A DNA stretch of 64,000 bases, from assembly GCA_963801165.1 (NCBI GenBank), contig CAWDDT010000005.1, positions 602,193-666,192 of the forward strand, in the 5' to 3' direction. The number at the start of each line of letters is the position of its first letter. The first letter of the stretch is position 1. The translations under genes were made by a program, and so were the position numbers. The notes below the pieces were generated by a model, which had not been told where the DNA came from, ran no database searches, and saw nothing but the letters and a program-made list of their open reading frames with translations. The stretch comes from an uncultured bacterium (lineage in GTDB: Bacteria; Actinomycetota; Acidimicrobiia; Spongiisociales; UBA5794). This document shows positions 1 to 64,000 of the stretch, piece by piece.

Positions 1-113
1 GCGGCCGCCTTGACACGCTGGCCGAAGTCCGATTCGGGGCCGGGCATGTCTTTGAGTGGCGCGGGATCGGACCGGCGCAGCATCTCGAACGGGTCTTCGT
101 TATCTTTGGGCAC
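1..113 (-). CDS. N-terminus of a putative anti-sigma/membrane protein (runs off the left edge)
   Basis: GTG at 113 overlaps the end of the ECF gene, preceded by AGGGGG; translation VPKDNEDPFEMLRRSDPAPLKDMPGPESDFGQRVKAA resembles actinobacterial anti-sigma N-termini; not in ORF track. Confidence 0.5.
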   Translation of the reverse strand, partial: MPKDNEDPFEMLRRSDPAPLKDMPGPESDFGQRVKAA

Positions 114-735
114 ACGCACCCCCTGATTCTCCCGGTTCGTCCCCTCGGCTTGTGTCTGATATGGATGTGTCCGCCTCACCAGGATTGTCGTCCGTCCCCA
201 ACCGGCTCAGCTGTTGCTCAAGGCGCTTGCGTGCCGAATAGCGGCGATCTCGCACTCTGTCGGGCCGAATGTCGAGGACGATTCCGATTTCGCTATTGCT
301 GAGCCCTTCGAAAGCTGCGAGGCGTATGAGTTCTTGGTCTATTGGAGAAAGCTGCGCTAGCGCCAGCAAGATTGCGTCTGATCCCTCGCTGGAGGTGACC
401 AGTTCGGCGGGATTGTCGCTGCGTTTCTGCCGCCAATCAGTTGTGAGGCGATCGACCAACCGGCGCCTACGGGATCGTGCACGGTGTTGGTTGGCGAGGA
501 CACGGCGAGCGACCCCGTACAGCCAAGCTATGTGTACGTCGGCGGAGCGCACCTGATGAAGCTTGCGCCAAGCGACCACATAGACCTCGGCCACTGCATC
601 GTCGGCGTCCTCAGGAGTCGCCGCCCGCCTCCTGCAATAGGCAACGACCTGTCTGAAGGTTGCTGCATGAAGCTCGTCAAAGAACCGATCCGCTTGCAGG
701 CTGGCTTCCCTCGCGGTGTTGTCTTTGGCAGCCAC
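100..735 (-). CDS. ECF RNA polymerase sigma factor
   Basis: Region 2 (DADDAVAEVYVVAWRK, AWLYGVARRVLAN) and region 4 (LSPIDQELIRLAAFEGLSNSEIG) motifs. Confidence 0.9.
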   Translation of the reverse strand: MAAKDNTAREASLQADRFFDELHAATFRQVVAYCRRRAATPEDADDAVAEVYVVAWRKLHQVRSADVHIAWLYGVARRVLANQHRARSRRRRLVDRLTTDWRQKRSDNPAELVTSSEGSDAILLALAQLSPIDQELIRLAAFEGLSNSEIGIVLDIRPDRVRDRRYSARKRLEQQLSRLGTDDNPGEADTSISDTSRGDEPGESGGACAQR

Positions 736-756
736 GTCCCCCCTCAGGACGGCAGG

Positions 757-1356
757 TCATGTGATCCACACCGACGACACGTCGTTGTTCCATCCCGTGG
801 CCATCGATGTAGCCACATCGTACGCTTGAGTCTGACTTGTCGGATACCAGTCACCAGTGCCGCCGGCGAGATCAGCGAAGTACGCAGAGCATGCGCCGAT
901 TTTGAACGACGACGTCTTCTGGTTGAAACCCGAATCCACAAGGTTGTACCACACTTGTCGGCCCCGGAGATAAAGAGCCGATCCCGTATAGGACGTGCCG
1001 TCGTAGAGACGCACGGAGCTGGAGCAGTACGTCACACCCATCGTTGCAGCGTCCAGGTCTTGGTGAGGACGGGCTTCGACTTGCGGTAGCTTGCTCTCGA
1101 GCTCGGCGATCCGCTTGTCCATCTCCACCTCGGTGCGGAAACACTCCGGTGTGTCGATGGCCGCTGGCCAGACCATGCACGCAGCGGCGCCCTCCCAATC
1201 ACGGCTCATGTCAATGAGCTCGCCCTCAAACAACGCCAGGGTCGCCTCTGCACTAGGCGGCGCTTCGTTCTCCGAAGCGGATGCCGTTGCCGGCGCCGCC
1301 ATCACAATGAACATGGCAATCGTCACAATCAAGCGAGTGATTCGTCGGTAATCCAT
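757..1356 (-). CDS. Secreted protein with C-terminal peptidase inhibitor I36 / beta-gamma-crystallin-like domain
   Basis: Signal peptide ending ATA/ASA; C..RLYDGTSYTG, FNQKTSS and WNNDVSS motifs; RBS AAAGGAG. Confidence 0.7.
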   Translation of the reverse strand: MDYRRITRLIVTIAMFIVMAAPATASASENEAPPSAEATLALFEGELIDMSRDWEGAAACMVWPAAIDTPECFRTEVEMDKRIAELESKLPQVEARPHQDLDAATMGVTYCSSSVRLYDGTSYTGSALYLRGRQVWYNLVDSGFNQKTSSFKIGACSAYFADLAGGTGDWYPTSQTQAYDVATSMATGWNNDVSSVWIT

Positions 1357-1554
1357 AGTCTGTGTCTCTCCTTTGCTAAACGGCGCCTGGCATCGCGCCG
1401 GCGCAGCAACAGAACCACGCCTATCAGGATGTGTGTCCGGGTACGGTCAAACGTCGGCGACATTTCTTAGCGAACCGACACTAATAACACGACCAGTTCT
1501 CTCAGGAGGTGACTCATCGCACAAGTAGTAGGGCTGTCGCTGAGCAGCAACGCC

Positions 1555-2115
1555 GTGTGCGCGCTGTCAGTGTCCACCCTCATTGCCAGTCAACACGGAC
1601 TCATCGATCACCTGCGCCAAACAGGAGTTCGGGTTGTTCCGGTTGCTCAAGGAAGGTCGTATCCGCCCTGGATTCATGTGATCGCGTGGGAGGAGCTGGC
1701 AGAATGGAAGGCCGAGGACACTCCCAGCCTGATCGTAATCGCGCAGCGGGCAGACGAGTCTGAGCAACGGTTAGCCGCCAAACTTGGTGCGGCGGCGCTG
1801 ATCGCCGACGATAGGTTACGCGAAGATTTCGCGTCGGTTATTCAGGCTGTGACGGCAGGCTTCTACCCGGTGCCCCTTCGCGTCGCTCCGAGTCTGGCAT
1901 CCCGCATTGCCGTTCCCCCGGCCAGCATCGGGTTGGATGACGTCGCCATACTGAAGTACCTGCTGCAAGGGGCGACCGTTGCGGATGTCGCAGCTGAGAT
2001 GGGATGCTCCGAGCGGCATGCCCGCCGCAAACTACGGACAGTATGGGATCAAATGGGGGTTAGTGGGCGCCGAGAAGGCCTTGCCGAAGCCGTACGGTGG
2101 GGACTGTCGCATTGA
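1555..2115 (+). CDS. LuxR/NarL-like regulator (degenerate receiver plus C-terminal HTH)
   Basis: C-terminus ILKYLLQGATVADVAAEMGCSERHARRKLRTVWDQMGVSGRREGLAEAVRWGL; true start may be upstream (ATC 1516). Confidence 0.75.
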   Translation: MCALSVSTLIASQHGLIDHLRQTGVRVVPVAQGRSYPPWIHVIAWEELAEWKAEDTPSLIVIAQRADESEQRLAAKLGAAALIADDRLREDFASVIQAVTAGFYPVPLRVAPSLASRIAVPPASIGLDDVAILKYLLQGATVADVAAEMGCSERHARRKLRTVWDQMGVSGRREGLAEAVRWGLSH

Positions 2116-2417
2116 GGTCTCGACAGCCTCATCCAGAGGATCGATACCCCGGTAGGTGCTACGTGGAGGCCAACCCGAAAACGGTCGGTTGTGTGCAAGG
2201 CTCACCGAGCCAGGTTCCTATCCGACCTAACGCTGGCGTCAACAGCCACCACCGGGATCCCGACTGCCACGCCTCGTATGGCACCTCGCTGCATCCCATC
2301 TCCTCTCGCCCCGACCTGGGCCGCCCGAGCTGAGGAAGGCGTCCGACAAACAGGGCTGTGCGGACACATAAGGATTGTCTGGGGCTCTCACAGTGGGAGC
2401 CCTGTTGGAAGGAGATG

Positions 2418-2735
2418 ATGGAAGTGGAGCTAGTCGTACGTCGTAGACTGCCAGCGCTCTTGCTTGCGTTGGCAATGCTCGTGGGGATGCTGGGCGTCAC
2501 GGCCGGTCCCGCAGACGCGGTGGATTGCATCCGTGGTGACACGGTGAGCTACTCGAGCGATTGGGCTCGAACCGTCGATGTGAACGGCTATTGCGGCACT
2601 GTCGGCGCGAATCACAAATACGACCCGGTATGGAGCAGCAACAACTACTGGACCGGTTGGTATTACGGTGCCGACGTCGCCCAGACGCCGAGCACGGCGG
2701 AGCTGTACCTACACGCACATTGGTCCAGTTCGTAG
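2418..2735 (+). CDS. Small secreted peptide/protein (about 70-aa mature, 2 Cys, Trp/Tyr-rich); bacteriocin- or signal-like
   Basis: RBS AAGGAG at 2409; Sec signal RRRLPALLLALAMLVGMLGVTAGPADA; start may be 2415, 2418 or 2424. Confidence 0.7.
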   Translation: MEVELVVRRRLPALLLALAMLVGMLGVTAGPADAVDCIRGDTVSYSSDWARTVDVNGYCGTVGANHKYDPVWSSNNYWTGWYYGADVAQTPSTAELYLHAHWSSS

Positions 2736-2740
2736 TTAGC

Positions 2741-3349
2741 ATGCGACTCGTGAGAAGCGTCGTTTTGCTTGGGCTAGTTGTCCTCGTTGCCGGTTGTTCA
2801 GGCAACGGGGACAACCCGTCTGTCCCGTCGTCGTCGGCCGTACCCGGAGAAGATATCCCGGGCCTCTATCAGGAGGCAGAAGCTGCGGGCGCCGACGAGA
2901 GCCAGCTTGCGGCACTTGCGGACGCTGTTGTCACCTTCGGTGAGTATGAGACGTCGATGCAGCAGACGTTTGCGTGCATCCGTGATGCTGGAGTTGAGGT
3001 GGTGGAACTGGGGACGGACGAGTCACGCGGGTTCCCAATACTCAACTATGCGACGGCGGCCAGCGCCCCCGGCCTCACAGAGGCTGAGGTAGCGGCGGCT
3101 ACCGAGGATTGTATGGTGCGGTTTGGCAAGTTCGTGGATACAGCATGGCAGGTCTATAGCGATGAGGCTGTCGAGGCATCGGATGCTCGTTGGGATCGGG
3201 TGCGAGCACCGCTTCTTGAGTGTCTCTCGGCGGCTGGAGAGGATCTCCCTCCGGATGCGTCGCGCACCGAGATGCTTGCGGCGTCGCAGCAGATCATGGA
3301 TCGTGGCGGGGTGGATTGCCTGACCGAGGCTGACTTCTTCGGCGAGTAG
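2741..3349 (+). CDS. Lipoprotein, hypothetical (possible immunity/accessory factor)
   Basis: ATG 2741, lipobox LVAGC; acidic, four further Cys. Confidence 0.8.
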   Translation: MRLVRSVVLLGLVVLVAGCSGNGDNPSVPSSSAVPGEDIPGLYQEAEAAGADESQLAALADAVVTFGEYETSMQQTFACIRDAGVEVVELGTDESRGFPILNYATAASAPGLTEAEVAAATEDCMVRFGKFVDTAWQVYSDEAVEASDARWDRVRAPLLECLSAAGEDLPPDASRTEMLAASQQIMDRGGVDCLTEADFFGE

Positions 3350-3372
3350 TAGGAGGCGACGACATCCGAGTT

Positions 3373-4395
3373 GTGCTGTTGTTCGTGACGCTGGTATTCC
3401 TGGTCCCAGGTGCGATCTTGGCTGCAATCGTGGTGGCAGGAAGCGATGACCCTTCTCCGCTGACGGGTGACGTCGCTTCGGAGCCGCTCGTTGTAGATGT
3501 GTCCGTCTCGAGTCGTCTTGACGAATACCGGGTCGCGCTCACTGTGAATAGTCTCCCGCCGGCAACGCTCAAGGCCGTAGGGCTGTCCGGTCGGATAACC
3601 GACGTCAATGTTGCTTCTGGGGCAACGTTGACCTCCGGTGACCCGATTCTGGCAGTAGGTGACGTCGAGCGACTGGCCATGGTGGCCGACGGTCCGCTGT
3701 GGCGTGACCTCGGCAGCGGCGACAACGGTGATGATGTCGAGAGGCTGCAGCGGTTCCTCACCGACCTTGGCTACGACACGAGTGGGGCGGACGGTTCCGT
3801 TGGTCCGAGCACGTTGGCAGCGATTCGAGCGTTCAACAACGACTACGGGTGGGGTCAGCCGTCGGGCCTGTTTCGTAGCGGTGCCGTCATCTGGATCGGG
3901 GCAACCGACTTCGCTGTGGGCGAAGTGGCTGTCAAGACCGGAGATCTGATCGACGGCGGCCAAGAGCTCGCCATTGGCCCCGAATATGCCAAGTCGGTGA
4001 CAGTGGCAGAACCGCCCAATGCCCCCAGGCAAACAGATGAGGACTACGTCCTGGTTGTAGAAGGCATTTCTGTTCCCTACGTACCGGGGTCGGACGTAAT
4101 CGACGACTTCGATGACGCTCAAGCGGTGGCGAATGCAGTTGGTGACAGTGAGGAACCAGGCGGCGTCGTGCAACGCAATGAAGCTCGACAAGTCAAGGTC
4201 GTCCCCGCTACCGCGGTGGTGACGGATCAAGCAGGGGGACGATGTGTCTATGTCCCCGACGGATCTGGATTCCTCCCCGTTGCTGTGGAACCTATCGGCG
4301 GAGGCGTCGCCACTGTCGAGATAGACGCCTCGTTCAACCACGAAACCGTCCTCTCCAACCCGCGACAAGTTCTCGGGGCACCGACGTGCAGCTGA
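3373..4395 (+). CDS. Peptidoglycan-binding-domain membrane-fusion-like adaptor of ABC exporter
   Basis: N-terminal TM; LWRDLGSGDNGDDVERLQRFLTDLGY...T..AIRAF PG-binding motif; VPATAVV MFP C-terminal motif. Confidence 0.8.
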   Translation: MLLFVTLVFLVPGAILAAIVVAGSDDPSPLTGDVASEPLVVDVSVSSRLDEYRVALTVNSLPPATLKAVGLSGRITDVNVASGATLTSGDPILAVGDVERLAMVADGPLWRDLGSGDNGDDVERLQRFLTDLGYDTSGADGSVGPSTLAAIRAFNNDYGWGQPSGLFRSGAVIWIGATDFAVGEVAVKTGDLIDGGQELAIGPEYAKSVTVAEPPNAPRQTDEDYVLVVEGISVPYVPGSDVIDDFDDAQAVANAVGDSEEPGGVVQRNEARQVKVVPATAVVTDQAGGRCVYVPDGSGFLPVAVEPIGGGVATVEIDASFNHETVLSNPRQVLGAPTCS

Positions 4396-5024
4396 GCGCG
4401 ACCGACATCACACATCGATACGACCGCACAGCCTCACCGGTCCTCGACGACGTCACTCTTGAGGTGGGCCTTGGCGAGCGAGTAGCGGTGATGGGCCCGT
4501 CGGGCTCGGGCAAAACCACCCTGCTTGCGATCCTCGGCGGCATGCTCAAACCCACACACGGTCGTGCCGCCATTCACGTCGACGACGACCGAACCCTCTC
4601 GCCCGGCGGCTATGTAGCATGGGTACTCCAGACCAGCAACATCCTGCCCGACCGCTCCACCCTCGACAATGTCACTATCGGAGCCTTCGCCGCAGGTCAA
4701 AGACGACCTGCCGCGACACGCGAAGCCGGACATGCCCTCGGTTTGGTTGGCCTGTCCTCCCTTGCGACAAGGCCGGTGCGCCAACTCTCCGGAGGTGAGG
4801 TGCAACGAGTCGCCACCGCAAGGGCCATCGTTTCACGACGTCCGTTCATTCTCGCCGACGAGCCTACCGGCCAACTAGACCAGGCTACATCCGTACCGGT
4901 CCTTGATGCGCTCCTTGCTGACAGCGAGTCCAGAGGTGTGGTCGTTGTAACTCACGACCCTGCCGTCGCGCAGCGGTGCGATCGGATCTACCGGCTCGAG
5001 AACGCCCGACTCGTGACGGCATGA
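4386..5024 (+). CDS. ABC transporter ATP-binding protein (LolD/MacB type)
   Basis: GPSGSGKTT, LSGGEVQR, ILADEPT, VVTHD; GTG start overlaps the previous gene. Confidence 0.9.
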   Translation: MQLSATDITHRYDRTASPVLDDVTLEVGLGERVAVMGPSGSGKTTLLAILGGMLKPTHGRAAIHVDDDRTLSPGGYVAWVLQTSNILPDRSTLDNVTIGAFAAGQRRPAATREAGHALGLVGLSSLATRPVRQLSGGEVQRVATARAIVSRRPFILADEPTGQLDQATSVPVLDALLADSESRGVVVVTHDPAVAQRCDRIYRLENARLVTA

Positions 5025-6160
5025 CTCGCACTCCGAACCCCGCACCTCGTCAGCGTTGGCCCCTAACAGCTGCGGTTGGAGAGGGAGTACGCAACGCGGC
5101 CCACGGCCGGACTTCTACCGCAGTGCTCTTGTTATTGATCGGCTGGGGAATCGGAGCACTCGCAAGCCTCGACGCCCGCAACGTAAACCAAATAGTCATC
5201 GAGGAACAGCAGTTCGTAGACGCCGGGGGTCGGGTTCTCGTCGCAGAAACACCCACCGGCGTAGACCGGCAGCGCTGCGACGCTCTCAACTCAAGTACCG
5301 GCGTGGTCGCGGCAACGGCCGTATCCCGTCTAACTGTCTTCTATGAGATCAGAGCCCTTCCCGGCAGCCAGGTCGCCGTCATCACCGCGACCAGCGGGAT
5401 CGCCGGGTTTGTCGCCAATGCTGCTCCGGTCGGAACTCAAGCAGCATTGACTCCCCAACTCACAGAACGAATCGGAATCGGACCCGGCGAATCTATCGAA
5501 CTAGTCGAACCGAACCAACGCTCCGGACCAGTGACCACGAACGACACCGTTCCAGCAGAACCGCTCACCATCGGTCCAGCAGTAGATCTTGCTCTACTTG
5601 GTGACACCTACAACACCGGGGTGCTGATCCCGGCCGCTCCGATCGGGGTCGCGGATGCATGTTACGTTTGGGCTGAACCCAGCCACCTGGAAGCTCTCTC
5701 GGCGGCGCTCCCCGCACTACTCGTCCGTGATGGTGAAGAGGCTACCGTCCGACCGCGGCTCTTCGAAGGCGAGTTCACGGTGGACTACCAACGCCAGTAC
5801 GACTCCCGAACGCTCCGTTATGGCTGGATCTTCGGGGCTGTCGTCCTCACCCTCGTATGGCAGCTACTCACCTGGACGCGCCGATCCCGGGACGCCCTAT
5901 ACGCCAGCGTCGGTGCTGATGCTTCTACTCGAGCGACAATAAGACTCACCGAGTGGATCGTGGTAGCAACTACAGGAGGTGTGTGGGCCACAGCAATAGG
6001 CATCCTGCTCGCAACTCACGGCGAAGTCCCGACCGACATTGCTTGGGAGTTCGTTGTCCGGCAGGTCGTAGCAACCCTCGCCGCCAGCACAGCATTGATT
6101 ACTGTAACGGGACTGCTTTGGCGGCGAGCATCGGTTCTCGCGGCACTCAAAGACAAATAG
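5021..6160 (+). CDS. ABC transporter permease (FtsX/MacB-like)
   Basis: ATGA overlap with ATPase; one N-terminal TM, extracellular domain, three C-terminal TMs. Confidence 0.8.
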   Translation: MTRTPNPAPRQRWPLTAAVGEGVRNAAHGRTSTAVLLLLIGWGIGALASLDARNVNQIVIEEQQFVDAGGRVLVAETPTGVDRQRCDALNSSTGVVAATAVSRLTVFYEIRALPGSQVAVITATSGIAGFVANAAPVGTQAALTPQLTERIGIGPGESIELVEPNQRSGPVTTNDTVPAEPLTIGPAVDLALLGDTYNTGVLIPAAPIGVADACYVWAEPSHLEALSAALPALLVRDGEEATVRPRLFEGEFTVDYQRQYDSRTLRYGWIFGAVVLTLVWQLLTWTRRSRDALYASVGADASTRATIRLTEWIVVATTGGVWATAIGILLATHGEVPTDIAWEFVVRQVVATLAASTALITVTGLLWRRASVLAALKDK

Positions 6161-6192
6161 CCGGCAAAGGCGCTGTCCAGCGCACCACCACG

Positions 6193-6393
6193 TCACCGGA
6201 GAAAACGGCGCCAGTGCCCAAGCGCCACACCAACGATGACAGCCGCTGCACACACAAAGGCAACAACGTTCCTCCGAAAGCGCCTCCGTAGCCATTCGCC
6301 CCGAGAAACAACCTCAGATAGCGGGACCGAAAGACCGGATGCACGAGCAGTCGCGTTCCTAAGATGCGAAACGAGCCGTTCCTCAAATGCCAT
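6193..6393 (-). pseudogene. Truncated N-terminal fragment of an anti-sigma-like membrane protein
   Basis: MAFEERLVSHLR...LSEVVSRGEWLRRRFRR followed by a hydrophobic stretch, then stop; ECF-type promoter directly upstream. Confidence 0.4.
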
Positions 6394-6414
6394 GTCGTCT
6401 GCTTCATGTCCATG

Positions 6415-6440
6415 AACGCCCGAAGGCCCCGCAACGTTCC
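6415..6440 (-). promoter_or_regulatory. ECF (SigH/SigE-like) promoter GGAAC-N17-CGTT
   Basis: Exact consensus and spacing on the minus strand. Confidence 0.5.
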
Positions 6441-6581
6441 GTCCCCGAAACGGAATCGGCAGTCCCGCACCCGAAGCGTGGATATCGTAGGTTATCCGTG
6501 TTGGGCCAGGAGGGGTCCGAAGTCGCGATGCAGCGTCGCGTCCTGAAGCTGCGGCGAAACCGTCCCCGATCGCGAGATATG

Positions 6582-6621
6582 GGCGATATCGCACCAAATA
6601 CTGCGTGCGAGATATCGGCAC
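6582..6621. repeat. Partial copy of the inter-unit repeat, forming an imperfect inverted repeat
   Basis: GTGCGAGATATCGGCAC (6605-6621) is identical to the end of the 8203 copy; pairs with GGCGATATCGCAC upstream. Confidence 0.55.
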
Positions 6622-6701
6622 TTCTGCGAGCGGGCTGGTGAATGCTCGGTGTGGTCGGAAGGGCGAGCCAGGCAATTGGGCGATTGGCGGTATTGGTTCG
6701 G

Positions 6702-7112
6702 CTATGGGCGCAGTTCGAGGAAGCCGGCGGCTGCGAAGTCCTGGTCGAATGCGAGAGCTTCGCGGAGGCGACGGTCGCGCATGACTTGGAAGCTGGTGGC
6801 ATCGACAAACGAGTAGGTGCGTTCGTCGTGTTTGCGGAGCCATTCCCATGCCTTGTCCTCTTGCTCGGAGGTGACGCGATGAACGGTGAGTTTGGCCTGC
6901 TCGTCGAGGGCATCAATCCGGTCGATGAACCCGACCGCGGTGGTGTGTCCATCCTTGCGTCGTAGGAAGGTCCAGGTTTCACCCACAATGAGGTTGGTGG
7001 TGAGTACTTGTTCGTTGGGTCCGAGATGATCTAGCAGCGCCACCGCATCATCGTGTCGTCCGTCGCCGGGCAGTGACCAGGCAACCCACCAGCTGGTGTC
7101 GGCGAACTTCAC
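6702..7112 (-). CDS. vapC: VapC-family PIN-domain toxin
   Basis: FADTS, ETWT, SFVDATS, LAFDQDF acidic PIN motifs; overlaps antitoxin stop. Confidence 0.9.
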   Translation of the reverse strand: MKFADTSWWVAWSLPGDGRHDDAVALLDHLGPNEQVLTTNLIVGETWTFLRRKDGHTTAVGFIDRIDALDEQAKLTVHRVTSEQEDKAWEWLRKHDERTYSFVDATSFQVMRDRRLREALAFDQDFAAAGFLELRP

Positions 7113-7339
7113 GAGTCGTACACGACCCGGTCGATCTCGCCTGGCTCAACCGACGCGTCTGGTGAGGCGAAACCGGCCAGGCGATGCCAAGGATCTTCCG
7201 CCGTATCGTCGTCCTGTTCGGGTAGGACGGCAGCCAATCCGCGGCGAATGAGCTCTGACTTGGAAATGCCACGCCTTTTCGCTTCGGTGGCGGCCTCTGC
7301 GTCGAGTTCGTCGGGGATCGTGATAGTGATCGTTTTCAT
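7109..7339 (-). CDS. Ribbon-helix-helix (CopG/VapB) antitoxin, leaderless
   Basis: MKTITITIPDEL...AKRRGISKSELIRRGL; TATGAT -10 box 6 nt before ATG; TATGTAT direct repeats upstream. Confidence 0.85.
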   Translation of the reverse strand: MKTITITIPDELDAEAATEAKRRGISKSELIRRGLAAVLPEQDDDTAEDPWHRLAGFASPDASVEPGEIDRVVYDS

Positions 7340-7400
7340 ACCGACATCATACATACCAGCTGTGTCGTTGTATACATAGCTGACTCCGAGGCTGGCCCGA

Positions 7401-7455
7401 GATCAACAATTCTGTTGCGAGAACGCTCACTTCGAACGGTGATCGAGATCGGCAC
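7401..7455. repeat. ~55-bp inter-unit repeat, copy A
   Basis: GATCAACAATTCTG..GC..GAAC...CACTTC...CGGTG...GA.ATCGGCAC aligns without gaps to 8203-8257. Confidence 0.75.
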
Positions 7456-7499
7456 GTCCGAGTGCGGGCGGGCGGCCACTCCGAGTCGTCACGAGCGGG

Positions 7500-7907
7500 T
7501 TAGTGGTCTGGGTGGGGGACAGCGATGACGGTGAGTCCGTCGATACCTGTGAAGTCACGTGGGTTGCACGTGTGTAGAGGTAGATCGTTGGCAACGGCGA
7601 TGGCTGCAATCATCGCGTCGTAAGCACGGGCTGCTGGTTTGCGTCCTGCTCGGCGCAACGCAGCAGCGACCTGGCCGAAGCTACGAGCGGCGGTAGCGTC
7701 GAAGGGGAGAGGGTCGAAGTCGGCTTCGGCTTGCTGGAGGTGTGCTTGCCGGGCGGCTCGTTCTTCTTCGGTCGAAGCTACCAGTGGTCCCACCGAGAGC
7801 TCGGCGAGTGTGATCGCGGTTATCACCGGCTCGGCGGGGAGCGGGTCTGTCTCTTGGAGACGTCCGAGCAGGATGAGTGTGCTGGTGTCGAGTATTCCGC
7901 GTGCCAT
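7500..7907 (-). CDS. vapC: VapC-family PIN-domain toxin
   Basis: ILDTS, ITLAEL, DAMIAAIA, LHTCNPRDF. Confidence 0.9.
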   Translation of the reverse strand: MARGILDTSTLILLGRLQETDPLPAEPVITAITLAELSVGPLVASTEEERAARQAHLQQAEADFDPLPFDATAARSFGQVAAALRRAGRKPAARAYDAMIAAIAVANDLPLHTCNPRDFTGIDGLTVIAVPHPDH

Positions 7908-7910
7908 GGG

Positions 7911-8147
7911 CTAGAGGGCGGGGTCGAGGATCTGGTCGACGTCTTGGCGCAACCGGTCTGGGTCTAGGGCGGGGAGGCTTCGCCGTCGCCCGATCGCGGC
8001 GCCTAGCGACATGGGTTCGCGGCCGAGGGGGCGGAGTTCGGCGACGGGCTTGCCTGATCGAGTGATGGTTAGTCGTTCGCCTTTTGCGGCGCGGTCGACC
8101 ACGTCGCCGCCATGGTTGCGTAGCTCGCGGATTGATACTTCTGACAT
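7911..8147 (-). CDS. Phd/YefM-family antitoxin, leaderless
   Basis: VSIRELRNH...GERLTITRSGKPVAEL; TACGAT -10 box 6 nt before ATG. Confidence 0.9.
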   Translation of the reverse strand: MSEVSIRELRNHGGDVVDRAAKGERLTITRSGKPVAELRPLGREPMSLGAAIGRRRSLPALDPDRLRQDVDQILDPAL

Positions 8148-8155
8148 ACCCGAAT

Positions 8156-8173
8156 CGTATCACGCGTGATACG
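8156..8173. promoter_or_regulatory. Perfect 18-bp palindrome CGTATCACGCGTGATACG, likely TA autorepression operator
   Basis: Overlaps the -10 box of the phd-vapC pair. Confidence 0.7.
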
Positions 8174-8202
8174 GCTATGGAAGACACGCAACCAGCCACG
8201 CC

Positions 8203-8257
8203 GATCAACAATTCTGCAGCAGGAACACGCACTTCACGCGGTGCGAGATATCGGCAC
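8203..8257. repeat. ~55-bp inter-unit repeat, copy B
   Basis: Same conserved blocks as 7401-7455. Confidence 0.75.
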
Positions 8258-8330
8258 CTACAGGATCGGGTGGCCGAACACCCAACGTGACGATCGTCAC
8301 TGGCGAGGCGTCCCGCCCCCGACGACGACC

Positions 8331-9293
8331 TCATGAGACTCTGGCGCCTTTACGGATGTTGCACCGCAGGTGAGCGGTCCACACGTTGTCCTCAACATGT
8401 CGGCCACCGGCGGCCAACGGGAGTCGGTGGTCCAGGGATGGGCTCTGGGGGTCGGGGTGACGGAGAGCGCGGTCGACGGGGCAGTGACAGAGTTGGCAGG
8501 TCCAACTGTCACGCTCGTAGATGGCGATCGGGTCGATGCGGTCAACCCCTCCGTCTGTTCCGGCCATGCGCTGCCGTCGTGCGTGGCGAGCAGTTGAGGC
8601 GGACGCACGGTTCAGGGCCTTAGAGCGTTGGGAGAATGCCGAAGTCCATAGCGTCGGGATCTCCTCGGCCACGCAGATCGGGGCGGACCAGGAGTAGCTC
8701 CGGCCGTCCTCATCGAGGTCTCGGAAGGTCTCCCACGTCCAGATCCAGCGCTTACCTTCGTGGGTGAAGAAGGTCCGGACTGGGATCTGGTCCCCGGCGG
8801 GATCGAGACACAGGAACCAGATGCCGCCGACTAGGCCGTCGGTCGTTGCGCCGACGATTGCGTGAGCCCGGGTGTTGTGGTGCAGACACACCGCCGCCTC
8901 GTGTTCCTCGTCACCGAGGAGATAGGGCTCACGGGGCAGGTACAGCGTCACCGAGCCATGGCGCTCGACCACATCGCCAACGAGTGGTGCCCAGCCGAGG
9001 AACTCGTATGGGAACTCGGCAGCTGGATCAGTGCCGAAGACCACGCCGCCCGGATCATGCACCAGGGGGGTCGGTGTCGGCGTCGTCAGCGTGCCGCGGG
9101 TTACGCTGCGCCTGAGACGCCGGCGGAGGTTCGCGTTGCACTGGGGCGAGCACACGTGCCGGTCGCGCTGCTTCCAGTAGGCGCCGGGCGGGATGGGCAA
9201 ACCGCATTGGACGCAGGGTTCCCCACCGGTTGCTCGTCCGTCGGGATGGAGTAGTTGCTCGTCATGCCATTCCCAGTAGGTGGAGTCGCCCAT
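8331..9293 (-). CDS. HNH endonuclease with N-terminal Cys-rich zinc-finger-like segment
   Basis: C-terminal IYERDSWTCQLC...DHRLPLAAGGRHVEDNVWTAHLRCNIRKG; N-terminal CVQC...CSPQC; start chosen at ATG 9293 (GATACT 6 nt upstream). Confidence 0.8.
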   Translation of the reverse strand: MGDSTYWEWHDEQLLHPDGRATGGEPCVQCGLPIPPGAYWKQRDRHVCSPQCNANLRRRLRRSVTRGTLTTPTPTPLVHDPGGVVFGTDPAAEFPYEFLGWAPLVGDVVERHGSVTLYLPREPYLLGDEEHEAAVCLHHNTRAHAIVGATTDGLVGGIWFLCLDPAGDQIPVRTFFTHEGKRWIWTWETFRDLDEDGRSYSWSAPICVAEEIPTLWTSAFSQRSKALNRASASTARHARRQRMAGTDGGVDRIDPIAIYERDSWTCQLCHCPVDRALRHPDPQSPSLDHRLPLAAGGRHVEDNVWTAHLRCNIRKGARVS

Positions 9294-9327
9294 GCGACCA
9301 GTATCGCGTCTAGGCGTCGGCGCACAA

Positions 9328-9584
9328 GGGCGCTGGTGGCTCTTCTCGGGGCGTCGAGCGAGCACGAGGGCCGCGGGCTCGGCGCCGGTCTCCTCGCCGA
9401 CGCCATCAGCCGGGCGGCGCAGCTCGGCACCGAGATCGGATGCCGGGGCTTGCTGGTTCACGCCGAGACACCTCAGGCCCGCGACTTCTACCTCTATCTC
9501 ATCCCCGAGTTCGAGCCGTCACCGACCGACGCCCTCCATCTCGTCTTGCTCATGAAGGACATCCTCAGAACCCTCCACGACTGA
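9328..9584 (+). pseudogene. 3' fragment of a TacT/AtaT-type GNAT toxin
   Basis: HEGRGLGAGLLADAI...IGCRGLLVHAET..ARDFY...FEPSPTDALHLVLLMKDI; N-terminal half and antitoxin missing; left boundary approximate. Confidence 0.7.
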
Positions 9585-9769
9585 CGCCCGGCCGTGAGCA
9601 CGGCGAGCAGTCTTCCGCATCTCGGGGCGCGCTGGGGGCGCGGGAGAATGAAAAACGATGCAAACCACTGGGAGATGACCAATGATGATGAGTGGTCGAA
9701 AACCTCTGTGCCATAACGGTTTTCGGCATTATCGCCAGCTATTTGGCGACTTCCGAGAAACGCCCCGAA

Positions 9770-9828
9770 CGGTCTTGAAAACCGTTGAGGTAATACCTCC
9801 GTGGGTTCGAATCCCACTCCCTCCGCCA
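9770..9828 (+). mobile_element. 3' half of tRNA-Ser(TGA): probable att junction at the right end of an integrated island
   Basis: Anticodon arm CGGT-CTTGAAA-ACCG, long variable arm, T arm GTGGGTTCGAATCCCAC, CCA end; no 5' acceptor strand or D arm; GGGGCGCG direct repeats at about 9623-9642. Confidence 0.85.
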
Positions 9829-9830
9829 GC

Positions 9831-9857
9831 GAAAAGTCCTGCTACACAGGGCTTTTC
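9831..9857 (+). terminator. Hairpin terminator after the tRNA-Ser 3' end
   Basis: GAAAAGTCCTG-CTACA-CAGGGCTTTTC. Confidence 0.6.
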
Positions 9858-9978
9858 ACTGCATGCGGGTCGATCGTTAGCACCGCACCAGCAGGCCCGA
9901 TTGGCGCGCGGGGCAGCTCCGAACCCTGCATCGGGGGGCCTATCGACGTATGACAATTCGTGATACCATGCCCCCGGC

Positions 9979-10218
9979 ATGGCTCGAGCAATATCTGTAC
10001 GACTCGACGATGAAGCGCTTCACGCTCTAGGCCAGCTCGAAGCGGCTGGCATGACCCGTTCCGAAGCGATCCGGGCGGCATTGGTTGAGGCTGCGTCGCG
10101 ACGCCGCGAAAAACAGGCGCTGGCAGCGGAAGTTGCCGCTCTCGAAGCCGACGAAGATGACCGGGCCGAGATGGCGGCAGTGGCCGACCTCATGGAGAGC
10201 CTCCGTGCAGCGGGGTGA
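9979..10218 (+). CDS. RHH antitoxin (MazE partner)
   Basis: AISVRLDDE...MTRSEAIRAAL; overlaps the toxin start. Confidence 0.85.
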   Translation: MARAISVRLDDEALHALGQLEAAGMTRSEAIRAALVEAASRRREKQALAAEVAALEADEDDRAEMAAVADLMESLRAAG

Positions 10219-10522
10219 CATCTTTGACCTGCGGCTCCCTAAGGGAGTCGATCATGAACAGCGCGGGAAGCGCTTTGGCGTGGTGGTGCAATCGGATGCG
10301 TTTCTTCCGCGGTCGGTGATTTTGGTTGCCCCGACTTCCGCGAGCGCCAAGGCAGCATCGTTCCGGCCTGAGATCGAGATCGAAGGCTCATCGACCCGGG
10401 TTCTTGTTGAACAAGTCGGCGGAGTCGATATCAACCGGCTCGGAGACCTAGCCGGTCACCTCACTTCGGAAGAACAATGGGGTATCGACAACGCTCTGCT
10501 AACGGTTCTCGGACTGACCTAG
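10205..10522 (+). CDS. mazF: PemK/MazF-family endoribonuclease toxin
   Basis: GTG start; QRGDIF...HEQRGKRFGVVVQSD...VAPTS...VLVEQV..VDINRL. Confidence 0.88.
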   Translation: MQRGDIFDLRLPKGVDHEQRGKRFGVVVQSDAFLPRSVILVAPTSASAKAASFRPEIEIEGSSTRVLVEQVGGVDINRLGDLAGHLTSEEQWGIDNALLTVLGLT

Positions 10523-10574
10523 CCGAGCCGACCACCAAGTCCCGGGCGGAAACGAGTTGGTGTCGAGTTCCCTG

Positions 10575-10752
10575 CATCAACAAGCTACAGCAACAACTAG
10601 ACCGGTGCGGGCGGTATCAGCCCGGGGACCGGTCCTCGTCAACAACCGACACGATCACAAGACGTGCTGTCGATATCGACCCACCAAAGCAGCCGACCGA
10701 TGTTTCCTATGTCTCGCGACATGCCGTTCCCATGTCCTGAAACAGAGCACCA
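10575..10752 (+). mobile_element. IS481-family relic (deleted transposase 3' end and right end)
   Basis: Translates as KLQQQLDR...DIDP...VSYVSRH; repeated TGTCTCGCGACA / TGTCCTGAAACA motifs typical of IS481 ends; boundaries approximate. Confidence 0.55.
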
Positions 10753-10867
10753 CTCCGTCCGTAGTAGAAGCCCAGCATCAGCTGGGCTTCTACTGGTCTT
10801 CGGTTGATGGGATAGAGAATGGCGGTCGCCGGTCTGGCTTGTGATTCTGCGTCCCTGGCGCCGGTCC

Positions 10868-12571
10868 TCAGTCGCCGCTCTGTAGGGCGTGGAGGTCTGC
10901 CACGACGCGATTCGAGAGTTCGGTGACCGTCTGATAGGCCCGGTCTGCACCTGCGTTGTCGCCTGAGGTCTTTGCGGTGATGACCGCATGGATCTGCTCG
11001 TGGAGGGATTGATGGTTCTGCTCCAGCGACTTCATCTCAGGTCGATTGCCGTAAGTCTTGATACCCATGCTGTAGAGCCATAGTCCCAACTCGCAGTCGG
11101 TGTGGGAGGCGACATCCTCTCGGTGGAGCTCTTCTGTGCCCCGCAGGTAGTCACGGATTCGTGCCTTCCATGCCTGGTGAGCGGATATTGCTGCAGCGAA
11201 GTCCAGAGAGCCGTCTCCGAATGTGAAGCCGCGGAGCGCGGCTGCCAGCTCACGTGAGCTCTTTGCGAGGTCCTGAGCGGTGTGCCCAATCTCTGTGGAG
11301 GATGCGGCCAGTTCCTCCGACGACGCTGCTACCTCCTCCGCGGTAGCCGAGTTCGATTCGGCGACAACAACGAGGTCCTTGACGGCAAGCCCGATCGACT
11401 CCGTGGATCCGGAGATCGAAGTCGTCGCCGTACTGAGCTCGCGGACCCTGGTTTCCATCGAGGTCACCGCGTCGACAATGTTGCTAAAAGCGCTTCCGGC
11501 GTCGCCGATGATTTGAGCGCCCTGGTCCACATCTGCCTGGCCCGAGCCGGTAGCCCGCTTGGCGTCGGCGACCGATTCTCGGATCGACCCCACCAGATCC
11601 GCGATCTGCTCGGTCGATCGCGCCGACTCTTCGGCAAGAGCTTTCACCTCGGCGGCAACGACAGCGAAGCCGCGACCGGCATCGCCGGCGCGCGCAGCTT
11701 CGATGGCGGCGTTCAGGGCAAGAAGGTTGGTCTGCTCTGCTATCGACCGTATCAGGTCGACTATCTCCTCCACCTTGGTGGAACGACTGCCCAACTCGAG
11801 GACGGTGTCGGCGACATCCCGAAACGAGGACGTAATTCGCTCCATCGCCCCGATTGCCTCATTGAGCTTCGCCTTCCCAGACTCCGCCGTCTCCTCCGCC
11901 TGCTGGGATGTGTCGAGAACCTGGCGAACGGCCTCTACCGCGGCGGTGACGGTTTGCCCGATATCGGCCACGTGATTGGCCACCCGGTCCGTGACCGCCG
12001 CCTGGGACACGGCGCCGTCCGCCACGGAGGTGATCGCATTCGCTACTTCGTTGGAAGCCTGTTTCGATTCGTCGGATGCCTCTGCCAGCGCGTCGGAGCC
12101 ATCTTGAACCCGACGACTGATATCGGCTGCCAGCCCGATGATGGACCGCAGGCCCACGGTCATCTCGTCGAACGCGCCGCTGAGGTCGGATAGAGCACTG
12201 CTAATGTCGCCCGAGACGTCGGAAATCGTCGCCTCGTCAAAGTCGATCTGGGCGTTGAGGTTCCCCCTCGCCACATCCCGGATTGCCCCGACGAGCTTCT
12301 CTATCTCACTCGACAGTGCTTGTCCGCTTGCGGCCGAGGAGCTGCCGGCGATTCTCTGCAACACCAAGACGCGGATCAGCATGATCCCAAGGCCGGTGAC
12401 CAGAGACGCAGCTAGTACCGCCGTCCAGGTGATGCTCCGACCAGCGATCAGGTAGGCTACCCCTGGTGTGATCAGCAACGGGGCGAAGCCGGCGGCACGC
12501 AGCCATGCACGCACACCGCTCGGATATTCACGTCCAGAAGCCCCCCGACTCGGTCGATCACCCACACTCAT
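10868..12571 (-). CDS. Methyl-accepting chemotaxis protein with HAMP and C-terminal CZB zinc-binding domain
   Basis: [20 protein letters not shown]; C-terminal H..WK...[12 protein letters not shown]...H..LH; two TMs with no periplasmic domain; GGAG RBS before ATG 12571. Confidence 0.9.
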
Positions 12572-12691
12572 AAAGGCTCCAGCCTGTAGATTCTGGCGCT
12601 TCCGGTGTGGAAAGCCCATATCTCGTGTCGGCACCATGCCACGATCGTTAAGAAATCCAGATGAGAACCCCACACTGAGTGATGCCACTGA

Positions 12692-12819
12692 GAAAAAGCC
12701 GCGCGGCGGCTCATGGGAAAGAGTCGCCGCGCATGGTGCGGGACGCGGCGCCCGGCCCGTCTCGACCCGGGAAGGTGGCCGGGCCGGGCACCGCGTCTTT
12801 TTTGCCGGGTGAGTTTCAC
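12692..12819 (-). ncRNA. Candidate two-hairpin small RNA complementary to the RBS of the divergent gene at 12923
   Basis: 18-bp stem (12742-59/12780-97) with a 20-nt loop; 12-bp stem (12701-12/12721-32) followed by U5 on the minus strand; ECF-like promoter upstream; strand uncertain because a T6 tract also follows hairpin 1 on the plus strand. Confidence 0.45.
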
Positions 12820-12825
12820 CCCGTT

Positions 12826-12890
12826 ATTGCCCGATGCCGGGATTCAGGTTCCGACTGGCTGACGGAACCCGAATCCGGGGGGCGGGCAAT
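12826..12890. promoter_or_regulatory. Back-to-back twin ECF-type promoters GGAACC-N13-CGGGCAAT
   Basis: Plus: GGAACCcgaatccggggggCGGGCAAT (12864-12890); minus: GGAACCtgaatcccggcatCGGGCAAT (12852-12826); identical spacing. Confidence 0.55.
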
Positions 12891-12922
12891 TGAAGGAAAG
12901 GCCGATCCGGGAAGGTGGCGAG

Positions 12923-13474
12923 ATGTTTGGTTCGAAGAGAACTATCGCGGTCTTGTTCATGGTTGTTGTTGCGGTGCTGGCAGGTGTCGGGACTGCCGCG
13001 GGCGCCGAGCCTGCCGATGAGCATTGTGTCGTCGAGGTCATCGATCAGTTGGATACGGGCGAATTCGTGCTCTCCGATCCGGTCTGTTTCGGCACGTTCG
13101 CTGAGGCAGCGTGGTTCGCCTCGTCGGGTGCGGTTGCTCTCGACAGCGACGTTACACCCGCCGATCTGGCGCACCTGCCTGTGATCGCCGTCGTCCTCTC
13201 GACGTTCACACTCGGGGTCCACTACGACGGGTACAGCGGTGGCGGCTCCTCGATCAGCGTCGTCGGCTCATCTTGCTCCGGGGGATATTGGAATACACCG
13301 CCGGCGTGGGACAACCGGATCTCATCGACGTGGAACGGCTGCTATCGGGTCAAGCACCACGATCACCCGGCCATGGGAGGCGCCTACCGGTCGACGGTCG
13401 GCACCGGCTCGGTCCACAACGTTCCGTCGGCGTTGGACAACAAGGCGGAGTCCATCTCCTACTGGAGTAGCTGA
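12923..13474 (+). CDS. Secreted protein, I36/beta-gamma-crystallin-like (homologue of 757-1356)
   Basis: Signal peptide ending AGA; C..PVCF.T..EA, HYDGYSGGG, WDNRISS, LDNKAESI. Confidence 0.75.
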   Translation: MFGSKRTIAVLFMVVVAVLAGVGTAAGAEPADEHCVVEVIDQLDTGEFVLSDPVCFGTFAEAAWFASSGAVALDSDVTPADLAHLPVIAVVLSTFTLGVHYDGYSGGGSSISVVGSSCSGGYWNTPPAWDNRISSTWNGCYRVKHHDHPAMGGAYRSTVGTGSVHNVPSALDNKAESISYWSS

Positions 13475-13504
13475 GCCCGAGGGTAGACCGGCGAGAATGA
13501 CGTA

Positions 13505-14092
13505 GTGGAGGACATGAACGACGGCGAGGTGATGCGATCGTCTGTTGACGATCCCGCCGCGTTCCATATCGTGTTCGACCGTTATCACGCCCGGATTTTC
13601 TCGTATCTGGCAGCACGAGTAGGGCCGTCCGACGCCGAGGATCTCGCCAGCGAGGTCTTTGTTGCCGCGTTCCGGCAACGGGCGAAGTTCCGGGAAGACG
13701 CGGTCAGCGCCGCGCCGTGGCTGTACGGGATCGCGGCAAATCTCGCGCGGCGGCACCACCGATCGAAAGCACGTCGTCGGCGCGCCCACGGCCGGGCGCC
13801 GGCCGATGGCGGCATCTGGTTCGATCCCGACCGCGATGCGCAGATTGACGCCGCCCGCCGGATCGAGCTACTCCGCAGCGAGCTCAACCGGCTCCGCGAG
13901 AAAGACCGCGAGGTCCTGTTTCTCTATGCGTTGGCGGACCTCTCCTATGCCGAGATCGCCGAAGCGCTCGACATCCCGGTAGGGACGGTGCGCTCACGGC
14001 TGTCACGTACGCGGGAGAGGCTCCGGAACCTATTACCCGACGAGGGGAAAGACAAGGGTGAGGGTACCGCCGAGTACGGGGGAGGTGAATGA
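13505..14092 (+). CDS. ECF RNA polymerase sigma factor
   Basis: DAEDLASEVFVAAF, PWLYGIAANL, LSYAEIAEALDIPVGTVRSRLSR. Confidence 0.93.
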   Translation: MEDMNDGEVMRSSVDDPAAFHIVFDRYHARIFSYLAARVGPSDAEDLASEVFVAAFRQRAKFREDAVSAAPWLYGIAANLARRHHRSKARRRRAHGRAPADGGIWFDPDRDAQIDAARRIELLRSELNRLREKDREVLFLYALADLSYAEIAEALDIPVGTVRSRLSRTRERLRNLLPDEGKDKGEGTAEYGGGE

Positions 14093-15084
14093 TGACAGCA
14101 GAACGCGATCCGCTTCGGGACATATTCGACGGTCTTGTCGATATGAGGCAGCCGACGCCCGGCCAAACCGAATCAGCGCGACAGACTCTGGTTGCGGTCA
14201 TTCAATCAACCCCCGCCCGTAGGCAGCCACGGCTCCGTCGCCTCGTCCCGGCTGCCGCCGTGGCTGTTATTGCCCTCGTGATCGCTTTGGTCGCGGCAGC
14301 GCCGTGGAGCCGTACGCCCGCAGAGGCTTTCCTCGGAGAGATTGCCGAAGCGGCTCGAACTATCTCGCCCCAGGAGATGCCCGAGGGTTCGTACATCTAC
14401 TTCGTCAGGAACGAGGTGATCTTGACAGGGAAGGACGAGCCGATTGGGAATACCCTGGTGGACATTGACTACTTGCTTCCCGATCGGACTGAGAACTGGT
14501 GGCAGGGCCAGACGGTAGAGAGCAAGACGAGCGTGGGTGAGCCGATCTTCTTCAGCCCGGAAGATAAGGCCACCTACTATGACAACGGAGTGGACCAGAT
14601 CGATGCGGTGGGTCAGACGAGGACTCAGACACTGACGGGTGTCGCGGACTGGGTGGGCGAGACTGATTGGTCGATCGACCCGGATCAGCTGGCCATCCAG
14701 ATGAGGGAGGCAGCGGAGGCAGACCACGGCGAACAACCGATCGACGTCAAGATGATGAATCTGGCAGCCAGGATCCTCGATCCGAAGCTTGTGGCCCCAC
14801 CGGCGCTACGTGCCGCGGTTCTAGACGTCCTGGGGACGCTCGATCTCGACCAAGCCCGGCTCGACGGTGGACGTGTTTCGGCTTCGACCACGTACGAGGA
14901 TCGCTACTACGGGACCGTCACCATGGAGCTCGTTTTCGACGGCGACGGCTACCTGGTCGGTCGGCAGGAGACGACAACGACCGGCGACCGGGAAGGGTCC
15001 ATCCCTCCGGGCACGTCGTATGCAACTATCACGTACTCGCCGCCGGTGAGTGTTGCCGCACCGGGAGTTCGGCCTTCTCCATGA
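14089..15084 (+). CDS. CU044_5270-like membrane protein, probable anti-sigma factor
   Basis: ATGA overlap with sigma; RRLVPAAAVAVI TM, GSYIY, E.WW, APPALRAA motifs. Confidence 0.7.
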   Translation: MMTAERDPLRDIFDGLVDMRQPTPGQTESARQTLVAVIQSTPARRQPRLRRLVPAAAVAVIALVIALVAAAPWSRTPAEAFLGEIAEAARTISPQEMPEGSYIYFVRNEVILTGKDEPIGNTLVDIDYLLPDRTENWWQGQTVESKTSVGEPIFFSPEDKATYYDNGVDQIDAVGQTRTQTLTGVADWVGETDWSIDPDQLAIQMREAAEADHGEQPIDVKMMNLAARILDPKLVAPPALRAAVLDVLGTLDLDQARLDGGRVSASTTYEDRYYGTVTMELVFDGDGYLVGRQETTTTGDREGSIPPGTSYATITYSPPVSVAAPGVRPSP

Positions 15085-15121
15085 GGTCCAGCCTTCGGCA
15101 TGAGTTGTCGCCGGTTGAATT

Positions 15122-15163
15122 GAGCAAAGTTCTATATATACTAGAATAATATAGAGTTTGCTC
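15122..15163. promoter_or_regulatory. AT-rich imperfect inverted repeat enclosing a -10-like box (operator)
   Basis: GAGCAAAGTTCTATAT...ATATAGAGTTTGCTC around TATACT/TAGAAT. Confidence 0.5.
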
Positions 15164-15186
15164 CCGGTTCCCGAAAGGTTGGAATC

Positions 15187-16320
15187 ATGAAGAGGTTCGT
15201 CCCGACGGTAGCGCTTTGCTGTCTGGTTGCCTCGTGCGCGGACTCCGGTGGTCCGGCGACGACAACTTCATCCACGCCGTCATCATCAACCACAGCCACG
15301 ACGACGACCGTCGCGACCACGACAACCACCCAGGCACCGCCCTCGACGGCAGCGCCGGCAGAAGCGGTGAGGGAGGTCACCTTCATGTCGGGAGACCTCG
15401 AGCTGTCCGGCACCCTGCGGCTCCCGGAAGAGGGCAACGCTCCCGGGGTGGTCCTCATTCACGGGAGCGGTCCGAACACCCGCGACGAGGCGGTGAGCGG
15501 GCAGATCAACATGAGCTTCGGTTTCGAGATCCCCGTCTTCGTCGAGCTCGGAGATGCTCTCCAGCAGGCCGGATTTGCGGTTCTCACTTACGACAAAAGG
15601 ACGTGCGGCCCCTTCAACGGATGCGGCGACAACGGCTATCCGGTTCCGGGCGACGATCTGGTCATCGACGATTTTGTCGCCGACGCGGGGGCCGCGGTTG
15701 CGTTCCTCCGAGAGCAGCCGGAGGTTGACCCGTTCCGGGTCTCGGTCGTTGGCCACAGCCAGGGCGGCGAGTTCATACCCGTGTTGCTGCAGGCCGATCC
15801 CAAACTGGCAAGCGGGGCGATGCTGTCCGGCCCCTACCGGCCCATCGATCAGCTGATTGAGTTCCAGTACACGTCGTCAATCGACCTGCTGGAGTCCCTC
15901 GGCATGACAAAGGATCAGGCGATGGCTGCGCCGGGGATGTCGGATCTGGCGGCGACCTTGGAGGGTCTGCGACAGATCCGCGATGGGAGCGACGAAGCTG
16001 TGGCCGGGGTGTCTGCGACCTTCTGGAACAGCTGGTTCGACCTCGACGAGGCGAAGCTGAATGCGGCGGCAAACCTCACCCAGCCGGTTCTCGTAGTCGG
16101 TGGCGACTACGACTGGAACGTGCCGCCCGAGGAGGCCCAGTCCTGGGACCAGTTGTTCACCGAGTCCGGGGTCGCGCACACAACGGCGATCCTGGACTGC
16201 GTAACCCATGCGCTCAACTGCGTGACTGAGACAGATCTCACCGCGATCTCGGCCGACGACATCGGCGCACATGTGGCGGATGGGGTGACCAGCGCACTCA
16301 TTGAGTTCTTGTCGCGATAG
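15187..16320 (+). CDS. Lipoprotein alpha/beta hydrolase
   Basis: Lipobox VASC, Thr-rich linker, IHGSGP, GHSQG nucleophile elbow. Confidence 0.88.
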   Translation: MKRFVPTVALCCLVASCADSGGPATTTSSTPSSSTTATTTTVATTTTTQAPPSTAAPAEAVREVTFMSGDLELSGTLRLPEEGNAPGVVLIHGSGPNTRDEAVSGQINMSFGFEIPVFVELGDALQQAGFAVLTYDKRTCGPFNGCGDNGYPVPGDDLVIDDFVADAGAAVAFLREQPEVDPFRVSVVGHSQGGEFIPVLLQADPKLASGAMLSGPYRPIDQLIEFQYTSSIDLLESLGMTKDQAMAAPGMSDLAATLEGLRQIRDGSDEAVAGVSATFWNSWFDLDEAKLNAAANLTQPVLVVGGDYDWNVPPEEAQSWDQLFTESGVAHTTAILDCVTHALNCVTETDLTAISADDIGAHVADGVTSALIEFLSR

Positions 16321-16329
16321 TCGAACCGG

Positions 16330-16668
16330 TTAGTCGGTGACCTCTGCCCAGTCGTCGTTGCTGCGGAACAGCCCCGCGGTGAGCCGGTGGAATGTCTCCC
16401 GCGGAGACTCCTCAGCGGGCGCGAAACGGTGATTGCGTAGCACCTCGGTGCCCGCGGCCACCAGCACCATATATCCGGTTAGGGCAAAGACGATGTTGAC
16501 GGAAAAGAGCATCACCAGGAAAACGCCGAGCATCGTGGCGAGCGCAAGACGCACCCGCTGTGCCATGGGCAGGCTGGGACCGGCGTTCATCCTGGCGACG
16601 AACGCCGCATCGCTTTCGGCGAAGTCGGCTTCGAGCGCTTCGAGAATCTCGATTTCTTCACGGTTCAT
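16330..16668 (-). CDS. DUF3040-like membrane protein
   Basis: MNREEIEILEALEADF..SD..F then two TMs; RBS AAGAGG. Confidence 0.65.
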   Translation of the reverse strand: MNREEIEILEALEADFAESDAAFVARMNAGPSLPMAQRVRLALATMLGVFLVMLFSVNIVFALTGYMVLVAAGTEVLRNHRFAPAEESPRETFHRLTAGLFRSNDDWAEVTD

Positions 16669-16737
16669 GTTCAGCCTCTTGGTGGCGCTGCAGTCCCTGT
16701 CGGCACGAGGCGCCACCACGAAAGCCAAACGCACGGT

Positions 16738-18048
16738 CTACCTCGGGTCGGTCACCTGGCCCAGGAAGAGCATCTCCCCGGTGCTGTTGTGCTCGATCCA
16801 GAACAGGAAAGGCCGGTTGGCGGTGAACGTGACCGGCTCGCCGACCTGCGCCGATGTCAGACCGACGATGAGAGCAGTGGCTGCGGCCGCCTCGGTCCCA
16901 CTCTCATCGACGCCGATGAATGTCTTGTGGAATGCATCCGAGACGTAGAGCTGCTCGGCGGTGGTGATCCCGCTGAGATCCGCCGCCGTGGGGTCGAACG
17001 CCTGGACCATCCCCAGCTCTTCAAGCGCCTGCTTGAGAGGGACGTCGGAGTCGATCTGGAACGAGGGCACGGACACGTTGACCTCGGCGCTGTCCCAGGC
17101 AATGGCGAGATCAGCGGCCGTGAGCTTGTCGACGAGGTTGGCCAGGGAGCCGTTCTTCGGGATGGCGACGACCATCGAGGCATCACCCGAATACGGCAGC
17201 CGGACTGCTGCGAACAGGTCGTTCGACGCGTACTCGGTGTGGATGGTCTCGTGCATCATCGGCACCGTCACCTCTTCACCACCGGTCAGGGTGAACGGGT
17301 CGTTCGTTGTCGAATCCTTTGCGAACTGGGTTTCCCAGTTGGCGTAGAACCAGATGGCGTTGACCAGTGCCAGCCGGGTGCTTGGGTCGATTGCTCCCTC
17401 GGGGACCAGATCCTTGATCCGCTCCTCCGTGGCGTCCTCGACCCAGGAATTGATGGCGTCCCTCGCCGCCTCAGGGTCACCACTGAAGTCCACCAGCCGC
17501 AGCCCCGCGCCGTACTGGGATGCCAGGACCTCGAGGTAGTCGTCGAGGAACGGGAAGCCGCCCTGACCCCAGGCCGAGTTGGCCGGGTTGATGGTGAACG
17601 GCTGTCGCTCGTCGTCCGGACCCGCCGGTTCCGGCGCGGCGCTCAGGGCTGTCTCGATGGCGTTGCGAACCGCATGCAGCGTGTCATCCGGAACGTCGAG
17701 GTGGAGCACTGCCGCGATCTCCTCTGCGGTGGTGCCTTTCGCCCCCGGGTACAGCATGCTGAGAGCGGTGGCAATCGAGTACGGCGAGAGCATCAGGTTC
17801 TCGCCGCCGGCAGTCGCCCGCAAGAGGTCGAGCCCGAAGGCGGCGTCACCGGCGGTTACTGCGGCGATGTCGGCCTCGGTTGCCGAAGGCGTGGCGCGGG
17901 GCACATCAAGACTTGCCAGCTCACCCTTCTGGAACGGGATGGTCGATGCTGTGGGCTGGGGGCTGGTGGTGGTTGGGGCCGACCGGCCGGTGGACCCGCA
18001 TCCGGCGACCAGCAGTACTGCGGTGGTCAGGATTACCAGGCGACGCAC
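16738..18048 (-). CDS. Serpin-family serine protease inhibitor, lipoprotein
   Basis: Lipobox VAGC; NLMLSPYSI, LVNAIWF..W, hinge ESGTEAAAAT, FTANRPFLF. Confidence 0.93.
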   Translation of the reverse strand: MRRLVILTTAVLLVAGCGSTGRSAPTTTSPQPTASTIPFQKGELASLDVPRATPSATEADIAAVTAGDAAFGLDLLRATAGGENLMLSPYSIATALSMLYPGAKGTTAEEIAAVLHLDVPDDTLHAVRNAIETALSAAPEPAGPDDERQPFTINPANSAWGQGGFPFLDDYLEVLASQYGAGLRLVDFSGDPEAARDAINSWVEDATEERIKDLVPEGAIDPSTRLALVNAIWFYANWETQFAKDSTTNDPFTLTGGEEVTVPMMHETIHTEYASNDLFAAVRLPYSGDASMVVAIPKNGSLANLVDKLTAADLAIAWDSAEVNVSVPSFQIDSDVPLKQALEELGMVQAFDPTAADLSGITTAEQLYVSDAFHKTFIGVDESGTEAAAATALIVGLTSAQVGEPVTFTANRPFLFWIEHNSTGEMLFLGQVTDPR

Positions 18049-18129
18049 TATGTCCACCTTTCCGGGATCTGCGACGTGCTCACCGTTTTGGACGCTGTGT
18101 GCCACCGTCGGGGTTCCCGCAGGGGGCAG

Positions 18130-18609
18130 CTATTCGATCACCGTACGAACGCGCCCGGTGGCTACGTCGAAAATCATGCCCGTGATTCGTTCCCTGTAGG
18201 GAAGGAGTGGCGTCGAGCGAAGCTGTGCGACACCCCGGGCCAGCTCCATCTCCAGATCCGTGAAGTCGTGGACGTTGAAGCCGATACGCTGACCGGTCTC
18301 CGCTTCGAGCCGCTGCTTCTCGGTGGTGGCCGGATAGGCCAACGCTCCGCAATCAGTGTGCATGATGACAACGACCTGGTCGGTGCCGTAGTACTGCGAG
18401 ACCATCAGTGAGCGGATCGCATCATCCGACACCACGCCGCCACCGTTGCGGATGACGTGGTAGTCGCCGGGGGCGCCGCCGAGGATCAGCTCGGGCTGGA
18501 TGCGCGAGTCGATACAGGTGAGGACTGCGGCGTGTCGCCGCGGTGCCCTGGGGAGACCGCCCCCTGCTGCTGCACGGGCCTGACGGATCAGATCTTCGCT
18601 ACCGGTCAT
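18130..18609 (-). CDS. Beta-class carbonic anhydrase
   Basis: CIDSR, RNGGG, HTDCG zinc motifs. Confidence 0.9.
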   Translation of the reverse strand: MTGSEDLIRQARAAAGGGLPRAPRRHAAVLTCIDSRIQPELILGGAPGDYHVIRNGGGVVSDDAIRSLMVSQYYGTDQVVVIMHTDCGALAYPATTEKQRLEAETGQRIGFNVHDFTDLEMELARGVAQLRSTPLLPYRERITGMIFDVATGRVRTVIE

Positions 18610-18619
18610 GGCATCAATC

Positions 18620-19300
18620 CTAGAAGCGGCGTTGCCCACCCGCGAAGGGCGGTTCGGAGCCTGCCCGGAACTCGTCGATGTTTGGCCCGCCCAGCGCGTT
18701 GCGTCGTTCGACGCCAATCCTGTAGGTGAAGTACAGAAGGGGAAGGATCGTCGGCCACGAGGTCACCGTCTTCCAAACGGCAAGGATTGCCGGCTGCTCG
18801 TTGAGGTAAAGCCACAGCGAGACGCCGCCCCGCACCGCGAAATAGGCGAACCAGTACCACGACACAAAGCTGTAGGCGGGACGCACGTCGGGCCGCCAGT
18901 ACCAGCGGAGCGGCCAGCGCCGGTATGCCCAGCTCGTCCAGGCAGCCAGCGGTCGTTTGACGAGAATCGAGAGCAGGGTTCCGAGCGCCCAACCGCCCGT
19001 CGAGACGATGCCTGGGAGGAAGTAGTCCTCCGCTCTGCCGGAGCGGACCGCCAGAAAAGCTGCGAGGACGACGGCCGCGATCCCCGCGATGGCGTAGATG
19101 ACCTGCTGCCCGCGTTTGATACGCCAGATCGCGACAACCGACCCCGCCGCGATAGCCAGAAATGCGCCGAGACGCACATTCCACAGGGCGTTCACGGCGA
19201 CAAATAGCAGCGGGGGCGCAAACGAGTCCCCGAGGGTGCGGTCGCCGACAAAGAGGCTCCGGATCTCCTCGCGGATGTCGTCGCTGACGGTATCGGTCAC
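18620..19300 (-). CDS. DUF3159-family membrane protein
   Basis: Multi-TM; SGRAEDYFLPGI, SILVKRPL; likely leaderless GTG. Confidence 0.75.
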   Translation of the reverse strand: MTDTVSDDIREEIRSLFVGDRTLGDSFAPPLLFVAVNALWNVRLGAFLAIAAGSVVAIWRIKRGQQVIYAIAGIAAVVLAAFLAVRSGRAEDYFLPGIVSTGGWALGTLLSILVKRPLAAWTSWAYRRWPLRWYWRPDVRPAYSFVSWYWFAYFAVRGGVSLWLYLNEQPAILAVWKTVTSWPTILPLLYFTYRIGVERRNALGGPNIDEFRAGSEPPFAGGQRRF

Positions 19301-19544
19301 AGCAGCAGGGTATACCTCGTTCGCTCCCACGGGGGAGGAGGAATTCATCCTCCCTCTGGGAGGATCGACGGGCGCGGAGACCAGGTCGAGGTGGGCCTTG
19401 CGAATCGGCCCAGACCCGTAAGAGGTGTGCAACCCAGATCGTTCAGAAAGCTGCTGAGATCGACCCCTTCGCCACCAAAGACGCTTGCATCCCGTGGATT
19501 GAGGATTTCGACGGAACCGGCCCCGTGCGCCTTGCTCGAATTAA

Positions 19545-19558
19545 TTGACTAAAGTCAA
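19545..19558. promoter_or_regulatory. Palindromic MarR-type operator TTGACT-AA-AGTCAA
   Basis: 5 nt before the marR-GNAT start. Confidence 0.6.
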
Positions 19559-19563
19559 GCATT

Positions 19564-20445
19564 ATGGTCTCACCCCTGATGCAGCTGCGGTCTTTCAACC
19601 GGAGCTTCACGCGGCAGATAGGCGTGCTCGACGACAGCTTCCTCGGGCGAGGAAGGCCGCTCAGCTTGGCGCGTCTCATTTTCGAGATCGGGTTACACGG
19701 TCGGCCGGTAGCCGAGCTGCGTGACGCTCTCGAGCTGGACGCGGGATATCTGAGCCGCATGTTGCATGCTCTGGAGGAGGACGGGTTGGTCGAGCTGGTC
19801 GACGACAGCAGCGACCGGCGGCGGCGGATCGCCGTCCTGACTCGCAAGGGTGCCGCCGAATGGCGCCATCTCGACAACAGCTCGGACGCGGCCGTACAGG
19901 CGATCCTGGCACCGCTAACGGAGAGACAGCGAGAGCTTTTATCCGACGCTCTCGCCACCGCGGAGAAGCTGCTGACCGCAGCCACCGTCCACTTCGACGA
20001 GATCGAGGTAACCCACCAGACGGCGCGCTGGGCCATCGATCGATACTTCTCGGAGCTCGATACAAGGTTCCCAACCGGGTTCGACGGGAATGCTTACCGC
20101 GACGAGGACGCCGAGAAGCTGCGGCCACCCGACGGGCATTTTGTCGTCGTGCGCAGCGACACGAGAACGCTCGGATGCGGTGGGGTGCAGACTCTCGAGC
20201 CGGGTCTGGGAGAGATCAAGAGAATGTGGATCGAGCCGTCGATGCGCGGTGCGGGGCTGGGGCGAAGGCTCCTCGAGCACCTCGAGGATCGGCTCGTAGC
20301 AATGGGCAACAGCGTCATCCGGCTCGACACGAACAGTGTGCTGACAGAGGCGCTCGCGCTCTACCACTCGAGCGGCTACGTCGAGATAGAGCGCTACAAC
20401 GACAACCCCTACGCCCGCCACTGGTTCGAGAAGCGGTTCGGCTGA
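19564..20445 (+). CDS. Bifunctional MarR wHTH / GNAT acetyltransferase
   Basis: LDAGYLSRML..LE..GLV, DRR; EIKRMW...RGAGLGRRLL...LDTN. Confidence 0.9.
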   Translation: MVSPLMQLRSFNRSFTRQIGVLDDSFLGRGRPLSLARLIFEIGLHGRPVAELRDALELDAGYLSRMLHALEEDGLVELVDDSSDRRRRIAVLTRKGAAEWRHLDNSSDAAVQAILAPLTERQRELLSDALATAEKLLTAATVHFDEIEVTHQTARWAIDRYFSELDTRFPTGFDGNAYRDEDAEKLRPPDGHFVVVRSDTRTLGCGGVQTLEPGLGEIKRMWIEPSMRGAGLGRRLLEHLEDRLVAMGNSVIRLDTNSVLTEALALYHSSGYVEIERYNDNPYARHWFEKRFG

Positions 20446-20449
20446 CGCC

Positions 20450-21757
20450 CTATGTCGCCGTGACCTCAGCCGGGAGACTCGGCTCGGCGGCCACCACCGG
20501 GGGCAGGGTGACGGTGAACACGGTCCACCCGTCCCTGCGACCGTATTTGAGGTCACCACCCATCAACCGGGTGAGGGTACGCGACACCGCCAACCCGAGA
20601 CCGATGGATCCGCGCTCTTCTTTCGGGGCGTGGGCCCGCTGGTAGGGCTCGAAAATCCGTTCGGCATCGCCGGCAACGATGCCGGACCCGTTGTCTGCGA
20701 CCTCGACATAAGGGCGTCCCGACTCCTCGCCGATGGTGACCCGGATCGTCTTCCCGCCGTAGCGCGCTGCATTGATCAGCAGGTTCCGGACGACCTGCTT
20801 GACACGTACAGGGTCGGCCAGCGCTCTGGCGTCTCCGCTGACCAACTCGACCCGACCATGGACAGCGGTCGTGACACCGACTGTGTCGGCGGCCAGGGGG
20901 CCTAGAGCCAGGTCCTTGGGAAAGACAGCGACCTCCCCGATATCGGACCTGGCTGCGACGAGTAGGTCCTCGACTATGCGGGCGACCTCATCCGCTTCGC
21001 TGGCGATCATGCGGTGAAACTCCTGCAGGTCCTCGGGAGAGAAGCGCGCCGTCGGCGACCCCAGTTCGTGGGCCAACCCGATTACTGCAGTCAGCGGCGT
21101 ACGCAACTCATGAGAGACAGATGCGACGAAGCGGTCCTTTGACTCGATGAGCTGTTCCAGCCGGGCGTTGCTGACACGGAGCGCATGCGCCGCCTGGCTT
21201 CTCTCCTCCTCGGCTCTGCGAAGCTCGGCGATGACCTTGGCGACGACGAGCGTGATCGCACCGGCGAAGAACGTAACCGACGAGATCTCGATGATGACGC
21301 GGGCCCGCGGTTCAAATGGAGCATTGAAGCCCTCGCGCATCCACCAGAGGCTGAAACCGATCCAGGTGACCGCGAACAATCCCACCCATTTGACGTTGCG
21401 ACTCGATACGAGCACCGAGGCGACCACAGCGTAGAAACAGAAGGCGGTGGCGGTAACAACGGGGATGCTCATGGTGAGGGTGGCCAGGGCGATTCCCGCA
21501 CCGTCGATGAGCAGCGTCATTCCGCCGGGATCCTGCCGGTGTCTGCGCACATAGAAGGCGTGCAAGAACGATGCGGCAGCCGCGATCTGAACGCCCGGGC
21601 CGCGTGGAAATCCGGTAACGAAACCCACCGCCATCGAGATCACAACAGCCGCTGTCATGATGCGAAGCCGGATCTGCTCGTAGAACAGCGCGAGGTCGGA
21701 CCGGGTGGCACTCTGCGTGCCTGGTCGAACCGGCCATGACTCGGTGTCGGCTTCCAT
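20450..21757 (-). CDS. Membrane sensor histidine kinase (orphan)
   Basis: SHELRTPL, NLLINAARY, DNGSGI, GLGL; about six TMs. Confidence 0.9.
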   Translation of the reverse strand: MEADTESWPVRPGTQSATRSDLALFYEQIRLRIMTAAVVISMAVGFVTGFPRGPGVQIAAAASFLHAFYVRRHRQDPGGMTLLIDGAGIALATLTMSIPVVTATAFCFYAVVASVLVSSRNVKWVGLFAVTWIGFSLWWMREGFNAPFEPRARVIIEISSVTFFAGAITLVVAKVIAELRRAEEERSQAAHALRVSNARLEQLIESKDRFVASVSHELRTPLTAVIGLAHELGSPTARFSPEDLQEFHRMIASEADEVARIVEDLLVAARSDIGEVAVFPKDLALGPLAADTVGVTTAVHGRVELVSGDARALADPVRVKQVVRNLLINAARYGGKTIRVTIGEESGRPYVEVADNGSGIVAGDAERIFEPYQRAHAPKEERGSIGLGLAVSRTLTRLMGGDLKYGRRDGWTVFTVTLPPVVAAEPSLPAEVTAT

Positions 21758-21789
21758 GGTTTCTCAATCGGTTCGCTCCGGGCGGGGCT

Positions 21790-22434
21790 TTAGCCGCTGC
21801 CGGGATAGTCGACCACGAAGTCCGCATTGCGGCGCGAGCCGGCGATGAGCATGGCGTTCACCTGGTCCGACTCGCGGACGTGGCGCTCGGCATGTTGCCG
21901 GGTCTTGCCGAACTCGACGTGGCGTCTGATGAGCCGATCGATCCGGACCTCCTCATCGAGGTCGAGATAAATGGTCAGGCTGAGCAGGTTGCGCAGCTCG
22001 TTCCAGGGATGGATATCGAGCAGAAGGTAGTTGCCCTCGGTCAGTACGAGCCGATCGTCCGGCGTCACCGGGATTGCCGCTGCGATCGAGTCTTCGATGG
22101 ATCGGTCGAACTGGGGCGCAAAGACGACCTCGTCCGGGCTCTGTTTGAAGATCCGGCGAATCGTTGCCACGTAGCCCCAGGCGTCGAATGTGTAATGGGC
22201 GCCCTTGCGGTGCAGCAGCTCCATCGACTCGAGGTACTTGTGTGCCAGGTGGAACCCGTCCATTCCCACGATGGGTGGGGAAGGGGTGAATCGGGCCGCC
22301 AGCTCCTCGGTGAACGTCGACTTGCCCACCCCGGGAGCGCCGGTGATGCCGACGATGCATCTCTCCCCGCGGGCAAGTCGATGTTCCAGATGCCGGGTGA
22401 GCGTGTCGATGTCGCTTTCGGCCGGTTCGGTCAC
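21790..22434 (-). CDS. P-loop nucleoside/pantothenate/fructokinase-like kinase
   Basis: GAPGVGKST, MDGFH, KGAHYTFD, EGNYLL. Confidence 0.85.
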   Translation of the reverse strand: MTEPAESDIDTLTRHLEHRLARGERCIVGITGAPGVGKSTFTEELAARFTPSPPIVGMDGFHLAHKYLESMELLHRKGAHYTFDAWGYVATIRRIFKQSPDEVVFAPQFDRSIEDSIAAAIPVTPDDRLVLTEGNYLLLDIHPWNELRNLLSLTIYLDLDEEVRIDRLIRRHVEFGKTRQHAERHVRESDQVNAMLIAGSRRNADFVVDYPGSG

Positions 22435-22462
22435 CAGGTTCCTCTTGCCGCTAGAGGCAAGA

Positions 22463-22852
22463 TTAGGACTGGTCGCGATCCAACCTCAGGGAGGCCGAAT
22501 TCATGCAGAATCGCTCCCCGGTCGGGCGGGGGCCATCGGGGAAGACATGACCGAGGTGGGCACCACAGGTGGCGCACGTTGCCTCGACACGCGTCATCCC
22601 GTGGCTGCGGTCGACGACGCGGTTGACCTTCTCAGGGTCGATGGCCTCCCAGAAGCTCGGCCAACCGCTCCCCGAGTCGTACTTGGTGTCGCTCGAAAAC
22701 AGCGAGGTGTCACAGACGACGCAGCGATATGTGCCCGGGTCTTTCGTGTTCCAGTACTCGCCGGTAAAGGCACGCTCGGTGCCTGCTTCCTGGGTCACGT
22801 TGTATTGAAGCGGGCTAAGCCGCTGGCGCAAATCAACTTCCTTGAATTCCAC
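22463..22852 (-). CDS. msrB: Peptide-methionine (R)-S-oxide reductase
   Basis: GTERAFTG, CVVC, GWPSF, HLGHVFPDGP, RFCMNS; RBS AAAGGAG. Confidence 0.95.
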   Translation of the reverse strand: MEFKEVDLRQRLSPLQYNVTQEAGTERAFTGEYWNTKDPGTYRCVVCDTSLFSSDTKYDSGSGWPSFWEAIDPEKVNRVVDRSHGMTRVEATCATCGAHLGHVFPDGPRPTGERFCMNSASLRLDRDQS

Positions 22853-23066
22853 ATTCGCTCCTTTTCGTTCATCAAGTAAACACGGCACTCGCCGTCTTTG
22901 GTCCGGGAAATGTCCGTGTTCCCAAGCTGTTAATGATCGGCTTGCCTCTGTCCTCGCCGCATCCGTCTGTGTGCGGTTGCGCTGGCGCTCGCCCTCCTGC
23001 CGGGCGGGATGTGCGGAGAATGCAGCTGATCGCACCATCCTGCGACCTGATAACCTCTCTCTACCC

Positions 23067-23160
<94 letters not shown>

Positions 23161-23173
23161 CTCGAACCCGAGG

Positions 23174-23571
23174 ACCCCATCCGGGGGGATCGGGCGGCCC
23201 TCCCGGGCCGTCCGAGGGGGCAAGGGCGCGCGGCGGTGGCCGTTGGTTTTGTCCCCCTCCCGGTCCAGCCCCTCCCTGCGGTCGGGTCTGGCCCCGCCCT
23301 CCCGCAAGGGGAGGGCTACTGCTCGCTTGACCGCCGATCGGGTGTACCAGCGGCGATTGCGGGTGAGTAGTGATCCCCCAATTCCGGGGGGATCGGGCGG
23401 CCTCCCGGGCCGTCCGAGGGGGGAAGGATCAGCGGTGGTCGCTGTCGGTTTTTCTCTTCCGGGTCGAGGCGTCAGCTGCGCTTGGCGGTCGGGTCTGGCG
23501 TCGACAATTAGTGATCCCCCCATTTCGGGGGGATCGGGCGGCCTCCCGGGCCGTCCGAGGGGGGAAGGATC
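23174..23571 (+). repeat. Three copies of a ~60-bp two-hairpin REP-like element
   Basis: GATCCCCC..GGGGGGATC-GGGCGGCC(TCCCG)GGCCGTCCGAGGGGG at about 23174, 23368 and 23509. Confidence 0.85.
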
Positions 23572-23604
23572 GGCGGCGCTCGCACCGGATTCGTAGTCGT
23601 CCGT

Positions 23605-23645
23605 ACGACAAGGAAACGGACCCGAAAGGCCCGTTTCCTTGTCGT
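23605..23645. terminator. Perfect 15-bp stem-loop downstream of the chemoreceptor gene
   Basis: ACGACAAGGAAACGG / CCGTTTCCTTGTCGT. Confidence 0.7.
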
Positions 23646-23680
23646 CGAGAGGAGTCTCGATCTGTTGTTGCCGGTACGAA

Positions 23681-25963
23681 TCAGCCGACCTGGAAGCGGT
23701 CCAGAGTCGTGATCAACTGGGCGGAGGAGTCCGATAGCTGACCGGCCTGGCCTCCCAGCTCCACTGCTGCGGCGGTTGCCTCCTCGGACGAGGCGGCAAC
23801 CTGCTCGGCCACGGCGCTGTTGGACTGAGCGAGGGCCGCCAGTTCCTTGGTGTCGTTCGCAATCTGGTGGGCGGCATCTTCGATCCGCCCGGTTGCGGAC
23901 TCAACGTTGTGCGCCCGTGTGTCGATCTCATCGACCGAGGCGGCGATCGTGCGGAAGCTCTCACCGGCCGAATCGACCACGGTGGACCCGTTCTCGATCT
24001 GGACCCTGCCGTCGTTTGCTGAGCGGACGGTTGTCGCCACTCCGGTCTTCATGTCGCCGACGATCGATGCAATCCGCTCGGTCGAGGAAGCCGATTCTTC
24101 GGCGAGCGACTTGACCTCGGAGGCGACCACGGCAAACCCGCGGCCAAGCTCACCGGCACGGGCGGCCTCGATCGCTGCGTTCAACGCCAGCAAGTTGGTC
24201 TGCTCGGCGATGGAGCGGATCAGGTCGACGATCTCCTCGACCTGGACGAACTGGCCGTCGAGAGTGGTGACCGAGTTGGATACATCACCGAATGCGTGTG
24301 TGATGGCTTCCATCGCCCTGGTTGCCTGGTCGATCAGGTCGAGACCGCTCGTGGCCTCGTTACGGGCCGTCGTCGACGCGTCGACCACGCTCCGCGATGC
24401 CTGGGCTGCGACATCTACCTCGGTGCTGATCCTGTCGACCGCCTGGAGGAGGCTGTCTGAGATGTTCGCCTGTGAGGTGGCGGCCTCGGCGACCGAGGAG
24501 ATGGCGGTGGCAACTTCTTCGGCAACCTGTGCCGACTCCTTCGAACCACCGCTCACGGAATTAGACGCTAGGTCGACGTTGCCGGCGACGGAACGGGCGT
24601 CACCGACGACCTGACGGAGCGAGGCGACCATGCGGGCTAGAGCATGTCCGAGAACGTCGCTGTCGCCGACCGGTTGGTGCTCGATACGGAGGTCACCGGA
24701 CGCAACCCGCTCCGCGGACTCGGCCGCGTAGGCCATGTATTGGACGGTACCTTCGAAGGCTACGACCATGTCGCCGAGCTCGTCATTCCGGCTCACATCG
24801 AGGTCGATGTTGGTATCGCCGGACGCCAGACGCTGCGCAGCCGCGGCGACGGTCTTGATCGGCTTGCCGAACCGTCGGGCGAACCAGATGCCTGCCCCTG
24901 CTACGAGGAGGGCAATGACGAGCGAGGTCAGGATGAGCTGCCTGGTGAGCGAGCCAACCGAAGCCAGGGCCTCGGCGGTGTCGTCTTCAACGATCAGCGC
25001 GTAGGTGTTGCCGAACACGTCAACCGGCTGGTAGGCCGACAGCGTTTGGACGCCGCGGTAGTTGGTAGAGACCTCGACGCCTGTGTCCCCGGCAAAGGCG
25101 TTGGAGACCTCGTCGGTCTCGACCTTCGTCTCGAGGATGGTGTTGTCGGATGAGAACCGGCTCTGGGTGCGCATCAAACCGTCGCTACCAACCAGGTACG
25201 CCTCACCTGTTTCCCCCAGACCCGAGGTGCTCTGCATGATCTGTGCGATCTGGTCGAGGGGCATCTGGAAGGCGAGGACGCCGACGGGCTCGGAGCCGCC
25301 GTCGTAAATCGGCGATGCTACGAAGGCAGCCGGATCACCGTTGGACGGTGCGTAGCGGGCGTAATCTGTCCAGTAGACCTCGCCCTCGGGAAGAGCCATG
25401 GCGCCGCGGTAGACGTCACCGAGACCGGTGTCGGCGTAGGGCCCGTTGATGAGGTTGGTGCCAAAGTCGTCTTCCTTGAAGACGGTATAGACACAGTTGC
25501 CTTCGGTGTCGAACAGGAACACGTCGTAGTAATCGAACTGGACCTGGAACTGGCGGAACCAGGGGTGGTAGGTGGCCGAGTCGGCGGACCAGGCGGTGCC
25601 GTCCCCGGCGTCTACCAGGTCTCCAACCGTACCCCGGTAGGCGGTCCGCACCGTGTCGGCACCGACCGCGGCGAAGCTGTCGGCGAACTCGATGAGAGCC
25701 CCCCGGGTCTGGTCGCTGGACGCGACGGTGATCGCCTGATTGGCGATCGTGTCCGAGTACCTCGTGATCGTTTCCGCCCTGCTCGCCGCAACGCCCATCA
25801 GCCCGTTGCCGGCCGAGTCGGTGAGGGCGCCCGAGGCGGCACGGACCGACATCGTTCCGGCTATGGCGATCGGGACAATGGCGGCCGCCACCACAGCTGC
25901 CGCGATCTTCATCGTTAGTGAAACGCGGTGGTCCCCAAACGCGCCCTTGATCCTCTGAATCAC
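23681..25963 (-). CDS. Methyl-accepting chemotaxis protein with dCache-like sensor and HAMP domains
   Basis: [50 protein letters not shown]; AGGAG RBS before GTG 25963. Confidence 0.92.
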
Positions 25964-26095
25964 GTGTGTGCTCCTAATAGCCGATTCGGTCAACCCAGTC
26001 GGCCGTTGCTACGAGCTTGTTAGCCATCGGCTCGGTGATTTTTCTGCCCGGCAGTGGTCTCGGCAGGGTCGCAAAAGCGCTTACCCTGAGTCTCG

Positions 26096-27334
26096 ATGAC
26101 GCGTCGTGTTGTGATCGTGGGTGGCGGTTTCGCGGGGTTGACTACGGCCCAGCGGCTCGCTCGCGCCGATGTTGTGATCACCTTGATCGATCGAACCAAC
26201 TACCACCTCTTTCAGCCGCTGCTCTACCAGGTGGCGACCGGCGGCCTGTCACCGGCCGACATCGCATCTCCCATCCGCTATGTCCTGCGACGGCAAGACA
26301 ACGTCAAGGTCATCCAGGACACGGTGCGCGAGATTCGCGCCGACGAGGTCGTGACTGATACTGCGACGATCGGTTTCGATGAGTTGATCGTCGCCACCGG
26401 AGCCACTCATCACTACTTCGGCCACGACGAGTGGGAGCACGATGCACCCGGGCTGAAAACGCTGGCCGATGCCACCGGGCTGAGGGCCCAGATCCTCGGT
26501 GCGTTTGAAACGGCGGAGCGCACCGGTTGCGCCGCGCTCACGTTTCTTGTTGTGGGTGCTGGGCCGACCGGCGTCGAAATGGCCGGCGCCATTGCCGAGA
26601 TGGCTCATCACGCCCTGCGGCGCGACTTCCGTGACATCGACCCGTCCGCCGCCCGAATACTGTTGGTGGAGGCGGGGCAGAGGGTCCTGTCGGCATTCCC
26701 CGAGGACTTGTCTCGCAAGGCGGAGCAACAGCTCGTCGGCCTCGGGGTCGAGGTGATGACCGGATGGCAGGTCTCAGAAGTCGATGAGGGACGGGCGGTC
26801 CTCCGCAGTGGTGACGAGGAGCGCGTACTGAACCCCCAAGCCATCGTGTGGGCCGCCGGGGTCAAAGCCTCGAGCCTGGGTTCGGCGCTGGTGCCACTTG
26901 GCGCCACTCTCGATCGCTCGGGTCGTGTGGCGGTGAATCCCGACCTCACGATCCCCGGTCATCGCAATATCCACGTGGTCGGTGACCTGGCTGCGGTCAC
27001 CTCCGGCGGAAAGCCGGTCCCGGGAGTAGCTCCCGCTGCGATGCAGATGGGCAGGTATGTCGCCGACGTCATCCGGGGTGAGAGGTCAGGACCGTTCCGC
27101 TATCGCAACAAGGGCAACCTGGCAACGATCGGGCGCAGTGCCGGTGTTGCGGATTTCGGCAGGGTTCGCTTCTCCGGATTCCCCGCATGGGCCGCCTGGT
27201 TGGGTGTTCACATCTTCTTTCTCATAGGCTTCGAGAACCGGTTGCTCGTGATGATCCAATGGGCATGGAACTATGTGGGCAGGAGTCGTTCCGCTCGCCT
27301 GGTGATGCGCCACGAACCGGTCGAAGGAGACTGA
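26096..27334 (+). CDS. ndh: Type II NADH dehydrogenase
   Basis: GGGFAG, FQPLLYQVATG, GAGPTGVEMAG, WAAGV, PGVAPAAMQMG. Confidence 0.9.
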   Translation: MTRRVVIVGGGFAGLTTAQRLARADVVITLIDRTNYHLFQPLLYQVATGGLSPADIASPIRYVLRRQDNVKVIQDTVREIRADEVVTDTATIGFDELIVATGATHHYFGHDEWEHDAPGLKTLADATGLRAQILGAFETAERTGCAALTFLVVGAGPTGVEMAGAIAEMAHHALRRDFRDIDPSAARILLVEAGQRVLSAFPEDLSRKAEQQLVGLGVEVMTGWQVSEVDEGRAVLRSGDEERVLNPQAIVWAAGVKASSLGSALVPLGATLDRSGRVAVNPDLTIPGHRNIHVVGDLAAVTSGGKPVPGVAPAAMQMGRYVADVIRGERSGPFRYRNKGNLATIGRSAGVADFGRVRFSGFPAWAAWLGVHIFFLIGFENRLLVMIQWAWNYVGRSRSARLVMRHEPVEGD

Positions 27335-27360
27335 TCAGCCTCCCAAAATGCCCGGACGGT

Positions 27361-27960
27361 TCACACGGTGTTCGGGTCGGCGTGGTCGTCACCCTCACCG
27401 GCAAAGCGGTAGGCACCGGAGCGCAAACGTTGCGCAAAATCGATTGCCCAGTGTCGTTCGCTCTCGAGACGCGCCTCCTCGAGAAGAAAGACCTCAACGA
27501 CGTGGTCCGGCCTGTCCGGGTGGGTGGTGTATTCCTGTCGGGTGAAACGCTGTGCGTTGCCGAGACCCTCGAGGGCGTTCGCCCGGTGGTCCATCGCCGC
27601 CACTACCTCCTCGCGGGGCAGGGCCCACATGAACGAAAGGCCGGCGCGCAGGCTGGTGGGATCTGAGCTGTCGATGTCCCACAGGTGATCACGAAGGAGA
27701 ATCCGGAATTCACTCTCGCCGTCAGCGGTGAGTCGATAGGTCGTCTTGGCGGGCCGATTGCCCTCGGCGTCGGTGGCTACCTCGGTCACAAACCCGGCTC
27801 GCTCTAGGGAGCGGAGAGCGTTGTAGATGGAACCGGGGTTGATCCTCGCCCATTCGTCGGCATGCCAGGACAACAGCTCGCGACGGACGAAATAGCCGTG
27901 TACGGGTTGGAATATGCGGGTGACACCGAGCACGAGAAGACGCGTCGTATTCAAAGCCAC
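27361..27960 (-). CDS. PadR-family regulator
   Basis: HGY, PGSIYNALRSLE..G, Y.LT..G. Confidence 0.9.
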   Translation of the reverse strand: MALNTTRLLVLGVTRIFQPVHGYFVRRELLSWHADEWARINPGSIYNALRSLERAGFVTEVATDAEGNRPAKTTYRLTADGESEFRILLRDHLWDIDSSDPTSLRAGLSFMWALPREEVVAAMDHRANALEGLGNAQRFTRQEYTTHPDRPDHVVEVFLLEEARLESERHWAIDFAQRLRSGAYRFAGEGDDHADPNTV

Positions 27961-28041
27961 ACCGGGCCTCCGTGTCGACGATCAATGACGATCCCCTTGC
28001 CAATGCGATAGAGCCGGGCTAGTGTCATAGTCCTTCTTGAT

Positions 28042-28057
28042 TATTCAACGTTGAATA
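28042..28057. promoter_or_regulatory. Perfect 16-bp palindrome TATTCAACGTTGAATA, likely PadR operator
   Basis: Between divergent padR and the ABC operon. Confidence 0.65.
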
Positions 28058-28116
28058 TATCGGGTTTGACTGTTGTTTGCAACAGTATCGCAGCCAATCT
28101 GCACCAGGAGGTTCAA

Positions 28117-29079
28117 ATGATGATCGAAGCAAGGGGTCTGTCCCGCACCTTCCGCACCAGACACGACGACGTCGAAGCAGTGCGCGGTGTTGACCTCGAT
28201 GTGACCGAAGGCGAGATCGTTGGTTTCCTCGGCCCCAACGGCGCTGGAAAGACCACTACCCTGCGCATGCTGACGACTTTGCTCGAGCCGACGTCGGGGA
28301 CGGCAACGGTTGCCGGCTGCGACCTTGCCAAAGATCCGGTCGGCGTCCGGCGACGTATCGGCTACGTGCCCCAGAGTGGCACCACCTACCCGGAAGCACT
28401 TGCCGGCGAGGAGTTGGTTGATCACGCCCGCATGTACGGCATCACCACCGGGGTTGCCCGTACTCGCGGTCACGAGCTGATGGATCGTTTCGAATTGGAC
28501 GGCGTCTGGGATCGCAAGTGCAGGACCCTGTCGGGCGGTCAACGTCGCCGCCTCGACATCGCCATGGGGTTGATTCACCAGCCGGGTCTCATCTTCCTCG
28601 ATGAGCCGACAACGGGTCTCGACCCGCAGGCGCGGGCGAACCTGTGGGTTCACATACGCAACCTGCGTGATGCGCTCGGGGCCACGGTGTTCATTACCAC
28701 GCACTATCTCGAAGAGGCGGACGCCCTGTGCGATCGCATCCTCGTAATCGACCACGGCGAGATTGTCGCCAGGGGGACTCCCGAAGAGCTCAAGCAACGG
28801 GTCTCCGGGGACACCGTGGAGTTGACTATGGCGAACACCGCCGCGGTCGCCACCGCCGTTCGCGTTGCCTCGGCCCTTCCCGGTGCCGATGAGCCCGACA
28901 CGGATGGCACCACTGTGCGGTTCCACGTGCCACACGGAGGCCAGGTGCTTCCGGCGTTGCTGCGTCAGCTCGACGGTGACGGGGCCGAGCCGCTTGCCGT
29001 CGGCGTTCGTAGGCCGACACTCGACGACGTCTTTCTCACCCTGACCGGCCGATCGCTGCGCGAAGAGCCGGCAGCCTGA
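28117..29079 (+). CDS. DrrA-family ABC exporter ATP-binding protein
   Basis: GPNGAGKTT, LSGGQRRRLD, FLDEPTTGLDP, PTLDDVFL; RBS AGGAGG. Confidence 0.92.
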   Translation: MMIEARGLSRTFRTRHDDVEAVRGVDLDVTEGEIVGFLGPNGAGKTTTLRMLTTLLEPTSGTATVAGCDLAKDPVGVRRRIGYVPQSGTTYPEALAGEELVDHARMYGITTGVARTRGHELMDRFELDGVWDRKCRTLSGGQRRRLDIAMGLIHQPGLIFLDEPTTGLDPQARANLWVHIRNLRDALGATVFITTHYLEEADALCDRILVIDHGEIVARGTPEELKQRVSGDTVELTMANTAAVATAVRVASALPGADEPDTDGTTVRFHVPHGGQVLPALLRQLDGDGAEPLAVGVRRPTLDDVFLTLTGRSLREEPAA

Positions 29080-29099
29080 TCTCGACCCTGGAGGTAATC

Positions 29100-29861
29100 A
29101 TGCGTTTTCTCACCGACACCTGGATTGTCTTCTCCCGGGCCATGAGGCTTTCGGTTCGCAACCCCATCTGGGTGATCCTCGGGTTGATCCAGCCCATCTT
29201 GTACTTGTCGCTGTTCGGTCCGCTGCTCAAGCCGGTAGCGGAGTCTCCCGGGTTCCCGCCGGGTGACCCGTGGCAAGTGTTCGTTCCCGGACTCTTGGTC
29301 CAACTCGGCATCTTCGGAGCCGCCTTCGTAGGGTTCGGTCTCGTTGCTGAGTATCGGGCCGGCGTCGTCGAGCGGATGCGGGTGACCCCGGCGTCGCGGC
29401 TATCGCTGTTGCTGGGCAGAGTGATGCGCGATGTGATCGTTCTCCTGGTGCAGGGCACCATCCTCATCGGTGCAGCCTTGATCTTCGGCTTGCGCGCTCC
29501 CCTGGCCAGCCTGATCGTGGGCCTCGCGGTGGTGGGCGCACTCGGAGCGTCCTTTTCGGCGCTGTCGTATGCCGCCGCGCTGACCCTGAAGAGCGAGGAC
29601 GCCCTGGCGCCGTTGCTCAACGGGCTGGCGGTCCCGACCCTGCTGCTGTCCGGGATCCTGCTGCCGATGAGCCTGGCTCCCCGCTGGCTGGAGCTCGTGT
29701 CCGACTTCAACCCGATCAAGCACATCGTCGACGGCATCCGCCAGATCTTCCTCGGCGAGGTCTTCACCGGTGTGGTCGGCTGGGGAGTATTACTGACGGC
29801 GGCGATGATCGCGGTCGGTCTGGCCGTGGGTGCCCGCACCTTCCAGAAGGAGACCAGCTGA
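29100..29861 (+). CDS. ABC-2 type permease
   Basis: Six TMs, FVPG, GVVERMRVTP, NP motif. Confidence 0.9.
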   Translation: MRFLTDTWIVFSRAMRLSVRNPIWVILGLIQPILYLSLFGPLLKPVAESPGFPPGDPWQVFVPGLLVQLGIFGAAFVGFGLVAEYRAGVVERMRVTPASRLSLLLGRVMRDVIVLLVQGTILIGAALIFGLRAPLASLIVGLAVVGALGASFSALSYAAALTLKSEDALAPLLNGLAVPTLLLSGILLPMSLAPRWLELVSDFNPIKHIVDGIRQIFLGEVFTGVVGWGVLLTAAMIAVGLAVGARTFQKETS

Positions 29862-29863
29862 GC

Positions 29864-30736
29864 TCAGCCCTCGGCCCCGGCGGCTACCTCGGCTGGGTCG
29901 CCGATGAGGAGAAGGTAGCCGTCTTCGATGGTTGGGGCGATGGTGGTTGCGCCGACTGGTGGTGGGCCTATGTGGCGGTAGTGGCCTTCTCCGGTGCGCC
30001 AGGCGACGGCGACGTTAGGGTCCCGCTCGTCTGAGGTCCACACCCGGCCGGCGGCGGTGTCGGTGAGCTGGCGGGGGGTGCCCCGGAACAGGATCCGGCC
30101 GCGGTCCATGACGAGGACCGCCTTGCACAGAGCGGCGATGTCGTCCGTTTGGTGGCTGGACAGCAGCACGGTGCGATCCTCACCGAGCCGGGAGATCATG
30201 TCGCGAAACCGGAGCCGCTGCTCGGGGTCGAGCCCCGCCGTCGGCTCGTCGAGGATGAGCAGGTCGGGGTCACCGATGAGTGATTGGGCGAGGGCGACTC
30301 GGCGCCGCATCCCGCCAGACAGGGTGCGGATCTTCTTGTGTGCTTTGTCGCCGAGCTCGACGAGATCGATCACACGCCGCACCTCGTCGCGGCGTGTCTT
30401 GCGGTCGGTCAGCTCCTTCAAGATGGCGACGTAGTCGACGAACTCGAACACGGTGAAGTTGCGATGGAACCCCGGTTCCTGAGGCATGTAGCCGAGACGC
30501 TGGCGAATCTGAGTCCGCTCCCGCACCCTGGCAGGGTTCCGCCCCAGCAGCGCCACGTCTCCTGAGTCGGGGGCGAGGATGGTGGCGGCGATCCGCAGCA
30601 AGGTCGTCTTGCCGGCGCCGTTGGGACCGAGCAGCCCGGTGACCCCGTCACCGATCTCAGCATCGATGCCACCCAGCGCGATGGTGCTGCCGAAGCTCTT
30701 GGCAACGCCCGTGAACTGGCAGGTTGTATCGGACAT
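29864..30736 (-). CDS. ABC transporter ATP-binding protein
   Basis: GPNGAGKTT, LSGGMRRR, DEPTAGLDP; alternative start 30757. Confidence 0.9.
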   Translation of the reverse strand: MSDTTCQFTGVAKSFGSTIALGGIDAEIGDGVTGLLGPNGAGKTTLLRIAATILAPDSGDVALLGRNPARVRERTQIRQRLGYMPQEPGFHRNFTVFEFVDYVAILKELTDRKTRRDEVRRVIDLVELGDKAHKKIRTLSGGMRRRVALAQSLIGDPDLLILDEPTAGLDPEQRLRFRDMISRLGEDRTVLLSSHQTDDIAALCKAVLVMDRGRILFRGTPRQLTDTAAGRVWTSDERDPNVAVAWRTGEGHYRHIGPPPVGATTIAPTIEDGYLLLIGDPAEVAAGAEG

Positions 30737-30753
30737 GGTGTTCCTCCGGGTGG

Positions 30754-32649
30754 TCATGGGCAGGTGGGGTATGGCTGATCGCCGAGCGTCGCTGTGTCAC
30801 CGAGCCACAACGGATACGCGGCGATGGACTCGGTGTAGTCGGCCGGGTCGAGCCCGGCGCGCAGTATCCACTCCTCGGGCGTGGGCGGCAGCTCGAGGTC
30901 AAAAGCTGCGACGATTGCATCGACAGAGGTTGCCGGGTCGGTCCATTCGGTCCAGTTCTGTCGCAGCGCCACCTCCACCTGCTCGTGGGGGAGGTCGAGC
31001 AGCTGGGCGGCGAGATCCGTCGCCGTTGGCGACCCGAGAACCCCGGCAGCCCAGTCCCGGTCACCGTAGAAGCCGTACTGGATCCACCCGAGTGCGTTCC
31101 ACGGGACGGCTGGTACCGCAGCCCGATCATCATCGGGTTGATACTCGGCGAGCGCTCGGGAGGCGTCGAGCGAAGCGGCGGGACCGTGGAGGCGGATCTC
31201 CCTGTAGATACCGGCGAGCTTGGGACTAGCCTGCGCGGCCAACCAGGCCGCCACCACCTCGCGGGCCTGGCCCTCGGCGTCGCAAGCGACCGTGATGGGA
31301 TGCGGGCTGGCCTGCCGGGCTGTCGCGCCGCCTGCTGTCTTCGAAGACGCTGCGGACTGGGAGTCGCTCGGTATCGGGTCCGATTGGGTGGTCTTTGCCG
31401 GGCCGGCGGTGCTGCTCTCGACTTCGATAGGGGCAACCGGCAGACCCACCGCCCGGATGGCGACGCCGATCGCCAGCGGGGCACGGTCTGGCAGGTAGAG
31501 CGTCTCGCCAACCCGAACCGGCCGCGGGTCGGTGATGGGGCTGTCGAACAGCGTGTCGGCGCGGTCCCTCAATATCTGCATCGTGGGGTCGCTTTCCCCG
31601 GGGAATTCGTCAAAGAGCTGCGAGGGGTACGGGTGGTGCCACTGCTCCACCAGTAGTGCGGGACGATCAGCGGTCGGGATGGGGGCGACGACAGCGCCGA
31701 TGGTGCTGTCCCACCAGTCGATCCAGCGCTCATAGCCGGGGAACACCTGATAGGTGACCCCGTTGCGCTCGACCGTGACCCAGTACGACGACGGGTTGGT
31801 GATCTGATCCCAGACCTTGTTCGCCTGGGTGTCGGTGGGTGGCTTCGCCTGGACAACGCCACCGGATACAAGCAGCACGATCCCGAGGCCAACGGTCCCG
31901 AGGGGTGCCATCCGGGGCCCGTGCCGCAGAACGGAGATAGCTCCTATCAGAGCGGCCGCCCCGACTAGATAGGCGACATGTGCCCATGTCGGTCGAATCC
32001 AGAGATCGAAGCCGCCGTACCACAGCACGGTGTGCCACCAGGAGAACCAGTGTCTGGTTCCCGGGGCGTCTTGGAGGGCGATCTGGACGGCGGCGACGAG
32101 ACCGAGACCGATGAGGCCGCCGAAGCGGTTGGGGAGCCAGGTGCCGGCAGCGACCCCGGCGAGAGCGGCGATCCCGACGACGAGTGGACCGATCAGCAAC
32201 TCGCCGAGATTGGGGCTGCCGGTCCCGCCCAGCAGGTACAGGTAGACCGTGTAGACGGTGACCATCACGACGGCCAGCGGGACGACGACCAGCGACCCGA
32301 GCAGGTGGCCCAGGGTGCGGGCTCGGAGCGCGGCAGGCGCCGGCTCCTCGATCTCCAGCGTCCCGTGTCGTTGTGCCCGTGAAGTCTGCAGCTGCGCCAC
32401 CAGCAGGGCGGCGCCGGACAGTGGCGCAAGCCCGAGGCCCACATAGGTCGAGTAGCCGCCGAGGTGGGGGAGTTGGTCCCGGTTGAACGACCACAGCAGG
32501 TACAGGCAGGCCGCGACTCCGATCCAGATGAGCGGATGGCGCAACGTCGACCTCGCCTCATGTCGTGCCAGCGTCGGCCAGACCCGGCCGTGCCTCGCCG
32601 CCGGTTCGCCGGGAGCGACACCGGTGCGCGGTGCGGTGGTGACCGTCAT
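30754..32649 (-). CDS. ABC permease-like membrane protein with large C-terminal extracellular domain
   Basis: Six to seven N-terminal TMs; TGATG overlap with upstream gene. Confidence 0.75.
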   Translation of the reverse strand: MTVTTAPRTGVAPGEPAARHGRVWPTLARHEARSTLRHPLIWIGVAACLYLLWSFNRDQLPHLGGYSTYVGLGLAPLSGAALLVAQLQTSRAQRHGTLEIEEPAPAALRARTLGHLLGSLVVVPLAVVMVTVYTVYLYLLGGTGSPNLGELLIGPLVVGIAALAGVAAGTWLPNRFGGLIGLGLVAAVQIALQDAPGTRHWFSWWHTVLWYGGFDLWIRPTWAHVAYLVGAAALIGAISVLRHGPRMAPLGTVGLGIVLLVSGGVVQAKPPTDTQANKVWDQITNPSSYWVTVERNGVTYQVFPGYERWIDWWDSTIGAVVAPIPTADRPALLVEQWHHPYPSQLFDEFPGESDPTMQILRDRADTLFDSPITDPRPVRVGETLYLPDRAPLAIGVAIRAVGLPVAPIEVESSTAGPAKTTQSDPIPSDSQSAASSKTAGGATARQASPHPITVACDAEGQAREVVAAWLAAQASPKLAGIYREIRLHGPAASLDASRALAEYQPDDDRAAVPAVPWNALGWIQYGFYGDRDWAAGVLGSPTATDLAAQLLDLPHEQVEVALRQNWTEWTDPATSVDAIVAAFDLELPPTPEEWILRAGLDPADYTESIAAYPLWLGDTATLGDQPYPTCP

Positions 32650-33350
32650 CAGCTGCTCCTTCCCAGGGCCGGGACGCGAACGGCACCCCGGCTGGTTCCA
32701 CTGATCCCGTATGCAATGCCGGCCCATGTCACCGTGGCGAGAACTGCCCAGCGGCGGTGGCCATCCACCCACGCCAGCCACATCGCCGATGGTGTCTCAC
32801 CTGCCGCCGGGGCGATGGCAGGTGAGGGGAAGAACGACCACCGTTCGGGCAGCAACAGCAGTACAACCACCGCGGTCAGCAGTGATATCGCCGCGGCCAT
32901 GCCACCTGCCTCCCGCCCCGTTCGCATGACGAGGACGGCGATCACCCACACAATGCCCACCAGAGCTGTGAACTCGAGCGTCAGGGATGTCCGGGGCAGC
33001 GCACGCATCCCGCCCTCGGCGACCGTTCCCAGCCCTGTATTCATCCAGGAGAGAAACACCCACCAGCCGGCGGCAACCACGGGCAGGGTGACGACGAGGC
33101 GGGCAAGGCGCTGCAGGGACAGAGGCACCGGCTTGCCGTCGAGCAGGCTGACGGCCGGATCGTCGAACACGAACGCCGCCGATGCCGCAAACGCCACGCC
33201 ACCGACACGGAGCCCGAACACGAGATCGTCCGGATACGGGTTGCGGCGGGACGCCGCAAGGGCGAAGGCGCCGGCCAAACCAAGCCCGAGATGCCACCAC
33301 GGGATGAGCCGCACGGTGCGGGCCACCACCCTTGGGAAGGTGCGGATCAT
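32649..33350 (-). CDS. ABC-associated membrane protein
   Basis: Multi-TM, AAFVFDDPA motif; ATGA overlap. Confidence 0.7.
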   Translation of the reverse strand: MIRTFPRVVARTVRLIPWWHLGLGLAGAFALAASRRNPYPDDLVFGLRVGGVAFAASAAFVFDDPAVSLLDGKPVPLSLQRLARLVVTLPVVAAGWWVFLSWMNTGLGTVAEGGMRALPRTSLTLEFTALVGIVWVIAVLVMRTGREAGGMAAAISLLTAVVVLLLLPERWSFFPSPAIAPAAGETPSAMWLAWVDGHRRWAVLATVTWAGIAYGISGTSRGAVRVPALGRSS

Positions 33351-34165
33351 CGGGACACCTCGAAGGTGTCCCGGCGGGCCGCCAGCACTACCACTGCAGC
33401 GACGAGCAGCGCCGCAAACACGAGCTGCCCGCTCCAACCGAACTCGATGAGTGCGTTCGGGCCGAGCTCGATTGCGCCTATCCCGGCAACCCAGACCAGA
33501 ACCGACCCGGCTGCGGCGGTGAGCGGCGAGACAAAGGTGCTCATGGCCAGTGTGGTCGCGGCCAGTGCCAGTGCCGGCAGGATCCAGGCCGCCGTCATCA
33601 GCCCGGCGTCGGGGAGCAGCAACGCCATCACAAACGCCAGGCTCATCGATGCGGTCACCACCGCAACCGTCCGGATCAGGAGCAAACGGAAACCGTGGAA
33701 CGGAGAGGCCACCGCCACTTCGTGGGCGGGATCACCAACCGGGCCAAACGCTACGGCCACACCGGCCACCGGCACTACAGGAGCCAGCAGCAGGAACAGG
33801 AACAAGTCCGGCCGGGCACCGGTCGTCCCCGGATCGGTGTTCCATGCGATGGCCAGGGCGAAACCCAACACGGCTGTCACGGCGACCAGCCATGGGACGG
33901 TGAGCGACGGGGTCGCCCCAGAAGCCTGCGCCAGGTGCTCGGGAACACCGGTGGCGACCAGCAGCCGCTCGATCGGGTGACGCCGCGGCGTGTCGATGTC
34001 ATCGAGCGTCGACCGCCAGATCTCGTCGAGCCGGCTCCGGTCGGCGAGCGCGGTGCGACGACAGGCATCGCAGCCGGCGACGTGGGTCTCGATGGACCAT
34101 GCCTGAGAAGTAGGGAGCCCGCGGGAGTAGGCCTGTAGCTGCTCGGAGGAGGGGTGCCAGGTCAT
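33347..34165 (-). CDS. zf-HC2 anti-sigma factor with multiple TMs
   Basis: HVAGCDACR (HxxxCxxC); ATGA overlap with sigma. Confidence 0.88.
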   Translation of the reverse strand: MTWHPSSEQLQAYSRGLPTSQAWSIETHVAGCDACRRTALADRSRLDEIWRSTLDDIDTPRRHPIERLLVATGVPEHLAQASGATPSLTVPWLVAVTAVLGFALAIAWNTDPGTTGARPDLFLFLLLAPVVPVAGVAVAFGPVGDPAHEVAVASPFHGFRLLLIRTVAVVTASMSLAFVMALLLPDAGLMTAAWILPALALAATTLAMSTFVSPLTAAAGSVLVWVAGIGAIELGPNALIEFGWSGQLVFAALLVAAVVVLAARRDTFEVSR

Positions 34166-34692
34166 GTCGCCAGGTCCTCTCGAAGCAAGCGGCGAGCCCG
34201 CATCATCCGCGTCTTGACGGTGCCTGCCGGTATGCCGAGCAGCGATGCGGTTTCCCGGGCGGTGAGCCCGTCGAGCACCATCGCCTGTACCACGGCCTTC
34301 AGCTCGGGCGACAACCGATCGAGGGCGGTACCGGCGTCGCTGTGCTCGATCCCGATCAGGACCTCGTCTTCGGCGGAGGCGACGACACCGGGTTTGATGA
34401 ACTCGGCGACGGTCTCCCAGCGTGAGCGGCGACGTACCCGGTCGAGCATGCGGCGGAAGGCGATACCCCACAGCCAGGCGGCGACGTCGCCGGAGCGCTG
34501 GTACGCCGACGGCTTGCGCCACACCGCAACGAACGTGTCCTGCACCGCCTCGTTCACGATGTCCGCATCCCCGCAGCGACGCGACAGCCGTACCACCAAC
34601 CACCCGGCGTGCCGTTCATACAGCTCACGTAGCGCAGCTCGATCCCGGTCGGCGATGGCCGCCAGTAGTTCGATGTCGGTTGATGCCCACAC
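34162..34692 (-). CDS. ECF RNA polymerase sigma factor
   Basis: EAVQDTFVAVW, WLWGIA, LGIPAGTVKTRM; TGAACC-N17-CGACA promoter at 34726-34699. Confidence 0.92.
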   Translation of the reverse strand: MWASTDIELLAAIADRDRAALRELYERHAGWLVVRLSRRCGDADIVNEAVQDTFVAVWRKPSAYQRSGDVAAWLWGIAFRRMLDRVRRRSRWETVAEFIKPGVVASAEDEVLIGIEHSDAGTALDRLSPELKAVVQAMVLDGLTARETASLLGIPAGTVKTRMMRARRLLREDLAT

Positions 34693-34723
34693 CCATACTG
34701 TCGCAGCTCACCGCCGCAACGGT

Positions 34724-37237
34724 TCATGCAATCGGGCGCAGCATCTGGGCGGTTGGGGGGCGACGAGAGAACAGCGCACCGACCGCACCGGCTATCAGAG
34801 GGAGCATGATGCCGACGACGGCGAACGCAAGCCAGGGCACGACGAACGGATAGTCCTGTCTGGACGCCAACTGGATCAGCGTGACCGGGAGAAACCCGGC
34901 AGGGATCGCCAGCCACCCCGCCAGGCCTGTGAGCAGCATCGCCCGATACCCGGCGACGAATCGTCTGGTGTTGGGAGCGGAGCCGACCGCGGTGAGGATG
35001 GCCCGATCCCGGCGTGACTCGGCTGAGACGAGTGCAACGGCGACGGCGATTATGGCCAGGGCGATCACCGCTGCAAAGCCGAGCAATGCTGCGCGGAACA
35101 GACCGGAGTCGAATTGGGTATCGGCGAAGCCGAACACGGTTAGCCCGGCAAACTGGGACGCCAATGTCTTGGCTGCGGCGAGTTGCTCGTCGGTGATCGG
35201 GGCGGCGGCACGCACAATTGTCCGGTACGGCGGGTCTGCGATGAGGCCGAGCTCGGACGCCCTTTCAGGGGAGATGATCACCGTCGGGATGTCGCCCCCG
35301 CGTTCGCTATACAGCCCGGGCGAAGCCGCCACGGCGGGAATATCGAGGTATGCGGGGTCGAATGCTGTGCCACCGGTGGGATCCTCGAGGTGCGCAACTC
35401 CGTTTTCCACTATTCCGTCGACCAGCACCACCGCGTCTCCTGCCTCGAGATCGTCCGTGAAGGCCTCGCCATGCACGGCGTACAGCAGGTCCGGGCCACC
35501 GATGTAGAGATTCTGCGATACGGTCATGTCGTAGGTCGTGTCGCCCTCAACGTACTCCTGTGTCGCCCCGCGTACGTATGCCGGCATGTCGCCGAAATCC
35601 GGCGGCAGGTTCCAAGCGGTAGAGAAGGAGGCATACCGAGCGGAGGCTGCAACCGCCCCCGGCAGGACCTCGTTCTCGAGCCGGTTCAGATATGCCGCAG
35701 CAGCGGGGTCGTCGGAACCGTCCGGCGCCACCGATAGTGACACCACAAGCTGGTCGCGCGCCAGATACGGGACACGGTCTTCCCGGGTGTCGGAAGACAG
35801 GGTCGCCGTGGCCACCGCGATCGGCAGGATCAGCGCAACTGTGGCGGCGGCGACGGCGGCACCGGTACGACGCCCGTGGCGGCTGGTGTCGCGGGCCGCA
35901 ATGCGCGCAGCAAGGGGAAGCCGGGAGGCGGTTCGACCGATGAGCGTCACCAACAGAGGGATGGTGATCAGGAACCCAACAATGGTGAGGCCCGGTCCGG
36001 CGAAGAGCCCCAGGTCGGAGTGGGAGATCGTTCCCCACACGGTGATCGTTATACCTACGGCGATACCGATTAAACCCAACCTGGCGAACGACCCCGGTGA
36101 CCGCGGGGATGGGGTCCGGCCGGCGAGCGCATCCATCGCGGCGATCCGGGTCGCGGCGCGAGCCGGGCCACTGGCAGCCAGCAACGAAGTCGCCGTACCG
36201 AGAACGACGGCACCGACCGGCAGCAGCCAGGGTACCGAGAGGGGCCCGGCGATCCGGTTACCGAGGCGGTCGAGAAAGCTGGTCGACGCCAACCACAGGC
36301 CGAACCCGAGCCCGGCCCCCACGCCAACCAGCGATCCGACCAAACCGAGGAGAAGACCACCGGCGCGGACGAGCGCTTTGACGTGCCTCGCTTCGGCACC
36401 GGACGCCCCGATTATCCCGATGGTGCGCAGGATCCGACGAGTGCCGACGACGAAGGCTGCGGTCGCGATCAGCCCCGTTTCCGCCAGCACGAGCGCGGCG
36501 AGACCGAATGGCACGCCGAGAAAGACCAACGAAGACGTCGTGTCCAGCGCCGCATCGGCCCGGCGCTGGTAGCCGAGATTGAGCGCATCTGCGACGGCGG
36601 GGGCGGCCGTGTCGGACATTCCGGTCGGAAGATCGAGATAGACGCCCACCTCGTACGCATCGGGTGTGGTGGTGAGCGAGCCCGGCGGAACGATGGCGAC
36701 GGGGAAACTGAGATCCTCGGGTCTGATCACCGTGCCGACGACTGTGTACGAGATGTGTCCATCGCTTAGCTCGATCGTTTCGCCGAGCTCGACTCCGAAA
36801 CGCTCGAGCACCGATGGTTCTACCGCGATCTCATCGGGCACAGCCGGGGCTCGCCCGCTTTCGACCTGGTAAATAGGCCCGAGAATCGGATCGGAGGGAT
36901 CGATATCCTCGACGAGGACGAACTCGTAGGATCCGTTGACGATCGTTTCGGTGTCCCATTCATAGCGGACCGAGCCAATGGCGCCGGGGAGCCGGGCTTG
37001 CACATCGGCGAGGGCGAGCGGCTCACCCTGCGACAGCAAGGCAAAGTCGGCGCTACCCATCTCGCCTGTGGCGCTGTCCTCCGCAGTCGGAGTGATTGTG
37101 GCCATAACGGCAGCGCCCACGGTCAACCCCATGATGGGCAGGGCGATCATGGCGACGACCAGCAGGCTCCGCCACCGGTTGCGCTTGATGTCGCGCCAGG
37201 CCATGCGGGTCAACGCCCGGCGCGCCGCCGGCTTCAC
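34724..37237 (-). CDS. FtsX-like ABC permease (duplicated)
   Basis: MAWRDIKRNRWRSLLV; two permease halves; GTGA overlap with ATPase. Confidence 0.85.
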   Translation of the reverse strand: MKPAARRALTRMAWRDIKRNRWRSLLVVAMIALPIMGLTVGAAVMATITPTAEDSATGEMGSADFALLSQGEPLALADVQARLPGAIGSVRYEWDTETIVNGSYEFVLVEDIDPSDPILGPIYQVESGRAPAVPDEIAVEPSVLERFGVELGETIELSDGHISYTVVGTVIRPEDLSFPVAIVPPGSLTTTPDAYEVGVYLDLPTGMSDTAAPAVADALNLGYQRRADAALDTTSSLVFLGVPFGLAALVLAETGLIATAAFVVGTRRILRTIGIIGASGAEARHVKALVRAGGLLLGLVGSLVGVGAGLGFGLWLASTSFLDRLGNRIAGPLSVPWLLPVGAVVLGTATSLLAASGPARAATRIAAMDALAGRTPSPRSPGSFARLGLIGIAVGITITVWGTISHSDLGLFAGPGLTIVGFLITIPLLVTLIGRTASRLPLAARIAARDTSRHGRRTGAAVAAATVALILPIAVATATLSSDTREDRVPYLARDQLVVSLSVAPDGSDDPAAAAYLNRLENEVLPGAVAASARYASFSTAWNLPPDFGDMPAYVRGATQEYVEGDTTYDMTVSQNLYIGGPDLLYAVHGEAFTDDLEAGDAVVLVDGIVENGVAHLEDPTGGTAFDPAYLDIPAVAASPGLYSERGGDIPTVIISPERASELGLIADPPYRTIVRAAAPITDEQLAAAKTLASQFAGLTVFGFADTQFDSGLFRAALLGFAAVIALAIIAVAVALVSAESRRDRAILTAVGSAPNTRRFVAGYRAMLLTGLAGWLAIPAGFLPVTLIQLASRQDYPFVVPWLAFAVVGIMLPLIAGAVGALFSRRPPTAQMLRPIA

Positions 37238-37956
37238 GTGAGGCTTCCATCGAGCAGAGAGTCGGGACCGTCGACACCTACGGCCTCGTCGACCATCCGA
37301 CCGTCGCGGAGAAACACAATGCGGTCGGCCCAGGCGGCGAAACGGGCGTCGTGGGTCACCAAGATCGCCGACCCTCCTGCATCGCAATGACGCCGCATCA
37401 TCCGCAGCACGGTCTCACCGGTCATAGAGTCGAGCGCACCGGTCGGCTCGTCGGCCAGCAGCACCACCCGGTCACCGACGATCGCTCTGGCGATGGCAAC
37501 CCGCTGCTGCTCGCCACCCGACAGCTCCTCGGGAAAGCGGTCGGCGAGATCCCGCAACTCCACCGCTTCGAGTGCGTCGAGCGCCGCCCGGCGGGCCGCC
37601 CGGCGATGGGTACCATCGAGTTCCAGCGGCAGCGACACGTTCTCGGCGGCGGTCAGGCCTTCGATGAGGTTGTACTGCTGGAAGACGTACCCGATCCGGA
37701 TTCGCCGCAGCCTCGCCAGCTCCGAGTACGACAGCGAAGCCAGGTCGGTGCCCTCCACCTCGACCACGCCATCGGTTGGCCGATCGAGACCACCGGCGAG
37801 GGAGAGGAGCGTTGTCTTGCCGGAGCCTGACGGTCCCATCACCGCGACCATCTCTCCTGCGGCGAGCGACAGGGTGACATCGGCCAGGGCGGTGACCGCG
37901 GTATGGCCGGTGCCGAACTGCCGGGTTACGACCTTCATTCCCAATGCAGGTGTCAT
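37234..37956 (-). CDS. ABC ATP-binding protein (LolD type)
   Basis: GPSGSGKTT, LSGGEQQRVAIAR, LADEPTGALD. Confidence 0.92.
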   Translation of the reverse strand: MTPALGMKVVTRQFGTGHTAVTALADVTLSLAAGEMVAVMGPSGSGKTTLLSLAGGLDRPTDGVVEVEGTDLASLSYSELARLRRIRIGYVFQQYNLIEGLTAAENVSLPLELDGTHRRAARRAALDALEAVELRDLADRFPEELSGGEQQRVAIARAIVGDRVVLLADEPTGALDSMTGETVLRMMRRHCDAGGSAILVTHDARFAAWADRIVFLRDGRMVDEAVGVDGPDSLLDGSLT

Positions 37957-38516
37957 GTGTGCACCTCGCTCTCCTCGGGTTGTGCGGTGTGTCGCAGCTC
38001 CGGTCGATTCGACCGGGCGATGCGCGTCTCGCAGGTATCGAGCCAGCGCACCCGGGCCTCGATCTTGAAGATGATCGAGTCGAGCAGGATCTCCCACGAC
38101 AGGTCGTTGCCGGTGGGCGGGTCGGTCTTGAGCCGGGTGTATTGCTGGAGCTCCTGGAGGAGTGCTTTACGCTCGGATTGGATTACCGCAGCCACGTCGA
38201 CGGTGGGCTTGAGGACGGCAAGCGATATCTTGAGGACGATCTCGTCGCGAGTCTCCGACGCCCCCCGGCTCGGCTGTCCGAACCACCCCGCCATCTCCTT
38301 GCGACCTGCGTCGGTGATCGCATAGAGCTTCTGCCCGTCGCTCTCCTCAGCCAGTCTCACCAAGCCATCGCGCTCCAACCGGGAGATCGTGGTGTATACC
38401 TGCCCCACGTTGAGCGGCCATACCCCGCCTGTGCTCTCCTCGAAAACGTTCTTCAGCTCCAGCCCATACATGGGCCGCTCATCGAGCATCGCCAGCAGAC
38501 TCATAGACACCGACAC
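37953..38516 (-). CDS. PadR-family regulator
   Basis: YGLELK, WPLNVGQVYTT..RLERDG. Confidence 0.9.
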   Translation of the reverse strand: MSVSMSLLAMLDERPMYGLELKNVFEESTGGVWPLNVGQVYTTISRLERDGLVRLAEESDGQKLYAITDAGRKEMAGWFGQPSRGASETRDEIVLKISLAVLKPTVDVAAVIQSERKALLQELQQYTRLKTDPPTGNDLSWEILLDSIIFKIEARVRWLDTCETRIARSNRPELRHTAQPEESEVHT

Positions 38517-38538
38517 TCAACACACTCCGGACCTTGAT

Positions 38539-38564
38539 TATACCGAGTATATATACTGAGTATA
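38539..38564. promoter_or_regulatory. Tandem TATAC(C/T)GAGTATA boxes, likely PadR operator
   Basis: Two 13-bp near-palindromes immediately upstream of padR. Confidence 0.6.
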
Positions 38565-38611
38565 GCGCTTGGTGTCAATGGGTTCTTGCTCGAGCGTGGT
38601 GGTCTCGGGCC

Positions 38612-40288
38612 CTAGAAGCCTGCCCAGCCACTGACCAGATCGCCGAGCACCCCCAGTGGCACCGGGCCCGACCCGAGCACGACGTCGTGAAAGCCACGGA
38701 TGTCGAACCGGTCGCCCAGCGATTTCTCGGCTTGGCCACGGAGCCGCATGATCTCGCGCCGGCCGATCATGTAGGCCAGCGCCTGACCGGGCATCCCGAT
38801 GTAGCGCTCTATCTCGCTCTCGATGTTGTTGAGCGCCAGCGGCGAGTTGGCGACCAGATAGTCGATCGCCTCCTGCTTGGACCATCCGAGGGCGTGCATC
38901 CCGGTATCGACGACGAGCCGACCCGCCCGCCACGAGTCGAACGACAGCATCCCCATCCTCGTCAGCGGAGTGCTGTAGAGACCCATCTCGTCGGCGAGCC
39001 GCTCGGTGTAGAGACCCCAGCCTTCGACGTAGACGGTCATCAGGGCGTGTTTGCGGAACTCGGGGATCCCCTCGAGCTCCTGGGCTATGGCGATCTGCAG
39101 GTGATGCCCCGGGATTGATTCGTGAAACGCCAATACCTCGGACTCGAACCGGGTGCGTGTGGTCGGCTCGGTGGTGTTGATGAAGTACGTCCCTGGTCGG
39201 GAGCCGTCGGTTGCCGGTGGCAGGTAGTAGGCGATCGGCGAGTCCTTGGCGGCCTGCTCGGGGATCTCGGCCATCACACAATCGGCTCGAGGTAGCCGGC
39301 CAAACCAATCCGGGATCGCCGCCCGGGCCCGGTCCATTGCCTCCTGCGCGGCCGTTACCACTTGCTCGCCGTCGGCGAACCTCAGATCGGGGTCGTTGCG
39401 CAGCCGGTCGTAGATCTCGGCGAGGTCGGTTGTCCCCAGCACCGCTTTGCCCATCTCCTGATACTCGTCCTCGAGCCGGGCGATCTCCTCGAGCCCGATG
39501 TTGTGGATTTCTAGCGGTGTCAGGTCGAGCGACGTATAGCGGCGGATCGCCCGGGCGTACACCTCCTCACCGTCTGCAAGCCACCGCACCCCCGCCTTCT
39601 CCCCGGGCCGCGCCATCGGGGCGACCGCGGCGACGAGCTCATGGTGGTACCGCTCGTAGGCGGGACGGATCACATCGACGACCTGGCGGACCAGCTGGTC
39701 GCGCCAAGCCTCGATCTGGTCGTGCGTGAACGAGGGCGGTGCCGGCACAGTCACGAACGGGTCGTCGGTGATCGGCGTCGCCAGGTACTGATCGATCTGG
39801 ACGATGCTCTTCTCGACTGACGAGATCGGTGGGGTGCGGTCCCGGGCTACCCCCTGCCGGAGCCGGTGGATCAGCTGATCGATGGTGTGGCCGACCTTCG
39901 ACCACTTGACCACGAGCGCCTCAGCGTGCGCCCGCTCCGTCAGCGGGAACTGCCCGGCAAACTGGGGTAGCTCGATATGAAAACCCCAACTCGGGCTGAC
40001 GTCGAACTCGGCGGTGCGGGACCGGAGCTCGTTGGCGTGGCCGGTGGCCTCCTCGATCAAGACCTGCTTTGTGATGCGCTCGTCGGCGGTGAGACCTCCG
40101 TCGGGGATGGCGCTCGCCGCGGCCGCGAAACCGGAGATCCGCTCGATCTGTTCATCCTCAGCCTGTCTGCTGAACTGCTCCATCTCCTGGTCGTAGCGAT
40201 GGTCGCCGAGCAGCAGGGCCGATGTGGGTGAGGTGCTCAGCACGTAGTCCCAATAGTCCCCGGCGAGTTTGTCGAGTTCCTGGTTCAC
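38612..40288 (-). CDS. DUF885-family protein (putative metallopeptidase)
   Basis: HESIPGHHLQ, EGWGLYTE, RLVVDTGMH, PGQALAY. Confidence 0.9.
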   Translation of the reverse strand: MNQELDKLAGDYWDYVLSTSPTSALLLGDHRYDQEMEQFSRQAEDEQIERISGFAAAASAIPDGGLTADERITKQVLIEEATGHANELRSRTAEFDVSPSWGFHIELPQFAGQFPLTERAHAEALVVKWSKVGHTIDQLIHRLRQGVARDRTPPISSVEKSIVQIDQYLATPITDDPFVTVPAPPSFTHDQIEAWRDQLVRQVVDVIRPAYERYHHELVAAVAPMARPGEKAGVRWLADGEEVYARAIRRYTSLDLTPLEIHNIGLEEIARLEDEYQEMGKAVLGTTDLAEIYDRLRNDPDLRFADGEQVVTAAQEAMDRARAAIPDWFGRLPRADCVMAEIPEQAAKDSPIAYYLPPATDGSRPGTYFINTTEPTTRTRFESEVLAFHESIPGHHLQIAIAQELEGIPEFRKHALMTVYVEGWGLYTERLADEMGLYSTPLTRMGMLSFDSWRAGRLVVDTGMHALGWSKQEAIDYLVANSPLALNNIESEIERYIGMPGQALAYMIGRREIMRLRGQAEKSLGDRFDIRGFHDVVLGSGPVPLGVLGDLVSGWAGF

Positions 40289-40299
40289 GCTCGCATCCC

Positions 40300-40731
40300 T
40301 CAATCCTCGACGATAAGACGCAGCATTGTGTCTGGATCCTCCAGCAGATCGAGCAACGCCCTGCCGTATGCCTCTGCGGGGTCGGTGGCGTAGTAGGTCT
40401 TGCGCCGGGCGTCGACGATGACCTCGCACCGGTAGCCATCCGCCGTCCGCTGCAGATTATCGAAGGCCCTCCCCAACCTATCGCGGAGCTGTGCCTCGGA
40501 GGGGAGCCAGATGACCTCGTGTTGCAGGATGGAGTCGAGCGCCCACTCGACCGACCCGTTGAACATGATCCGCCGCCCCTCCGCCAGCCGGCGCACCTCG
40601 ATGGTCATCTCGCTGATCGAGAAGACGTGGTCTTCGAGATCGCGGTCGGGGATCATGAACCGGTCACCCTCGGTTGGCAGCCATTCCAGCCCGGCGTCAC
40701 GCAATTTGCGAGCCAATTCGATCGAGATCAT
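40300..40731 (-). CDS. Conserved actinobacterial hypothetical protein
   Basis: LA..LR.AGL.W.P..GDRF, FNG..EWALDS, WLP.E.QLR. Confidence 0.75.
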   Translation of the reverse strand: MISIELARKLRDAGLEWLPTEGDRFMIPDRDLEDHVFSISEMTIEVRRLAEGRRIMFNGSVEWALDSILQHEVIWLPSEAQLRDRLGRAFDNLQRTADGYRCEVIVDARRKTYYATDPAEAYGRALLDLLEDPDTMLRLIVED

Positions 40732-40835
40732 TCCGGCAGTCTGCCACGACGCCGGCGCAGGGGGAGACGGTGCCCTCTGGCAGACACCCTTGACACCCCG
40801 CCGGCGGTGTGCCAGAGTCCCGCCCCAACAACGCG

Positions 40836-40915
40836 CTCATCAAGAGCGGTGGAGGGACAGGCCCTGTGAAGCCGCGGCAACCGAGATAGCTTGGTGCCAA
40901 TGCCTGATCGATGAG
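40836..40915 (+). ncRNA. SAM-I riboswitch (compact, no P4)
   Basis: CTCATCAAGAG..GGAGGGACAGGCCC..TGAAGCC..GGCAACC...GGTGCCAA...GATGAG upstream of the metY operon. Confidence 0.9.
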
Positions 40916-40984
40916 ACTGCCAACGGCGGGCCTTCCGTCTGTGGCGCTCACAGCGAGCGCGCCATAGCAAAAGAGGAGCCGCCG

Positions 40985-41110
40985 ATGAAGTTGTTGATCC
41001 ACCGACCGAAGGGGACGCGGCGCGTCTCCATCGGTTCCTCAGTGCGCTTGTCCATGGCCATGTCGTGCTCTCGGGTGGCCCACCCGAGCGCAGCCGGTCT
41101 GTGCTCGTAG
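40985..41110 (+). CDS. Putative 41-aa leader peptide (Met/Cys in C-terminal half)
   Basis: RBS AAAGAGGAG; MKLLIHRPKGTRRVSIGSSVRLSMAMSCSRVAHPSAAGLCS. Confidence 0.35.
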   Translation: MKLLIHRPKGTRRVSIGSSVRLSMAMSCSRVAHPSAAGLCS

Positions 41111-41201
41111 GGAACGCCACCACCCGAGAGGTCGGCCGGCGTTCCCACAACCAACGGCACACCATCCGGACCAACAGCGTCCGGAGAGCAAAGGAACCGA
41201 C

Positions 41202-41726
41202 ATGACTACAGACATCAAGACCACCGTCAACGACGTTGATCTAGCCGCGGTAGGCGCGCTTGCCCAGGCCATCCAGGAGACACCGGAGAAGGGCCAAACG
41301 GTGTGGAATGCCGAGGTGACCTGGAAAGGCGCCTTCCTGTCCGAGGTGAAGATCCGGGACTTCGACCCGATCCCGTCGGACGAGCCGCCCAGCCTCGGGG
41401 GCACCGACACCGCGCCCAACCCTGTCGAGCAACTGCTCGGCGCACTCGGAAACTGCTTGGCCGTCGGGTACGCGGCGAACGCCTCTGCGGCAGGAATCAC
41501 GATCAACGATCTGAGGATCAACCTGTCGGGCGATCTCGACCTGCACACGTTCCTCGGTTTGCGGCCGGGACACGCCGGCTACGACCAGGTATCGGTCGAG
41601 GTCCATCTCGATGCAGACGCCACGAAGGACCAGATTGCCGAACTCCACCGCAAGGTGACCGAGACGTCTCCTGTCGGTGACACGTTCAGCAACCGGGTCC
41701 CGGTACGAATCGAGCTTGCGAGCTGA
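41202..41726 (+). CDS. OsmC/Ohr-like family protein
   Basis: DEPPSLGGTDTAPNPVEQLLGALGNC...SPV; one Cys only. Confidence 0.85.
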   Translation: MTTDIKTTVNDVDLAAVGALAQAIQETPEKGQTVWNAEVTWKGAFLSEVKIRDFDPIPSDEPPSLGGTDTAPNPVEQLLGALGNCLAVGYAANASAAGITINDLRINLSGDLDLHTFLGLRPGHAGYDQVSVEVHLDADATKDQIAELHRKVTETSPVGDTFSNRVPVRIELAS

Positions 41727-41791
41727 GGGAGGGATGAGCGACCGGCGCCGCCCTCGTGGCGGCGCCGGTACTCTGCCAGACCGGAGGAGAT

Positions 41792-43093
41792 GTGACCGAC
41801 GAGCACGACTTCGGCTTTGCCACCCGAGCGATCCATGCCGGGCAGCGGCCCGACCCGGAGACCGGGGCGAGAGCAATGCCGATCTACGCCACCACGTCGT
41901 TCGTGTTCGACGACGTCCAGCACGCCGCCGACCTCTTCTCGCTGCAGAGCTTCGGCAACATCTACTCCCGAATCGGCAACCCGACGACCGCAGCGTTCGA
42001 AGAGCGGATGGCTTCGCTCGAAGGTGGCATCGGGGCGCTGGCCACCGCATCGGGTCAGGCCGCCCAGCTCATCAGTGTCCTCACCCTGGCCCGGGACGGG
42101 GACGGGATCGTCGCCTCCCGATCCCTGTACGGGGGGACGTACACGCAGTTCGATGTGACCCTGCGTCGCATGGGCATCGACGTGACATTCGTCGACATCC
42201 ACGATCCGGCCGCCATCGAGGCTGCCATCGGCCCGAACACCAAAGCTGTCTACGCCGAGACGATCGGCAACCCCCGTGCGGACGTGCTCGACATCGCAGG
42301 CGTAGCCGTCATCGCGCACGGGCACGGGCTACCGCTAATGGTCGACAACACCTTCGCTACGCCGTATCTGTGCCGTCCCTTCGAGCACGGAGCCGACATC
42401 GTCACCCACTCGGCCACCAAGTTCATCGGCGGCCACGGGGCCGTGATCGGTGGCTGCATCGTAGAGAGCGGCGAATTTCCCTGGGACAACGGCAACTTCC
42501 CGTTGATTACCGAACCATCGCCCGCCTATCACGACCTCAGGTTCTGGGAGAACTTCCGCGAGTACGCCTACCTGATGAAGGCGCGCACCGAGTTGCTCCG
42601 TGACGTCGGGGCGGCACCGTCCCCGTTCAACTCGTTCCTCATGTTGCTCGGGCTGGAGACCCTGCCGCTACGGATGCGCCAGCACGTCGCCAATGCGAAG
42701 GCCGTCGCAGAGTTTCTCGACTCGCATCCGGCAGTGGCCTGGGTGAGCTTCCCCATCTTCGACGGCAACCCGTGGACCGAGCGGGCTAAGCGATACACGC
42801 CCGAAGGCCCCGGCGCCATCTTCACGTTCGGGTTGCGTGGCGGGTACGACGCCGGGGTGACGTTCATCGAGAGCGTGGAGTTGGCGAGCCACCTTGCCAA
42901 CGTCGGCGACGCCAAGACTCTGGTCATCCACCCGGCATCGACGACCCACCAGCAGGTCCCGCCCGAGGACCGGGAGGCGATGGGCATCGGTGACGACATG
43001 ATCCGGATTTCTGTGGGCATAGAGGACATCGAGGACATAATCTGGGATCTCGACCAGGCGTTGCAGGCGGTGCCCGATCGTGGTGGAGCATGA
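41792..43093 (+). CDS. metY: O-acetylhomoserine aminocarboxypropyltransferase (sulfhydrylase)
   Basis: YSRIGNPT, DNTFATP, HSATKFIGGHG, HLANVGDAK; RBS GGAGGAG. Confidence 0.92.
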   Translation: MTDEHDFGFATRAIHAGQRPDPETGARAMPIYATTSFVFDDVQHAADLFSLQSFGNIYSRIGNPTTAAFEERMASLEGGIGALATASGQAAQLISVLTLARDGDGIVASRSLYGGTYTQFDVTLRRMGIDVTFVDIHDPAAIEAAIGPNTKAVYAETIGNPRADVLDIAGVAVIAHGHGLPLMVDNTFATPYLCRPFEHGADIVTHSATKFIGGHGAVIGGCIVESGEFPWDNGNFPLITEPSPAYHDLRFWENFREYAYLMKARTELLRDVGAAPSPFNSFLMLLGLETLPLRMRQHVANAKAVAEFLDSHPAVAWVSFPIFDGNPWTERAKRYTPEGPGAIFTFGLRGGYDAGVTFIESVELASHLANVGDAKTLVIHPASTTHQQVPPEDREAMGIGDDMIRISVGIEDIEDIIWDLDQALQAVPDRGGA

Positions 43094-43569
43094 CCGTCGT
43101 TGCCGACGCCACGGCGCGAGAGCGGCTCGCCATCATCAGAGGCGCCGAGTCGGTGGCGCTGGTGGGGGTGTCGGCCAGCCCGATTCGCTCCTCCAACTTC
43201 GTGGCTGCCTACCTGGTGCGGACGCCGTATCGGGTATACCCGGTGAATCCGGCCTACGAGGAGGTGCTCGGGGTGAGGTGTTACCCGACGCTGCGCGATC
43301 TTCCCGAAGTGCCCGACGTCGTCGACATCTTTCGCCGCCCTGAGGCGATCCCGGAGGTGGTGGAGGAAGCAATCGAGGTGGGAGCCAAGACCGTGTGGTT
43401 CCAGCTCGGTCTGCGCAACGAGGAGGCGGCCGACCGGGCGCGGGAGGCTGGGCTCAACGTCGTCCAGGACCGTTGTCTCAAGATAGAGCACGCTCGCTGG
43501 CACGGTGGCCTGCATCTTGCCGGTTTCGACACGGGCGTGGTCACGTCCAAGAGACGCCGCCCGATCTGA
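43090..43569 (+). CDS. CoA-binding protein (YccU-like)
   Basis: VALVGVS, YPVNP, DVVDIFRR, VWFQLG, DRCLKIEH. Confidence 0.9.
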   Translation: MTVVADATARERLAIIRGAESVALVGVSASPIRSSNFVAAYLVRTPYRVYPVNPAYEEVLGVRCYPTLRDLPEVPDVVDIFRRPEAIPEVVEEAIEVGAKTVWFQLGLRNEEAADRAREAGLNVVQDRCLKIEHARWHGGLHLAGFDTGVVTSKRRRPI

Positions 43570-43604
43570 TCCGACGGTTTCTCGGGTGGCGACCACCGCT
43601 CGTC

Positions 43605-44050
43605 CTTCCCCCCTCGGACGGCCCGGGGGGCCGTCCGATCCCCCCGAGATGGGGGGATCACTGTTTGTTTCCAGTGGTGGCGCCGGTGGTGACTCTCCTC
43701 TGGCGGGAGGTGAGGGGCGACGGCGGCCGCTGCTTGTTCTTCCCCTCTCGGACGGCCCGGGGGGCCGTCCGATCCCCCCGAGATGGGGGGATCACTGTTT
43801 GTTTCCAGTGGTGGCGCCGGTGGTGACTCTCCTCTGGCGGGAGGTGAGGGGCGACGGCGGCCGCTGCTTGTTCTTCCCCTCTCGGACGGCCCGGGGGGCG
43901 GTCCGATCCCCCCGAGATGGGGGGATCACTGTTTGTTTCCAGTGGTGGCGCGGTAGTGACCCTCCCCTTGCGGGAGGGTCGAGGGAGCGCTCGCCGCAGG
44001 CGAGTGGCGACCGAGGGGAGGGAAGGCGCGACGGCGGCCGCTGCTTGTCC
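43605..44050 (-). repeat. About three tandem 134-bp units containing the same REP-like element as 23174-23571, in reverse orientation
   Basis: CTCGGACG recurs at 43613, 43747 and 43881; units almost identical. Confidence 0.9.
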
Positions 44051-44079
44051 TGCCCACCTCGTCCGGCTGCGCGCCGTCG

Positions 44080-45393
44080 TCAGTCCGCTGGCTCGTCTTC
44101 CGGCTCCAGACCTAGTCGCTTGGCCGAATCGAGGATCGGCTCGAGGTCGCTAGCAGAGAACGCAGCATGTTTTGCCAGATCAACCGCCAGCTCGGCTTGT
44201 CGTCGTAGCTCAACGGTTCGTGACTCGTGATTGTCGGCGATCAACTCTTCCACCAAACCGCCGAGCACGTCGATCAACACTGCGAGGACGACCGGCTGGT
44301 TGGCTGCCGCCAGGCGAAGCTCGGCGAAGGCGCTGCGGACGCGGTCGGAGCGTGACGGTGTCTCGGGTAAGAAGACCCGCTGCCGTCGTGGCCCTGCGTA
44401 GACCCGCTGGGGAGGGTCGAGAGTGAGGATCTCGCGCAGCGGTCTCTTGAGGTGCTGGATGACGTCCATGGCCGTCGTGGGGTCGTTGACCGCCGGCGAG
44501 AGCGCCCGGAGACCGATGTCGACCAGCTGGCGGATGCCATACCCGGGGTCCCGGCTCGAGGTACGGCTGCGACCGAGCCTGACCGACCGTTGCACTGAGC
44601 GGGACACCGACGCACTATCGCCGTCGAGCCACACAGTCGCCAGAAGGTCGCCGGCGAAGACCGCCTCCCCCAGCTTTACCTCGATGCGGGCCAGCGAATC
44701 GGCGGGCAACCGTTGGGCGAGCAGTGCCGAGTGGATGTCGAGGACCCACCCGGATCTGGTCGACTCCACCCTGATCGGTTGTGCGTCCGGTTGGCTAAGT
44801 GCCTCCATGTCGACGTCGGCCCCTTTGACCCGATCCTGGTGACGGACCGCGCCTGCGGACCACTCGGCGATTCGCCGCACGACCGCATCGATCCGCATCC
44901 GTTTCAACGAGTGGTCGAGATAGGCGACGATTGCCACGGCGGATGCTATGCCGAGCAACAGCACGATGGTCACCGACAGGCTCGGGTGCGGAAGGTCATC
45001 GGCGTACGCGACACCGGAGAGATCGGCCAGGACCAGTAGAGAGAAGACGAAAGTGCCGATGATGAGCCCGATGACGAACTTCTGAAACCGGTCCTCGACA
45101 AACCCGGCTACGGCACGCGGCGAATACTGCGTTGCCGCGATTTGGCTCGACAGGGCTGTGATGGAGAAGACGAAGGCAGCGACAGTGATGGTGGCTCCGG
45201 CGACCGAAGCGGTGATAGCTCGCCCGCCCGCAACGGAGATCGACAGCAGCCAATCGCCGCTGATCGGCTTGTCTCCGCCGTGGTCGAGGATCGTTGTCAC
45301 GCGCGCTACCGCGATCGAGACGGCGACGATGACCAGCGGAACGACGTACAGGTTGTCGCGAAGTCGCTGAACGATGGTGCGGAATGACCCCAT
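44080..45393 (-). CDS. DUF2254-family membrane protein
   Basis: QYSPR, DP.YGIRQLVDIGLRALSPAVNDPTTA. Confidence 0.88.
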   Translation of the reverse strand: MGSFRTIVQRLRDNLYVVPLVIVAVSIAVARVTTILDHGGDKPISGDWLLSISVAGGRAITASVAGATITVAAFVFSITALSSQIAATQYSPRAVAGFVEDRFQKFVIGLIIGTFVFSLLVLADLSGVAYADDLPHPSLSVTIVLLLGIASAVAIVAYLDHSLKRMRIDAVVRRIAEWSAGAVRHQDRVKGADVDMEALSQPDAQPIRVESTRSGWVLDIHSALLAQRLPADSLARIEVKLGEAVFAGDLLATVWLDGDSASVSRSVQRSVRLGRSRTSSRDPGYGIRQLVDIGLRALSPAVNDPTTAMDVIQHLKRPLREILTLDPPQRVYAGPRRQRVFLPETPSRSDRVRSAFAELRLAAANQPVVLAVLIDVLGGLVEELIADNHESRTVELRRQAELAVDLAKHAAFSASDLEPILDSAKRLGLEPEDEPAD

Positions 45394-45419
45394 TGTGGTG
45401 AGTCTAAGGAGTCCTGTGA

Positions 45420-47912
45420 TCAGGTGTCTGTGATGGCGCGGTGGAGGAAGGCGGCCATTTGGGCTCGGGTGACGTTCTGGTTGGGACAGTAGAGGGTGTT
45501 GTTCGTTGGGTTGCAGCCACGGGTGATTCCGGCGGTGGCCAGCCGATCGATTGCGGTTTCGAATGGTGACCCGTCGTCGTCTGTGAACAGATCGGGTGTG
45601 ATCGGGTCGGGTAGCTCGAGCGCCCGATCCAGGAACGCAGCCATCTGCCCTCTTGTGACGTACTGGTCGGGACAGTACCGGTCGTTGGTTGGCGGGTTGC
45701 AGCCTCTGGTAATAGCGGTGCCCGCCAGCCATTCGATGTCGCGGGAGAAAACCGAGTCTGTCGTATCGGTGAAGTTGGTGGTTCCCGCCGGGGTGAGAGT
45801 GCCGGCGAGAGCTCGGTGCAAGAAGGCTGCCATCTGCCCTCTTGTGACGTACTGGTCGGGACAGTACCGGTCGTTGGTTGGCGGGTTGCAGCCTTTGGTG
45901 ATTCCGGTTGCGGAGAGCCAGGTGATGTCGTCATAGAACACGCTGGTGTCTGGCACATCGCCAAAGTCGGGGGGACCGGGCAAGATCGGCGGCACCGTCG
46001 TCGTAGTCGTCGTGGGCGGCACGGTGGTAGTCGTTGTTGTTGTGGTCGTGATAGTCGTTGTCGTCGTGGTGGTGGTCGTTGTTGTTGTCCTGGTGGTGGT
46101 GGTGGTCGTGGCCTCGTCGACGTCGATGACATCGACCGTGACCGTGACGCTGGCGGTGACCAGACCGTCGCTGACCTCGACGGTCAGGATGTGCTGGATG
46201 GCCGCCTCGTAATCGAGCGGCACCGTTGTGGCGAGCTGGCCCGCTCCGTCGATGCTGAATAGACCCAGGTCGTCCACGAGGCTGAATGTCAGTGGATCTC
46301 CGTCGGGATCGCTAGCCGCCACCGTCCCCACCGCAGTTCCGGCGGGCTCATTCTCCACAACAGACCACTCCGCATCCGAGATCTCCGGGTAGCGGGTTAG
46401 CAGCGTCGAATATGTGGACCGGCCCGTCCCATCGGGGTCTGCTGCATAAACGACGTGCGATGAGTCGGGAGAAATGGCGATACCGGAGAGACCGCCATTC
46501 TCTATGGGGATTACTTCCACGTTGTCCATCAACTGGAAAGACGTGCCGTCGCCGTCGCGTGGCACAGCCCGGAGCTCGGCGTCTACCTCATACAAGAACC
46601 AGCGCGAGTTTGGAGACATGTACAGGTAGTCCTCGGGTCCCAGGAAGGCGTCATGGCCGAGGAGGAATGCACCCGGTCGTGGCTCGAGAACGCCACCACC
46701 AACCGGGATTGTGTTCAGCTGTGCTCCACTCAGATCGTCAGCGTTTTGCCATAGCCACACGAGAGAAGAATCGGGCGAGAGCAGTGCGGCGCCCCGGCTG
46801 CCCAGCTCGATCGGCTCACCGCCGTCGAGGGGGTAGGCCGTTACGTTGGGGCTCGCCGATATCAACGTCGACGAGTCGTCGGTAATGCCGACGAGCTCGA
46901 GAGCGTCGGAGATCTCGGTGGAAGGACCACCGCTGAGCGGAACGAGATACCAGACGGGAACGGAGCCGTCGTCGGAGATCCCGTAGACCACACCCGACGA
47001 ATCGGGCAGGAGCATGATGGTGTCTACGACCGACTCCCCAGTCGCCAGCTCGCGGTTGAGCTTGACGGCACCACCATCCGCAATTGACGTTGCGTAGAGT
47101 TCTAGCGCGTCAAGCGTGTCGTGATCGGCGAGATAGACAATGTACGACGAATCCGGAGAGAACCAGTGCGTCAGTTGGCTTGCGGGGCTATCTCCGGTGA
47201 CCTTGGTTGGCGTACCGCCGGACGCTGGGACAGTCCAGATATCCCGATACGTGTCGTAGTAGAAGAGCCAATCAGGGTCAGTTGTGAAGAAATCCCAGTC
47301 CCAGACAGGCGATCCGGTTTGCTGGGGGCCGACGACGAGCAAGGGCTGTACAGGAGTCTCGATATTTACGACGTCGGTGCCATCGAGCCGAACGGTGTAG
47401 AGGCCGCCTTCGGTCTCGCTGTACCAGATGAAAGCAAGCCGTGCTCCGTCCGGGGCGAGATCGGGGTTCCAGACGACATCATCGGCTTGAATCCATGGAG
47501 TCACTGGAGTCACCGGGCCGCCGACAATCGGAACCGCGTACAGGGCCCGGCCGAGGTAGTCATCGGATCCATCGTGAGGGCCCTGGGCGAAGACGACCGT
47601 GGCACCGTCGGGCGTGATCTCGAACCAGGTGACCGCATCTTCGGATGTTCCGAGCTCGGGGCTCAGTCGATGCGGAGGCTCGCTTCCGTCGAGCGGGACC
47701 GCATATAGCTCATCGCCCGGGGTGTCGTCGTTGTCGACGAGGTCTACCCAGTACTTGGAGTCTGGAGAGAACTGTCCATATATCCAGCTCTGATCCAGCT
47801 GCACGGTGAGCGGTGTGGTTGCCGGCGGGGTATCGCCGGCCGCGGTGGATACGGGAGCCGCAGTAAGCGCCAGTGCCACCGACACCACCAGACCGGCTCT
47901 ACAAATCCTCAA
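45420..47912 (-). CDS. Surface protein: TolB-like beta-propeller, cadherin domain, Thr-rich linker, three SLH domains
   Basis: Signal peptide; repeated SPDS/TPDG..LY.VP..GG; ENEPAGT.VG...DPD...LDYE; GIT.GCNP...VTRGQMAAFL x3. Confidence 0.85.
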   Translation of the reverse strand: MRICRAGLVVSVALALTAAPVSTAAGDTPPATTPLTVQLDQSWIYGQFSPDSKYWVDLVDNDDTPGDELYAVPLDGSEPPHRLSPELGTSEDAVTWFEITPDGATVVFAQGPHDGSDDYLGRALYAVPIVGGPVTPVTPWIQADDVVWNPDLAPDGARLAFIWYSETEGGLYTVRLDGTDVVNIETPVQPLLVVGPQQTGSPVWDWDFFTTDPDWLFYYDTYRDIWTVPASGGTPTKVTGDSPASQLTHWFSPDSSYIVYLADHDTLDALELYATSIADGGAVKLNRELATGESVVDTIMLLPDSSGVVYGISDDGSVPVWYLVPLSGGPSTEISDALELVGITDDSSTLISASPNVTAYPLDGGEPIELGSRGAALLSPDSSLVWLWQNADDLSGAQLNTIPVGGGVLEPRPGAFLLGHDAFLGPEDYLYMSPNSRWFLYEVDAELRAVPRDGDGTSFQLMDNVEVIPIENGGLSGIAISPDSSHVVYAADPDGTGRSTYSTLLTRYPEISDAEWSVVENEPAGTAVGTVAASDPDGDPLTFSLVDDLGLFSIDGAGQLATTVPLDYEAAIQHILTVEVSDGLVTASVTVTVDVIDVDEATTTTTTRTTTTTTTTTTTTITTTTTTTTTVPPTTTTTTVPPILPGPPDFGDVPDTSVFYDDITWLSATGITKGCNPPTNDRYCPDQYVTRGQMAAFLHRALAGTLTPAGTTNFTDTTDSVFSRDIEWLAGTAITRGCNPPTNDRYCPDQYVTRGQMAAFLDRALELPDPITPDLFTDDDGSPFETAIDRLATAGITRGCNPTNNTLYCPNQNVTRAQMAAFLHRAITDT

Positions 47913-48031
47913 CCCTTGTACTCCACTTTGACGGTCTCGATGCTAGGGACAGGGTGTCGGGAAACGGAAAACGAGAAGATGACACCCAACCCAGCGTCGG
48001 CCAGCCCCCGGCGGATCGCATGAGTTGGCGG

Positions 48032-49693
48032 CTACGCCGCAACCCACTCCTTGACCATGCGGTCGAGCGTCGGCAGTGGGACCAGACCGGAGCACAGCAC
48101 CGTGTCGTGGAAGCCCTTGATGTCGAACCGGTCGCCCATCGTCGTCTCCGCTTCTTTGCGCATCCGGACGATCTCGAGCCGCCCGATCATGTACGCCAGA
48201 GCCTGGCCGGGCATACCTATGTAGCGGTCGATCTCAGGTTCGATCGTGCCCAGGTGGAGTGGCGAGTTGGCGGCCATGAAGTCGATGGCCTGCTGGCGTG
48301 TCCAGCCCTTGGCGTGGATGCCGGTGTCGACCACGAGGCGACCGGCCCGCAGCGAGTCGGCCGACAGCATGCCGACACGCTCCAGCGGCCCGCTGTAGAG
48401 ACCCATCTCGTCGGCGAGACGCTCGGTGTAGAGACCCCAGCCCTCGGCGTAGGCGGTGACCTGGGCGTGCTTGCGGAACTCAGGGATGTCGGTGAGCTCA
48501 CCCGAGATGGCGAGCTGGAGATGGTGACCGGGGATGCCCTCGTGATAGGCGATCGCCTCGATCTCGTACCGACCCCATGAGCCAGGGTCGCTGGTGTTGA
48601 CAAAGAACGTGCCCGGCCGTGACCCGTCGGTTGCGGGTGGGAAATAGAAAGCGGTCGGCCCTGAGGGGGTCTCCTGGACGAAGCAATCGGCCTGGGGGAG
48701 ACGCCCGAACCAGTCGCCCATGGCCGCCTTCGCCTTGGCCAATGCTGTTTCAGAAGCGGCCCGGACCTCCTCGCCGGTATCGAAGTGCAACTCTGGCTCG
48801 TCGCGGAGCCGGGCGTAGATCTCTTCCAAGTCCGACGTGCCGAGCACCCCGGCACCGAGCGCCCGGTACTCGTCGTCGAGCTTGCGGATCTGGGCGAGGC
48901 CGATCTCGTGGATCTCCTCTGCGGTCAAGTCGACCGTGGTGTTGCGCTTGATCGCCCGCCGATACCACTCGTCGCCCCCGGGGAGATGGCAGATGCCGGG
49001 TTTGTCCTCGCTCCTCGCCGCCGGGAGGACATGGTCGGCGATGTAGTCGCGGTACTCCTGAAGCGCCGGGTAGATGGTGGAGCCGACGATGGCGGCGAGC
49101 TCGCTCTTCCACACCGCGGTTTGCTCTTCGCCGTAGGCCTTGGGGCTGCGGATGTTGAGCAGGACGCTCTCCTCGGGGGCGGTCCCCAGATACCCGTCGA
49201 GCTGCTCAACGACCTTCTCGGCGGTGCTTACCATGGGGGTGCGGTCGCCCGCTACGCCGGAGCGCAACCGGTCGGTCATCTGGCGGAAGAACGTGGCGAA
49301 CTTCGGGTATTTGACCAGCATCGCCTCGGCGTGCTCCGGTTCGTCGATGGGAAGTTGAGGAAACAAGACCGGGAGCATCGCCTGGAACCCGATGGCGTGA
49401 TTCACCGCCAGCTCGGCCTCGCGCATCTCGAGCACATCGGCGTTGGTGGCGGCCTCGTGGATCATCACGTCCCGGGTGATCTTGTCGTCTGCAGAGAGAG
49501 TCGCCGGGTCGAACGCTGCGGCCTTGGCTGCGAATCCGCGTAGCTCGGCGATCCGGTCGTCCTCAGCCTCGAGGGAGGCGTCGTCCATCTCCTCGTCGTA
49601 GTCGTGGATGCCCAGCATCAATGCACCAATCGGCGACGAGGCTAGCTCGGCCTTCCAATACTCTTCCGCAAGGGCGCGCAGATCGGCGTTCAA
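48032..49693 (-). CDS. DUF885-family protein (paralogue of 38612-40288)
   Basis: HEGIPGHHLQ, EGWGLYTE, PGQALAY; RBS AAGGAGG with TTG start. Confidence 0.9.
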   Translation of the reverse strand: MNADLRALAEEYWKAELASSPIGALMLGIHDYDEEMDDASLEAEDDRIAELRGFAAKAAAFDPATLSADDKITRDVMIHEAATNADVLEMREAELAVNHAIGFQAMLPVLFPQLPIDEPEHAEAMLVKYPKFATFFRQMTDRLRSGVAGDRTPMVSTAEKVVEQLDGYLGTAPEESVLLNIRSPKAYGEEQTAVWKSELAAIVGSTIYPALQEYRDYIADHVLPAARSEDKPGICHLPGGDEWYRRAIKRNTTVDLTAEEIHEIGLAQIRKLDDEYRALGAGVLGTSDLEEIYARLRDEPELHFDTGEEVRAASETALAKAKAAMGDWFGRLPQADCFVQETPSGPTAFYFPPATDGSRPGTFFVNTSDPGSWGRYEIEAIAYHEGIPGHHLQLAISGELTDIPEFRKHAQVTAYAEGWGLYTERLADEMGLYSGPLERVGMLSADSLRAGRLVVDTGIHAKGWTRQQAIDFMAANSPLHLGTIEPEIDRYIGMPGQALAYMIGRLEIVRMRKEAETTMGDRFDIKGFHDTVLCSGLVPLPTLDRMVKEWVAA

Positions 49694-49780
49694 CTAGGGC
49701 CTCCTTGGAGTAGCGAGACACCCAGCTTATCGGCCCGGGCGATCGACAGTGGTGTCGGCACGGGTTCCTAGAGTGCGTCT

Positions 49781-50587
49781 ATGAGCACAAAGACGAGCTT
49801 CGCAGAGGCGAGCCGGACGGTAGGTGGCCCGGGACGATGGACGGCGCAGCTCGCCGAAGGGTGGGACATCTTTGGCATTACCAACGGCGGCTACCTGATG
49901 TCGATCGCCACCCGGGCGATGGCATCGGAGTCGGGCGGCCGGACGCTGATCGCGGCAACCGGCACCTATCTCAACCCGGCGACAGCGGGACAGGTTGACG
50001 TGACCGTGGATGTGTTGAAGATAGGGCGCACGTTGAGCACGCTGCGGGCCACTATGTCCCGTGACGGGACCGCCCTCGTGTACGTGTCGGGTGTCTTTGC
50101 CGCTCCGGTACGGCCTGTTTCCGACGCCAACCTCGTCCTGGGTGCTCCGCCCAAGCTTCCACCGCCCGAAGACTGCATTGCGGTCGTGCCGTCGGATACC
50201 GCTCCGCTTCCTCCCCCGTTCAGCGGCAAGGTCGATCTGCGGCTTCACCCCGACGACGCGGGGATGATCTTCGGGAATAGGGCTACCCATTCTCTGATGC
50301 GCGGCTGGTTCCGGCTCAAGGAAGACGAGCAGCTCGACGCCAATGCTGTCGTCCTCGCCGCTGACGCCTTCCCGCCGGCGATCTTCAACAGCGACCTCAC
50401 CCTTGGTTGGACCCCAACCGTCGAGCTGACAGTGCAGATTCGCAACCCTGCGCCATCTGGTTGGCTGGCCTGCCGCTACGCAACGAGATTCGTAACGGAC
50501 GGCATGCTGGAAGAGGACGGCGAGATCTGGGACGAGTCGGGCAATCCGGTGGCCCTTTCCCGACAGCTGGCCCTGGTGCCGCAGTAG
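49781..50587 (+). CDS. Double hot-dog thioesterase family protein
   Basis: NGGY, DAFPP, PTVELTV, SRQL. Confidence 0.85.
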   Translation: MSTKTSFAEASRTVGGPGRWTAQLAEGWDIFGITNGGYLMSIATRAMASESGGRTLIAATGTYLNPATAGQVDVTVDVLKIGRTLSTLRATMSRDGTALVYVSGVFAAPVRPVSDANLVLGAPPKLPPPEDCIAVVPSDTAPLPPPFSGKVDLRLHPDDAGMIFGNRATHSLMRGWFRLKEDEQLDANAVVLAADAFPPAIFNSDLTLGWTPTVELTVQIRNPAPSGWLACRYATRFVTDGMLEEDGEIWDESGNPVALSRQLALVPQ

Positions 50588-50738
50588 TCGCGCCGATCGC
50601 TGAAAGCGACCGGGAGTTGTCGACAACCAGGAGACGAGCCGGAACTCGTCCAACTCGGTAATCGGCGAGCGCGCCGCCCGCGAGATCTACCGGCACGGGT
50701 CCGCCGCCCCCCTTGTCTCGTCGCCGGCGGCATAATTC

Positions 50739-52199
50739 ATGAGTCGTTGGACTCCCAAGGAGAATGTTGTGGGAACGCGGGCGGATAGGCGAGGCATCGC
50801 TTCCGACGCTCTGATTCTGACGATCGCATGTGTCGCCCAGTTCATGGTCATTCTCGACGTGTCCATCGTCAACGTTGCCCTTCCGTCGATAGGCCGCGAG
50901 CTCCGCTACACCGCATCAGATCTGTCGTGGGTGATCAACGCATATGCGCTCACTTTCGCGGGGTTCTTGCTTCTTGGTGGACGAGCCGCCGATCTATTTG
51001 GACGCCGTCGCATCTACCTGTTCGGGCTGGGCCTGTTTACGTTCGCCAGCCTGGCGGGGGGCGTGGCGCAAAGCCCGGCGTGGTTGACTACTGCCCGCGC
51101 TGTGCAGGGCGTCGGCGGAGCCTTTCTGGCTCCGGCCAGCCTCACGATCATCGTGACCACGTTCTCGGAGCCACACCGGCGGACAAGGGCCATCGGGGTG
51201 TGGAGCGCGGTGGCAGGCGGCGGCGGCGCCGTCGGGTCGCTCCTCGGCGGTGTGCTCACGGCCGAACTTTCTTGGCGATGGGTGCTCTTTGTCAATGTGC
51301 CCATCGGTTTGGTCACCATCGGGGTTGCTGCAGCAAGTCTGACTGAGTTGCGCCGCCCAGATGGAGACGGCGACCGGCTACGTCTGGACGTGCCCGGTGC
51401 GATAACGGTTTCAGCCGGGTTGGCCGCCTTGGTCTATGCGATCATTGAAACAAGCACGCATCCGTGGCTGTCCGTACCCACGCTGTCGGCCCTGGCCGTC
51501 GCGCTGGTGTTGCTGCTTACCTTCGTTGCCGTCGAGCGTCGCTCGACGGCAACGCCTCTGCTCCCGTTCCGGTTGTTCCGATCGAGGGCGGTGACCGGCG
51601 CCAACGTCGTCGTGTTGTTGATAGGGGCCGCCTCCTTCTCGATGTGGTACTTCTTGACCCTCTACTTCCAACACGTCCTCGGCTACAGCGCGCTGCGCGC
51701 CGGTGTGGCCTTCACCCCTATGGCTCTCGCCATTGTGATCGGTGCTCAGACCAGCCCTCGCCTGCTCCCGAGAGTCGGCACGCGCCCTGTCTTGCGCGCG
51801 GGGACGTCGGGCCTCGCGGCCGGCTTCCTCTGGCTGGCCCAGATCTCCGAACACGGCTCGTACCTCGTCCACGTGCTCGGACCCGGCTGCGTCGTTGCCT
51901 TTGCTCTCGGCATACTCTTCACGCCACTAGCTTCGGTTGCCACCTCGAGCGTTGCGACTGACGAAGCGGGGCTCGCCTCCGGTGTTCTCAACACGGCGCG
52001 ACAGATGGGTGGATCGATCGGCCTCGCCGCCCTCGCCACTGCCGCCGTCGAACGCACCAACACCGCCACCGCCGCAGGCTCCACGATGGGCGCAGCCCTC
52101 ACCAGCGGATACGCCCACGCCTTCACCATCGCCGCGATGCTTGCCTTGGCCGGCTTGCTCGCGTCCATGCTCATACCCGACCAGGGATCTCGGGCATGA
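50739..52199 (+). CDS. DHA2 (EmrB/QacA) MFS efflux transporter
   Basis: LDVSIVNVALP, GGRAADLFGRRR, WRWVLFVNVPIG; about 14 TMs. Confidence 0.93.
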   Translation: MSRWTPKENVVGTRADRRGIASDALILTIACVAQFMVILDVSIVNVALPSIGRELRYTASDLSWVINAYALTFAGFLLLGGRAADLFGRRRIYLFGLGLFTFASLAGGVAQSPAWLTTARAVQGVGGAFLAPASLTIIVTTFSEPHRRTRAIGVWSAVAGGGGAVGSLLGGVLTAELSWRWVLFVNVPIGLVTIGVAAASLTELRRPDGDGDRLRLDVPGAITVSAGLAALVYAIIETSTHPWLSVPTLSALAVALVLLLTFVAVERRSTATPLLPFRLFRSRAVTGANVVVLLIGAASFSMWYFLTLYFQHVLGYSALRAGVAFTPMALAIVIGAQTSPRLLPRVGTRPVLRAGTSGLAAGFLWLAQISEHGSYLVHVLGPGCVVAFALGILFTPLASVATSSVATDEAGLASGVLNTARQMGGSIGLAALATAAVERTNTATAAGSTMGAALTSGYAHAFTIAAMLALAGLLASMLIPDQGSRA

Positions 52200-52396
52200 A
52201 GCCGAGTCCTCCGAGACGAGGCGCCTGTTGATCCCGTAGCGGAGGCGCCTGATGAGCTTGTACGACCGCTCGGAGCAAAGCAGAAGAGTATGGGGCGGCG
52301 GGCAAGAAGCTTCGGGGTGAAGCCGGGTGTCGCGACCTATCAGCAACCACCGCCTCCGACACGATCAGCTGGGTGACGGTCTTCTCAGCTCTGGAG

Positions 52397-52423
52397 GGTT
52401 TGAAGTGTTGCCAATGCGGGTAA
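52397..52423 (+). promoter_or_regulatory. SigF/SigB-type stress promoter GGTTT-N16-GGGTAA
   Basis: Matches the actinobacterial SigF consensus, 35 nt before the small ORF. Confidence 0.65.
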
Positions 52424-52457
52424 GAATCGGTGGCAAATACAAAGGAGATAAACAGAC

Positions 52458-52607
52458 ATGAACGTTGCGCTAATTCTTCTGATCCTGGCATTTCTCATCG
52501 GCGGCGTTGGCCTCTTCGTTGAGGCCCTACGCTGGATCCTGATCATCGCCCTCGTACTCCTCTTGCTTGGCGCGATCACCGGGTGGCGCGGGCGCAGCCG
52601 CATCTAG
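52458..52607 (+). CDS. 49-aa two-TM hydrophobic protein (below the ORF-track cutoff)
   Basis: RBS AAAGGAG; MNVALILLILAFLIGGVGLFVEALRWILIIALVLLLLGAITGWRGRSRI. Confidence 0.8.
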   Translation: MNVALILLILAFLIGGVGLFVEALRWILIIALVLLLLGAITGWRGRSRI

Positions 52608-53523
52608 CTGTCGCATACTGCCGCGAACGAAGCTGTATGGAGTCGATTGATTGGTCAGTTCGGCCGACGATCTGACCGATACGCATATACCGATGGTTGC
52701 CGATTCTGGTTCTAACTGGAAAAGCAACTCCGGCCCTGTGGAAAGCCGGTGCGCGTGCGGCTTGGCTCGGCTCCAAGGGCAGACTCCGGATAACAATCGA
52801 TCGTGCTCTGGCGACCCCGCCAAATCGGCGAATTGCACAGCAATTGAACGAGTCTCCCGCCGGAGCCGAGCGAGAGGCCGGGACGATCGAAGCCAGGTTT
52901 GCGTAGTCGTTGCGGCCACACGGGCGGGCCCGACGATCGTCCACTAGCTCCCTTTTGAAGCGTCCAAACCTGCGGAACGACCAGGGACTGTGTCAAAGAC
53001 TACTGAGACGTGAGTCAGGGCCAGCCACTTTGGGATCGTTGTGGCTGCAACTAGCTGTGGGTCCCGATCGCCCCGAGCGTCAGTCCGTAACTGTCGATTA
53101 CCACGCCGAAGACAAGTCCCAGGACACGACCGATCCCGGCTAGTCCGATAACCGCGAGGATCAAACAGCGTCCAATACGCCCGGCGCCAATAGCCATTCC
53201 AGCTTCCCCGATCAGCCCGGCATCGGCGGCCATGACGTCCGGGCTCCAATCCGGGAAATCGGTACCAGCAATCGCAAGCGGAGCGAGAAAACCTGCCAGA
53301 AAACCAACGGCCCATCACGAGATGCCTGCCAGAGAACGTCCCAGGAACGGATGAAGACTCATGACTACACGGCCTCCGGAGCACGTCGAGTCCGGCAAGG
53401 TTGTCTGTTGTCTCCGTTGTCTGTTTCGGATGGGGAATCGGCCCATGGGGTCGCGAGCGATGACTTGGTGCGAGGGACCGTTCCAATCCCAAGGTGTGAA
53501 TTCGAGTCTTCAGGGCCGAGTCG

Positions 53524-53572
53524 GGTTTGGATGGTGGTGTCTGCGGGTAGAAGACAGCGGGTAGAAGACAGC
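53524..53572 (+). promoter_or_regulatory. SigF/SigB-type promoter GGTTT-N16-GGGTAG with a 14-bp tandem duplication of the -10 region
   Basis: GCGGGTAGAAGACA twice at 53543-53570. Confidence 0.55.
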
Positions 53573-53785
53573 ACGATGGCACACAGACATCTGGTTGTTC
53601 GGGGCCTTGCCGCGAGACGGCGTAAGGGGCCATGGCCTTCTCGAGTGAGCTTGGTGACGCACACTCGACGAGTAGCGGTCGCACGGAGCATCTCATTGTG
53701 ATTGTGATTGTGTGTCGGAACCAATCTGAGGTTCGAACGTCGGAAGCAACGACCAAGACAGCAACTGTGTTGAGGAGATGGAGCC

Positions 53786-55606
53786 ATGTACACCGTCAGT
53801 GATTTCGTAATCGATCGTCTGATCGAGTGGGATCTACATAGGTTTTACGGGTACCCGGGCGATGGGATCGGGGGCTTCGATGGAGCTCTTGGCAGGGCAG
53901 AGGAGGACGGAAAGAACTTCCGCTACATCCGCCCGACTCATGAGGAGATGGCGTCGCTGATGGCAACCGCTCATGCCAAGTTCACAGGGGAGATTGGTGT
54001 GTGCATCGCGACATCGGGGCCCGGTGCAGTACACCTGATGAACGGCCTATATGACGCGAAATCTGACAACCAGCCTGTGGTTGCGATCGTCGGCCAGCAG
54101 GCCCGAGTCGCGATGGGTAGTGATTTCCAACAGGAACTCGACATGGAACGCCTGTTCGGCGATGTTGCAGAATACGTCAAGACAGTGACCACACCGATGC
54201 AGACACAACTAGTCGTCGACCGCGCGATTCGGATAGCCGGAGCGTCACGGAAGCCGACGGTGGTGATCCTCCCTGCTGATGTACAGAACCTCGAGATGGA
54301 GGAGCCGACCGTCGACCATTTTGTGTCGCGCACCGGTGTCGGTCACGCCTCGACACGGATATCGCCCCCCGACGGTGAACTGGCGCGTGCCGCTGCGGTG
54401 TTGAACGCTGGGGAGAAGGTTGTCATGCTTGTGGGTCAGGGTGCTCTTGATGCCACCGATGAGGTGCTCGCGGTGGCCGAGCGACTCGGTGCCGGCATCA
54501 TCACAGCGCTGCTCGGCAAAGGTGCGGTTCCTGGTGACGTGCCCTATCACACGCAACAACTCGGTCTACTCGGGTCACAGGCGTCCTGGGACATGATGCA
54601 GGATTGCGACACCTTGTTGATGGTTGGATCCAACTACCCGTATGGCGAGTTCATGCCTCCAAAGGGCAACGCGCGCGGTGTCCAAATCGACCTATTGCCT
54701 CGACACCTCAGTCTCCGCTACCCCATGGAAGTCAATTTGTGGGGTGATTCGAAGGCAACGCTTGCGGGCCTTCTCCCACACCTGGTCCAGACCGATGACC
54801 TCTCCTGGCAGGAGAAGGCCACGGAGGGAATGAAGAAGTGGGACTCAATCACGGAGAAGGCCGCACTGGTTGAGGCCAATCCAATCAACCCGCGTCTCGT
54901 CTTCCATCACCTCAACAAGCAGTTGCCGCCAAACGCGATTATCACCGCCGATGCGGGGAGTACAGCTGACTGGTATGGACACCACATCAGGCTCGGTCGC
55001 AACCAGATGGGAAATCTGTCGGGAAGCCTCGCGACAATGCTCGGCGCCATGCCGTACGCGATCGCCGCCAAGTTCGCTTACCCCGACCGTCCGGTCGTAT
55101 GCACGATCGGCGACGGAGCATTTCAAATGTTGGGGATGAATGGATTACTCACGGTCAAGCGCCACTGGGAGGAATGGACGAATCCTTCATTCGTCGTGAT
55201 GGTGCTGCATAACGGCGACCTCAATCAGGTCTCGTGGGAAATGCGAGAGGTGGGGGACCCACGCTGGGACACGGCTCAACTTGTCGAGGACATGAACTAT
55301 GCAAAGTATGCAGACGACCTCGGACTGAAAGGAATCCGCGTCGAGAATCCCGGCGACGTCGAATCTGCATGGAAGCAGGCTTTCTCCGCCGACCGTCCCG
55401 TCGTGCTCGACGTGCTGACCGACAAGAACGTGCCTCCGCTACCTGCCCATGTGACGTTCGAGCAGGCAAAGGGCGTCGCTGCAGCAATCTTCAGAGGCGA
55501 TCCCGACGCCCGTCAAGTCGTTGGAAACAGCGCTCGTGCTGTTGCCTCTCGGCTATTTGCACGGGTTGGTGATGTATTCGGACACGACGATGACGACGAC
55601 GAGTAG
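53786..55606 (+). CDS. Thiamine-diphosphate-dependent enzyme (pyruvate oxidase/dehydrogenase PoxB-like)
   Basis: GYPGDGI, HEE, TSGPG..H..NGLYDA, GDGAFQM...N; RBS GAGGAG. Confidence 0.9.
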   Translation: MYTVSDFVIDRLIEWDLHRFYGYPGDGIGGFDGALGRAEEDGKNFRYIRPTHEEMASLMATAHAKFTGEIGVCIATSGPGAVHLMNGLYDAKSDNQPVVAIVGQQARVAMGSDFQQELDMERLFGDVAEYVKTVTTPMQTQLVVDRAIRIAGASRKPTVVILPADVQNLEMEEPTVDHFVSRTGVGHASTRISPPDGELARAAAVLNAGEKVVMLVGQGALDATDEVLAVAERLGAGIITALLGKGAVPGDVPYHTQQLGLLGSQASWDMMQDCDTLLMVGSNYPYGEFMPPKGNARGVQIDLLPRHLSLRYPMEVNLWGDSKATLAGLLPHLVQTDDLSWQEKATEGMKKWDSITEKAALVEANPINPRLVFHHLNKQLPPNAIITADAGSTADWYGHHIRLGRNQMGNLSGSLATMLGAMPYAIAAKFAYPDRPVVCTIGDGAFQMLGMNGLLTVKRHWEEWTNPSFVVMVLHNGDLNQVSWEMREVGDPRWDTAQLVEDMNYAKYADDLGLKGIRVENPGDVESAWKQAFSADRPVVLDVLTDKNVPPLPAHVTFEQAKGVAAAIFRGDPDARQVVGNSARAVASRLFARVGDVFGHDDDDDE

Positions 55607-55823
55607 ACACGTCGCGACGGGTGACACGGCGACAGACCCCGTTCACGGGCCTGATGTCCCGATTGCCGTGGTGACCGGTGCCTCTGCGGGGATTGGTCGT
55701 GCGATTGCTGTGGCATTCGCAGACCCTGGTTTCGATGTCGCCTTGGTGGCAGCAGGCATAGCAATGGTCGGAGGCGCTGGTGGTGCGGGTTGGCTCGCAC
55801 GACGCAGGCGGTGTCAAAAATGA
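55590..55823 (+). pseudogene. Internally deleted short-chain dehydrogenase (N-terminal Rossmann motif fused to C-terminal tail)
   Basis: VVTGASAGIGRAIA..FA..GFDVAL then a hydrophobic/basic tail; only 77 aa; overlaps both neighbours. Confidence 0.7.
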
Positions 55824-56965
55824 AAGACTCGCTCACAACCGATTTCTCCGTCCCCGAGCCACCACGACGCTCCCGATCCGGGCAGAGTATCGATGGGGTC
55901 CACGTCGCCGCCTACACGGTGCCGACTGAGCAGCCAGAATCTGACGGCACATTGCAGTGGGACTCTACAACCATCATTGTTGTCGACGTCACCTGCGGAG
56001 CCACCACCGGGTTCGGGTACACCTATGCCGCACCGGCGGCAGCAAACATCGTCACGGACACGCTTGCTGATGTCGTCGTGGGACGTGACCCGATGTCGAT
56101 TGGTGAAGCGTGGGCAGCCATGGTGCACGCAATACGAAATTTCGGTCGGGCTGGCGTGGTCAGCTCGGCAATTTCAGCTGTTGATATTGCGATGTGGGAC
56201 CTGAAGGCCAAACTCCTTGAGTTGTCGGTCGCAGACACCATTGGTCGTATCCACGATGCGGTACCGATCTATGGCAGCGGCGGATTCACGAGCTTGAGCA
56301 ACACAGAGTTATCGGAACAACTCAACGGGTGGGCGGCACAGGGCCTTGGCGCCGTCAAGATGAAAGTCGGGCGGAACGCCACTGCCGACCCCGGTCGAGT
56401 GAAAATAGCCCGTGAAGCGATCGGCAACGGTGTCAACCTTTTCGTCGACGCCAACGGTGGGTACACACGCAAACAAGCCCTCGCGCTCGCAGATGCGTTC
56501 GAGGCTCACGGCGTGACATGGTTTGAGGAGCCCGTCAGTTCCGATGACCTTGCCGGGCTTCGCCTCATCCGGGACCGCGCTCCCGTGGGTATGGACATCA
56601 CTGCTGGTGAGTACGGCTATGACCTGCCGTATTTCCGTGACATGCTTGCTGCAGGTGCCGTCGACTGTCTTCAAGCTGACGTGACTCGATGTGGTGGTAT
56701 CACGGCGTTCTTGCGCGTGGCTGCACTCGCAGATGCCGAGTGTATCGATGTGTCCTCCCACTGTGCGCCTCAGGTAAGTGCGCATGCCTGTGCGGGTGTA
56801 TGGCATCTACGTCACCTCGAGTACTTCGCCGACCACATCCGACTCGAATCCATGCTCTTCGACGGGGTTCTCGAGCCAATCAACGGCACGCTCCACCCAG
56901 ATGCCCACCGGCCTGGTCTCGGCATCGAGTTCAAGCGATCCGACGCCGAACGTTTCCGACAATGA
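55820..56965 (+). CDS. Mandelate racemase/muconate lactonizing (enolase superfamily) enzyme
   Basis: DIAMWDLKAK, KMK, VDANG, WFEEP, AGE, PGLG. Confidence 0.9.
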   Translation: MKDSLTTDFSVPEPPRRSRSGQSIDGVHVAAYTVPTEQPESDGTLQWDSTTIIVVDVTCGATTGFGYTYAAPAAANIVTDTLADVVVGRDPMSIGEAWAAMVHAIRNFGRAGVVSSAISAVDIAMWDLKAKLLELSVADTIGRIHDAVPIYGSGGFTSLSNTELSEQLNGWAAQGLGAVKMKVGRNATADPGRVKIAREAIGNGVNLFVDANGGYTRKQALALADAFEAHGVTWFEEPVSSDDLAGLRLIRDRAPVGMDITAGEYGYDLPYFRDMLAAGAVDCLQADVTRCGGITAFLRVAALADAECIDVSSHCAPQVSAHACAGVWHLRHLEYFADHIRLESMLFDGVLEPINGTLHPDAHRPGLGIEFKRSDAERFRQ

Positions 56966-57007
56966 CGTTGAGCCAAACGGACCTCGAATCTTCGGAAAGG
57001 ATCACCC

Positions 57008-60000
57008 ATGGCGAGCACTGAGAATCTGCCGAGAACCTACACGGGACTCGACACGGTCACGCCCGTGTCGATATCTGGTCCTCTCGACGAAAGTACACAC
57101 TCCCTCATCCAAACGCTTCACGACACGGTTGAAGGTGAGGTGCGCTTCGACAGCGCTAGCAGGGCAACATACTCAACCGATTCTTCGAATTATCGGCAGG
57201 TACCGATCGGTGTCGTCGTTCCGAAGTCCATTGATGACGTGCTCGCAACCGTTGCCGCATGCCGCAGTCATGGCGTGCCGATTACTAGCCGCGGCGGGGG
57301 TACCAGTCTCGCCGGGCAGTGCACGAATGTTGCCGTGATCATCGACTTCTCGAAATATCTGAACAACGTCATATCGATTGATCCCGACGCAAAAACCGCA
57401 GTGATCGAACCGGGCTGCAACCTCGACGATCTACGAAGGGCGGCAAAGGAATACGGGCTCACGTTCGGACCCGACCCTGCCACCCACAGCCGCAACACGC
57501 TGGGCGGCATGATCGGCAACAATTCGTGCGGGGTGCATTCAGTGATGGCCGAGTTCTATGGACCGGGCCCATTGACCGTTGACCAGGTACTCGAACTCGA
57601 TATCGTCACGTATCGCGGCGATCGCATGACCGTCTCAGCGGTCAACGACGCCGACTTCGCTGAGATCGTCAAAGGAGGCGATCGCAAGGCGGAGATCTAT
57701 CAGGCGCTGCGCGATCTTCGTGATCGGCACGAGGAAGCCATTCTCACCCGGTTTCCCGGCCTTCCTCGCCGCGTGTCGGGTTTCAACCTCGATCGGCTCC
57801 TGGCGGAGAACGAATTCGATGTCGCCAAGGCCCTCGTTGGCACCGAAGGTACCTGCGTCACCATTCTGCACGCAACGGTCCGTCTGATGGAAGCGAAGCC
57901 GGAGCGGACACTCGTCGTGCTCGGGTATCCCGATGCCTACAGCGCGGGTGACCACGTACCAATGGTGCGCGAGCACCACCCGGTCGGGCTCGAGGGGATC
58001 GACGCCGAACTGGTCGGCTACATGAAGAAGAAAGGTCTGCATCCCGATGACGTCGACCTGCTCCCCGACGGGGACGGGTTCCTGCTCGTCGAGTTCGGTG
58101 CCGACACCAAGCAGGAATCCGACCGTCAGGCCAGAGCTCTCATCGACGCGGTGGAGGACACTGACAATCCACCATCCACCAAGCTGTTCACGGACGCATG
58201 GGAGGAACAGAAACTGTGGCAGGTTCGCGAATCAGGACTCGGTGCCACAGCCAATGTGCCCGGAATGCGGCAAACCCATCCTGGGTGGGAAGATGCCGCA
58301 GTTCCTCCCGACTGTGTCGGTGACTACCTACGGGACTTCCGAGACCTGCTCGACGAATTCGGCTATCACGCGGCGCTCTATGGCCACTTCGGTCAAGGGT
58401 GTATCCATTGTCGCATCGACTTCATCCTCGACACCGAGCACGGTGTCCGACAGTGGCGAAAGTTCCTCGACCGTGCAGCCGACCTTGTCGTCAGTTACGG
58501 CGGATCGCTGTCGGGTGAGCACGGCGATGGACAGGCTCGCGCGGCTCTCCTCACCAAGATGTACGGTGATGACCTGGTCGCGGCGTTCGCGGAGTTCAAG
58601 GACATTTGGGACCCGGACGACAAAATGAACCCCGGCAAGGTCGTGCGCCCGAACCAACCAGACGACGCCCTGCGCATGGGCCCAGACGCCCGCCGCCGTC
58701 GCGTCGACACCCATTTTTCGTTCCCAGACGACGACTTCGATTTCGGTCACGCGGTGTCGCGCTGTGTCGGGGTCGGCCTCTGCCGCGACGTCGAGAGTGG
58801 CACGATGTGCCCGAGCTACATGGCGACACGCGAAGAAGAGGATTCGACGCGTGGCCGATCACGACTGCTGTTTGAGATGCTGCGCGGGGACGAACTCGAC
58901 GGATGGCGAGACGATGGCATTGCGGAAGCCCTTGATCTGTGTCTGGCGTGCAAGGCATGCAAGAACGAATGCCCGGTGAACGTGGACATGGCCACTTACA
59001 AGGCTGAGTTCCTGTCGCACCACTACAAGCGACGCATTCGACCCCGCGCCGACTATGCAATAACACTCATCTACTGGTGGGCACGGCTCACCCACCGGTT
59101 CGCTCGTTTCGTCAACTTCGTCACGCACGCGCCGCTGCTGTCAAGTCTGGTCAAGAAGCTAGGTGGCGTCGCCCGGCAACGAACTATCCCACGGTTTGCG
59201 ACCGAGACATTCACCCAATGGTTCGACAATCGACCCGGGACCCAGCCGACGGAGGCGTTCGATCGACCGCACCACGACGGCGAACCAGTGATCACGTATG
59301 CCGACGTCGGACGCTTCGCGCACGAGACCTACTCCACCCCGTCGATGCAACGTCAGACAAACACGAATCGCCTCAATCCGCATGGTCAGGAAGCTCCCTT
59401 TGAGACCAACCGTGTCCTGCTGTGGCCGGACACGTTCAACAACTACCTCGAATCGTCGGTCCTGCAAGCTGCGGTCGAGGTGATAGAGGACGCTGGATAC
59501 ATCGTGGAGATCCCGCCACGGCCCCTGTGTTGTGGACGTCCACTGTATGACACCGGGATGCTCGATACTGCTTCACGACTGTGGAAGCAAATAATCAGCA
59601 CGTTGCGACCGTGGATCCGTGCCGGTATTCCGATCGTAGGTCTGGAGCCGAGTTGTGTCGCTGCGTTCCGCGATGAACTGATCAACCTTTTCCCAAACGA
59701 CGACGACGCGCAGCGCTTGTCGTCGCAGACCTTGCTCCTGTCGGAGTTCTTGGAACGTCAACACTATGAGCCGCCGAAGCTAAAGACTCGAGCGATTGTT
59801 CATCCGCACTGCCATCAAAATTCAGTGATAGGGATGGACGCTGAGGTTGCTGTGTTGAAGCGGTTGGGTGTCGAATACGAAGTCCTTGATTCGGGTTGCT
59901 GTGGCATGGCTGGATCATTCGGGTTCAATGCCAGCCATTACGAGGTCTCGATGCGAGTCGGCGAGCGGGTCCTCCTGCCACGAATCCGCGATCTTGACGT

Positions 60001-60142
60001 CGACACTGAGGTCGTCACCGATGGATTCAGTTGCCGCGAGCAGATCATGCAGAGCACCGACCGGACACCCGTTCATCTTGCCGAACTGCTCCAACGGGCG
60101 ATTCACCAACGCGACGCCGAGTTGGATGCGGATTTATCCTGA
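57008..60142 (+). CDS. FAD-binding and Fe-S oxidoreductase (YdiJ/GlcDF-like 2-hydroxyacid dehydrogenase family)
   Basis: RGGGTSLAGQ, GTEGT, SGEHGDG, C..C..C...CP, CCG motifs. Confidence 0.9.
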   Translation: MASTENLPRTYTGLDTVTPVSISGPLDESTHSLIQTLHDTVEGEVRFDSASRATYSTDSSNYRQVPIGVVVPKSIDDVLATVAACRSHGVPITSRGGGTSLAGQCTNVAVIIDFSKYLNNVISIDPDAKTAVIEPGCNLDDLRRAAKEYGLTFGPDPATHSRNTLGGMIGNNSCGVHSVMAEFYGPGPLTVDQVLELDIVTYRGDRMTVSAVNDADFAEIVKGGDRKAEIYQALRDLRDRHEEAILTRFPGLPRRVSGFNLDRLLAENEFDVAKALVGTEGTCVTILHATVRLMEAKPERTLVVLGYPDAYSAGDHVPMVREHHPVGLEGIDAELVGYMKKKGLHPDDVDLLPDGDGFLLVEFGADTKQESDRQARALIDAVEDTDNPPSTKLFTDAWEEQKLWQVRESGLGATANVPGMRQTHPGWEDAAVPPDCVGDYLRDFRDLLDEFGYHAALYGHFGQGCIHCRIDFILDTEHGVRQWRKFLDRAADLVVSYGGSLSGEHGDGQARAALLTKMYGDDLVAAFAEFKDIWDPDDKMNPGKVVRPNQPDDALRMGPDARRRRVDTHFSFPDDDFDFGHAVSRCVGVGLCRDVESGTMCPSYMATREEEDSTRGRSRLLFEMLRGDELDGWRDDGIAEALDLCLACKACKNECPVNVDMATYKAEFLSHHYKRRIRPRADYAITLIYWWARLTHRFARFVNFVTHAPLLSSLVKKLGGVARQRTIPRFATETFTQWFDNRPGTQPTEAFDRPHHDGEPVITYADVGRFAHETYSTPSMQRQTNTNRLNPHGQEAPFETNRVLLWPDTFNNYLESSVLQAAVEVIEDAGYIVEIPPRPLCCGRPLYDTGMLDTASRLWKQIISTLRPWIRAGIPIVGLEPSCVAAFRDELINLFPNDDDAQRLSSQTLLLSEFLERQHYEPPKLKTRAIVHPHCHQNSVIGMDAEVAVLKRLGVEYEVLDSGCCGMAGSFGFNASHYEVSMRVGERVLLPRIRDLDVDTEVVTDGFSCREQIMQSTDRTPVHLAELLQRAIHQRDAELDADLS

Positions 60143-60179
60143 TGCGCCGGCGACGACCTCCGCATCGTAAATCGAGGCA

Positions 60180-62015
60180 GTGATGAACCAGGATCGATAC
60201 TTGCCAATCGGGAACTACGCATTCCTCTCGGACTGCAAATCGACGGCGCTTGTGAGTTCGGAGGGCTCCATCGACTGGGCGTGTCTCCGACGATTCGATT
60301 CGGGGAGTACGTTCGGGCGGCTGCTGGACGCAGATAGAGGTGGCTACTTCTCAATCCGTCCCGTTGGCGAGATCACCGGGGTGACGCGCCGATACCTGTC
60401 TGACACCTTGGTGCTCGAGACCACTATGACAACGCAAAGCGGCTCCATCAGATGCACCGACGCGCTTGCGATGTCACACGGTGGTGCCCAGGTTGCCAAC
60501 ACTGAGCTGCTTCGTCGAGTCGAATGCATTGACGGTTCAGTTGAGATTGAGATCGTCATCGCACCCAGATTCGATTATGGGGCGACCCGACCGTGGCTAC
60601 GACATCATGGCGACGGCCGTTACACGGCCGTCGGAGGCGACGAGGCCGTGATCATCCACAGCACTGTCGATTTTGACCTTGATCGTGAGCGTGGCCATTT
60701 TGCGAATCGAATGGCACTTGACCAGGGCGGGCCATGCGATGTCACCCTCTTTTCTTCTCCTGCGCACCTTGTGGACACCAGTGACGTTGATGTAGCCAAA
60801 CTCGGGGAACTGCTTGAGGAGACGATCTCGTGGTGGAAGGACTGGTCGTCCGATACCGATGTGGATGGGGACCATGCCGAGTTGCTGAACCGGTCGGCAA
60901 TGGTGCTCAAGGGTCTCACGTGCGCACCGACTGGAGCTGTGGTGGCAGCGGCTACGACGTCTCTGCCCGAGGTCCCCGGTGGGGAGGCCAATTGGGATTA
61001 TCGCTATAGCTGGGTACGCGACTCCAGTGTTGCCCTCGTGTCACTCGCCCAGGTGGGCCACCCCGAGGTCGCGCAAGGCTTTCGCGACTTTGTCATGCGT
61101 TCGTCTGCCGGTAGTGGGGACGAGCTCCAGATCATGTATGGCCCATACGGAGAACGAAGCCTTCCCGAACGTGAGCTCGACTTGGAAGGCTGGCGTGGTT
61201 CAGCACCGGTGCGTGTCGGCAACGCCGCAGCAACCCAGACCCAACTCGACGTGTATGGACACCTCCTCGAGACCGCACACCTCTGGCACACGCGAGGAGG
61301 CACGATTGACAACGACGAGTGGACTTTCTTGTCGTCGGTCGTCAACCAAGCCGTAGCGCGTCGGGGCGAACCGGACGCGGGCATGTGGGAAATGCGTGGA
61401 CCGCAACGTCACCATGTCCACTCGAAGGTGATGATATGGCTGGCCCTCGACCGCGGGATCAGCCTGGTCGAGACCCACGGGTTCGATGACGGCACATCGG
61501 AAGGCTGGCGTGAGAAACGCGACGAGGTCCGACACGAAATCGAAACCCACGGTGTTGATCCCGATCACGGAAACTTTGTGCAGTACTACGGCACCACAGC
61601 AGTCGACGCGAGTCTTTTGCGGTTACCTCTCGTCGGGTTTGTCGATGCCAACGACGAAAGGATGCGCACAACCACCGACGCAATCATGAATCAACTCGGT
61701 GTCGCCCCACATGGATTCCTACGCCGCTACCAACGCGATCCGGATAGTGACGAGGACGAAGGAGTGTTCCTTCTGTGCTCGTTCTGGCTCGTCGAGGTTC
61801 TCGCTCTACAAGGAAGGATCAAGGAGGCAAACGACCTCTTCCTCGCGCTCACCGACGTCGGCAATGATCTGGGTTTGTTCTCCGAGGAGTATGACGTCGC
61901 CAACCGCGAACTGTTGGGAAACTTTCCACAGGCCTTCACTCATCTTGGCCTTATCGCAGCCGAAAAACGCCTCCGAGAAGTCGCAGCGTCCGGACCTATG
62001 GATACATCACGCTGA
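60180..62015 (+). CDS. Glycoside hydrolase family 15 (trehalase/glucoamylase-like)
   Basis: AAATTSLPE, NWDYRYSWVRD, QLDVYG, WE.R, GNFPQAFTH. Confidence 0.92.
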   Translation: MMNQDRYLPIGNYAFLSDCKSTALVSSEGSIDWACLRRFDSGSTFGRLLDADRGGYFSIRPVGEITGVTRRYLSDTLVLETTMTTQSGSIRCTDALAMSHGGAQVANTELLRRVECIDGSVEIEIVIAPRFDYGATRPWLRHHGDGRYTAVGGDEAVIIHSTVDFDLDRERGHFANRMALDQGGPCDVTLFSSPAHLVDTSDVDVAKLGELLEETISWWKDWSSDTDVDGDHAELLNRSAMVLKGLTCAPTGAVVAAATTSLPEVPGGEANWDYRYSWVRDSSVALVSLAQVGHPEVAQGFRDFVMRSSAGSGDELQIMYGPYGERSLPERELDLEGWRGSAPVRVGNAAATQTQLDVYGHLLETAHLWHTRGGTIDNDEWTFLSSVVNQAVARRGEPDAGMWEMRGPQRHHVHSKVMIWLALDRGISLVETHGFDDGTSEGWREKRDEVRHEIETHGVDPDHGNFVQYYGTTAVDASLLRLPLVGFVDANDERMRTTTDAIMNQLGVAPHGFLRRYQRDPDSDEDEGVFLLCSFWLVEVLALQGRIKEANDLFLALTDVGNDLGLFSEEYDVANRELLGNFPQAFTHLGLIAAEKRLREVAASGPMDTSR

Positions 62016-62135
62016 GAGCGTGGCTCTCGCCTTCGGGATGTTCGTTGAGTGTCGGTCCGATCCCCCATCTGGTCGCCACCGGGCTCGGACGACTCTCAGG
62101 GCCGAGCCGATGGGCTCTCGGTATTGCGACATCAT

Positions 62136-62174
62136 GCGCCCGTAGCTCAATTGGATAGAGCGTCTCACTACGGA
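62136..62174 (+). pseudogene. 5' half of tRNA-Arg(ACG); probable integration junction or relic
   Basis: GCGCCCGTAGCTCAATTGGATAGAGCGTCTCACTACGGA ends at the anticodon loop; no T arm or 3' acceptor strand follows. Confidence 0.8.
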
Positions 62175-62325
62175 GTATCCAGCACTGAGCGCTGGGCTAA
62201 CCCCCGAAGACATTGGGTCAGCGACGAGCGCAACAACCAGAATCAGACGCTGTGCCCCTCTGGGGTCCGCCACGGCAGGTGAGACGTCCTGCAAAGGCCC
62301 GGCCTTCTTGAGTCGTTTCCCGCAT

Positions 62326-62765
62326 TCAGGTTCCGTGAGCGATTGTTGCGGTGCGCTCGATCCTGATCAGCATCGCGGCCGATGGTGTGACCTTGCCATT
62401 CAGGTAGGTGCTCAGTCGTGACCCGCTGGTTCCCACCAGCTGGGCAAACTCGGCGTTGGTGAGCCCGGAACGGTCGACAGCGTCCCGTACCCGGGCCGCT
62501 ACCGCGGCTCGGTCAACTCGATCGGCATGGGCTCGGGCATGTTCCACTGCCAATGCGAACAGCGTGCTGGTTGCATCGGGCTCCCGGTACGACAGGTAAC
62601 GTTCGACGCGCCGTGCGTCCAGCCCGATGGAGAGCGACGAAGCTCAGCGAATATGGGCGCCCAATCCGCGACGAGACGCGGCGATCTACAGCACCAAGGC
62701 CTATACGGCCAGGTACGGACATCGTCCGCCGGCGAGGCCTCGACGTTGCGGAATGCGACAGGCAT
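62326..62765 (-). pseudogene. Frameshifted XRE-HTH protein (antitoxin-like)
   Basis: MPVAFRNVEASP..WPY, LVADWAPIFAELRRSP and SGLTNAEFAQLVGTSGSRLSTYLNGKVTPSA are not in one continuous frame; TGATG overlap with upstream gene. Confidence 0.7.
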
Positions 62766-63461
62766 CAGCCCACACCTCCGAGGCGAAGCGCAAGCATGCG
62801 GCACACATCGACAATGTCATTCCAACGGTGATAGCGTTTGTCCAGCGCCTTGTAGCGGGGCAGCTCGTCAATGACATCGGTGTCGCGTGCCTCGGGGTCG
62901 GCCAATGCGAGAACGAGCGATGTCAGTACCGACCCCCATTCTTCGGATCGGTCGTCATAGTACGGATCGATGTCGGACAGGATCGCAACCGCTGCCTCGT
63001 GTCCGATGTGGTCGGCCAAAGCAACAACGTCGAGGTAATCACGGACCACATTTCGTTTGACCACCAGGAATGCCTTGACCCGAAGCGACTCCGCCGCGGT
63101 CGGGCGCAACCCCACCTTTGCGTCCTTGCCCACATCGACCTCGAGGGTTTCCAACGGGCGGGTCCGGCGCATCTGTCGCAAACCGGCCTCGACACCACCA
63201 AGGCGACCCATGATGGTGAACGGCGGCCTTGAAGCTCGAACGGAGGTGGCCCAGCCGTCCGTGGCCTCCACCGCTTCTAATACCACCTCGTAGCGATCAA
63301 CCAGGTCGGAGAGCACGTGGTCATGATCAAACCAGTCCCGATGACCGGCGTGAAGAGCAGCAGCCGAGCCCCCGACGAGCACGGCGTCGGGCACTACCTC
63401 CTGTGACTGGTGCCGCGGGGGAGGCAAGAACCCGCTGCAACACCGGACTGAACTCTGCCAT
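62765..63461 (-). pseudogene. Frameshifted AbiEii-like nucleotidyltransferase (toxin-like)
   Basis: LVGGSAA...HR..FDHD, K......RN..RDYLD; N-terminus MAEFSPVLQRVL lies in another frame. Confidence 0.65.
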
Positions 63462-63639
63462 GTCCTGATCATATCCGATAAGCCTAGGTGAATCAACGCC
63501 GGTTTGTGCGTGGCGAGTCCACGGATCGGTCTCTCCAACCCTGGGGCGGGTGTGTTCCGGTCGGCTGCTGTTCGGACAAGGGGACGGCACGCTGTAGAAG
63601 CGCTGTGCCTCTGGAGCGAGCAACGCGAATCAGATGCTG

Positions 63640-63738
63640 AATTCGCACTTACCACGGCACCGACAGCTTCACCTTCATCGCTACCGACGGGGGTGGCGGC
63701 ACTGCGACACGGCGACCGCGACGATTACGGTGCTCGAG
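63640..63738 (+). pseudogene. Relic of an Ig-like/cadherin-like repeat
   Basis: GTDSFTFIATDGGGG and DTATATITVLE in different frames. Confidence 0.35.
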
Positions 63739-63799
63739 ACGCGGAAGTCCGCAGCATCAATCGAGGTCTTGGTCGCCTCGTTGAAGTTTACGAGGATCG

Positions 63800-64000
63800 T
63801 CACCCGCCCAAAGTCGTCGATGAGAGGTTAGACCTCGTCTCGGTCACACGTCCGCTGCTGGAGTCGAGTCGCCGGACCGCCGTGCCCGACGAGATCTCAG
63901 CCGTCCTCTCTGCCCAATCCCGCCAGGAGCCGGGGACGTCGGGGATGGCGAGTATCCGTGCGATCAGGTCATCTCCCGGTCGAGGGAGTGCTTCTCCGAG
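63800..64000 (-). CDS. 3' end of a gene entering from the right (possibly a MOSC-domain protein C-terminus)
   Basis: LIARILAIPDVPGSWRDWAER resembles a MOSC 3-alpha tail; short and uncertain. Confidence 0.25.
   Translation of the reverse strand, partial: LGEALPRPGDDLIARILAIPDVPGSWRDWAERTAEISSGTAVRRLDSSSGRVTETRSNLSSTTLGG

Follow-up and report, generated by a model that had tools for sequence, protein, structure and literature searches.

A candidate antisense RNA from a mirror copy of an ECF promoter, predicted to target the leader of the sigma factor's own operon in Acidimicrobiia

Introduction

Can an ECF sigma factor direct the synthesis of both the mRNA of its own operon and a small RNA that represses this mRNA? 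The question is raised by a 64,000-nt stretch of DNA from an uncultured bacterium of the Acidimicrobiia (the whole stretch is called the window hereafter), in which two ECF-type promoter motifs stand back to back. One of them faces an operon encoding a secreted protein, an ECF sigma factor and an anti-sigma-like protein, the other faces a hairpin element whose loop repeats the ribosome binding site (RBS) of the same operon. ECF sigmas belong to the most abundant signal-transduction systems of bacteria, and to our knowledge their control has been described almost wholly at the protein level, namely by anti-sigmas, proteolysis and partner switching.

We compared the window with 63 related loci from Acidimicrobiia, all of them from MAGs, of which 58 are non-duplicate. 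Left out before counting were L045 (the same as L044), L035 (a run of N within the element), L049 (an unconvincing 6-bp stem with a 46-nt loop) as well as L004, L050, L059 and L032 (too little upstream DNA). Start codons were chosen by Shine-Dalgarno (SD) score, five of them being set by eye. Many of the loci are akin, so the counts given below overstate the number of independent events.

Results

The sigma factor operon and its neighborhood

The operon in the window consists of three genes:

Gene 1, 12923..13474, plus strand: secreted protein of 183 aa, carrying a signal peptide and, at its C-terminus, a beta-gamma-crystallin-like domain
Gene 2, 13505..14092, plus strand: ECF sigma factor (Sigma70_r2, Sigma70_r4_2, Sigma70_ECF, TIGR02937)
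Gene 3, 14089..15084, plus strand: anti-sigma-like membrane protein, its gene sharing 4 nt with that of the sigma

For the gene 1 protein 157 relatives were found, and neither Pfam nor NCBIfam assigns it to a family. Its AF2 model has a pLDDT of 86.2, and the top matches of the model in the PDB are microbial beta-gamma-crystallins, with weak E-values (TMt ~0.72, E 3e-3). The gene 3 protein matches the CU044_5270 family weakly and under the family cut-off. The module of secreted beta-gamma-crystallin-like protein, ECF sigma and anti-sigma-like protein recurs in the related loci: the sigma gene lies immediately 3' of the gene for the secreted protein in 58 of 63, and the anti-sigma-like gene is found 3' of the sigma gene in 51 of 63. 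No other ECF paralogue was detected in the window.

Upstream of the operon the window contains an MCP gene on the minus strand starting at 12571, which is therefore divergent to the operon starting at 12923 on the plus strand. This MCP gene is present in none of the 63 loci. The orientation of the upstream neighbor is mixed, with 24 plus and 24 minus among the 48 that were called by a crude ORF caller, which gave nothing in 10 loci and some doubtful ORFs.

Two promoter copies on opposite strands

Between the two divergent genes we located the following motifs:

P+, 12864..12890, plus strand: ECF-type promoter of the operon, -35 GGAACC at 12864-12869, -10-like CGGGCAAT at 12883-12890
Predicted mRNA start from P+, about 12896-12898, plus strand
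P-, 12826..12852, minus strand: twin copy, -35 GGAACC at 12852-12847, -10-like CGGGCAAT at 12833-12826

ECF promoters are characterized by a GGAAC-like -35 and a short CG-containing -10 about 16-18 nt downstream, and both copies agree with this consensus, which we took from general knowledge. The two back-to-back GGAACC-N13 motifs with equal spacing, reported in a preliminary description of this DNA, are present exactly as given there. GGAACC-N13-CGGGCAAT occurs exactly twice in the window, both times with 0 mismatches; the shuffled window yields a mean of 0.59 matches even if up to 2 mismatches are allowed. Together the copies form a 28-nt inverted repeat (12826-12853 / 12863-12890) that is 82% complementary with 9 nt between the arms. 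A simple promoter and terminator scan over the element called nothing.

The P+ motif is also found 5' of the orthologous operons of L019, L032, L034, L039, L041 and L046 (P+ of L046 is GGGGCAATAA). These six, out of seven loci with a sigma that has more than 50% identity to the one in the window, share with the window a CGGGCAA -10 on both strands; L002 has the CGGGCAA motif on the minus-facing side only. A minus-facing copy is thus present in all 7, and the -35 in loci of the CGGGCAA type is GGAAC or AGAAC. L006, for which no sigma gene was found, carries a minus-facing variant motif. Other ECF subgroups use CGGCGAAT, CGACAAACAAC or the -35 TGAATAGAAA, in each case common to both copies within a locus. 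The motif tracks the cognate sigma, as similar sigmas share a type and divergent sigmas differ. The twin arrangement proposed from the window alone hence recurs in related loci, with both copies changing together between ECF subgroups.

When the P+ region was matched in inverted orientation to the upstream DNA, the mean score was 10.5 compared to 7.9 in the direct-orientation control (Wilcoxon p 6e-7), and a score of at least 10 was reached in 31 of 58 loci versus 6 of 58 in the control, although this motif-free test is noisy and in part responds to the palindromic centre. A regular expression of GGAAC type, which is blind to subgroups with another -35, returned 'no pair' in 18 of 61 loci. The distance between the two -35 boxes ranges from 0 to 68 nt across loci, and such a variable gap suits two promoters rather than one dimer operator. 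Since the upstream neighbor varies in identity and orientation, we consider the minus-facing promoter as part of the module and not of the neighbor.

A predicted small RNA with a loop complementary to the RBS

On the strand read from P- the following features are arranged:

Predicted small RNA, 12693..12821, minus strand: about 125 nt, both ends predicted
5' mini-hairpin GGGUGA-AAC-UCACCC, 12807..12821, minus strand: at the expected transcription start, read from the sequence alone
Hairpin 1, 12742..12797, minus strand: arms 12742-12759 / 12780-12797, 18 bp, 94%
Anti-RBS loop sequence, 12763..12779, minus strand: RNA GCCACCUUCCCGGGUCG, complementary to 12903-12919 over 17 positions with one G:U
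Hairpin 2, 12701..12732, minus strand: arms 12701-12712 / 12721-12732, 12 bp, 92%
Target site, 12903..12919, plus strand: in the short 5' leader of the operon, covering the Shine-Dalgarno GGAAGGTGG and ending 3 nt before ATG 12923

In 5' to 3' direction the RNA would thus comprise the mini-hairpin, A6, the anti-RBS hairpin 1, the terminator-like hairpin 2 and U5. Hairpin 1 has a 20-nt loop (12760-12779) and one G:U in its minus-strand stem; its MFE of -47.5 kcal/mol corresponds to a z of -6.4 against same-length segments of 8001-17500, 0 of 150 being as stable. Hairpin 2 has an 8-nt loop, UUUCCCAU, and one A.C mismatch in the minus-strand stem, and is followed on this strand by GGC-UUUUU (A5 on the plus strand, 12693-12697). 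It is probably the terminator of the predicted RNA, judging from stem and U-tract. A simple terminator scan did not call hairpin 2, as its rule wants the T-run no more than 2 nt from the stem and here it begins after 3.

Rfam, searched with the window element as had been suggested, returned no family at the gathering threshold. At E of up to 10 the window region gave four chance-level matches to unrelated families, the best one over the element being ar7 with 13.8 bits and an E of 6.9, for which the gathering score is 60. In six related loci tRNAs only were found at the gathering threshold. Nor is the element a dispersed repeat, an objection considered at the outset, as far as the window is concerned: blastn detected no other copy of the intergenic region there.

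Loop and RBS form a 17-nt direct repeat (12763-12779 / 12903-12919) with 1 mismatch, C vs T, which is found nowhere else in the window. We could confirm both the coordinates of this match, which spans the RBS and stops 3 nt short of ATG 12923, and the claim that the sole difference becomes a G:U wobble in the duplex of minus-strand RNA and mRNA. For this duplex we calculated -43.7 kcal/mol. In a comparison of the loop with 425 candidate starts in the window (mean -16.7 kcal/mol, sd 4.35) its own RBS scored best with -38.7 kcal/mol, the runner-up reaching -29.9. Exact copies of the 13-mer CCGGGAAGGTGGC are limited to loop and RBS in the 64 kb.

Conservation of the hairpin and the nature of the minus-strand transcript

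In 37 of the 58 non-duplicate loci a GC-rich hairpin is located just past the minus-facing copy of the operon promoter and displays in its loop a copy of the RBS of the same locus. These are 30 initial hairpin loci plus L011, L014, L030, L037, L040, L051 and L053. No anti-RBS hairpin was found in the remaining 21 of 58. Among close relatives of the window, L019, L039 and L032 keep the minus promoter and have no clear anti-RBS loop, L032 being situated at a contig end.

The 30 initial loci were picked for having the repeat and their stem limits were optimised by the analyst, which has to be kept in mind for the results on hairpin stability, stem wobbles, strand preference of the MFE and loop/RBS duplex energy. 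The pattern [AG]GAAC-N16-18-xAA ends 7-20 nt (median 9) before the base of the minus-strand hairpin in 20 of 30 loci, compared to 25 of 3000 random windows with the pattern in the same place. Stability relative to random same-length segments gives a mean z of -4.2, with 0 of 150 segments as stable in 27 of 30 loci. Covariation of the stem, a check proposed beforehand, is in favor of a conserved structure: in an alignment of 9 loci fitted with a covariance model (CM) 91.2% of the cells pair versus 83.7% after shuffling (0 of 500 shuffles reach this value), changes on both sides affect 10 of 20 stem pairs versus 4.0 in shuffles (0 of 500), and slid controls pair at 34-52%. Applied to MAFFT alignments with 30 or with 12 hairpins, RNAalifold gave a wrong consensus or none, as the stems differ in length and are out of register. 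At E of up to 1 the covariance model R1, built from a hand-given structure and 5 similar sequences, detected 12 minus-strand loci together with two echoes on the plus strand and a single spurious match. Being narrow and made for the main subgroup, it did not match the hairpin of the window; it is a common architecture, and not the sequence, that speaks for homology between the element of the window and the main group.

In the window, L034, L041 and L046 the anti-RBS hairpin is followed by another, terminator-like one. The two-hairpin element of about 125 nt with U5, as first described, therefore holds for the window, its second hairpin, U5 and length being restricted to the window and its nearest relatives. 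The second loop, described as anti-SD-like, is not conserved in this respect across related loci.

P- might also be an ordinary regulon promoter for the upstream gene, with the hairpin as the 5' end of a longer transcript, that is a stabilising stem-loop or leader, whose loop would still pair in trans without a discrete small RNA. A run of at least 4 U within 130 nt after the hairpin is absent in 27 of 30 hairpin loci, as such a transcript would predict, and in L012, L017, L011, L037 and L040 a protein-coding gene with its own RBS starts 25-50 nt past the hairpin. With a coding gene that close, the hairpin possibly forms the 5' terminus of an mRNA and not of a free small RNA. L054, L055 and L060 show the same promoter followed by a small Cys-rich ORF without hairpin, and a divergent lipoprotein gene follows in L019, L039 and L046. 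However, these lipoprotein genes come with a separate, conserved -10-like box, TACCAT, and the window, L034, L041 and L046 possess the second, terminator-like hairpin. The varying upstream neighbor, on the plus strand in about half of the called cases, also speaks against this explanation: where it is co-directional with the operon the minus transcript serves no gene (e.g. L003, L029, L010). We consider a longer transcript unlikely and prefer a discrete small RNA.

Covariation of loop and RBS

Direct copies of the locus' own RBS region with a score of at least 8 are located upstream in 41 of 58 non-duplicate loci, in 35 of these at a spacing of 106-167 nt from copy to RBS and mostly at 106-122 nt. 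In the comparison of related loci, a check proposed beforehand, the loop copy changes with the RBS (CTGTGGAGG, CTGCGGAGG, CGTCGATGAAGGAG, GAACAAAGGACGGCAA and others). Words matched within a locus are GACCTGTGGAGG (L063), CTGCGGAGGT (L009), ACGTGGAGGT (L061), CCGTCGATGAAGGAG (L042), GAACAAAGGACGGCAA (L058), GGAGAGGTGGC (L002) and, in the window, CCGGGAAGGTGGC. Without any selection of loci, the 260 nt upstream taken as minus-strand RNA pair with the own RBS at a mean of -33.9 kcal/mol in the 58 loci, compared to -29.3 for non-cognate pairs and -29.4 kcal/mol for the plus strand (Wilcoxon p 1.2e-6); 0 of 20000 permutations reached the observed own-RBS mean.

The differences between loop and RBS also have a direction. 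Among well-flanked transitions 16 are G:U-compatible for a duplex of minus-strand RNA and mRNA and 0 are incompatible; we judge that these represent at least 9 independent events. Counting all transitions in the alignments the ratio is 32 compatible versus 16. No conserved inhibitory fold was found in the leaders, which implies that pairing should repress rather than activate.

Alternatively, both RBS-like words could be DNA sites for a regulator that loops the twin-promoter region, RNA being uninvolved. The rather constant spacing of the copies and the position of the direct repeats, which flank both promoters, would agree with that, yet fixed lengths of promoter, leader and stem also account for the spacing. 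DNA looping leaves unexplained why the upstream copy constantly lies in the loop of a covarying GC-rich stem and why transitions are biased in one direction, and it would need a co-varying DNA-binding specificity, as the words vary widely among paralogous modules. We regard it as very unlikely.

A plus-strand RNA ending at the T6 (12798-12803) right after hairpin 1, with its GGGAA loops acting as a decoy for an RBS-binding protein, had been put forward in the preliminary description as well; GGAGG loops and the ribosome can be included in the same idea. The element folds slightly better on the plus strand (-81.9 kcal/mol, z -5.35 vs shuffles) than on the minus strand (-72.2 kcal/mol, z -4.97), and MFE expresses no strand preference across loci (minus better in 12 of 30, plus in 18 of 30, p 0.42). 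On rereading the sequence, the wobbles of hairpin 1 indeed favor the minus strand and those of hairpin 2 the plus strand. Against a decoy, isolated stem wobbles across loci favor minus in 31 cases and plus in 16, G:U pairs at fixed positions of the minus-strand RNA (GU in 6 of 9, UG in 6 of 9 sequences) would be A.C on the plus strand, and the 16-to-0 direction of loop/RBS differences is tolerated only by minus-strand RNA and mRNA. In other loci the T-rich run is nothing but the opposite strand of the A-rich extended -10 of P-. No plus-facing promoter was noticed upstream, the both-strand scan covering the CGGG-type pattern only. Taken together the decoy is highly improbable, and the minus-strand RNA remains our reading.

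There is hardly any chance that the hairpin is an ordinary terminator or insulator with a fortuitous SD-like word in its loop, and the inverted repeat a palindromic operator. SD-like words are common (CCGGGAAGGTGGC with up to 2 mismatches occurs 7 times in the window vs 3.8 expected) and the A and T tracts flanking the hairpins resemble bidirectional terminators, but the matches reach well past the SD and show covariation between loci, the two -35 boxes are variably spaced, and divergent flanking genes leave nothing to terminate.

Discussion

A proposed feedback circuit

The motifs, the hairpin and the complementarity, together with their conservation and covariation, are seen in silico and can be arranged in one circuit. 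Both back-to-back promoters would be served by the ECF sigma encoded 600 nt downstream and respond to its activity. P+ would transcribe the three-gene operon with a leader of about 25 nt, and P- an oppositely oriented small non-coding RNA, discrete and ending near the predicted terminator, whose first large hairpin displays a 17-nt anti-leader loop with complementarity running from the Shine-Dalgarno to 3 nt before the start codon. With the sigma active, both RNAs would be made within about 100 bp of each other. Pairing of the small RNA with the leader would block 30S binding at gene 1, possibly lead to cleavage, and thus repress translation. Positive autoregulation may in this way be damped or thresholded in an incoherent feed-forward loop. 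The idea that one sigma makes an mRNA and its antisense repressor, originally derived from the window, gains support from the comparison (twin promoters, covarying loop and RBS, G:U bias), and we assign a probability of about 0.68 to an ECF-driven antisense RNA occluding the RBS of the sigma's own operon, as predicted from sequence. If one sigma serves both RNAs, simple stoichiometric repression would always take away the same fraction; threshold behavior needs unequal affinities of P- and P+, with P- being active at the lower sigma level.

If real, the arrangement provides a sigma circuit under positive autoregulation with a brake made of RNA, and offers dozens of natural variants with concerted changes in promoter, loop and RBS. 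The conserved, co-evolving antisense RNA seems to be an integral part of the ECF module, aimed at its own leader. Extending this further, the ECF modules of Acidimicrobiia could constitute a large family of four-part cassettes, composed of a sensor-like secreted protein, a sigma, an anti-sigma and a private antisense RNA from a mirror promoter, with several modules per genome, each paralogue having its own co-evolved loop/RBS code and the RNA acting as a noise filter or threshold versus leaky sigma activity. We offer this generalization tentatively, at slightly less than even odds. If true, it would represent a hitherto undescribed layer of ECF signaling and a natural set of orthogonal sigma-plus-riboregulator parts.

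Relation to known systems

The enterobacterial RpoE (sigma-E) sRNAs MicA, RybB and MicL are transcribed by an ECF sigma, block translation initiation and feed back negatively. They act on omp/lpp mRNAs elsewhere in the genome, need Hfq, and their feedback is indirect. The predicted RNA would resemble them as an ECF-transcribed base-pairing sRNA with negative feedback on the activity of the sigma; in contrast to the present locus their targets are genomically distant and the feedback is indirect, and no Rfam family matches the element described here.

Divergent type I toxin-antitoxin pairs such as IstR-1/tisB, OhsC/shoB and OrzO/zorO consist of a divergent, non-overlapping sRNA with about 18-21 nt of complementarity in the 5' leader of the target, and local synthesis favors pairing. 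The geometry is alike: an sRNA gene divergent from its target, without overlap, pairing with the 5' leader. Here, however, both RNAs appear to share one alternative sigma. We rejected assignment to this class, as the target, the first gene of a sigma/anti-sigma operon, encodes a secreted protein of 183 aa and not a small hydrophobic toxic peptide. The 6C RNA of Actinobacteria forms hairpins exposing C-rich loops and is likewise a hairpin sRNA of high-GC Gram-positives; the loop here is a locus-specific anti-RBS and not a conserved C-run, again without an Rfam match.

A further likeness is to ErsA of P. aeruginosa, where the ECF-type sigma-22 (AlgU) drives both algC transcription and its repression by the sRNA (PMC13613067); the term 'incoherent feed-forward' occurs in the same source. 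There an ECF-type envelope-stress sigma drives a target gene and the sRNA repressing it, as the ECF sigma of the present module may do. The abstract of PMC13613067 does not describe ErsA as adjoining its target or the sigma gene, whereas here the putative RNA gene lies inside the sigma module and would be read from a twin copy of the operon promoter, its predicted target is the leader of the sigma's own operon, and the loop covaries with the RBS of each module. That the same sigma may serve both genes is predicted here from identical motifs on both strands covarying across loci. DonS of Bacteroides fragilis is also an sRNA divergent from the locus it represses; it belongs to another phylum and a PUL locus, and the passage describing it mentions neither a twin promoter nor loop/RBS complementarity. 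A literature search, with subscription journals and supplements outside its reach, found no description of the present arrangement and no paper on regulatory RNAs of the class Acidimicrobiia.

Additional observations

Two further candidates were considered for the intergenic region and discarded. A bidirectional intrinsic terminator is ruled out as it needs convergent genes, and the MCP gene and the operon diverge. A small plus-strand ORF after the SD-like loop was rejected because its start is not conserved. A candidate for an additional target of the predicted RNA is the gene of a serpin-like lipoprotein at about 18048. The P0001 contigs, with a 98% identical protein, are closer relatives of the window.

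A hairpin loop repeats the ribosome-binding site of its own operon

Upstream of the operon for a secreted protein, an ECF sigma factor and an anti-sigma-like protein, the preliminary description placed a two-hairpin element, one loop of which repeats the operon's ribosome-binding site (RBS). Both hairpins are present, and loop and RBS form a 17-nt direct repeat (12763–12779 and 12903–12919) with one C/T difference, ending 3 nt before the ATG at 12923. Exact matches to the 13-nt core of this repeat are confined to these two places in the window, which is high-GC. The locus is composed as follows:

10868–12571, minus strand: methyl-accepting chemotaxis protein (MCP) gene, left of the element, with MCPsignal and CZB domains
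12572–12922: divergent intergenic region of 351 nt holding the element
12701–12732, predicted minus-strand RNA: hairpin 2, 12-bp stem and 8-nt loop
12742–12797, predicted minus-strand RNA: hairpin 1, 18-bp stem and 20-nt loop
12807–12821, minus strand: 5' mini-hairpin of the predicted RNA
12923–13474, plus strand: operon gene 1, secreted 183-aa protein; Pfam and NCBIfam searches returned no family
13505–14092, plus strand: operon gene 2, ECF sigma factor
14089–15084, plus strand: operon gene 3, anti-sigma-like membrane protein with a weak, below cut-off match to the CU044_5270 family

Of 566 candidate proteins, 157 are relatives of the gene-1 product at E up to 1e-3, and a search of the genome collection with an alignment of 30 of these gave 63 loci (L numbers below). 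All relatives found are from Acidimicrobiia MAGs, and the gene-1 proteins of the 63 loci are at most 57% identical to that of the window. By tblastn, an ECF sigma gene lies directly downstream of gene 1 in 58/63 loci and an anti-sigma-like gene belongs to the module in 51/63, loci missing either being mostly at contig ends; the MCP neighbor of the window was found in 0/63.

In most modules of the family the hairpin loop contains a direct copy of the ribosome-binding region of the same locus. Among the 58 loci that are not duplicates and extend far enough upstream, 41 show an upstream ungapped direct match to the RBS with a score of at least 8, at a spacing of 106–167 nt in 35 of the 41. The copy lies inside the hairpin loop in 37/58 (30, plus 7 added in later inspection) and covaries with the RBS: the loop word differs among loci and matches the RBS of its own locus, as for GACCTGTGGAGG (L063), GCGACCTGTGGAGG (L008), CTGCGGAGGT (L009), ACGTGGAGGT (L061), CCGTCGATGAAGGAG (L042), ATCGATGAAGGA (L036), GAACAAAGGACGGCAA (L058), GGAGAGGTGGC (L002) and CCGGGAAGGTGGC (window). 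These counts exclude L045, which duplicates L044, L035 because of an N-run, L049 for its unconvincing stem, and four loci at contig ends (L004, L050, L059, L032).

We also assessed pairing without selecting for the repeat. The 260 nt upstream of each of the 58 loci, taken as minus-strand RNA, were matched by RNAduplex to positions -30 to +5 of every locus. The mean was -33.9 kcal/mol for cognate pairs vs -29.3 kcal/mol for non-cognate pairs, and permuting the locus pairs 20000 times never reached the cognate mean. The plus-strand reading gave a mean of -29.4 kcal/mol against the own RBS (Wilcoxon p 1.2e-6). For 30 delimited hairpins, a set chosen for having the repeat, the values were -40.3 (cognate) vs -29.7 kcal/mol, the cognate RBS ranking first in 12/30 and never below 11th. 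When the loop of the window was scanned against 425 candidate start regions its own neighbor scored best (-38.7 kcal/mol; next -29.9; mean -16.7, sd 4.35). Fourth, at -27.5 kcal/mol, was a serpin-like lipoprotein gene (GTG at about 18048, minus strand), whose RBS region (18040–18070) reads AUCCCGGAAAGGUGGAC, similar in sequence to the predicted sRNA target; this may be a second target or chance.

Conservation of the hairpins

Both strands of the window element fold far better than shuffled sequences (z -4.97 for minus, -5.35 for plus). Inspection of the 300 nt upstream of every locus revealed a GC-rich hairpin directly after the minus-facing promoter in most modules. With stem limits optimised by the analyst, the 30 hairpins had a mean z of -4.2 against random windows of the same length, and in 27/30 cases 0/150 windows were as stable. 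Five similar hairpins served to build a covariance model, which hit 12 loci on the minus strand. In the alignment of the best 9 of these, which is fitted to the model and thereby biased toward the structure, 91.2% of stem cells pair vs 83.7% in shuffles (0/500 reach this value), and 10/20 stem pairs are changed on both sides vs 4.0 in shuffles (0/500); slid-control alignments pair at 34–52%. No other copy of the intergenic region was found in the window by blastn, and no Rfam family matches the element, the best score being 13.8 bits vs a gathering score of 60.

The 3' end had been described as a U5 tract. Downstream of hairpin 2 the minus strand indeed reads GGC and then U5, but a simple terminator scan made no call, since the U5 starts after GGC, one base beyond the scan rule. 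A run of at least 4 U within 130 nt after the hairpin is found in only 3/30 loci, and directly after a second hairpin in the window only; in L034, L041 and L046 a second terminator-like hairpin is present but no U run follows it. In the window an 11-nt complementary pair, AAAAAGCCGCG and CGCGTCTTTTT (12693–12703 and 12792–12802), brackets both hairpins. Pairing of this A-tract with the T/U-tract could enclose the entire element in a single long structure in either RNA.

Predicted divergent promoters of the module

The twin promoter motif reported for the window, GGAACC-N13-CGGGCAAT, was recovered in exactly two back-to-back copies of equal spacing in 64 kb with 0 mismatches; with up to 2 mismatches allowed, the shuffled window gave a mean of 0.59 matches. 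Both copies lie in a 28-nt inverted repeat (12826–12853 and 12863–12890). A simple scan called no sigma-70 promoter in the intergenic region. In seven loci the sigma is >50% identical to that of the window (L002, L019, L032, L034, L039, L041, L046), and six of these carry a CGGGCAA -10 motif with a GGAAC or AGAAC -35 box on both strands, L002 having it on the minus-facing side only. Paired divergent promoter-like elements, [AG]GAAC-N14 followed by a -10 box, occur in most modules, including subgroups with quite different sigmas. The -10 box varies among subgroups (e.g. CGGCGAAT, CGACAAACAAC, CGGGCAATAA) yet is alike on both strands within one locus; the -35 box is TGAATAGAAA in L011, L037 and L040. 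Because L002 has a second tandem minus-facing promoter (3560–3660, GGAACC...CGGGCAATAA), about 150 nt past the first and followed by two more GC-rich hairpins, this locus may make two RNAs.

The minus-facing promoter might simply be the ordinary promoter of the upstream neighbor gene. In L011, L037 and L040 an aldehyde-dehydrogenase-like N-terminus begins 25–50 nt past the hairpin, as does another coding gene in L012 and L017, and in L054, L055 and L060 the promoter leads into a small Cys-rich ORF (beginning VAKYRRRKGSDTWHWCRNCSNW) in place of the anti-RBS hairpin. However, the upstream neighbor is not conserved among loci and faces either way (of 48 loci with an ORF found by a crude caller, 24 have it on the plus and 24 on the minus strand); in loci such as L003, L029 and L010 the upstream gene is co-directional, leaving the minus transcript no gene to serve. 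As coding genes follow closely after the hairpin in some loci, the RNA may exist as a free sRNA at certain loci and may form the start of a longer transcript at others. L019 and L039 keep the minus ECF promoter without a clear anti-RBS loop. Farther upstream in L019 (3740–3800), L039 (600–660), L046 (3620–3670) and L034 (3540–3560) a divergent lipoprotein gene is preceded by a conserved GCTTACCATGC, which may be its own -10 box.

Strand of the predicted RNA

Promoter pattern, loop/RBS differences and stem wobbles all point to the minus strand. On the minus strand the pattern [AG]GAAC-N16-18-xAA ends 7–20 nt short of the hairpin base (median 9) in 20/30 loci vs 25/3000 random windows; in the other ten the promoter is farther off (window, L021) or the locus falls in a subgroup whose -35 box differs. 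Loop C/RBS T and loop A/RBS G are acceptable for a minus-strand RNA because G:U results, the reverse changes giving A.C. Counting only transitions with 2 or more flanking matches on either side and 8 or more in total, we find 16 of the tolerated kind and 0 of the other, representing about nine or more independent events by the analyst's count after collapsing obviously related loci; over all counted alignments the figures are 32 vs 16. Isolated stem wobbles favor minus by 31 vs 16, and at two minus-RNA stem positions of the 9-locus fitted alignment G:U or U:G is the commonest pair. Minimum free energy gives no strand preference (minus better in 12/30, plus in 18/30), and the wobble in hairpin 2 of the window is on the plus strand, counter to the minus reading.

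The alternative raised earlier was a plus-strand decoy RNA terminating at the T6 after hairpin 1. In most loci the T-rich run 3' of the hairpin on the plus strand corresponds to the extended -10 of the minus promoter, which is A-rich on its own strand, so the main argument for a plus-strand terminator falls away. In the window itself the T6 is distinct from the -10 and sits between the 5' mini-hairpin and hairpin 1.

Proposed circuit

The preliminary description proposed an ECF module with its own antisense RNA repressor, and the comparative evidence, namely the conserved layout and the loop/RBS covariation, supports such a reading. Given the observed anatomy, conservation and covariation of the element, we put the probability that a minus-strand RNA pairs with the operon leader and represses translation at roughly two in three. 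Release of the sigma by the anti-sigma would allow RNA polymerase with this sigma to fire both promoters. The operon mRNA leader would be only about 25 nt long, and a search for a conserved inhibitory fold in operon leaders found none. The small RNA would pair with this leader, starting just past the leader's 5' end and stopping 3 nt before the start codon (a 17-bp duplex in the window; elsewhere an exact match of 8–16 nt, with longer imperfect duplexes predicted), and thus prevent 30S binding at gene 1. Translation of the sigma and anti-sigma genes might be lowered as well, through polarity, coupling or cleavage. Such a circuit would superimpose an incoherent feed-forward loop on the positive autoregulation of the operon. 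Unequal promoter affinities could suppress leaky expression and impose a threshold, whereas equal affinities would only scale the output.

Sigma-E-dependent MicA, RybB and MicL are ECF-driven repressors with indirect feedback on the sigma. In divergent type I toxin-antitoxin pairs a non-overlapping divergent sRNA has short complementarity in the leader, a geometry shared with the present element. In Pseudomonas aeruginosa, sigma-22 is reported both to drive algC and to repress it through the sRNA ErsA (PMC13613067), a precedent for the logic of the predicted circuit. Bacteroides fragilis DonS is encoded divergently to the PUL it represses, by a mechanism reported as unknown (PMC11697453). None of these combines the three features of the present module: a mirror copy of the operon promoter, a target in the leader of the sigma's own operon, and loops and RBSs that have co-evolved across the family. 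We found no prior description of the arrangement in Rfam or in the open-access articles searched. Sigma-driven repressor sRNAs are already known; what appears new is that a putative sigma-dependent antisense sRNA forms part of the ECF module itself.

Additional observations

The C-terminal half of the gene-1 product looks like a microbial beta-gamma-crystallin domain: in the AlphaFold2 model (pLDDT 86.2) such domains are its closest PDB folds, the best being 3so1 (TMt about 0.72, weak E of 3e-3). Tblastn of the 64 kb revealed no further ECF paralogue. A second MCP paralogue is located at 23915–24661 on the minus strand (249 aa aligned at 47% identity), and a tRNA-Ser (GCT) gene (23067–23159) by chance resembles the RBS word at its 5' end. 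The module is multi-copy in some genomes, several MAGs having 2–4 loci: isolate S.2_sp3_bin.30 has four (L016, L018, L026, L059), and L044 and L045 are identical copies about 22 kb apart on contig JAHEDI010000093.1. Among paralogues of the same genome the loop/RBS word is sometimes common and sometimes different.
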